Assembly: GCF_000284115.1 (NCBI RefSeq)
Contig: NC_017080.1
Location: 1,830,001 to 1,862,000 of the forward strand
Reading direction: 5' to 3'
DNA from: Phycisphaera mikurensis NBRC 102666
GTDB taxonomy: Bacteria > Planctomycetota > Phycisphaerae > Phycisphaerales > Phycisphaeraceae
DNA: 32,000 bases
The notes beneath the pieces were generated by a model. It was given only the letters and a program-made list of their open reading frames with translations, had not been told where the DNA came from and searched no databases. The first letter of the stretch is position 1. Every line of letters begins with the position of its first letter. The translations under genes were made by a program, and so were the position numbers. Shown piece after piece: positions 1 through 32,000 of the stretch.

Positions 1-794
1 GGCCAGAGGTCGTGGTCGCCGATGGCGGTGCGGTTCTGGAACGGCTCGTACGCGGCCAGCCAGCCGCCGAACCGCGGAGGGGGCCCGCCCGCCGAGCCCT
101 CGGCGGATCCGTGCTCGCGGAGGTGCGCCGCGAGTTCGCCCCGCTCGATGGCGATGCACAGCGCTTCGAAATCCTCCGGCCCGTGGGCGGCGGCCATCTC
201 CGCGCCCAGCATCGCGGCCATCACCTCCCCGGCGAAGCCGCGGTAGCGGGCCCTGAATCCGTCCTCCTCCTCAGGCCGCAGCGCCGAGAGCCGGTCGGCG
301 ATGGCGGCGGCGGCCTTCACGCCCTCCACCGGGTCGGCGAGGAAGTGCGGGTTGTCCTCGGGGTGGAAGGAGCCGGGCACCCCGCGGCCCTCTGGCCCGG
401 CGACGGTGCGCAGGTTCGAGGAAAGGTCCAGCCGCCGCTGCCCCTCGCCGACGAAGTCGGCCCGGCCGGCCGTGGCGAGCATCCCCGGCAGCCACGCCTG
501 CTCGAGCCCGAGGCCGACGACGACCAGGAGGTCCGCCCGGGCCAGCGCCTCGATCATCGAGCGGGTCGGCTCGACCACGTGCGGGTCGTCGGGGCCGGCC
601 ACGAAGCCGGTGACCTCCACCGCGTCGCCGCCCACCACCTCCACGAGAGCGCGGGCGTCGGTGGCCGTCGCGCACACCCGCAGCGGCTCAGCGCGCGCGC
701 GGGTCTCGGCGGTGACGAGCCCGACGAGCAGGGCGAGAAGCGTCGCTCGGAGGCGAGAGGAGGAGATGGAGCGTGAAGTCTGGGTTTCGGGCAT
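1..794 (-). CDS. Metal (Zn/Mn-type) ABC transporter substrate-binding protein, ZnuA/TroA family. N-terminal ~264 aa only; the C-terminus lies beyond the left edge.
   Basis: Not in the ORF track because there is no stop in the window. My own translation of the minus strand from ATG 794-792 gives MPETQTSRSISSSRLRATLLALLVGLVTAE (signal-like) ... DPHVVEPTRSMIEALARADLLVVVGLGLEQAWL ... FHPEDNPHFLADP. This matches the H-x-x-EPT...L..ADL and NPH-x-x-x-DP metal-site motifs of this binding-protein family. The listed + ORF 12..776 is its antisense shadow. Confidence 0.75.
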   Translation of the reverse strand, partial: MPETQTSRSISSSRLRATLLALLVGLVTAETRARAEPLRVCATATDARALVEVVGGDAVEVTGFVAGPDDPHVVEPTRSMIEALARADLLVVVGLGLEQAWLPGMLATAGRADFVGEGQRRLDLSSNLRTVAGPEGRGVPGSFHPEDNPHFLADPVEGVKAAAAIADRLSALRPEEEDGFRARYRGFAGEVMAAMLGAEMAAAHGPEDFEALCIAIERGELAAHLREHGSAEGSAGGPPPRFGGWLAAYEPFQNRTAIGDHDLW

Positions 795-853
795 GGTCGA
801 GCGGGCTCGCGGGTGGAACGGAGTCGGTGTCGTCTGAGGCATCACCGGGGCGG

Positions 854-2176
854 TCAGCCGCCCGGGGCGGAGGCACCGCGGAGCGGGGCGTCCGCGGACG
901 GAGCACGTGCCGCCGCCACCGGCTCCGCCGGCTGGCTTTCGGCGCCGGCGGGCTCCGCGGGGCCATCGTCGAGCCCGGCCGGCTGGTCCCAATCCGGCAG
1001 CGGGTCCGGGAAGCGCATCCAGGCCTCGGGCCCGCCGGCGTGCTCGGCATCGGTGAGCAGGCAGCCGTCGAGCGCGTCGCGGATCGCCCGCTCGTCCATG
1101 CCCACGCCGATGAAGACCAGCTCCTGCCGGCAGTCCCCGCCGATCTCGTCGTCCCACCGCTGGGCGACCCAAGCGAGCAGCTCGGGGTCGTCCGGCCACT
1201 GCTCCCGCGGGATGGAGGCGAACCAGTACCCGGCTCTCTCGATGCCGAAGGTCCGGCCCGCGGTGTGCCAGGCGGTGCAGTACTGCGGCCGCGTCGCCAG
1301 CCAGGCGTAGCCCTTGCTACGGATCACGTCCCGCATGACCCCGCCGCCCGCCGCCGCGAGGAGGCGCTCCGGGTGAAACGGGCGGCGAGCCCGGTACACG
1401 AAGCTGGAGATCCCGTACTCCTCAGTCTCGGGCACGTGGTGGCCGTTGAGCTCCTGGAGCCAGCCGGGCATCTCGCTGGCCGCCTCCTCGTCGTAGAGCC
1501 CCGTGCCGAGCAGCGCGCCCGGAGCGACCCGGCCGCGGTCGGCGTGGAGGATCCGCGCGGTGGGGTTGAGCTTCCGGAGCACCCCGTCGAGGCAGCCGAG
1601 CACCTCCTCGGTCGCGTCGGACGCCTTGTTGACGACGATCACGTTGGCGAACTCCACCTGGTCGGTCAGCAGGTGGACCAGCGTCCGCTGGTCGTCCTGC
1701 CCGAGCGATTGCTCCCGGTCGCGGAGGCCGTCGAGGCTGTCGTAGTCCTCGAAGAAGTTCAGCGCGTCCACGACGGTGACCATCGTGTCCAGCTCGGCGA
1801 CGTCGGCGAGGCTGCGTCCGTCCTCGTCGCGGAAGCTGAAGGTCGCCGCCACGGGCATCGGCTCGCTGATGCCGGTGCTCTCGATGAGCAGGTGGTCGAA
1901 GCGACCGCTGCGGGCGAGCTGGTCGACTTCCACGATGAGGTCCTCCCGCAGCGTGCAGCAGATGCAGCCATTGGAGAGCTCCACCATCTTCTCCTCGGTC
2001 CGCGACAGCTCGGCGCCGCCGTCGCGGATCAGACCCTCGTCGATGTTGACCTCCGACATGTCGTTGACGATCACCGCCACGCGTAGGCCCTCGCGGTTGC
2101 AGAGGACGTGGTTGAGCAGGGTCGTCTTGCCGGCGCCGAGGTAGCCGGAGAGCACGGTCACGGGGAGTTTCTTCAT
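854..2176 (-). CDS. COG0523 (CobW/YjiA/ZigA-type) GTPase metallochaperone
   Basis: This is the C-terminal 440 aa of ORF 854..4903(-), starting at [25 protein letters not shown] (P-loop). It has the GCICCTL CxCC metal motif, ESTGISEP switch and NKASD G4 motif. ATG is at 2176-2174. It sits directly upstream of the ZnuA-like gene on the same strand. Confidence 0.9.
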
Positions 2177-2506
2177 GGTCAGGGAGGAGGGGAATCGCGA
2201 CGCCGACGAGGCGGCGACGAGACGACACCGGCGGAGGATGAACCCCGGACGCGAGCCGACGGAGAACCGGGCGGCCTGACGATAACCGATTCTCGATTGA
2301 TCGCGTTCCCTCGCTGCGGGGCCGCTCCCGCGGGTGGACTCTTCGGAGGCGAGGGCCGCCCAGCCGGCGGTCACCGTTGGGACGCCGAAGCGGAGTCGGT
2401 AGAGTCCGTCGCCTCCGGGCGGCCGAACCCGGACCGCCCGGTCCTGGTAGTAGGGTGCCCCGCCGCGGTGGATCAGGCGGGAGACCCAACCGGAACAGCC
2501 CGCTTC

Positions 2507-4669
2507 ATGTCCAACGACGTCCCTCAGGAACTCTCGTACCGACGCGCCACCAACGCCGCGTGGGTCGGCCTCGCCACCTCGCTGGCCCTCTGGTTGCTCG
2601 CCGCCGCCGTGTCGGTCTGGACCGGTTCGCAGGCGCTCAACGCGGCCGCGTGGCACCTGCTCGGCGGGGCCCTGGTCTGGGGGAGCGTGTGGCTGATCTA
2701 CCAGCAGCACCGCCTCGAGCGGGCCGAAGCCCTCGAAGCCGAGGAGCTGTCCGCCGACACCGAAACGGCCTCGATGTTCGCCGAGGGCGGCCAGTCGCTG
2801 GAGCTGGCGAAGCGGCGGCTCGAGACGCTCTACCGGGTGGGCATCAACGTCGTCTCCTTGACGCTGGCGGCCTTCCTGCTCGTCGCCGGCGGGATGCTGC
2901 TCTACGGGGCCGTCCGCTCGATCCGCCGGGTCCCCGGCGAAGACGCCGACTTCACCGGCCTGCTGGAGCTGAGCCTGGCCAATCCCGCGGCGGGCGGCCT
3001 GCCGGTCCTGCTGGTCGCCGCCGCGATGGCGCTGGTCGGGTTCCTCATCGCCCGTTACACGGCCGGCATGACGCGGGCGCCGATCTGGAGCCTGCTCCGC
3101 GGCGGCGCGGCCTACCTCATGGGCAACGTCGTCGTGCTCGTGGGCATCGCGATCGCGGCGGCGATCGAGCTCACGGGGAACCGCTGGGGCTACGCGGTGA
3201 TGACGCTGGCGGTGCCGGCGGTGATGATCGTGCTCGGCCTGGAGGTGCTGTTCTCGCTGCTCCTGAGCGTCTACCGGCCCCAGTCGGCCCGGACGGCGGC
3301 GAGCGGTGAGGTCGCGGACGGCGTGCCCGCGACGCCGCACCCCGGCGAGCGTTCGCGGGCGGCCTTCGATTCGCGGCTGCTCGGCTGGCTCACGCGGCCC
3401 GAGTCGCTGGGGCGAATCGTCGCCGAGACGCTGGATTACCAGTTCGGCTTCGACGTCAGCCGCTCGGGTGTGTACACGATGGCCCGCAAGGCGTTGCTGC
3501 CGCTGCTGGGGCTGGCGGCGGTGATCATGCTCACGCTCTCGAGCGTGGTGATCGTCCCGCCGCAGCAGCAGGCGGTGGTGACGCAGCTGGGCAAGCTGCC
3601 CGAGGACGCCATCCGCGATCCCGGCATCTCCTTCAAGGCGCCCTGGCCGCTGGCCTCCGCCGAACGCTACGACACCAGCGAGATCCGCAGCTTCTCGGTG
3701 GGCTCCATCGCCGAAGGCAAGCGGACCGGGCAGGCGCTGCTGTGGACGAACACCCACGTCGAGGGCGGGGAGCGGTACCTCGTGAGTGCGGCGGCCCGCG
3801 GCGCGGCGAGCCGCTCGCAGCGCGAGTCCCGCGACGCCGCGGACGCGTCGGGCGGTGCCGAAGACCGCCGCGCGGTGGCGGCGGGCCTGGTCGGCGGCGA
3901 GCTGGTGATCCACTGGCGGATCCGCGACCTCGCGGCCTACCTCGACCCCGCTTCCCCGCGGCGCCCTCAGCGCCTCCTGGAGATGATCGCCGACGAGGAG
4001 CTGACCGCCTACGTCGCCGCCCGGGACATCGACACGCTCCTCACCACCGCGCGGCTCGACCGCGACAACACGCTCCGGGAGGCGATCCAGCAGCGGGTGG
4101 ACGGCATCGGCATCGAGATCGTCTACGCCGGGCTCTTCGGCGTTCACCCGCCGCAGGACGGCGACGTGGCGCAGGCCTTCCTCCGCGTGGTGACGGCGCT
4201 GCTGACCCAGCGGACCGCGGTCACCGAGGCCGAGACCAACCGCGTGGGCCTGCTCTCGGCCGTGGCGGGCAGCGTGGAGCAGGCCCGGCGGATCGACCGC
4301 GCGATCACCGAGCTCGAGGCCTCCGAGCCCGGCCCCGAGGAGCGGGACGCCGCCGTGGCCAACGTCCAGCGGCTGATCGACGGCGCCGGAGGCGACGCCG
4401 CCCGCGTGCTCGCCGAGGCGCGGGCCGAGCGTTGGCGGCTGGCCCTCTCCGAGGAGGGTCTGTCCAGCAGCTTCGCGTTCGACGTCAGCGCTTTCCGGCG
4501 GGCCCCGGCCTACTACCGCGCCCGCCGCTACCTCGACACCCTCGCCGCCGCGATGCCGGGCGTCCGCAAGATCGTCACGGCGATCCAGCCCGCCGGCGAC
4601 GAGCCGGTCTTCCGGCTGAATCTGGAGGACGAGCAGTCGGGGTTGGATTCGTTCTTGGGGGGGGAGTGA
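2507..4669 (+). CDS. Polytopic membrane protein (about 7 predicted TM helices) fused to a C-terminal SPFH/band-7 (HflK/HflC-like) domain, 720 aa
   Basis: ORF 2108..4669(+). The plausible start is ATG 2507 ([11 protein letters not shown]), since upstream residues look non-coding. Hydrophobic helices span the first ~330 aa. A further TM ([22 protein letters not shown]) is followed by the SPFH entry motif [11 protein letters not shown]...[11 protein letters not shown] and a coiled-coil-like Ala/Glu/Arg-rich tail. Confidence 0.8.
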
Positions 4670-4704
4670 GGTTGCGCGTCCGACGCCTGATCTTGCCACG
4701 GACT

Positions 4705-4814
4705 GAGCGAAGAAGCGAGGAAGCGGGGAAGCGAAGAAGTCAGCATGTCCTGACGAACGCTCCCTTCTCTCCTGCCTGACTTCTTCGCTTTCTCTCTTCT
4801 TCGCTTCCTTGCTT
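4705..4814 (+). repeat. Intercistronic GA-rich/TC-rich inverted repeat (IR-A) between the SPFH fusion gene and the HflC-like gene
   Basis: A perfect 15-bp stem, AAGCGAAGAAGTCAG (4729-4743) / CTGACTTCTTCGCTT (4776-4790), encloses a 32-nt loop. The outer 24 positions (4705-4728 vs 4791-4814) pair with only 2 mismatches if G-T (G-U) pairs are allowed. Confidence 0.8.
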
Positions 4815-4877
4815 GCCGCTTCTCCCCGACACGCCCCGCCCCCCGCAGCCCCCGCCAAGCCTCCAACCCCTCCCGAA

Positions 4878-5777
4878 ATGCGCAACAAGGCAACCTTCTT
4901 CACCGGCCTCGTCGTTTTCCTGGCGTTGCTCTGCTACACGGTCAGCTACACCGTTCGCTACGACGAGACGGCGGTGGTGACCTTCCTGGAGAAGGCCGGG
5001 CCGGACGCGCTCAAGGAGCCGGGCTTCGGGCTCAAGGCGCCCTGGCCGCTGTCGAAGGTCTACACCTACCCGCGCAAGGTGCAGGTGCTCGAGGACGTGC
5101 AGCAGCAGATCCAGACCAGCGACGGCAAATCGGTGATCGTGGGGCTGTACGTCGCCTGGACGATCGACCAGCCGCTGACCTTCTTCCGCACGGTCAAGAC
5201 GATCGATCAAGCCACCGAGCGGCTGCAGGCCCTCACCGGTGAGCTCCCGGCGGTCATCACCCAGTACCGCTTCGACCAGCTGGTGAATCCGGATCCCTCT
5301 CAGATCAAGCTCGACGAGATCGAGGAGCGGGCCCGCGAGGTGCTCGCCGAGCGGGCGACCAACTACGGCGTGGCCGTGGCCGATGTCGGTGTCCGGGAGC
5401 TGGAGCTCCCCGAGGCGGTCACCCAGAACGTCTTCGCGGCCATGCGGTCGACGCGGGAGTCGCTCGCGGCCAACGCCGAGCAGGAGGGCCAGGCCCGCGC
5501 CAACCAGATCCAGACCGAGGCGACCAGCGTCGGCGATCGCATCCTCGCCTTCGCCGAGCGTGAGGCGACCGCCATCCGGGCCGAGGGCCAGCGGGACGCG
5601 GTGGAGCAGTTCGACGTCTTCGCCGAGGAGCCCGAGCTGGCGATCTTCCTCCGCCAGATGCAGATGCTCCGCGAGGTCCTGCCCTACCGCACCACCTTCA
5701 TCCTCGACGCGAACGAGCTCGAGGCGCTCTCGCCCCTGCGGGCGGAGCAGGCCGACGGGGAGGGGGGGCAGCAATGA
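4878..5777 (+). CDS. SPFH/band-7 protein, HflC-like
   Basis: ORF 4809..5777(+). The likely start is ATG 4878 ([20 protein letters not shown], a single TM). Motifs: [14 protein letters not shown]...[10 protein letters not shown], and [15 protein letters not shown]...AMRSTRE typical of HflC/prohibitin-type domains. Its stop overlaps the next start (ATGA). Confidence 0.85.
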
Positions 5778-7201
5778 GCGAGCACGATCCCCACGCAGAG
5801 GGCACCCCGCCGCCGGTCGACGGGAGCCCGCCCGCGGGCGACCCGCCGGCCGCGCCCGACGCGCCGCCGTCGGAGGCGGCGCCGATCGCGATCCGGGCGC
5901 CCGAGGCTCCCGACGGCGGCGTCGACCCCGGCCAGCAGTCCCTCGCCGATGCGCTGAAGGTCAGCTTTGCGCTGCTGAAGGTGGTGATGATCGGCCTGGT
6001 CGTCCTCTACGCGCTCTCGGGGATCTACCGCGTGGAGTCGCAGGAGCAGGCGGTCGAGCTGTTCATGGGCCGCATCGTCGGCGAGGGCGAAGAGCGGGTG
6101 AAGGACGAGGGATTCCATCTCGCCTGGCCCTTCCCGCTGGGCGCCGTCATCAAGGTGCCGACCTCGACGCAGACGGTGAACCTGAACCAGGCCTTCCTCT
6201 TTGAGATCCGCGATCAGGACCGGGGGCGCACCTACGACGAGCTCGCCGCCGGAGGCGCGCGCGGCCCGCTCAACCCCGAGCGAGACGGCTCGCTGATCAC
6301 CGCCGACAACAACCTCGTGCACGGCGTCTTCCGGGCCAGCTACGCGATCACCGACGCCGGCGACTACATCACCAACGTCGGCGACGCCGCGAACCCCCGG
6401 GACCGTCAGCGGCTGGCCGACCTGCTCGAGAGCGTGCTGCGGTCGTCGATCATCCGGGCCGTGGCCGCCACGCCCAGCGACGACTTCATCGGCGGCCGGG
6501 CCAACCAGGACGTCGCCCGCCGCGACGCCCAGGCCACGCTGGACAAGCTGGGCACCGGCATCACGCTCAACGAGCTGACGCTGGAGCGGCCGACGATGCC
6601 GCTGCCGGTCCGCGACGCGTACAACCTCGTCGCCCAGGCGGAGAATCGCCGGAATGAGGCGGTCAACACCGCCGAGACCCGCCGCCGCGAGCTGCTGGGC
6701 CGGGCCGGCGGGGCGGCGGCACTGCCCGCACCCGGCGGCGGCGACGGCCCGCTGGTGCGCCTCGTCAAGGAGTACGAGCTGGCCAGCGCCGCCAACGATC
6801 AGCAAGAGAAGCGGCGGCTGGGCGAGGCGCTGTCCAGCGCGTTCCGCGAGCTTCGGATCGACGGCGGCGAGCGGGGTCCGCTGAATCTCTCCGGTGAGGC
6901 CGCCGGCCGCATCAACCGGGCCAAGACCGAACGAACCGCCGCCGTGCAGGAGATCACCGCCGAGGCCGAGCAGTTCGCCAAGCTGCTGCCGCGCTGGCGG
7001 GCCAACCCCGAGCTGTTCAAGCAGCTCACCTGGGCCCGCACGCGCGCGGACATCTTCTCCGACGGCAGCGACATCGAGACCTTCCTCGCCCCCGAGGGCC
7101 AGCTCTACCTCGAGCTCAACCGCGACCCCGACATCCAGCGCCAGCGCGAACGCGACCGCATCGCCACCGAACGCGCCGAGCGCGAGGGGAGACCGGGGTG
7201 A
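5774..7201 (+). CDS. SPFH/band-7 protein, HflK-like, with Pro-rich N-terminus and long C-terminal helical extension
   Basis: ORF 5774..7201(+). It has a Pro/Ala-rich N-terminus, a TM (FALLKVVMIGLVVLYALSGIY), the SPFH entry RVESQEQAVELFMGR...GFHLAWPFPLG, then ITLNELTLERPTMPLPVRDAYNLVAQAENRR. The 4-nt ATGA overlap with the HflC-like gene suggests translational coupling. Confidence 0.85.
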   Translation: MSEHDPHAEGTPPPVDGSPPAGDPPAAPDAPPSEAAPIAIRAPEAPDGGVDPGQQSLADALKVSFALLKVVMIGLVVLYALSGIYRVESQEQAVELFMGRIVGEGEERVKDEGFHLAWPFPLGAVIKVPTSTQTVNLNQAFLFEIRDQDRGRTYDELAAGGARGPLNPERDGSLITADNNLVHGVFRASYAITDAGDYITNVGDAANPRDRQRLADLLESVLRSSIIRAVAATPSDDFIGGRANQDVARRDAQATLDKLGTGITLNELTLERPTMPLPVRDAYNLVAQAENRRNEAVNTAETRRRELLGRAGGAAALPAPGGGDGPLVRLVKEYELASAANDQQEKRRLGEALSSAFRELRIDGGERGPLNLSGEAAGRINRAKTERTAAVQEITAEAEQFAKLLPRWRANPELFKQLTWARTRADIFSDGSDIETFLAPEGQLYLELNRDPDIQRQRERDRIATERAEREGRPG

Positions 7202-7206
7202 GCAGG

Positions 7207-7391
7207 GCAAGAGACGAAGAGACGAAGAGACGAAGAGACGAAGACGGGCAGGCCGAGGCAGATTGTCTCCCGCCCTTCTGTCTTCGTCTCTGGACTTGGG
7301 TCTCTGACGCCGCACCCGCGTCGAGGAGCGGCTGTCGGCGCTTGGCCCGTGGTGGACGCCCGCCGCGTCTCTTCGTCTCTTCGTCTCTTGC
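7207..7391 (+). repeat. Intercistronic inverted repeat (IR-B) built from a (GAGACGAA)x4 tandem octamer and its complement
   Basis: GCAAGAGACGAAGAGACGAAGAGACG (7207-7232) is the exact reverse complement of CGTCTCTTCGTCTCTTCGTCTCTTGC (7366-7391). The octamer repeats run from 7211 to 7242. An inner complementary copy GTCTTCGTCTC (7280-7290) can pair with 7235-7245. Confidence 0.9.
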
Positions 7392-7448
7392 TCCTCGTCG
7401 GCCAAGGCCCGCTGCTTTCCCCCGAACCCGTCCGGAGACCCGGAGGCA

Positions 7449-8627
7449 ATGATGTCGAACCCCGCCCCCCCCCACATCGTCTGCCAGAAGCTGTCCAAGA
7501 CGTTCAAAGACTTCTGGATGCGGGACCGCGTCAAGGCGGTGGACGCGGTGGACCTGGAGGTCCGGCCCGGCGAGGTCTTCGGGCTGCTCGGGCCCAACGG
7601 CTCGGGCAAGTCGACCACCATCAAGATGATCCTCGGCCTGCTGCACCCGAGCTCCGGCCGGGTCCAGGTGCTCGGCCGCAGCCCGCGCGACACCGAGGCG
7701 AAGGAGCAGCTGGGCTACCTGCCCGAGGAGAGCTACCTCTACCGCTTCCTCTCCGCGCGGGAGACGCTGGAGTACTACGGCAAGCTGTTCGGGATCGACC
7801 GCCGCACGCGGCTCAACCGCATCGACATGCTGCTGGAGATGGTCGGCCTGGACAAGGTCCAGCGGCGGCCGATCGGCGAGTACTCCAAGGGCATGCAGCG
7901 GCGCATCGGTCTGGCCCAGGCGCTCATCAACGACCCCAAGCTGCTCGTCCTCGACGAGCCGACCACGGGCATGGACCCGATCGGCACGCGGCAGATCAAG
8001 GACCTCATCCTGCGGCTCAAGGAGAGCGGCAAGACGGTGCTGCTGTGCAGCCACCTGCTCGGCGACGTGGAGGACGTGACCGACCGCTGCGCCATCATGT
8101 TCGGCGGCCGGGTGCGGAAGGCCGGCACGATCGACGAGCTGCTCGCCCGCCAGGACGAGACGCAGATCGTGACCCACGCGTTGTCTTCGGAGGAAGAGGA
8201 GCAGGCCGTCACCGCGCTGGAGTCCCGCGGCCTCACCGACGTCTCGATCCGGCGCGGCCGCCAGAAGCTCGAGACGCTCTTCCTGGACATGGTCACCCAG
8301 GCCCAGGCCGAGGGCGTCGCCACCGCCGGCGCCGGCAACGCGGGCACCGTCGCCACCTTCCTCACCGAACGCCACGCCGACGCCGCGGACGCCAAGCCCG
8401 GCTCCTCCGCCACCGTCCTCGACGACCTCGTCCAGGACGAGCCCGAGGAGCCGGCCAAGCGGGAAGTCGTCGTCGAAGAGGTCAAGCCCCAGCCCGATGC
8501 CGCCGTCCTCTCCAACCTCGCCGAAGACAACCCGCGGACCGAGCCCGAAAAAGCCCCCGAACCTCCACGGTCCGCGGATCCCCCCAAGAAGCCCGCCGAC
8601 CGCTCCGTCCTCGACGATCTGCTTTGA
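7449..8627 (+). CDS. ABC transporter ATP-binding protein with ~110-aa acidic/Pro-rich C-terminal tail
   Basis: Walker A GPNGSGKST, Q-loop, signature-like YSKGMQRRIGLAQAL, Walker B LLVLDEPTTGMD and H-loop CSHLL. GGAGG lies 4-7 nt upstream of the ATGATG start. Confidence 0.93.
   Translation: MMSNPAPPHIVCQKLSKTFKDFWMRDRVKAVDAVDLEVRPGEVFGLLGPNGSGKSTTIKMILGLLHPSSGRVQVLGRSPRDTEAKEQLGYLPEESYLYRFLSARETLEYYGKLFGIDRRTRLNRIDMLLEMVGLDKVQRRPIGEYSKGMQRRIGLAQALINDPKLLVLDEPTTGMDPIGTRQIKDLILRLKESGKTVLLCSHLLGDVEDVTDRCAIMFGGRVRKAGTIDELLARQDETQIVTHALSSEEEEQAVTALESRGLTDVSIRRGRQKLETLFLDMVTQAQAEGVATAGAGNAGTVATFLTERHADAADAKPGSSATVLDDLVQDEPEEPAKREVVVEEVKPQPDAAVLSNLAEDNPRTEPEKAPEPPRSADPPKKPADRSVLDDLL
8532..8577. repeat. 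Copy E1 of the 46-nt element CCGCGGACCG-N26-CGGTCCGCGG, inside the 3' end of the ABC ATPase CDS
   Basis: Arms at 8532-8541 and 8568-8577 are perfect. The loop is exactly 26 nt. Confidence 0.85.
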
Positions 8628-8656
8628 AGATTGGAAGCGGTACGAGCAGCGCTTCG

Positions 8657-8885
8657 CTGAACCACAGAGAGGGAAGAGATCGAGGAGGACACGGAGACAG
8701 AGGAAGACGGGAGCGAAGGCAACTCGCACAGCGTCGACGATCCGGGGCTGCTGGCTCTCTCGACTCCGATTGTCCGGGCCCCCGGAGTCGACAGAGACGC
8801 TTGACGATCCTGAAGGTCCCTCGTTCGCGTTCCGTTCAACATCTTCTCTGTGTGCTCTCCCCCTCTGTTCTCTCTTGGTGGTTGA
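8657..8885 (+). repeat. Intercistronic imperfect GA-rich/TC-rich inverted repeat (IR-C) between the ABC ATPase and permease genes
   Basis: A GA-rich arm (~8657-8719, aaccacagagagggaagagatcgaggagg...) faces a TC-rich arm (~8818-8885, ...ctctccccctctgttctctcttggtggtt), roughly 70% complementary by eye. A central hairpin CTCTCGACTCCG (8757-8768) / CGGAGTCGAcAGAG (8783-8796) lies between them. Confidence 0.6.
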
Positions 8886-8945
8886 GCGAGGCGCCTCCCG
8901 GACGTAGCTGAGATCTTCACGAGAGACCGTCGCGAACCAACCCCC

Positions 8946-10799
8946 ATGACCTCCCCACGCCTCTACCTCGGGATTCTCGTCGGCCTGCTGGCGCTCTTCG
9001 GAGCGATCGCCGGCTGGGCCTATGCGGGCGCGAACGTGGCCGCCGCGACGGGGCTGGCCGTCGTGGGGAACGCGCTGGTCTCCGCCTGGCTGCTCTACGG
9101 GCTGTTCGCCTTCCGCGGCATCGCGTGGGTGGCTTGGCTCGGGCGCGGCGTCGCGGTCACGCTGGCGGTGCAGGCGTTGGCGGCGGCGTTGTGGGCGTTG
9201 GGCTTCGAGGGGGCGGTGCGGCTGGTCCTGGGCGTCTGGGCGATGGGCGCCGTCTTCTACGTCGGGCTCGTGCTGCTGCGGCTGGCCCTCGGCCGCGGCG
9301 GGGCGGTGCTCGCGGTGGGGCGGACCACGCTCGACGAAGCCATCCGGCAGAAGGCGGGCCTGGTGTTCGTCTGCCTGGCGCTCGTGCTCGTGCCGATGCT
9401 GCCTCTGATCCTCTCGGACACCCGGCTGTCGTACCGCGTCAGCAACTTCCTCCGCTACAGCAGCTTCGTGACGGGCACGCTGTTGTCGGTGATGACCCTC
9501 GTGCTCGCCTGCCGCACCGTGACCCGCGAGCTGGACGACCGCATCGCCTTCACGACGCTGACCAAGCCGCTGCCGCGGTGGAAGTACCTCGCGGGGAAGT
9601 GGGCCGGGCTGATGGGCCTCAACGCCCTGCTCGTCGCCGTCTCCGGCGTCGGCATCTACGCGTTCACGGCGGTGCTGACCGCCGACATCCCCAACCAGGC
9701 GATGGACCGGCTCGACGCCGACGCGGTCACGGGCCAGATCCTCGTCGCCCGCGTGAGCGCCGCCCCGCAGATGCAGAGCGAGGAGATGTTCAACGCGGCG
9801 CTCTCGGCGAGGCTGCAGGAGCTGCAGGAGCGCGACCCCGAGACCTTCGGCGAGCCCGGCACCGGCGGGGCCCAGCTGCCTCCGGAGGTCGCGGGGCAGG
9901 TCATCGCCGAGGTGCTCGGCAAGTGGCTCGCGGTGCCCTACCGCGGCTCGGGCACGTACCGCTTCGAGGGCCTGGCCGACGCGAAGGAGCGGGGCGGCTT
10001 CGCCCAGCTGCGGCTGAAACCCGAGTCGCGTGGAGCGGCCCCGCCCGACCGCAAGCTGCAGCTGAACTTCCGCATCAACGGCCGGCCCTACCGCAACCCG
10101 CAAACCGTCGGCGGCGTCGTGCCGCGGCTGGCGGACGACCGCTACCACGTGCTCGAGGTGCCCGTCGAGGAGATCGCCGACGACGGCAGCCTCACCGTGA
10201 CGATCGAGAACGGCGGGCCGGGCTCGAACCTCGGCGGCATGGACCAGCCCACCGTCGCCTTCAACCCCAGCGACGGGCTGCAGGTCTTCTACCGCGTGGG
10301 CGGGTTCGCGCAGAACCTCGCGGCGGCGATGACGCTGCTCTGGGTGCGGCTGGGGTTCCTCACCGCGTTGGGGCTGGCGGCGGCGACGTTCCTGGGGTTC
10401 CCGGTCGCGGTCCTCTTCTGCGGGCTTGTGTTCGCGGCGGCGACCGGCAGCGGTTACCTCTCCGAGTCGCTCGCGAGCTACGCCGCCTTCCCCACCGCCG
10501 GGCTCCCGCTCTGGCGGCAGGCGATCGGCTTCGTCGAGCTGCTCTACAGCAAGCTCGCCGCGGGCGAGGTCGTCGACGCGCTCAAGGCGATCATCCGGCT
10601 CGTCGGCGAGCTCTTCGCCTTCTTCGTCCCGTCGCTCGGCGGCTACAACCCGACCCCGCTGCTCGCGGACGGCCAGGCGATCACCGCGGAGCTGCTGGGA
10701 CGGGCCTTCTTCTGGGTCGGCCTCGTCTGGAGCGGCGCCGTCTTCCTCTTCGGCGTGCTGGTCTTCCAGCGGCGGGAGATCGCCCAGGTCACGGTGTGA
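8946..10799 (+). CDS. ABC-2/NosY-like transporter permease with extra N-terminal TM bundle and large extracytoplasmic loop
   Basis: ORF 8946..10799(+). It has four N-terminal hydrophobic helices. The typical ABC-2 permease entry follows (GRTTLDEAIRQKAGLVFVCLALVL ... FTTLTKPLPRWKYLAGKWAGLMGLNALLV). Next comes a ~230-aa soluble loop and three C-terminal TMs. It follows the ABC ATPase. Confidence 0.8.
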   Translation: MTSPRLYLGILVGLLALFGAIAGWAYAGANVAAATGLAVVGNALVSAWLLYGLFAFRGIAWVAWLGRGVAVTLAVQALAAALWALGFEGAVRLVLGVWAMGAVFYVGLVLLRLALGRGGAVLAVGRTTLDEAIRQKAGLVFVCLALVLVPMLPLILSDTRLSYRVSNFLRYSSFVTGTLLSVMTLVLACRTVTRELDDRIAFTTLTKPLPRWKYLAGKWAGLMGLNALLVAVSGVGIYAFTAVLTADIPNQAMDRLDADAVTGQILVARVSAAPQMQSEEMFNAALSARLQELQERDPETFGEPGTGGAQLPPEVAGQVIAEVLGKWLAVPYRGSGTYRFEGLADAKERGGFAQLRLKPESRGAAPPDRKLQLNFRINGRPYRNPQTVGGVVPRLADDRYHVLEVPVEEIADDGSLTVTIENGGPGSNLGGMDQPTVAFNPSDGLQVFYRVGGFAQNLAAAMTLLWVRLGFLTALGLAAATFLGFPVAVLFCGLVFAAATGSGYLSESLASYAAFPTAGLPLWRQAIGFVELLYSKLAAGEVVDALKAIIRLVGELFAFFVPSLGGYNPTPLLADGQAITAELLGRAFFWVGLVWSGAVFLFGVLVFQRREIAQVTV

Positions 10800-10849
10800 T
10801 CCGCGTCCACCCGCGACCCCGCCGGAGCGCCCCCGCGTAAAGACTCCCC

Positions 10850-13021
10850 ATGCAGCGTGACCGCTTGATCCAACTCGTCGCCGTCGCCGTCGCGGTCGTC
10901 GCCCTTGTGGGCGCCGGCCTGATGGTGCCGCGTGTCTCGGCGCAGCGCCGCGACCTGCAGCTCACCTACGACGTGGCCACCGCCGAGGGCGGCAAGCCGA
11001 CCTACGCCGTGCTCGCGGCCGGGCTGGGCAGCTTCAAGGGCCTCGCGGTCAACGCGCTGTGGTACCGGGCGGAGATGGAGAAGCGGGCGGGCCGCTACGC
11101 CGAGGCGAACAACCTCGCGGAGTGGATCACCGAGCTGCAGCCGCGCTTCCCCCAGGTCTGGGCGTTCCACAGCTGGAACCTCGCGTACAACATCTCGGTC
11201 GGCACCTACACCCCGCAGGAGCGCTGGGACTGGGTGCACAAGGGCATCACGCTGCTGCGCGACGAGGGCATCGCGTTCAACCCCAACGCGGTGCAGCTGT
11301 ACCGCGAGCTGGCGTGGCTGTGGTTCCACAAGGTCGGCACGTACAGCGACGACCTCAACTGGTACTACAAGAACCAGGTGGCGCAGGAGTGGCAGGAGCT
11401 GCTCGGCGGCCCGAACGACTCGATGACGCCCGAAGGCGTCCAACGCTTCCTCGACGAGATCGCCGGCGTCGCCGACCGCTACCTCGCCTTCCAGCGACCC
11501 GAGAAGGCGATCCGCGATGCCCTCGCCGCCCTCGCCGGGGGCAGCGATCCGGTCGACCTCGTCGCGGATGCGCTCCAAGACCTGCAGGAGTCGCCCGTGA
11601 TCCGGCTGGACCGCCGCCTCTCCGCGATGCGGGAGGCGCTGCTCGCGGACGGGCGGACGGCGGCGGCGGAGCAAATCGATCCGGTGCTGGCGGCCGTGCG
11701 GGAGGCGGTGGCGCGGGCGGAGCGGGACCCGGTCTCGGTGTTCCGCGGCGACGTGCCCGCCGCGGGCGCCGCGATCGATGCCCTCCGGGAAGCGGGCTTC
11801 GGCCTCGACGCGGAGGCGTTGCGGGCGCTGGGGCGCGTGCGGCTGTACGCGCGCTACGGCGGCCCCGACGCGGCACAGTGGATGCTGAGCCTGCCCGAGG
11901 CGGTGATCGGCGACGACGGCCGCCGGATGATCGGCCTGCTGACCGAGAACGACACGCCCGCCTTCGCGGCGTCGCTGGAGGCGCTGATGCCCTTCCTCCG
12001 CGCCAAGGTCCTGCTCCAGGCGTACCACATGGACCCGGCGTTCATGGCCGAGGTCGCCCGGCGCTACGGGCCCGCGGACTGGCGCCACCCGATGGCCCAC
12101 GCGCTGTATTGGTCGGCGCTGGGCGTGGAGAAGGCGCGGGACCTCCGCAACAACGAGAGCGTCGACTACATCAACCTCAAGCGGGTCAGCATCCACGCGA
12201 TCCAAAGCCTCGTGGACTTCGGGAGCGTCGCCTACAACCCGCTGCTGCCCGACGGCGAGCGGGTCGACTTCATGCCGGCGCCCGAGTTTATCGACTCCTA
12301 CGGCGCCGCCCTCGAAGAGGCGATGGCCGACGCCGATTCCGGAGAGTTCCGCAGGAACGTGCGGATGGAGAGCTTCGCCAGCGGGCACGAGAACTTTCTG
12401 CACAAGGCGATCATGCTCAACTACCTCTACGGCAGCGAGGACGCCGCCGCGCGGTACTACGAGCAGCTCCGCATCGAGTACGGGGACGCGCCGCACAACC
12501 TCCGGGACCGCCGCTACGAGCAGCCGCTCTCGGACCTCGTGTGGCAGTTCCTCAAGGACGACCTCGATTCGCCGTCGCAGACGACGATCCGCTACCTGCT
12601 CGACGGCATGCTCACCGAGCGGGCGTACGGCAACGGCCTGGTCTACGGCCGCTTCCGGATCTTCAACCAGGTGGTCGTCCGCGTGAAGGAGTTCTACGAC
12701 AAGTACCAGGAGGAGCGGGCTTACGAGACCGGCCTCGACCAGAAAGGCCGGCTGGAGCTGCCGCCCTTCGAGCAGGTGCTCGAGGACACGTTCACCAACT
12801 TCATGCAGGACCCCACCCGCGACTTGGGCTCTCGCGTCGCCGCCTACCGCAACGCCCCGGTCGTGCTCAACCAGCGGGCCTGGCCCCGTTTCATCGAGAA
12901 CGTCCGCGACCAGGTGCCCGCCGGGAACGACGCGACCCAGCTGTTCCCGCAGCCGCCGGGAACCGAGGACCCCGCCGTGAGCGGCGACAAGGCCGGCAGC
13001 AAGACGATCGAGCGGAAGTAG
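10850..13021 (+). CDS. Hypothetical N-terminally membrane-anchored helical-repeat protein (723 aa), family not recognised
   Basis: ORF 10850..13021(+). Single N-terminal TM (LIQLVAVAVAVVALVGAGLMV). The sequence is Trp/Tyr-rich and helical (ALWYRAEMEKRAGRYAEANNLAEWITELQPRFPQVWAFHSWNLAYNISV). Amino-acid composition is protein-like, unlike the Arg/Gly/Pro-rich shadow ORFs. It lies 50 nt after the permease. Confidence 0.7.
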   Translation: MQRDRLIQLVAVAVAVVALVGAGLMVPRVSAQRRDLQLTYDVATAEGGKPTYAVLAAGLGSFKGLAVNALWYRAEMEKRAGRYAEANNLAEWITELQPRFPQVWAFHSWNLAYNISVGTYTPQERWDWVHKGITLLRDEGIAFNPNAVQLYRELAWLWFHKVGTYSDDLNWYYKNQVAQEWQELLGGPNDSMTPEGVQRFLDEIAGVADRYLAFQRPEKAIRDALAALAGGSDPVDLVADALQDLQESPVIRLDRRLSAMREALLADGRTAAAEQIDPVLAAVREAVARAERDPVSVFRGDVPAAGAAIDALREAGFGLDAEALRALGRVRLYARYGGPDAAQWMLSLPEAVIGDDGRRMIGLLTENDTPAFAASLEALMPFLRAKVLLQAYHMDPAFMAEVARRYGPADWRHPMAHALYWSALGVEKARDLRNNESVDYINLKRVSIHAIQSLVDFGSVAYNPLLPDGERVDFMPAPEFIDSYGAALEEAMADADSGEFRRNVRMESFASGHENFLHKAIMLNYLYGSEDAAARYYEQLRIEYGDAPHNLRDRRYEQPLSDLVWQFLKDDLDSPSQTTIRYLLDGMLTERAYGNGLVYGRFRIFNQVVVRVKEFYDKYQEERAYETGLDQKGRLELPPFEQVLEDTFTNFMQDPTRDLGSRVAAYRNAPVVLNQRAWPRFIENVRDQVPAGNDATQLFPQPPGTEDPAVSGDKAGSKTIERK

Positions 13022-13038
13022 CGGCTCGGGCGAAGGAT

Positions 13039-13084
13039 CCGCGGACCGTGCCGGTTCTCGGCCCGGAGCCCCGGCGGTCCGCGA
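13039..13084. repeat. Copy E2 of the 46-nt element, 18 nt after the stop of the 723-aa gene
   Basis: Arms at 13039-13048 and 13075-13084 (9 of 10 complementary). The loop is exactly 26 nt. Confidence 0.8.
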
Positions 13085-13131
13085 GCTCGCCCCCGCGGGG
13101 GCCGGATGGCGGGGCCTTTACGCTCCCGCCG

Positions 13132-14730
13132 ATGCCTGCCCCCTCCGACTCCGTCCGCTTCGTCGACTGCAGCCTCCGCGACGGGCACCAGTCGCTGCTG
13201 GCGACGCGGATGAGCGGGTCTCAGGTCGAGGCGGTCCTGCCGCACCTCGCCCGGGCCGGGTACGAGCGGCTGGAGCTCTGGGGCGGCGCGGTGCCCGACG
13301 CGTCGCTTCGCTTCACGCACGAGGACCCCTTCGAGCGGCTCGACCGCGCCCGCGCCGCGCTCGACCTGCACGCCCCGCGCGACCGGCCGGTGCAGGTCCG
13401 CTCGCTGTGCCGCGGCCAGAACCTCTTCGGCTACAGCCCCTACCCCGACAACGTCGTGACGGCCTTCCTCAAGGAAGCGGTCCGCAGCGGGTCGGCGCCC
13501 GCCAACGCGGCCGACGCGGAAGCACCCGCTCGCCGCAACAAGCCGCACGGGGCCGGTGCCCACCGGATCCGCGTCTTCGACGCGCTCAACGACGCCCGCA
13601 ACCTCGTCACCGCCACGATGGCGACCAAGGCCTTTAACGGCGAGGTGGAGGCCGCCCTCTGCTACACGACCTCGCCGGTGCACACCCCCGAGGCGTTCTC
13701 CGCGTTCGCGGTCGCGGCCGTCGACGCGGGCGCCGACGCCCTCGCCATCAAGGACATGGCCGGCTTGCTCCACCCCGCCGACGTCGCGCCGCTGGTCGCT
13801 GCGCTGCGGGTCGCGGCGCCGGGGCTCGAGCTCACGCTGCACGTGCACTGCACCACCGGCCTGGGCGTGGCGGCCTGCGTCGCCGGCCTGCTCTGCGGGG
13901 TCGACTGCATCGACACCGGGCACGGCCCGCTGGCCGGCGGCAGCGCTCAGCCGCCGGTGGAGCTGATGTGCTGGTTCGCCGACCGGCTCGGTGTCCGCCA
14001 CGGCCTCGACGCCGGCACGTTCCCCGCCATCGACGCCGCCATGCGGGCCGCCCGGACCGAGCTCGCCCACGCCGACGGTGCCGCCGCGATCCCCTCTCCC
14101 TGGCCGCTGGAGCCGGGCGACGACGACCGTCGAGCGCTGGCGGAGGCGCTGGCGCTGCTCCGCACCGGCGAGCGGCCCGACGGCGACGCGGCCGTATGGA
14201 TCATCGACGAGGAGCTGATGCGGCCCCGCGGCTACCCGGCGGCCGACACCACGCACCTCGACAGCCAGATCCCCGGGGGGATGATCTCCAACCTCGAGAG
14301 CCAGCTGCGGGACCAGGGCAAGATCGAGCTGCTGCCGGAGATCCTCGAGGAGGTCCCGCGGGTGCGGGCCGCCGCGGGGTACCCGCCGCTGGTCACGCCG
14401 ACCAGCCAGATCGTCGGCAGCCAGGCCGCCTTCAACGTGATGCTCCAGGAGCCGTACAAGCAGGTGTCGATGGCCTTCCGCGACCTGCTCACCGGCCGCT
14501 ACGGGCGGCTGCCCGGCCCGGTCGACCCGGCGGTGCTGAAGATCGCGGCCGGCGACACCAAGCCCTTCCGCGAGCGGCCGGCGGACCTGATCCCCGACGC
14601 CAGCTTCAATGCGCTGCTCCAACGCCACGGCGGGCGGATCCGCAGCCACCGCGACCTCCTCCTGCTGCTGCTCTTCCCGCAGCCTGCCGGCAAGTTCCTG
14701 GAGCGGCGGGCGGCCGCAAGCGCGACCTGA
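13132..14730 (+). CDS. Carboxyltransferase of the oxaloacetate decarboxylase alpha / pyruvate carboxylase subunit B / transcarboxylase 5S type, without a biotinyl domain
   Basis: This is the C-terminal 532 aa of ORF 11059..14730(+), starting at ATG 13132 (MPAPSDSVRFVDCSLRDGHQSLLATRM). Motifs: RVFDALND, AIKDMAGLLHP (carbamylated-Lys motif), LHVHCTTGLG (HxH), and the conserved C-terminal region QIPGGMISNLESQLR...VTPTSQIVGSQA. No AMKM biotin motif is present. Confidence 0.85.
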   Translation: MPAPSDSVRFVDCSLRDGHQSLLATRMSGSQVEAVLPHLARAGYERLELWGGAVPDASLRFTHEDPFERLDRARAALDLHAPRDRPVQVRSLCRGQNLFGYSPYPDNVVTAFLKEAVRSGSAPANAADAEAPARRNKPHGAGAHRIRVFDALNDARNLVTATMATKAFNGEVEAALCYTTSPVHTPEAFSAFAVAAVDAGADALAIKDMAGLLHPADVAPLVAALRVAAPGLELTLHVHCTTGLGVAACVAGLLCGVDCIDTGHGPLAGGSAQPPVELMCWFADRLGVRHGLDAGTFPAIDAAMRAARTELAHADGAAAIPSPWPLEPGDDDRRALAEALALLRTGERPDGDAAVWIIDEELMRPRGYPAADTTHLDSQIPGGMISNLESQLRDQGKIELLPEILEEVPRVRAAAGYPPLVTPTSQIVGSQAAFNVMLQEPYKQVSMAFRDLLTGRYGRLPGPVDPAVLKIAAGDTKPFRERPADLIPDASFNALLQRHGGRIRSHRDLLLLLLFPQPAGKFLERRAAASAT

Positions 14731-14780
14731 TGGGCTTCCCGGCCGCCGACCCGGCGGGCTGCCCCCTCCGATGCTGCCGC

Positions 14781-15165
14781 CGCGCGTCGGCCGGAGGCCG
14801 AGCCACCTGCGGCCCCGCGGCCCCCGGCCATCCGCGGCCTTCTCCTCGTCGGTCCCCGGCTCCGCTCTGAGTGCGAGGGTTGGCGGCCCGCGCCGTGCGT
14901 CGGCCGAAGGCCGAGCCGGTGGCTCACCGCCTCCGGCGGTGTAGGTCGGGCGGAGCCCGAGCGGTTCTTGGAGGCGCGGACCCCATAGCGCCTGGGGCGG
15001 TGAGCCACCGGCGGCCCTGCGGGCCCGGGTTCCCCACGGTCCGCGGCTTGATCCTCGTCGATTGTCGGCCTCGGATCGAGCGCGCGGCTTGGGGGCCACG
15101 CCGTCTGTCGGCCGAGGGCCGAGACGGCGGACCCGCCAGTGGCTGTCGGCCGATCGCCCCTGACC
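14781..15165. repeat. Upstream array (about 2.5 units, partly degenerate) of the composite structured repeat that also follows the EEP gene
   Basis: Layout: module-B tail at 14781-14805; a full module B at 14806-14917; a hairpin module at 14918-15009; a diverged module B from 15010 on. In the hairpin module the left arm GGTGGCTCACCGCCTCCGGCGGTGT is intact and the right arm is degenerate (4 mismatches). At 14805/14806 the hairpin module is precisely absent (gccgagcc|acctgcgg). Confidence 0.85.
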
Positions 15166-15290
15166 CAGTCGCCCCGATCGCCGCGGAGCCGATGCGGGCC
15201 GCGGCCCGCGGGCGGGAGCCGCGTCTGCGCGGGTAGCGTGCGTCTCCTCAGGAGCGTCGGTCCACCCGCGGATCGACGTCGGCGCCGCGG

Positions 15291-16535
15291 TTGCGGCGGG
15301 CCTTTGACGGCAGCGTCGCATCCGAAGCCCCCTGCACCCGCCGCCGGGTGCTCCCTTCTTCCGAGCCCCACGTGCCCTTCTACAAGCCGCTCAAGCACGC
15401 GCCCGCCGCCGAGCGGAAGCGCACGATCCGGGGCATCCAGCGGTTGCGGGCGCAGCTCGCCGAGGCCGGGTTCCCGGGGAAGAAGACGGCCGAGACGCTG
15501 ATCCTCGGCACCTGGAACCTCCGGAACTTCGACGACGACCGCTTCGGCCACGGCCCGCGGACCGACGAGTCCCTGCACTACCTCGCGGAGATCGTCGCCC
15601 GCTTCGACGCGCTCGCCGTGCAGGAGATCGGTGAGGACCTCGGGCCGCTCCAGCGCCTCCTCGCCCTCGCCGGCCCGCAGTACGACTACCTGCTCACCGA
15701 CGTCACCCACAGCGGGCTCGGCGGCAACCGCGAGCGGCTCGGCTTCGTCTACGACCGCCACAAGGTGAGGTTCACCGGCGTCAGCGGCGAGATCGTCCTG
15801 CCCGACCGCCTGCTCATCGGCCGCGACGGGGGGGCCGGGGGCGCCGGGGGCCGCCAGTTCGCCCGCACCCCCTTCGGGGCCGCGTTCCACAGCGGCTGGT
15901 TCAAATTCGTCTTCAGCACCGTCCACGTCTACTTCGGCGCCGCCGGCCGCAACAGCCCGCAGTACGAGCGGCGGGTGCAGGAGATCGAAGCCGTCGCCGG
16001 CTACCTCGCCGCCGAGGCGGGCTCCAGCGAAGCCAACCACGTCCTCGTCGGCGACTTCAACATCGTCGCACCCGGGAGCGACGGCTTCAACGCCCTGGAG
16101 CGTGCCGGCTTCACCGCCGTCCAGAACCGCCGCGGCAGCAACGCCGACCAGACGAAGTTCTACGACCAGATCAGCTTCCTCAGCAAGCGGAACGAGCTGC
16201 TCCTCCGCGACCCCGAGCGGGACGACCGCGTCTTCCAGTTTTTCGACAGCGTTTACCGCGACGGCGACTTCCGGATGCACCGCTCCACGATGAAGAAGCT
16301 TCTGCGGGCGAAGATCGAAGCCGCCGCCGCCGAAGCCAGGGACGGCCGCACCAAGCGGATCCGCACCCGCGCCGCGAGGCGGGTCGAAAGCCTCACCGCC
16401 CTGGCCGCCGACGACGCCGCGCTGGAGGCGTACTACCCCACGTGGCGGACCTTCCAGATGAGCGACCACCTCCCCCTGTGGGTCGAGATCAAGATCGATT
16501 TCTCTGACGCGTACCTGGAGAAGCTGCTCGGGTAG
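15291..16535 (+). CDS. Endonuclease/exonuclease/phosphatase (EEP, DNase I-like fold) family protein
   Basis: EEP motifs in order: LILGTWNLRNF, LAVQEIGED, GNRERLGFVYD, VHVYFG, VLVGDFNIV, MSDHLPLWVEIKIDF. The start is uncertain: TTG 15291 (longest), GTG 15348 or GTG 15372 (VPFYKPLKH). No N-terminal signal peptide is evident. Confidence 0.85.
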   Translation: MRRAFDGSVASEAPCTRRRVLPSSEPHVPFYKPLKHAPAAERKRTIRGIQRLRAQLAEAGFPGKKTAETLILGTWNLRNFDDDRFGHGPRTDESLHYLAEIVARFDALAVQEIGEDLGPLQRLLALAGPQYDYLLTDVTHSGLGGNRERLGFVYDRHKVRFTGVSGEIVLPDRLLIGRDGGAGGAGGRQFARTPFGAAFHSGWFKFVFSTVHVYFGAAGRNSPQYERRVQEIEAVAGYLAAEAGSSEANHVLVGDFNIVAPGSDGFNALERAGFTAVQNRRGSNADQTKFYDQISFLSKRNELLLRDPERDDRVFQFFDSVYRDGDFRMHRSTMKKLLRAKIEAAAAEARDGRTKRIRTRAARRVESLTALAADDAALEAYYPTWRTFQMSDHLPLWVEIKIDFSDAYLEKLLG

Positions 16536-17320
16536 GGGGCCGCCGTCCGCGGCCTTCTCTTCGTCGGTCCCCGGCTCCGCGTCGAGTGCGAGGCTTGGCG
16601 GCCCGCGCCGTGCGTCGGCCGGAGGCCGAGCCGGTGGCTCACCGCCTCCGGCGGTGTAGGTCGGGCGCAGCCCGAGCGGTTTTTAAGGCGCGGACTCCAC
16701 ACCGCCGGAGGCGGTGAGCCACCTGCGGCCCCCGACCGTCCGCGGCCTTCTCCTCGTCGGTCCCCAGCTCAGCGTTGAGCGCGAGGCTTGGCGGCCCAGG
16801 CCGTGCGTCGGCCGAAGGCCGAGCCGGTGGCTCACCGCCTCCGGCGGTGTAGGTCTGGCGCAGCCCGAGCGGTTTTTGAGGCGCGGACTCCACACCGCCG
16901 GAGGCGGTGAGCCACCTGCGGCCCCCGACCGTCCGCGGCCTTCTCCTCGTCGGTCCCCAGCTCAGCGTTGAGCGCGAGGCTTGGCGGCCCAGGCCCTGCG
17001 TCGGCCGGAGGCCGAGCAGGTGGCTCACCGCCTCCGGCGGTGTAGGTCGGGCGGAGCCCGAGCGGTTTTTGAGGCGCGGACCCCACACCGCCGGAGGCGG
17101 TGAGCCACCTGCGGCCCTGCGGGCCCCAACCGTCCGCGGCCTTTCCCCTCGTCGGTCCCCGGCTCCGCGTCGAGTGCGAGGGTTGGCGGCCTACGCCGTG
17201 CGTCGGCCGGAGGCCGAGCCGGTGGCTCACCGCCTCCGGCGGTGTAGGTCGGGCGCAGCCCGAGCGGTTCTTGGAGGCGCGGATCCCACACCGCCGGAGG
17301 CGGTGAGCCACCTGCGGGCT
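16536..17320. repeat. Tandem array of 4 units (periods 193, 193, 202 nt) of a composite structured repeat, starting immediately after the EEP stop codon
   Basis: Each unit is a ~102-111-nt module B (ctgcggccc..gtccgcggccttctcctcgtcggtcccc...gtcggccgaaggccgagcc) plus a 91-92-nt hairpin module. The hairpin has perfect 25-bp arms GGTGGCTCACCGCCTCCGGCGGTGT / ACACCGCCGGAGGCGGTGAGCCACC around a 41-42-nt loop. Hairpins lie at 16633-16723, 16826-16916, 17019-17109 and 17221-17312. Confidence 0.9.
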
Positions 17321-17460
17321 CGCGGAACGTCGCGGTGCCGGGTTGGGAGCACCCGGGTGCTCAGCGGTCAGAGAAACATCGTCGGGGCTGCCTCCTGCCA
17401 AGGTGCGGCCACCCCCGGGCGTCCCGCGCCTCACGCCGCGGGGGCGCTGCGTGGAGGCAC

Positions 17461-17961
17461 TCAGGCGCTCAGCGTTGCCTGGGCCAGCAGGATCGCGACG
17501 GTGTTCGCGACGTTGAGGCTGCGCACGTTGCCGCGGCCGTGCAGCGGGCCGGGCATCGGCACGTGCACGCGGCGGTCTGGCCAGCGGTCGTGCCAGGTGG
17601 CCGGGAGGCCGCTGTTCTCGTTGCCGAAGATCAGCACGTCGCCGCGCGTGTACGCGGCCTCGTCGAAGCGGTGGCTCACGCCATCGAGGTGCTTGCTCAC
17701 GAGCCAAGGCCGGCGGCCGCCGAGCCACGCCAGGAAGGCGTCGTCGTCGGCGTGCTGCGTGAGGTCCAGCAGCGGCCAGTAGTCCAGCCCGGCCCGCTGC
17801 ACCTTGTGCTCGTCGATGGCGAACTTCATCGGGTGGATGAGGTGCAACCGGGCCCCGAAGGCGACGCAGGTGCGGGCGATGTTGCCCGTGTTCTGCGGGA
17901 TCGCCGGGTGGTACTGCACCGCGTGGAAGCGGGCCGGCGGCTCATGCGTGGGCCCGCTCAT
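17461..17961 (-). CDS. trmL: tRNA (cytidine/uridine-2'-O-)-methyltransferase TrmL (SpoU/TrmH family)
   Basis: This is the C-terminal 166 aa of ORF 17461..18180(-), from ATG 17961 (MSGPTHEPPARFHAVQYHPAIPQNTGNIARTC...RAGLDYW...LIFGNENSGLP...RSLNVANTVAILLAQA). The start overlaps the trpG stop (ATGA). Confidence 0.88.
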   Translation of the reverse strand: MSGPTHEPPARFHAVQYHPAIPQNTGNIARTCVAFGARLHLIHPMKFAIDEHKVQRAGLDYWPLLDLTQHADDDAFLAWLGGRRPWLVSKHLDGVSHRFDEAAYTRGDVLIFGNENSGLPATWHDRWPDRRVHVPMPGPLHGRGNVRSLNVANTVAILLAQATLSA

Positions 17962-18647
17962 GCCGCGGACGGCGGCGTCGAGACGCCGGCCACCGCCGCG
18001 GTCCGCGGTCGGGGCAAGCCCAGGAAGTTCGCGAGCATGGCCGGCCCTTCCGGCGTCATGAAGCTCTCGGGGTGGAACTGCACGCCCTCCAGCGGAGCCG
18101 GACCGAACACGCCCGCCCGCGCCCGCAGCCCCATCACCACCCGCGTCGGCTCGCGGTCCCCGGGCAGCAGGTCGTCGCACCAGGCCGAGACCTCGAAGCG
18201 GTCCGCGTCCACGGTCGCCGCGTCGACCACCAGCGAGTGGTAGCGCATCGCCGTCATCGGCTGCGGGAGGCCGCGGAACAGCGTGGCCCCGTCGTGCGAG
18301 ATCTCGCTCGTCTTCCCGTGCATCAGCAGCCGGTGCCGGCCCACCGTCATGCCGTGCCGCTCGCCGATCGCCTGGTGGCCCAGGCAGACCCCGAGCAGCG
18401 GGACCTTGCCGGCGAGGCGCCCGATGACCTCGCCGCTGACCCCGGCCTCCTTGGGGGTGCAGGGGCCCGGCGAGACGATCACGTGCGTCGGCTCCAGCGC
18501 CTCCGCCTGATCGGCGGTGATCGCGTCGTTGCGGACGACGCGGAGGGGGAGCTCGCCGGGGTCGCGGCCCTCGGCCACGAGCAGCTCGCCGATCCGCTGC
18601 ACGAGGTTCCAGGTGAAGCTGTCGTAGTTGTCGATCAGGAGGATCAC
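17958..18647 (-). CDS. trpG: Glutamine amidotransferase component II of anthranilate / aminodeoxychorismate synthase (TrpG/PabA)
   Basis: ORF 17958..18776(-). The likely start is GTG at 18647, giving (M)ILLIDNYDSFTWNLVQ. The catalytic GVCLGHQ and the HPES motif (VQFHPESFMTPEG) are present. TrpG versus PabA cannot be distinguished from sequence alone. Confidence 0.88.
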   Translation of the reverse strand: MILLIDNYDSFTWNLVQRIGELLVAEGRDPGELPLRVVRNDAITADQAEALEPTHVIVSPGPCTPKEAGVSGEVIGRLAGKVPLLGVCLGHQAIGERHGMTVGRHRLLMHGKTSEISHDGATLFRGLPQPMTAMRYHSLVVDAATVDADRFEVSAWCDDLLPGDREPTRVVMGLRARAGVFGPAPLEGVQFHPESFMTPEGPAMLANFLGLPRPRTAAVAGVSTPPSAA

Positions 18648-18877
18648 GGCGGCGACGCTAGCAGGCGGATCCGGGCTCGCGTTGTGCGTTCTTCCGTCCG
18701 GGAGCTGGCCACGCACCGCCCGAATCCGCCGGGCTTCATGCCGGGGCGCCCGCCCGGAACCATGCGGTGCTGGCACGCGGCGCGGAGCGGAGATCCTGCT
18801 CCAACCACGCCGAAGCGGGCGGCACCGGTTGGACCCGCGTCTGCGGACACCCGATGTCCCCGGATAGGATCCCGACG

Positions 18878-19222
18878 ATGCCTCCCGAGGCCCCAGCCGT
18901 TCCCGAGCGCGTGACCACGCCCCTTCCCGCGAGCCGGGTGGCGGGGCTCTCGTTCGTGCTGCTGCTGGTGCTCACCGGCACGGCGGCGGCGGCGGGTCCT
19001 TCGGGTTGGGCGTCGGACAGCGGGCGGCGGTCGGCCGCCATGCTGATGGCCACGCTGCAGGACGCCGCCCGCCGCCTGGCCGACGCGGAGGCGGCGCCCC
19101 AGCGGCTCCGCCCGCGGGCGGTGGCGGCGCCCGCGGGCGTCCCCACGCTCGCTCCGCAGACGCCGCGGCACACGCCGCCGCTCCGGCCGTCGCTTTGCGT
19201 GCTGCCGCCGCCGGCGGGCTGA
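18878..19222 (+). CDS. Hypothetical small exported or membrane-anchored protein (114 aa) immediately upstream of secA
   Basis: This is the inner part of ORF 18767..19222(+). From ATG 18878 it reads MPPEAPAVPERVTTPLPASRVAGLSFVLLLVLTGTAAAAGPS... and ends ...LCVLPPPAG*. By my count only 9 of 114 third-codon positions are A/T and second positions are mixed, as in the real genes here. There is no family match. An alternative start is ATG 18854. Confidence 0.4.
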   Translation: MPPEAPAVPERVTTPLPASRVAGLSFVLLLVLTGTAAAAGPSGWASDSGRRSAAMLMATLQDAARRLADAEAAPQRLRPRAVAAPAGVPTLAPQTPRHTPPLRPSLCVLPPPAG

Positions 19223-19276
19223 CCCACTTCCTTCCGCACCGCGGGCTCCGGCCCCGGTCCGCTCCGCCGCGTCCAC

Positions 19277-19322
19277 CCGCGGACCGTCGCCCCTTGCGGG
19301 CGGGACGGCCCCCGGTCCGCGG
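19277..19322. repeat. Copy E3 of the 46-nt element, in the secA leader 55 nt after the small-ORF stop
   Basis: Arms at 19277-19286 and 19313-19322 are perfect. The loop is exactly 26 nt. An extra right-arm-like half site, CCGGTCCGC, lies at 19254-19262. Confidence 0.85.
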
Positions 19323-19432
19323 CCTCCCGCCCTCCGCGACGCGCCCTTCTCCGGCGGCGTCGCCGCCCGCCCGATCCGCGACCCGCGGATCCAGGCACGC
19401 CTTCCTCCGAAGGCAGAAACAGGAATCAGCCC

Positions 19433-22400
19433 ATGGTCATCCAGGCCCTCTCCAAGTCGATGTCGCGAGTCTTCGGCTCCCGCAACGACCGCGTCATCAA
19501 GAAGTATCGCGCCCGCGCTGCGGCCGTCCTCGATTGGGAGCCGAAGATTCGGCCGCTCACGGACGCCGAAATCACCGAAAAGACCGTCGAGTTCAACCGC
19601 CGCCACGTCGACGAGAACGAGGAGATGGCGGACATGCTCCCCGAGGTCATGGCCGTCGCCCGCGAGGCGATGGACCGCTCGGTGGGGATCCGCAACGCCT
19701 TCAACCCCGAGCACCGCTCCAAGTTCGCCGCCGACAAGCTCAGCCCCGAGATGAGGTCGCTCTGGGAAGAGCTCTGCGCCAAGGCGGACGCGATCACGCC
19801 CCGCCCCGTGCTCGGGGGCGATCCCGCGCCCGGCCACCTGCTCGTCGACGTGCCCAACGCCTTCTACGACGCGGTGCGCGAGATCTACGACGTCTCCCGC
19901 CCGCCCTTCCGCGCCCGGCCCTTCGACGTGCAGATCATCGGCGCCATGGTCCTCTCCGAGGGCCGGATCGCGGAGATGCGGACGGGCGAGGGCAAGACGA
20001 TCGTCGCCCCGCTCGCCTGCTATCCGGCCTGCATCGAGGGCATGCAGGGGCACGTGGTCACCGTGAACGACTACCTCGTGCAGCGCGACCGCGACTGGGT
20101 CTTCCCCTTCTACCTGGCGTTGGGCCTGAACGTGGGGGCGATCCACCCCCACCACCAGCAGCCGCCGCAGATGAAGGGGCAGGCTTACATGTGCAACGTC
20201 GTGTACGGCACGAATTCGGAGTTCGGATTCGATTACCTGCGCGACAACATGAAGGAGAACCCCGCCGAGCAGGTGCAGAAGCGGCGCGACTTCTGCATCG
20301 TCGACGAGATCGACTCGATCCTCATCGACGAAGCCCGCACCCCGCTGATCATCTCCGGCCCGGCCCACGCCGACGCCCCACGGTACGAGCTGGCGGACCG
20401 CATCGCCCGCCACCTCTTCGAGAAGCAGCGGCAGTGGGACGCGAAGGACAAGAAGTTCAAGGCCGCCGAGCTGCGGGCCAAGGGCCTCGAGGGCGACATC
20501 CGCAACGCGCGCGACAAGTCGAGGATCAAAGCCATGCGGGCGGAGCTCAAGGAGCTCCAGGCCGAGCTGCCGGAGCTGGAGGCCGACCGCGACACCCACC
20601 CGCAGTACTACGAGGTGGAGCCGGAACGCAAAGCCGCTCACGTCACCCACGAGGGCATCGCCGAGGCGCAGAAGATCGCGAACATCGGCAGCTTCTACGT
20701 GGGCGACAACATCGACTTCCCGCACCTGCTCACCAACGCGGTGCGGGCGCACACCGTCTACAAGCGCGACCAGCAGTACGTGGTGCAGGGCGGCGAGGTC
20801 GTGATCGTCGACGAGTTCACCGGCCGCCTGATGGTGGGACGCCAGTGGAGCGACGGGCTGCACCAGGCCGTCGAGCAGAAGGAGAAGGTGAAGGTCAAGG
20901 AGGAGACGCAGACGCTCGCCACCGTCACCATCCAGAACTACTTCAAGCTGTACGACCGCCTCGCCGGCATGACCGGCACGGCGATCACCGAGGCCACCGA
21001 GTTCGGCGAGATCTACAAGCTCGACGTCGTGTCGATCCCGACCAACCGGCCGATCCAGCGGACCGATCGCGAAGACCTCATCTTCCTCTCCGAGAAAGAC
21101 AAGTGGAACGCGATCGTCGACGAGGTCGAGCGGGTCCACAACCTCGGGCGTCCCGTGCTCGTCGGCACGACGAGCGTGGACAAGAGCGAGATGCTCTCGG
21201 AGCTGCTCCGCAAGCGGCACGGCATCAAGCACGAGGTGCTCAACGCCAAGGCCGAGCACGCCGAGCGGGAGGGCAACATCGTCGAGGACGCCGGGCACCT
21301 GGCGGCCGTGATGATCGCGACCAACATGGCCGGCCGGGGCACCGACATCAAGCTGCAGCCGATCAGCCGCGACATGCTGCTGGAGCATTGGAAGAAGCGC
21401 GACATGATCCCCGCCGCGGCGACGGTGCAGATGAGCGACGACCAGCTGGTGGCGATGAGCTACCGGCACCAGGCGGTCCGAGCGCTGGGCATCTCCAAGA
21501 GCGAGGCGGAGGCCGTCGCCGACGCGGACCTGCGGCTCCGGCTGTTCCGCCACTGGGCCGTGCAGGACGCCTTCGTCGAGGAGAAGAAGGCCGCCGCGAT
21601 GACGCTGGAGCAGTGCGTGGAAGCGCTGGACGGGATCGCCGACTACCAGCGGCACCGGCTGGAGGTGTTCCCCTCGATCGAGCGGATGGGCGGCCTGCAC
21701 ATCGTCGGCACCGAGCGGCACGAGAGCCGCCGCATCGACAACCAGCTCCGCGGCCGGGCCGGCCGCCAGGGCGATCGGGGCAGCTCGCGCTTCTTCATCT
21801 CGCTCGAGGACGACCTGATGAAGCAGTTCGCCGGCGACAAGACCAAGTACATCCTCTCGAAGCTGGGCATGAAGGAGGGCGACGCGATCGAGCACGGCAT
21901 GGTCAGCCGCAGCGTCGAGCGGGCCCAGCGGAAGGTCGAGGAGCGGAACTACGAGATCCGCAAGAACCTGCTCGAGTACGACGAGGTGATGGAGTTCCAG
22001 CGGAACGACTTCTACAAGCTGCGGCAGAGCGTGATCGAGGGCCGCAAGATCTCCGAAACGGTGCACGATTACCTGAGCGAGTCCGTGGACGACGCCGCCG
22101 ACCGCTACCTCGCGAAGGACTACACGCGCACGCAGGTGGCCGAGTGGTGCCTTGCCGAGCACGACATCAGCGTCGACCCGGCGCGCATCCAGCTGCACAC
22201 GCTGCACGAGCTCGAGGAGATCGTCCGGCGGTCGGCCAAGGAGGAGAGCATGGCCCTCATCGACATGACCGTCGACGAGTACCTCTCGATGGACACGCCC
22301 ACCGAGGACTGGGACTTCGCCGGGGTGCAGGCCTGGGCGAAGAGCAAGCTCGGCGTGCACCTCGACGGCGACGCGCTGCGCCAGATGAACCCCACCTCGC

Positions 22401-23596
22401 TGAAGCGCGAGCTCGGCGACCGCTACGCCGAGGTGATCGACGCGAAGGACCTCACCGGGCTCGAGAAGTTCATCGACACCGACCCCGGCCGCCGCGACCT
22501 CGCCGGGTGGATGGGCCAGCAGTTCGGGGTGGAGGTTCCCGTGGAGGAGCTCAGCGACAAGTCCGCCGAGGAGGCCCGCCGCGTCGCCACCGAGAAGGTG
22601 GAAGCCGCTTACCGGCAGCGGGAGATCGACGTTCCCTGCGAAGCGGTCGTCAACCAGTTGCTCGCCGATCTGCAGTCCGGCGAGCAGAACCAGGCCGGCC
22701 TGCGGCTGCTGGGGTACGCGAAGATCCGCCTGCGGGAGGACTGGAAGCCCGAGGACATCAACGGCAAGACCCCCCAGGACATCTTCGAGAAGCTGCGGGA
22801 CTCGACGAAGGCCTGGCTGGAGCCCGGCGGCAAGCTCGAGCAGGAGGCCAAGGAGATCGGCGTGAAGTTCGCCGACGACGAGGAGGGCCTGGCCAAGTGG
22901 GTGAAAGAGCGCCACGGGGCCCAGCTGCACCCCGAGGCGTTCGAGCAGGCGCGAAAGGACGCCAAAGAGGCGGGCGAGGAGGGGCGTTGGGCGGAGCGGA
23001 TGATCGAGCGGATCGGCCGCGACGTCTTCCGCGGCGACCTCACCCGCTTGGAGCGCTACGTCCTCCTGCAGATCATCGACCAGGCCTGGAAGGACCACCT
23101 CTACGCGATGGACTCGCTGAAGAATGCCGTGGGGATGCGGGGCTACGCCGAGAAGGACCCGCGGATCGAGTACAAGCGGGAGGGGGCGAACCTCTACAAC
23201 GAGATGCAGGGTTCGACGCGGAACCGCGTGGCGGAGCTGGTATTCCGGGCGAAGCTGCAGCCGCAGCAGATGGCCCCGCGGCGGCCGGCGGGCCCGGCGC
23301 CGGTGCAGGGCGTCTCCGCCGCCGCCGTCGCCGAGGCGCTGGGCATCGGCACCGAAACCGAGGCCCAGAAGCACGGCGGCCCGGAGCTGGAGGGCGACGA
23401 GACGCGCGTGGTGGACCCCGCCGCCGCCGCGGCGACGCCGCCGCTGCCCGAGCCCGATTCCGCGTCCGCTCAGCCCGAAGCGGAGGCGGCGTCCCCGGAC
23501 GAGAAGGCCGACGAGGGCGGCGAGCCCGGGATGACGCGGAAGCAGCGCCGGGCGAAGGAGGCCGAGGAGCGTCGCAACCGGAAGCGCGACGCCTGA
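19433..23596 (+). CDS. secA: Preprotein translocase ATPase SecA (1387 aa, expanded)
   Basis: Motifs: FGSRNDRVIKKY, AEMRTGEGKT (Walker A), VTVNDYLVQRD, IVDEIDSILIDEARTPLIISG, MTGTA, ATNMAGRGTDIKL, GGLHIVGTERHESRRIDNQLRGRAGRQGD, LLEYDEVMEFQR, RGYAEKDPRIEYKRE. Confidence 0.97.
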   Translation: MVIQALSKSMSRVFGSRNDRVIKKYRARAAAVLDWEPKIRPLTDAEITEKTVEFNRRHVDENEEMADMLPEVMAVAREAMDRSVGIRNAFNPEHRSKFAADKLSPEMRSLWEELCAKADAITPRPVLGGDPAPGHLLVDVPNAFYDAVREIYDVSRPPFRARPFDVQIIGAMVLSEGRIAEMRTGEGKTIVAPLACYPACIEGMQGHVVTVNDYLVQRDRDWVFPFYLALGLNVGAIHPHHQQPPQMKGQAYMCNVVYGTNSEFGFDYLRDNMKENPAEQVQKRRDFCIVDEIDSILIDEARTPLIISGPAHADAPRYELADRIARHLFEKQRQWDAKDKKFKAAELRAKGLEGDIRNARDKSRIKAMRAELKELQAELPELEADRDTHPQYYEVEPERKAAHVTHEGIAEAQKIANIGSFYVGDNIDFPHLLTNAVRAHTVYKRDQQYVVQGGEVVIVDEFTGRLMVGRQWSDGLHQAVEQKEKVKVKEETQTLATVTIQNYFKLYDRLAGMTGTAITEATEFGEIYKLDVVSIPTNRPIQRTDREDLIFLSEKDKWNAIVDEVERVHNLGRPVLVGTTSVDKSEMLSELLRKRHGIKHEVLNAKAEHAEREGNIVEDAGHLAAVMIATNMAGRGTDIKLQPISRDMLLEHWKKRDMIPAAATVQMSDDQLVAMSYRHQAVRALGISKSEAEAVADADLRLRLFRHWAVQDAFVEEKKAAAMTLEQCVEALDGIADYQRHRLEVFPSIERMGGLHIVGTERHESRRIDNQLRGRAGRQGDRGSSRFFISLEDDLMKQFAGDKTKYILSKLGMKEGDAIEHGMVSRSVERAQRKVEERNYEIRKNLLEYDEVMEFQRNDFYKLRQSVIEGRKISETVHDYLSESVDDAADRYLAKDYTRTQVAEWCLAEHDISVDPARIQLHTLHELEEIVRRSAKEESMALIDMTVDEYLSMDTPTEDWDFAGVQAWAKSKLGVHLDGDALRQMNPTSLKRELGDRYAEVIDAKDLTGLEKFIDTDPGRRDLAGWMGQQFGVEVPVEELSDKSAEEARRVATEKVEAAYRQREIDVPCEAVVNQLLADLQSGEQNQAGLRLLGYAKIRLREDWKPEDINGKTPQDIFEKLRDSTKAWLEPGGKLEQEAKEIGVKFADDEEGLAKWVKERHGAQLHPEAFEQARKDAKEAGEEGRWAERMIERIGRDVFRGDLTRLERYVLLQIIDQAWKDHLYAMDSLKNAVGMRGYAEKDPRIEYKREGANLYNEMQGSTRNRVAELVFRAKLQPQQMAPRRPAGPAPVQGVSAAAVAEALGIGTETEAQKHGGPELEGDETRVVDPAAAAATPPLPEPDSASAQPEAEAASPDEKADEGGEPGMTRKQRRAKEAEERRNRKRDA

Positions 23597-23597
23597 G

Positions 23598-23643
23598 CCG
23601 CGGACCGCGGCTTGCTGAAAGCCGAAGAGGCCGCGGTCCGCGG
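23598..23643. terminator. Hairpin between convergent secA and the DUF4332 gene; copy E4 of the 46-nt CCGCGGACCG-N26-CGGTCCGCGG element
   Basis: It starts 2 nt after the secA stop. Arms are at 23598-23607 and 23634-23643, extended by CGGC/GCCG to a 14-bp stem. No U-run follows, so it is not a canonical intrinsic terminator. Confidence 0.45.
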
Positions 23644-23695
23644 AAGCGGGCCGTTGCCGTTGCCGTTGCCGTTGGAGCTCGCCGGCTCGCCGGCT

Positions 23696-24103
23696 TCAGT
23701 GGGTCACGCGGGGCTCGAGCTCCTTGGCCTGGCTGATCCAGCCGGCGACCTTGCTCTCGGTCGGCAGCGAGCGGACGAGCTTCTTCGCCTCGTTGACCGC
23801 CGCCATCGAGGCCGTGAGGTTCTGGGGGTTGCGGGTGCGAAGCTCCTTGACGGTGTCGACGCCGGCGGCCTCGAGCAGGTCGCTGTACTCCTCGCCCACG
23901 CCGGAGATCCGCATGAGGTCCGCCATGTTCACGTGCCGCAGCACCTCCGAGGCGTCCATGCCGTGCTCGGCCGCGAAGGCTCGGCGCTTCTTCGCGTCGC
24001 CGCACGCGTCGAGCAGCTGCTCGGTCGTTTCGATGCCGGCGGTGTTGTACTTGACGCTCTTGACCGGGCCGATGCCCTCGAGTTCGATGATCTTGTAGGC
24101 CAT
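23696..24103 (-). CDS. DUF4332 domain protein (135 aa)
   Basis: This is the C-terminal part of ORF 23696..24214(-), from ATG 24103: MAYKIIELEGIGPVKSVKYNTAGIETTEQLL...LMRISGVGEEYSDLLEAAGVDTVKEL. These are the duplicated helix-hairpin-helix-like IEGIG/ISGVG motifs typical of DUF4332. Confidence 0.8.
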   Translation of the reverse strand: MAYKIIELEGIGPVKSVKYNTAGIETTEQLLDACGDAKKRRAFAAEHGMDASEVLRHVNMADLMRISGVGEEYSDLLEAAGVDTVKELRTRNPQNLTASMAAVNEAKKLVRSLPTESKVAGWISQAKELEPRVTH

Positions 24104-24297
24104 GACGTGCTTCCTTCGAAGGGGAGAGGGTGCGGGGCCCCGGTGGCCCCGCCGCACCGTACCGCGTGCGGCAACGATCTCGAGCGAAGAACCGGGATCC
24201 GGGCTGCCGGCCATCCTCGCGTCGGCGTCTCGCCCGCCGAGGGATCCGGGAGGTCCGGCGGGTCCGGCGGGTCCGGGACGCTGCTCTAGCCTCGGGC

Positions 24298-25020
24298 ATG
24301 AGCCGACCCGCCGATCGCCTCCGACCCTTCTCCCTCGAGCGCGTGCCGTCGATGGCGGCGGGCGCGGCTCTGGCGGTGGCGGGTTCCACCCGCGTGATCT
24401 GCACGGCGAGCGTGGCGAGCGAGCCGCCGCGGTGGATCCGACGCGGCGCGGACGGGCAGCCGGAGCACGGCTGGGTGACGGCGGAGTACGCGATGATGCC
24501 CGGCTCGACGCCGGAGCGGCAGCGGCGCGGTGGCGGGTCGCGCGCGATCGAGATCCAGCGGCTGATCGCCCGGAGCCTCCGGGCGGCGGTGGACCTGGAT
24601 CAGATGCCTGGGCTGGCGATCACGTGCGACTGCGACGTGCTGGTCGCGGACGGCGGGACACGCACGGCGGCCGTCACCGGCGCCTGCGTGGCGCTGCGTC
24701 GCGCGGTGCGGGCGGCCCTGGAGGCGGGCACCCTCGGGCGGGATCCGTGGCTCGGCAACGTCGCCGCGGTGAGCGTCGGCATGGTGGGAGGCGTGCCGAC
24801 GCTCGACCTCGACTACCCGCTGGACTCCTCCGCGGAAGTCGACATGAACGTCGTGATGAACGATCGAGGCCGCTTCATCGAGGTGCAGGGCACCGGCGAG
24901 AAGGGCGACTTCAGCCGGAGCCAGCTCGACGCGATGCTCGGTCTGGCGGAGGCGGGCATCCGCGAGCTGCACCGCGTGCAGGCGGCGGCGCTGGCGGAGG
25001 ATGATCGCGGCGCGGCCTGA
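24298..25020 (+). CDS. rph: Ribonuclease PH
   Basis: This is the inner part of ORF 24130..25020(+), from ATG 24298: ...GSTRVICTASV...HGWVTAEYAMMPGSTPER...IEIQRLIARSLRAAVDL...ITCDCDVLVADGGTRTAAVTGA...VAAVSVGMV...LDLDY..DSSAEVDMNVVM...FIEVQGTGE. Confidence 0.9.
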   Translation: MSRPADRLRPFSLERVPSMAAGAALAVAGSTRVICTASVASEPPRWIRRGADGQPEHGWVTAEYAMMPGSTPERQRRGGGSRAIEIQRLIARSLRAAVDLDQMPGLAITCDCDVLVADGGTRTAAVTGACVALRRAVRAALEAGTLGRDPWLGNVAAVSVGMVGGVPTLDLDYPLDSSAEVDMNVVMNDRGRFIEVQGTGEKGDFSRSQLDAMLGLAEAGIRELHRVQAAALAEDDRGAA

Positions 25021-25057
25021 TCAGCGCCGGGCGTGCGCCGCGGCGTCGCGGCGCGAA

Positions 25058-25089
25058 GGGGCCGCCGCGCGTTCCCGCGCGGCGGCCCC
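25058..25089. terminator. Perfect 14-bp GC hairpin between convergent rph and hsp20
   Basis: GGGGCCGCCGCGCG-ttcc-CGCGCGGCGGCCCC. No clear U-tract follows on either strand. Confidence 0.45.
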
Positions 25090-25097
25090 GGGGTCGT

Positions 25098-25571
25098 TTA
25101 CTTCACCTCGATCTTGCGGGGCTTCACGTCCTCCCGCTTGGGCAGGCGGAGCGTCAGCACGCCGCTGTCGAGGCTGGCGTCGACGCTGGTGGCGTCGTAG
25201 GCCTTGGGCAGCGAGAAGCGGCGGCTGACGTGCATCGTCCGCTCCTGGATGTGCTTGCGGGCCGGGCTCTTGGACGCCTGAGGCTCGCCGCCGTCGGCAT
25301 CCTGGCCGACCTGCTTCCGCTCGGTGCGATCGGCCTCGATCGTGAGCAGGCCGTTCTCGACGTTCACGTCGATCTGGTCCTTGCTGAAGCCGGGCAGCTC
25401 GGCCTCGACCACGAGGGTGTCGTCTTCCTCGCGGACGTCGACGGCGAAGCCGCCGGTGCCCACCGGCGTGCTGCCGCCGGAGCCGTCGAAGAAGGAGGCC
25501 CCGCCGTTGACGGCGCGGTCGAACTGCCGGAGCATGTCGAAGGGGTTGTTGAGGGTGGGGAGGGTGTTCAT
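25098..25571 (-). CDS. Small heat-shock protein, Hsp20/alpha-crystallin family (157 aa)
   Basis: This is the C-terminal part of ORF 25098..28301(-), from ATG 25571: MNTLPTLNNPFDMLRQF...FAVDVREEDDTLVVEAELPGFSKDQIDVNVENGLLTIEADR...RRFSLPKAYDATSVDASLDSGVLTLRLPK. AAAGGAG lies 7-8 nt upstream of the ATG. Confidence 0.93.
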   Translation of the reverse strand: MNTLPTLNNPFDMLRQFDRAVNGGASFFDGSGGSTPVGTGGFAVDVREEDDTLVVEAELPGFSKDQIDVNVENGLLTIEADRTERKQVGQDADGGEPQASKSPARKHIQERTMHVSRRFSLPKAYDATSVDASLDSGVLTLRLPKREDVKPRKIEVK

Positions 25572-25650
25572 CGCTGTTGTCTCCTTTGAAACAAAGGGGT
25601 GGGAAGAGAAGAAGCCGCTCGAGAGCATCCCGGCGGGTTGCCTCACCTTT

Positions 25651-25666
25651 TGCAAAGCACGTGCCA
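25651..25666 (-). promoter_or_regulatory. Sigma-54 (-24/-12) promoter for hsp20
   Basis: The minus strand reads TGGCACGTGCTTTGCA, which fits TGGCACG-N4-TTGCW at every specified position. It lies ~80 nt upstream of the hsp20 ATG, flanked by A/T runs in an otherwise very GC-rich sequence. Confidence 0.7.
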
Positions 25667-25787
25667 AAAAAGTGCGGCCGTCCAACACTCCCGTGGCCTC
25701 CCGGGTTGTCGATTCGGCAGCGTTCTGCCGTCGCGTTGCCGTTCTCGACAGCCGCACCGCTCCGGAAGCGGGTCGTAACGTCGCGTC

Positions 25788-26459
25788 GTGGCTCCACCCC
25801 GTCTCGAAGCACGCGCCGCCGGCCTCGCGTCGGGCCTGCTGCTCCTCGCCGCGATCCTCTCCGTGGGCTGCCAGGGCATCGCGAAACCCGCCGCGGGGGG
25901 AGCGGCGCCGGCGTCGAGCCCGCTCCCGGAGGCGACCTGGCCGGCACCGCCGCGGGTCGCGGAACGGGGCGCCGCTTCCGTGGTGATCGAGCATTCGTTC
26001 GCGGTCCCGCTCGTCGAGCTCCGCCGCTTCCTCCGCGGTGGCGAGCGGATCGCCGCGGCGGTGGAGGCGAGCGAGCGGATGCCGGCACGGACCGGGGCCG
26101 AGGCGGTCGCGGGGGTCTGGCCGGAGGCGGGCGCCGTGCGGCGGGTGACCTTCGCGGACGGCGGCCACGCGTGGGAGCGGGTGCTCCCGAGCGACTCGCC
26201 GCACCGGTTCCGCTGGCAGACGTGGGGCCACACCGGCCCGGCCGGCGTGCACGTCGCCTACGCGGTCGGGGAGCACGCCTGGTCGACGCCCGGCGAAGGC
26301 GTCTCCCGGCTCGTCTGGACGCACACGCTTCACCCCAACCACCCGCTCAAGCGGTTCCTCGTGCAACGCTTCGCCGACCGAGACCTGGCGCCGAGGCTGG
26401 AGGCGGCGCTGGAGCGGGTCGCGGCGGCGGCGGAAGAGGCGTCCGCCCGCGGATCGTGA
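25788..26459 (+). CDS. Putative lipoprotein, SRPBCC (START/polyketide-cyclase-like) fold suspected
   Basis: ORF 25788..26459(+) with a GTG start. Signal plus lipobox-like LLLLAAILSVGC. The body (VIEHSFAVPLVELRRFL...RFRWQTWGH...VWTHTL) resembles SRPBCC ligand-binding proteins. The family call is tentative. Confidence 0.6.
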   Translation: MAPPRLEARAAGLASGLLLLAAILSVGCQGIAKPAAGGAAPASSPLPEATWPAPPRVAERGAASVVIEHSFAVPLVELRRFLRGGERIAAAVEASERMPARTGAEAVAGVWPEAGAVRRVTFADGGHAWERVLPSDSPHRFRWQTWGHTGPAGVHVAYAVGEHAWSTPGEGVSRLVWTHTLHPNHPLKRFLVQRFADRDLAPRLEAALERVAAAAEEASARGS

Positions 26460-26612
26460 TCCGCTCGCCCCGCCGTCCTGCGCAGCGTGCCCGGCACACC
26501 CGATGTGCCGCGTCTCGGCGTCGGCGAGGCCGCACCGGGCACGCTCCGCCCGGCCGGGCGGTCGCGCATACTCCGCCGCCACGCCCGCCCTCGGTGCGTC
26601 GGCCTCCCGCTC

Positions 26613-28304
26613 ATGACGATCACGCTCGCCCGCTACATCCTCCGCGAGGTCCTCAAGGTCGGCACGCTGACCTGCGCGGTGCTCGTGGGGGTGATCAGCT
26701 TCGCGGCGGCGATCCGGCCGCTCAGCGACGGGCTGCTGCCGCCGTCGGCCCTGCTCCGCTTCGTCGGCTTCACGGCGCCCACGGTGCTCGGCTTCGCGTT
26801 GCCGTTCGCGGGTGCGTTCGCCTCGACGATCGTCTTCAGCCGGATGGCGCAGGACAACGAGGTGCTCGCCTGCTCCGCCGGGGGCATCAGCTACCGGCGG
26901 CTTCTGGCGCCGGTGCTCGCGCTGGGCCTGCTGCTGGCGGGGGTGCTGTACACGCTGTCGACGACGGTGGTGCCGAGCTTCTACCGGTCGGCCGAGGCGG
27001 TGGTGCGTTCGGACGTGGTCTCGATCCTCGCGGCGAAGCTGAACCAGCGGGAGCCCTACGAGATCCGGCCCGAGGGCGGCCGGTCGATGTACGCGCTCTT
27101 CGCGGACTCGGCCACGCTGTTCAAGCCCGAGGAAGTGGACGGGCTCGCCGCCGTTCCCGGCGGCGACCGCGTCCGGCAGGTGGTGCAGCTGCGTGGGGTC
27201 GCGCTCGGAGAGTTGGACCGCAAGACCCGCGTGCCCGGGCCGGCGAGCACGGCGGCACGGGCGACGGTCTACGTGTCGGACGTGCAGGGACGATCGGACA
27301 GCGCGCTGTCCGGCGTGCTGCGCGGGGTGGTGCGTTTCGATCCTTCGACGCAGGACTACCTCCGCGTGGAGCGGGTGCCGCTGGGGCCTTACCTGGTGCC
27401 CAGCCCGCTGTCCGACGACATCAAGTTCTTCTCCGGTGCCGAGCTGCGGCGCTTGCGGAGCGAGCCGGAGCGGTACGACGAGGTCGCCAAGGCGATGGAT
27501 CGGCTGAGCTCGGCACTGGCCACGGAGCGGCTGCGGCTGGTGATCTCCGCGAGCGGGTCGACGGTGACGCTCAACGGGCCCATCGGCGACGAGCGCTTCG
27601 TGCTCGAGGCCGCGGGGATCGTCCCCGACGGGAGCGGGCTGCGGGCGCTGGGCGTCGGCGGCGGGCCGGTGGTGGTGCGGCGCTTCGCGGAGGCGGCCGG
27701 CGGCGGGCGGCGGGCGGAACGCGTCTTCCAGGCGGACGAGGCGCGGCTGAGCATCGACTCCTCGCGGGGCCGGGTGCTGCCGACGATCCGGCTGGACCTG
27801 GTCGGCGTGACGGTGCAGCCCGGCGACACGCGGCAAGCGGAGCTCGCCCTGCCGGACCTCGTCTGGCCGGAGCCGATCTTCGAGACCGAGCGCCAGGAGC
27901 TGAGCTTCGAGGGTCTGCTGGAGCTCTCCACCTCGCCGACCTACGCCGACTCCGAGGGCGTGCTCGCGGCCCGGCGGAAGCTCTCCGGCGAGCTCTTCCG
28001 GCTCGACCGACGGATCAGCTTCCAGAGCCACCGCCGGGCCGCCTCGGCGGCCGCTTGCACGCTGCTGCTCCTGCTCGGGGCGTTGCTGTCGATCCAGCTC
28101 CGGCACCAGATGCCGCTGGTGGTCTTCTTCTGGAGCTTCCTGCTGGCGATCACCACCATCATCCTGATCAACGCCGGAGAGAACGTGGCCACCGGCGAGG
28201 CCGGCGGCTGGGGCGGCGTCCTCGGCCTCGCCGTCACCTGGACCGGCGTGGCGGTTCTGGTGGGGGTCTGCTTGTGGAGCTACCGCCGCGTCCGGCGACA
28301 CTGA
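26613..28304 (+). CDS. LptF/LptG (YjgP/YjgQ) family permease, 563 aa with enlarged periplasmic domain
   Basis: This is the inner part of ORF 26487..28304(+), from ATG 26613: MTITLARYILREVLKVGTLTCAVLVGVISF (the family-typical N-terminus). It has 3 TMs, a large soluble domain, then 3 C-terminal TMs. Confidence 0.85.
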   Translation: MTITLARYILREVLKVGTLTCAVLVGVISFAAAIRPLSDGLLPPSALLRFVGFTAPTVLGFALPFAGAFASTIVFSRMAQDNEVLACSAGGISYRRLLAPVLALGLLLAGVLYTLSTTVVPSFYRSAEAVVRSDVVSILAAKLNQREPYEIRPEGGRSMYALFADSATLFKPEEVDGLAAVPGGDRVRQVVQLRGVALGELDRKTRVPGPASTAARATVYVSDVQGRSDSALSGVLRGVVRFDPSTQDYLRVERVPLGPYLVPSPLSDDIKFFSGAELRRLRSEPERYDEVAKAMDRLSSALATERLRLVISASGSTVTLNGPIGDERFVLEAAGIVPDGSGLRALGVGGGPVVVRRFAEAAGGGRRAERVFQADEARLSIDSSRGRVLPTIRLDLVGVTVQPGDTRQAELALPDLVWPEPIFETERQELSFEGLLELSTSPTYADSEGVLAARRKLSGELFRLDRRISFQSHRRAASAAACTLLLLLGALLSIQLRHQMPLVVFFWSFLLAITTIILINAGENVATGEAGGWGGVLGLAVTWTGVAVLVGVCLWSYRRVRRH

Positions 28305-28456
28305 GGCGCGGCCACGCCGCAGGCCGGAACCTCAAGCGCCGCTCCAACCTTTTCCCCCCGGTCCGCCTCCGCACCGGCCCGGTCCGCCCGGCGGGCCCTC
28401 GCTCCGCACGGATCTCCTCCTCGCTCGCTGCTCGCTAGAACGGAAGCGCCAACCTC

Positions 28457-29647
28457 ATGCGCACCCTCGACGCCTACCTCGTCCGCCTCTTCCTGCTGAA
28501 CTTCGTCGTGCTGCTCGCGGTGCTGATGACGCTCTTCGTGCTGGTGGACTTCATCGTCGACATCGACGAGTTCCTGCAGGCGGGCGTGGCGTGGGCGGCG
28601 GAGGGGCGGTTCGGCGGCAGCCGGCTCTTCGCGACGGTGGGCGCGGTGCTGAGCTACTACGGGCCGCAGGTCTTGCTGATCTACGTGTTCCTCTCGGGGC
28701 CGATCGTGGTGGGGGCGATGGGTTTCACCTTCACGCAGCTGACTCGGCAGCGCGAGCTGCTCGCGATGCTCGCCGGCGGGATCTCGCTGCACCGCGTCGG
28801 CCTGCCGGTGATCGCCGCCGGTGCGGTGCTCGCCGCGGCGACGCTGCCGATGCAGGAGTTCGTGCTCCCGCGGCTCGCCGGCGAGTTGCTGCGGACCAAG
28901 GCGCAGCTGAAGAACAGCGAGGAGCGGGCCAACCCGGTGGTCTTCGTGCCCGATGGCAGCGGGAATCTCTGGAGCGCGGCGGACTTCGCCGCCGCGGCGA
29001 AGCCGCCGCGGCTGACCAAGCTGCGGGTGCTGCAGCGGGACGGGAGCGGCGGGCTCGAGCGCCTGGTGCTGGCGGAGGAGGCCCTGTGGGCGGAGGACGC
29101 GCGGGCGGTGGCGATGAACGCGCCGATCACCGGCCGGTGGGAGCTGATCCAGGGCGACGGCTTGCGGCCGCCGGCGGTGCCGGCCTCGGGCGTGGCGGGC
29201 GGTGGCGGCGGGGAGCGGGAGCTCCAGAAGCTCGAGCCGGTGCCCTACCTCCAGAGCCAGCTCTCGCCGGAGGTGCTCGTCGCCAACCAGGCGGCGCTGC
29301 TGCCCTCGGTGCTGTCGCTTCGTCGGCTGCAGGCGCTCGCGAGCAACGAGGCGCTCGCTCCGCGGCAGCGGGCGACATTCACGCGGACGGTCTGGGGCCG
29401 CTTCAGCCTGCTGATCCTCAACGTCCTGCTGCTGGTGATCGCGTTGCCCTTCTTCCTCCGGCGGGTGCCCGGCGACGCGATGAAGCTCTCGGTGCAGGCC
29501 TGCGGCGTGGTGCTGGGGGCGTGGGCGGGCGGCATCCTCATGCTCCAGGCCTCGCCGGCGGCGTTGCCGCCGGTGGTCAGCGCGTGGATCCCGGTGGCGG
29601 CGTACCTGCCCGTGGCGGCGTTCGCGGCGACGCGGATCCGGACGTGA
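28457..29647 (+). CDS. LptF/LptG (YjgP/YjgQ) family permease, 396 aa
   Basis: MRTLDAYLVRLFLLNFVVLLAVLMTLFVLVDFI..., with LAMLAGGISLHRV and the same 3+3 TM architecture. It is adjacent to its paralogue, as lptF-lptG pairs usually are. Confidence 0.85.
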   Translation: MRTLDAYLVRLFLLNFVVLLAVLMTLFVLVDFIVDIDEFLQAGVAWAAEGRFGGSRLFATVGAVLSYYGPQVLLIYVFLSGPIVVGAMGFTFTQLTRQRELLAMLAGGISLHRVGLPVIAAGAVLAAATLPMQEFVLPRLAGELLRTKAQLKNSEERANPVVFVPDGSGNLWSAADFAAAAKPPRLTKLRVLQRDGSGGLERLVLAEEALWAEDARAVAMNAPITGRWELIQGDGLRPPAVPASGVAGGGGGERELQKLEPVPYLQSQLSPEVLVANQAALLPSVLSLRRLQALASNEALAPRQRATFTRTVWGRFSLLILNVLLLVIALPFFLRRVPGDAMKLSVQACGVVLGAWAGGILMLQASPAALPPVVSAWIPVAAYLPVAAFAATRIRT

Positions 29648-29773
29648 ACGCGGCGGAAGACCCCGGGGGTGGCTCCGCCGGCCGGGCGGGCTGCGCCGGG
29701 CGAGCGATCGTCCTCCCGCTTGCGCCCGGAGGCGACCGGACCGCGCCGCCTCGCTCCTCTTTACGCTCCGCCC

Positions 29774-30592
29774 ATGCCCTCCCGCGTCAAGGACTCCTTC
29801 GCCGCCCTCCGCTCCTCCGGTCGCCGCGGCTTGATGCCCTTCGTGACGGCGGGGGATCCGTCGCTGGACGACCTGCCCGACCTGCTGGCGGCGCTGGAAG
29901 CCGGGGGCGCGACGGCGGTGGAGGTGGGGATCCCCTTCAGCGACCCGGTGGCGGACGGCCCGGTCATCGCGGAGTCGATGCAGCACGCGCTGCGGGGGGG
30001 CGTGACCGTGGCGGCTGTTTTCGCGGCCGTCCGGGAGGCGCGGCGGCGGGTGTCGATCCCGCTGGTGGCGATGCTGAGCTACTCGATCGTCTACCGGCTG
30101 GGCCTGGACCGCTTCTGCGAGGAAGCCGCGGCTGCGGGCTTCGACGGGCTCATCATCCCGGACCTCGCCGTCGAAGAATCGGCGGAATCGGCGGCGGCCG
30201 CGGCGCGGGCGGGGCTGACGCTGAGCCTCCTGGTGGCCCCGTCGACGCCGCCAAAGCGGGCGGCGCGGCTGGCAGAGGCGAGCACGGGCTTCGTGTACGT
30301 CGTCAGCCGCGCGGGCATCACCGGGGCCGACAAGGACGTGCCGGAGGGGCTGGCGGAGCGGGTGGCGGGCTTGCGGGCCGCGACGGACCTCCCGCTGGCC
30401 GTGGGCTTCGGCATCGCCTCGGCGGCGCAGGTCCGCCAGGTGGTGGGCGCAGCGGACGCGGCCATCGTCGGCTCGGCGCTGGTCCGCCGGCTCGCGGGCT
30501 TCCGGGGCGACGGGCACGCCGCGGCGGCCGACGCGGCGCGGGCGTTCGTCGCCGAGCTCGCGGCGGGCCTGCCGGCTCCGGCGGCGGCATGA
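29774..30592 (+). CDS. trpA: Tryptophan synthase alpha chain
   Basis: This is the inner part of ORF 29669..30592(+), from ATG 29774: ...GLMPFVTAGDPSLD...VEVGIPFSDPVADGPVI...GFDGLIIPDL...GFVYVVSRAGITG...PLAVGFGI. Confidence 0.92.
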   Translation: MPSRVKDSFAALRSSGRRGLMPFVTAGDPSLDDLPDLLAALEAGGATAVEVGIPFSDPVADGPVIAESMQHALRGGVTVAAVFAAVREARRRVSIPLVAMLSYSIVYRLGLDRFCEEAAAAGFDGLIIPDLAVEESAESAAAAARAGLTLSLLVAPSTPPKRAARLAEASTGFVYVVSRAGITGADKDVPEGLAERVAGLRAATDLPLAVGFGIASAAQVRQVVGAADAAIVGSALVRRLAGFRGDGHAAAADAARAFVAELAAGLPAPAAA

Positions 30593-30662
30593 GCCCGGTT
30601 CAGCGGCAGGGCCGCGGCGCCCGTTCGAGACGGCTCCCCGCCCGGGTCGATAGAACAGGCCG

Positions 30663-32000
30663 ATGCATGCAAGCCCCGCGCCCTTTCCGAGCCGCTCCGC
30701 CCTTGCCCCGCTCCGCCCCGCCCGGGAGACGCGGGTCGTGGCGGCCACGCGCTCGCGGTTGAGCGCCCGACGCGGGGGCCGTCTGCGGGCGGGCTTGGCC
30801 ACGCTGATCCCGCTCGCTCTCTTTGCGGGCGCGGCCCGGGCGGCGGAGGCCGGGGGCGACGAGATGCTCTCCGCGGCGTTCACGCGGGAGGCGCTGGCGC
30901 TGCTCGCCGAAGGCGGCCCCGAGGCGGCGGCCCAAGGTTCCGAGGCCGCACCCCTCGAGGCCGCGGCGGTGCTGCTGGACCTCTCCGCGGGGCTGACGCC
31001 GGAAGCCTCGGAGATGCAGTGGCTGCGGGCGGACCTCGCCGAGCGTCGCGGCGACGTGGGCACCCTCCGAGACGCGCTGGGTGCCTACCTGCGGGAGCGG
31101 CCCGAGGACGACGCCGCGCTGCTGAAGGCGGCCCTGGTGCGGGTGACCGAGGCCCAGACGCTCGACGGCCGGCTCACGCGGATGAAGGAGATCCTCGCCT
31201 CCTCCGCGCGCGGCGGCGAGGCGACGGCCGCGATGCGGTCGCGTCTGTCGCTGCTGGCCAGCGAAGCGGCGGCGGAGCTCGGCAACGCGTCGGAGCGGAT
31301 CTCGCTGCTCGGCCAGGCCGCCGCGCTGGACCCGGCCAACGCCGCCGCCGCCGCCGGCGTTTTCGATCTGCTCGCGGCCCGCGACGCCGGAGCGAAGCGG
31401 CTGGGCGCCGCGGCGGCCAACTGGGTCTTCGCGGCGCCGGTGGACGCGGTGCCCCGCCTGGCGCTCGCGCGGGTGCTGGCCGGCGAGGGAGCGCACGCCG
31501 TGGCCGCCGATCAGTACGAGCGGGCCTCGGTCTTCAGCGGCGCGACGCTGCTGCCGCTCCCGGACCTGCGGCGCTACGCGACGGCTCTTCTGGCGACCGG
31601 GCGGGAGCGCGAGGCCCGCGAGATGCTCTCCGCCGCGGAAGCGCGTCTCGCCGCCGGCGAGCCCGGGACCGACGCGGGCGAGCGGCGGCTCATCGACCTG
31701 TTCCTGGTGGTCCTCGCCGAGCCGGGCGCCGAGGCGGCCGCCCTGGAACGGCTCCACGAGCGGGCCGGGGCGCTCGTCGACCGTGGCGGGCCGGAGGAGC
31801 GGGAGGAGGCCCGGTTGGACCGCGCCTGGATCGACGCCGTGCTCGCGGTGCGGCCGGTGGAGGAGGCCGAGGCGGCGCTGGAGCTCGCCGGCGGCCGCTA
31901 CGCCGACGCCGACCCGCGGCGGGAGGTCGCCGCGGGTTGGATCGCGCTGCGGCGCGGGGACCCGGCGGCGGCCCGAGCGGCTTTCTCCAGCGTCCCGGAG
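30663..32000 (+). CDS. Hypothetical exported Ala/Leu/Arg-rich helical-repeat (TPR-like) protein, partial; continues past the right edge
   Basis: Not in the ORF track because there is no stop in the window. My translation from ATG 30663 gives MHASPAPFPSRS...RRGGRLRAGLATLIPLALFAGAARAAEA (signal-like) followed by repeated helical segments (LRADLAERRGDVGTLRDALGAYLRERPEDDAALLKAALV...). The minus ORF 30600..31757 looks like its antisense shadow. The start codon is uncertain. Confidence 0.55.
   Translation, partial: MHASPAPFPSRSALAPLRPARETRVVAATRSRLSARRGGRLRAGLATLIPLALFAGAARAAEAGGDEMLSAAFTREALALLAEGGPEAAAQGSEAAPLEAAAVLLDLSAGLTPEASEMQWLRADLAERRGDVGTLRDALGAYLRERPEDDAALLKAALVRVTEAQTLDGRLTRMKEILASSARGGEATAAMRSRLSLLASEAAAELGNASERISLLGQAAALDPANAAAAAGVFDLLAARDAGAKRLGAAAANWVFAAPVDAVPRLALARVLAGEGAHAVAADQYERASVFSGATLLPLPDLRRYATALLATGREREAREMLSAAEARLAAGEPGTDAGERRLIDLFLVVLAEPGAEAAALERLHERAGALVDRGGPEEREEARLDRAWIDAVLAVRPVEEAEAALELAGGRYADADPRREVAAGWIALRRGDPAAARAAFSSVPE

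What the first reader, a model, noticed from the sequence alone, without database searches (positions are those of the whole stretch)
14781..17320. EEP-fold nuclease gene bracketed on both sides by same-orientation arrays of a hairpin-containing repeat (REPtron-like layout with a non-RAYT enzyme)
Seen: the only gene between the two arrays is an apparently catalytically intact, signal-less EEP protein. The downstream array starts at the first base after its stop codon, and the upstream array ends ~130-200 nt before its start.

Established: bacterial REP hairpins cluster around their cognate RAYT (IS200/IS605-like) transposase genes (REPtrons). EEP-fold endonucleases are the DNA-nicking enzymes of non-LTR retroelements, and many members of the fold are nucleases.

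Inference: this could be a nuclease with its cognate structured-repeat substrates, responsible for spreading, processing or resolving the repeats. Equally, the repeats may simply accumulate in permissive spacers and act as terminators or insulators around an unrelated gene. I know of no described EEP-repeat partnership of this kind.
Basis: partly seen in the sequence, partly recalled or inferred. Interest (0 to 1): 0.7.

Follow-up and report, generated by a model that had tools for sequence, protein, structure and literature searches.

The report
Repeat arrays flanking a DNase-like gene
Two arrays of a 193-base, hairpin-rich repeat do flank a DNase I-like gene in Phycisphaera mikurensis, but they look like an ordinary species-specific extragenic repeat cluster (REP/BIME type) next to an unrelated, widely conserved gene, not an enzyme sitting with its own substrates.

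Summary
A 193-nt unit is repeated 4.0 times in tandem just after the stop codon of a 387-aa EEP gene (PSMK_15680, Phycisphaera mikurensis). One full and two partial units lie upstream in the same orientation.

The nuclease-with-cognate-repeats reading is not supported:
- The protein belongs to a highly conserved stand-alone family (57-65% identity across many phyla; closest solved fold DNase I).
- Seven orthologue loci in other organisms have different neighbours and no arrays. One carries a single unrelated 47-nt flanking repeat.
- The repeat was found nowhere outside this organism.
- A close relative has a dispersed intergenic repeat with the same 13-nt core hairpin and a GTAG-tagged stem-loop, five copies in 21.6 kb, and no EEP gene in that stretch.

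Each unit is a mosaic: a 31-bp-arm hairpin made of two inverted small palindromes, an internal 5'-GTAG-tagged stem-loop followed by a T-run, a further small stem-loop, and half of a genus-wide 46-nt hairpin. This is the architecture of REP/BIME clusters, whose known mobilising enzymes are HUH tyrosine transposases.

Interest is low.

The parts
13132..14730 (+). Upstream gene: carboxyltransferase (oxaloacetate decarboxylase alpha / pyruvate carboxylase B type). The upstream repeats lie in its 3' spacer.
   Evidence: Pfam HMGL-like + PYC_OADA; identical to the P. mikurensis protein P0121, 532 aa.
14765..14809 (+). Partial unit 'up0'. It has the small stem-loop TCGGCC-GGA-GGCCGA and the unit tail but lacks the ~92-nt long hairpin. 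The junction lies at a 5-nt direct repeat (GAGCC) that brackets the hairpin in full units.
   Evidence: Alignment A1; repeat families D2/D3; direct reading.
14828..15029 (+). Full unit 'up1', same orientation as the downstream array. It is 90-92% identical to the downstream units. The inner part of its right arm is degraded by uncompensated changes.
15030..15130 (+). Partial, more diverged unit 'up2'. It carries the first ~100 nt of a unit and stops before the long hairpin.
   Evidence: (families D2, D3).
15131..15371 (+). Unique 241-nt leader or promoter region of the EEP gene, with no repeat homology.
15372..16535 (+). EEP-fold, DNase I-like gene PSMK_15680 (387 aa, GTG start). Catalytic residues are intact. 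It has a helical Lys/Arg-rich insertion at residues ~297-363. GC3 is 0.94 (measured on the stop-to-stop frame 15237-16535), similar to the neighbouring genes.
16543..17323 (+). Downstream tandem array of four units (16543-16735, 16736-16928, 16929-17130, 17131-17323), 92-96% identical to one another. It fills most of the convergent spacer up to the SpoU-type methylase gene.
16630..16726 (+). Example of the long hairpin, one per full unit. Two 31-nt inverted arms are separated by 35 nt. Each arm holds its own small palindrome, CACCGCC-TCC-GGCGGTG. The tetranucleotide CCGA sits 5' of the foot. Other copies: 14915-15012, 16823-16919, 17016-17112, 17218-17315.
16656..16684 (+). Example of the internal 5'-GTAG-tagged stem-loop (GTAG-G-TCGGGC-GCA-GCCCGA) followed by GCGG + T-run, inside the loop of the long hairpin. 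It is REP-like and terminator-like on the + strand. Other copies start at 14941, 16849, 17042 and 17244.
17461..17961 (-). Downstream convergent gene: SpoU-type RNA methyltransferase. The array ends 137 nt from its stop codon.

Best explanation
The arrays are a species-specific cluster of extragenic palindromic repeats of the REP/BIME kind.

Each 193-nt unit is a mosaic of motifs typical of this genus's intergenic DNA:
- a pair of inverted small palindromes that together form a 31-bp-arm hairpin;
- a 5'-GTAG-tagged 6-bp stem-loop with a T-run in its loop;
- another small stem-loop;
- a half-site of a genus-wide 46-nt hairpin.

The unit was amplified in tandem, by slippage or unequal recombination, in two neighbouring spacers. 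The two arrays are kept similar by copying between them. This step is inferred.

The gene in between is an unrelated, widely conserved cytoplasmic DNase I-like enzyme, and its position between the arrays is incidental. If an enzyme spread the hairpins, the expected one is an HUH tyrosine transposase (RAYT or TnpA-Y1 type) encoded elsewhere, not the EEP protein. This is inferred from what is known of such repeats.

Any present-day role is most likely the generic one of REP clusters: ending or insulating transcription and protecting mRNA 3' ends. The terminator-like orientation matches both upstream + strand genes.
For: Shown here:
- Unit anatomy, a tandem mosaic of inverted palindromes plus linkers. 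[quoted passage not shown]
- A GTAG tetranucleotide lies 5' of a short stem-loop in all five full units. The canonical REP foot is 5' GT[AG]G (PMC6006769).
- The closest relative sampled is L028 (neighbour gene 81% identical). It has five copies in 21.6 kb of a repeat of at least 165 nt. All five are intergenic. The repeat has the same 13-nt core CCGCC-TCC-GGCGG and a GTAG-tagged stem-loop. One copy lies downstream of the same carboxyltransferase gene. There is no EEP gene in the locus.
- Seven EEP orthologue loci have no arrays, no GTAG-tagged hairpins at the gene and no conserved neighbours.
- The EEP family is 57-65% identical across phyla, with 187 clusters at E<=1e-30.
- The repeat is absent from viral contigs, 185,579 species genomes, JGI metagenomes and plasmids.
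- The EEP gene has host-like GC3 of 0.94, and the window holds housekeeping genes with no transposase or integrase among the ORFs scanned.
- T-run stem-loops point the same way as both upstream genes.
Against: - The copy number and distribution of the repeat in the P. mikurensis chromosome are unknown, because the source genome could not be reached. 'Dispersed REP family' is therefore inferred from a relative, not shown.
- In the 32-kb window the repeat occurs only in the two spacers next to the EEP gene.
- No EEP orthologue above 65% identity exists in the protein database, although six relatives supply the neighbouring gene at 79-85%. Gene and repeat are thus both peculiar to this species.
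- The nearest orthologue (L020) is also flanked by a 47-nt direct repeat, unrelated in sequence.
- The small palindromes in the arms carry GTAG/GTGG on the 3' side, not the canonical 5' side.
- No RAYT could be looked for.
- Only five very similar copies exist, so there is no covariation evidence for any structure.
Confidence: 0.6

Rival explanations
1. One reading: the EEP nuclease and the hairpin arrays form a functional pair, a REPtron-like unit with a non-RAYT enzyme. The protein would nick, process or spread the repeats.
For: - Within the window the repeat is confined to the two spacers flanking the gene.
- Gene and repeat are both unique to this species among the sampled relatives.
- The nearest orthologue is also flanked by a direct repeat and other hairpin repeats.
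- The enzyme is catalytically intact and cytoplasmic.
Against: - Six of seven orthologue loci have no flanking repeats at all.
- Very high cross-phylum conservation argues for a common substrate.
- A relative has an abundant repeat with the same core hairpin and no EEP gene in the locus examined.
- The fold is closest to DNase I, TDP2 and deadenylases, not to hairpin-specific ssDNA enzymes.
- Adjacency of two occupied spacers has a chance probability of about 0.17-0.29.
Confidence: 0.05
2. The arrays are selected cis-elements for this gene. The upstream array blocks read-through from the carboxyltransferase gene. The structured array starting about 10 nt after the stop codon limits expression, or defines the 3' end, of a potentially dangerous cytoplasmic DNase.
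For: - Terminator-like stem-loop plus T-run in three of five units, pointing the same way as both + strand genes.
- Stable structure starts a few nucleotides after the stop codon.
Against: - No orthologue elsewhere has comparable elements.
- The T-run lies inside the loop of a 31-bp hairpin, an odd place for a terminator.
- Four tandem copies are more than termination needs.
- No expression data are available.
Confidence: 0.15
3. The EEP gene, absent from close relatives, was inserted by horizontal transfer or rearrangement into a pre-existing repeat cluster. This split the cluster into two same-orientation halves.
For: - No close orthologue exists in the genus.
- In three of four relatives the carboxyltransferase gene is followed by a convergent gene of 639-644 aa. 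Two of these are annotated as pyruvate:ferredoxin oxidoreductase; the third has no family hit on record. So this locus is rearranged in P. mikurensis.
- A relative has a repeat downstream of the same gene.
- Both arrays have the same orientation.
Against: - The two halves do not join in register. The upstream array stops at about unit position 105 and the downstream one starts at position 1.
- The gene's GC3 is fully host-like.
- No integrase, tRNA target or direct-repeat scars were seen other than the arrays themselves.
Confidence: 0.12
4. The arrays encode tandem copies of a structured non-coding RNA.
For: Very stable predicted fold on both strands, z about -6.
Against: - No Rfam match, even at E<=1.
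- No promoter-like sites.
- The fold is equally good on both strands, as expected for a DNA palindrome.
- No homologues outside the species.
- No covariation.
Confidence: 0.03

Closest known systems
REP clusters / BIMEs (bacterial interspersed mosaic elements) and the GTAG-tagged REP superfamily (PMC3733652)
   Same: - Short GC-rich stem-loops (6-7 bp stems, 3-nt loops).
- Inverted pairs 20-100 bp apart that can form a larger hairpin.
- Pairs reiterated in tandem together with linker DNA.
- Extragenic position at gene 3' ends.
- A GTAG tetranucleotide 5' of one stem-loop per unit.
- Species-specific sequence.
- Such families are already reported in Planctomycetes.
   Different: - Dispersal and copy number in the genome are unknown.
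- The palindromes in the arms carry GTAG/GTGG on the non-canonical 3' side.
- The unit is long (193 nt).
- No RAYT has been identified.
REPtron (RAYT gene flanked by its REPs)
   Same: A single gene with hairpin repeats on both sides.
   Different: - The gene encodes an EEP-fold phosphodiesterase, not an HUH/Y1 transposase.
- Orthologues elsewhere are not flanked by repeats.
- The arrays are tandem mosaics in the same orientation.
Class 3 TnpA-Y1 genes of Planctomycetes and Acidobacteria, with flanking structures bearing a 5' CnGA foot (PMC6006769)
   Same: The long hairpin is preceded by CCGA in all five units. The class is found mainly in Planctomycetes, and its structures can reach hundreds of copies.
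   Different: - No such transposase gene is in the window.
- A CnGA match at one position has about a 2% chance probability.
- The published structures are described as weak, whereas this hairpin is near-perfect.
DNase I family of EEP-fold nucleases
   Same: Best profile match to solved structures (E = 3e-4) and best Foldseek match (E = 2e-12). All catalytic residues are conserved.
   Different: - About 17% identity.
- Cytoplasmic, with an N-terminal helical extension and a ~65-residue three-helix insertion.
- Bacterial stand-alone family of unknown substrate.
MITEs
   Same: The long hairpin has terminal inverted repeats. One partial unit lacks it exactly between 5-nt direct repeats (GAGCC), which looks like an empty site or an excision.
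   Different: - The direct repeat is part of the arm itself, so deletion by slippage explains it equally well.
- No parent insertion sequence is known.
- No dispersed copies have been seen.

Membership tests
REPtron | Central gene encodes a RAYT (HUH/Y1 tyrosine transposase, PF01797-like). | tested here: not met
   Only PF03372 is hit. The fold is EEP and closest to DNase I.
REPtron | Orthologues of the gene in other genomes are likewise flanked by their own REPs. | tested here: not met
   Seven orthologue loci were examined. There are no arrays and no tagged hairpins at the gene. One locus has an unrelated 47-nt direct repeat.
REPtron | The flanking hairpins belong to a family dispersed in the same genome. 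| not testable with these tools
   The source chromosome is absent from the searchable collections. The translated-repeat search found nothing.
GTAG-tagged REP superfamily | Short stem-loop (5-13 bp stem, 2-20 nt loop). | tested here: met
   Four small stem-loops per unit with 6-7 bp stems and 3-nt loops.
GTAG-tagged REP superfamily | Unpaired GT[AG]G at the 5' foot of the stem-loop. | tested here: inconclusive
   Met for the internal stem-loop, GTAG-G-TCGGGC-GCA-GCCCGA, in all five units. The palindromes in the arms have GTAG/GTGG on the 3' side. The five units are one lineage, so this is one observation.
GTAG-tagged REP superfamily | Tens to thousands of copies per genome, mostly extragenic. 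| not testable with these tools
   Only the 32-kb window is readable. A relative shows five intergenic copies of a related element in 21.6 kb.
BIME-type cluster | Mosaic of inverted REP pairs and conserved linkers, reiterated in tandem in a spacer. | tested here: met
BIME-type cluster | Binding by IHF, gyrase or Pol I, or an effect on mRNA stability. | not testable with these tools
   Needs experiments.
DNase I-like EEP nuclease | EEP fold with the conserved Asn, Glu, His, Asp-x-Asn, Asp and Asp-His catalytic set. | tested here: met
   N49, E85, H185, D228, N230, D265, D365 and H366 are invariant. AlphaFold model pLDDT 85. DNase I is the best hit.
Non-LTR retroelement endonuclease | EEP endonuclease joined to, or next to, a reverse transcriptase. 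| tested here: not met
   Single-domain 387-aa protein. Neighbouring genes are housekeeping genes.
Integron cassette array / attC cluster | Imperfect hairpins with R''(RYYYAAC)...R'(GTTRRRY) cores and extrahelical bases, plus an IntI integrase nearby. | tested here: not met
   No R''/R' pairs on either strand. The arms pair almost perfectly. No integrase among the ORFs scanned.
CRISPR array | Short repeats separated by unique spacers. | tested here: not met
   The whole 193-nt unit is repeated at 92-96% identity, with no variable spacers.
Known RNA families (Rfam 15) | Match to a covariance model. | tested here: not met
   No match in the arrays at gathering score or at E<=1.

The most novel reading that the evidence does not exclude
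A conserved cytoplasmic DNase I-like enzyme has been recruited in Planctomycetota as the processing or mobilising nuclease of hairpin repeats. This would be a second, non-HUH route to REP-like elements. It would explain why gene and arrays are both unique to this species, and why the nearest orthologue is also bracketed by repeats.
Probability: 0.04. Interest if true: 0.75.

Novelty: new member of a known kind. Interest (0 to 1): 0.2.

Why it matters
If the partnership were real, it would be a new class of enzyme-repeat system. The evidence points the other way, so the practical value is modest:
- It documents a REP/BIME-like mosaic repeat in Phycisphaerae.
- It shows that the genus carries several families of conserved extragenic hairpins.
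- It flags a large, very conserved and uncharacterised DNase I-like family. In three of the seven orthologue loci from other organisms (not this window) the gene sits beside DNA-damage genes, which may be a better lead than the repeats.

Tried and rejected
Searches that led nowhere:
- **Census in species genomes.** The arm pattern gave 15 single chance hits in unrelated taxa and none in P. mikurensis.
- **Metagenome scan with both arm ends.** It returned two contigs carrying an unrelated hairpin that shares only the 14-nt ends.
- **Viral contigs and plasmids.** One chance hit and no hit, respectively.
- **Census through spurious ORFs.** A chimera of the open frames of the repeat from both strands was searched against 5.8 billion proteins, with no hit.
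- **Look-up of the gene's own contig.** Only a 1646-nt Logan contig came back. It breaks inside the repeats on both sides, which the local copies alone explain.
- **Empty-site analysis through the upstream gene's orthologues.** Synteny is not conserved, so no clean empty site exists.
- **Covariation test of the hairpin.** The copies are too similar.
- **Literature.** Nothing found on repeats in P. mikurensis. The species is not in the TnpA-Y1 supplementary tables held as text.

Readings considered and rejected: attC/integron; CRISPR; a known ncRNA; a defence system (PADLOC, no hit); a recently transferred island (host-like GC3).
Full report
**Source and gene.** The window comes from Phycisphaera mikurensis NBRC 102666. 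The ORF 15372-16535 (+) translates exactly to PSMK_15680, a 387-aa protein of the endonuclease/exonuclease/phosphatase (EEP) family. The window is 72% G+C. The other ORFs scanned are housekeeping genes: SPFH proteins, an ABC transporter, a carboxyltransferase, a SpoU methylase, a glutamine amidotransferase, RNase PH, LptF/G and TrpA. SecA is recognised only from its ORF translation. No transposase or integrase was seen among the ORFs scanned.

- Tandem Repeats Finder reports 16543-17317, period 193, 4.0 copies, 92% matches.
- The repeat finder adds an upstream unit at 14828-15020 in the same orientation. With gaps allowed, the five units are 90-96% identical.
- Two partial units also lie upstream.
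- The 25-nt arm occurs nine times exactly, against none expected, and only in the two spacers flanking the gene.
- No other long repeat family occurs in the window.
- Two corrections. The real start is the GTG at 15372, so the upstream repeats end about 240 nt before the gene. The downstream array starts 3-8 nt after the stop codon.

**Anatomy of the unit**. In 5' to 3' order:
- a roughly 60-nt segment that begins with CCGTCCGCGG;
- a small stem-loop, TCGGCC-GGA-GGCCGA;
- the tetranucleotide CCGA;
- a long hairpin with 31-nt arms and a 35-nt loop.

Each arm holds its own palindrome, CACCGCC-TCC-GGCGGTG. The loop holds GTAG-G-TCGGGC-GCA-GCCCGA followed by GCGG and a T-run, which the terminator scan picks up on the + strand. 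One upstream partial unit lacks the long hairpin exactly between two GAGCC direct repeats. This could be slippage across a palindrome or an unfilled site. The fold is equally stable on both strands, as expected for a DNA palindrome. The five copies are too alike to give covariation.

**The protein.**
- Pfam gives only PF03372.
- A profile of 38 homologues finds DNase I as the best solved relative (E = 3e-4).
- An AlphaFold model (pLDDT 85) matches human DNase I best (E = 2e-12), then TDP2, CNOT6L and Nocturnin.
- All catalytic residues are invariant.
- There is a three-helix insertion at residues ~297-363 and no signal peptide.
- The family is strikingly conserved. The 120 best hits are 56-65% identical over the full length. 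They come from Desulfatibacillum, Agarivorans, Microbulbifer, several Flavobacteriia, Calditrichota, Acidobacteriota and Planctomycetota. There are 187 clusters at E<=1e-30 among 50%-identity representatives.
- PADLOC and NCBIfam give nothing specific.

**Do orthologues carry repeats?** Seven loci from other organisms were read.
- Their neighbours differ in every case.
- None has a tandem array.
- None has a GTAG/GTGG-tagged hairpin beside the gene.
- The exception is the nearest orthologue, L020, a Planctomycetota MAG at 65% identity. A 47-nt direct repeat (94% identical) lies 223 nt upstream and 265 nt downstream of its gene. That 7-kb contig also holds two other hairpin repeat families. The sequences are unrelated to the P. 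mikurensis unit. A contig with three repeat families in 7 kb makes a chance bracket plausible.

**Is the repeat found elsewhere?** No.
- Arm patterns gave one chance hit in viral contigs.
- They gave 15 single chance hits in 185,579 species genomes, none of them P. mikurensis, which shows the source genome is not in that collection.
- They gave nothing in plasmids.
- In metagenomes they gave only an unrelated hairpin sharing the 14-nt arm ends.
- A protein-space census with the open frames of the repeat also found nothing.
- The only reachable copy of the gene is a 1646-nt Logan contig that breaks inside the repeats.

**Close relatives.** Orthologues of the upstream carboxyltransferase exist at 79-85% identity in six other assemblies. 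Four of these loci were read.
- None contains an EEP gene or the 193-nt unit.
- No EEP homologue above 65% identity exists in the protein database, so the gene seems absent from these relatives.
- The closest well-assembled relative, L028, has five intergenic copies in 21.6 kb of a repeat of at least 165 nt (92% mean column identity). It contains the same 13-nt core CCGCC-TCC-GGCGG as the P. mikurensis arms. It also has a canonical GTAG-GGCAGGTC-TTC-GACCTGCC stem-loop. One copy lies downstream of the same carboxyltransferase gene.
- The relative's element is not in the P. mikurensis window. Each species therefore has its own family built on shared hairpin motifs, as is usual for REP-type repeats.

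**Comparison with what is known.** Published surveys describe REPs as 5-13 bp stem-loops tagged by GT[AG]G. [quoted passage not shown] They are present in Planctomycetes and associated with RAYT transposases (PMC3733652; PMC6006769). The unit fits the cluster architecture and has one canonically tagged stem-loop. The arm palindromes are tagged on the wrong side, and genome-wide abundance is untested. I therefore call it REP/BIME-like rather than a proven member. The CCGA before the long hairpin matches the CnGA foot reported for class 3 TnpA-Y1 genes of Planctomycetes, but a single tetranucleotide is weak evidence.

**Verdict.**
- The layout is real.
- It is best explained as a lineage-specific extragenic repeat cluster that expanded in two adjacent spacers, beside a conserved DNase I-like gene with an independent function (confidence about 0.6).
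- Adjacency of two occupied spacers among about twelve is expected by chance with probability about 0.17.
- The partnership reading keeps about 5%. It rests on three weak points: the local restriction, the shared species-specificity, and the L020 repeat.
- A one-line BLAST against the full chromosome would settle most of this.

Noticed in passing
window 8532-8577, 13039-13084, 17963-18008, 19277-19322, 23598-23643; also L028 (6 copies), L029 (2-3), L030 (1): A genus-wide hairpin of fixed length: CCGCGGAC(C/G)G - 26 variable nt - C(C/G)GTCCGCGG, 46 nt in all but one copy (47 nt), at gene ends and in spacers. The 10-mer occurs 16 times in the window against 2.25 expected. One copy overlaps the 3' end of the amidotransferase ORF. 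The 193-nt unit begins with the right half-site. Conserved ends with a variable centre of constant length suggest a protein-binding or processing site, not a plain terminator.
   Followed up: partly
L028 1830-2010, 3850-4030, 7520-7700, 12100-12340, 14560-14740: A close relative (1.34-Mb MAG contig, ERZ25039505) has a dispersed repeat of at least 165 nt, five intergenic copies in 21.6 kb at 92% mean column identity. It has the core hairpin CCGCC-TCC-GGCGG and a canonical GTAG-tagged stem-loop. At 12100-12340 two copies face each other between inverted ends ACACGACAACGCGG / CCGCGTTGTCGTGT, which looks MITE-like.
   Followed up: partly
L020 4717-4763 and 6420-6466; 3816-3861 and 4876-4921; 6308-6414: The nearest EEP orthologue (Planctomycetota MAG) is bracketed by a 47-nt direct repeat (94% identical). 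It has a perfect 44-nt hairpin repeat (GGGGACTGTCCCGATTTTCGCGCAGCGAAAATGGGACTGTCCCC) 65 nt upstream of its start, and a third hairpin family downstream. All are unrelated in sequence to the P. mikurensis unit.
   Followed up: partly
L024 3005-5647; L025 6260-9139; L027 4808-7202: In three of the seven orthologue loci from other organisms, the EEP gene sits beside DNA-damage genes. These are a DnaE2-like polymerase (divergent), CinA-LigT-RecA (downstream) and UmuC-UmuD-LexA (downstream). This hints that the family is a repair or SOS-linked nuclease.
   Followed up: no
window 15372-16535: The EEP gene appears to be an orphan within its genus. The best non-self hit is 65% identical, whereas the neighbouring carboxyltransferase has orthologues at 79-85% in six relatives. 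Yet the gene's GC3 (0.94) is fully host-like.
   Followed up: partly
window 4706-4813: A long hairpin with 38-nt purine-rich and pyrimidine-rich arms (84% complementary, 32-nt loop) lies between two SPFH-domain genes. It gives weak chance-level matches to plant miRNA precursor models.
   Followed up: no
L018 5021-5125; L019 8856-8941: Two metagenome contigs carry an 86-105-nt hairpin that shares only the 14-nt arm ends GGTGGCTCACCGCC / GGCGGTGAGCCACC with the P. mikurensis repeat. In both it lies just upstream of a gene, next to a conserved GAGCGTTTCTGTAA and a ribosome-binding site, like a 5' leader element. There is no Rfam match.
   Followed up: partly
window 14790-14809 versus 16620-16730: One upstream partial unit lacks the long hairpin precisely between two GAGCC direct repeats. 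At the third base pair of the hairpin foot, three units have a C/T mismatch, one has A-T and one has C-G. This is the only hint of compensatory change.
   Followed up: partly
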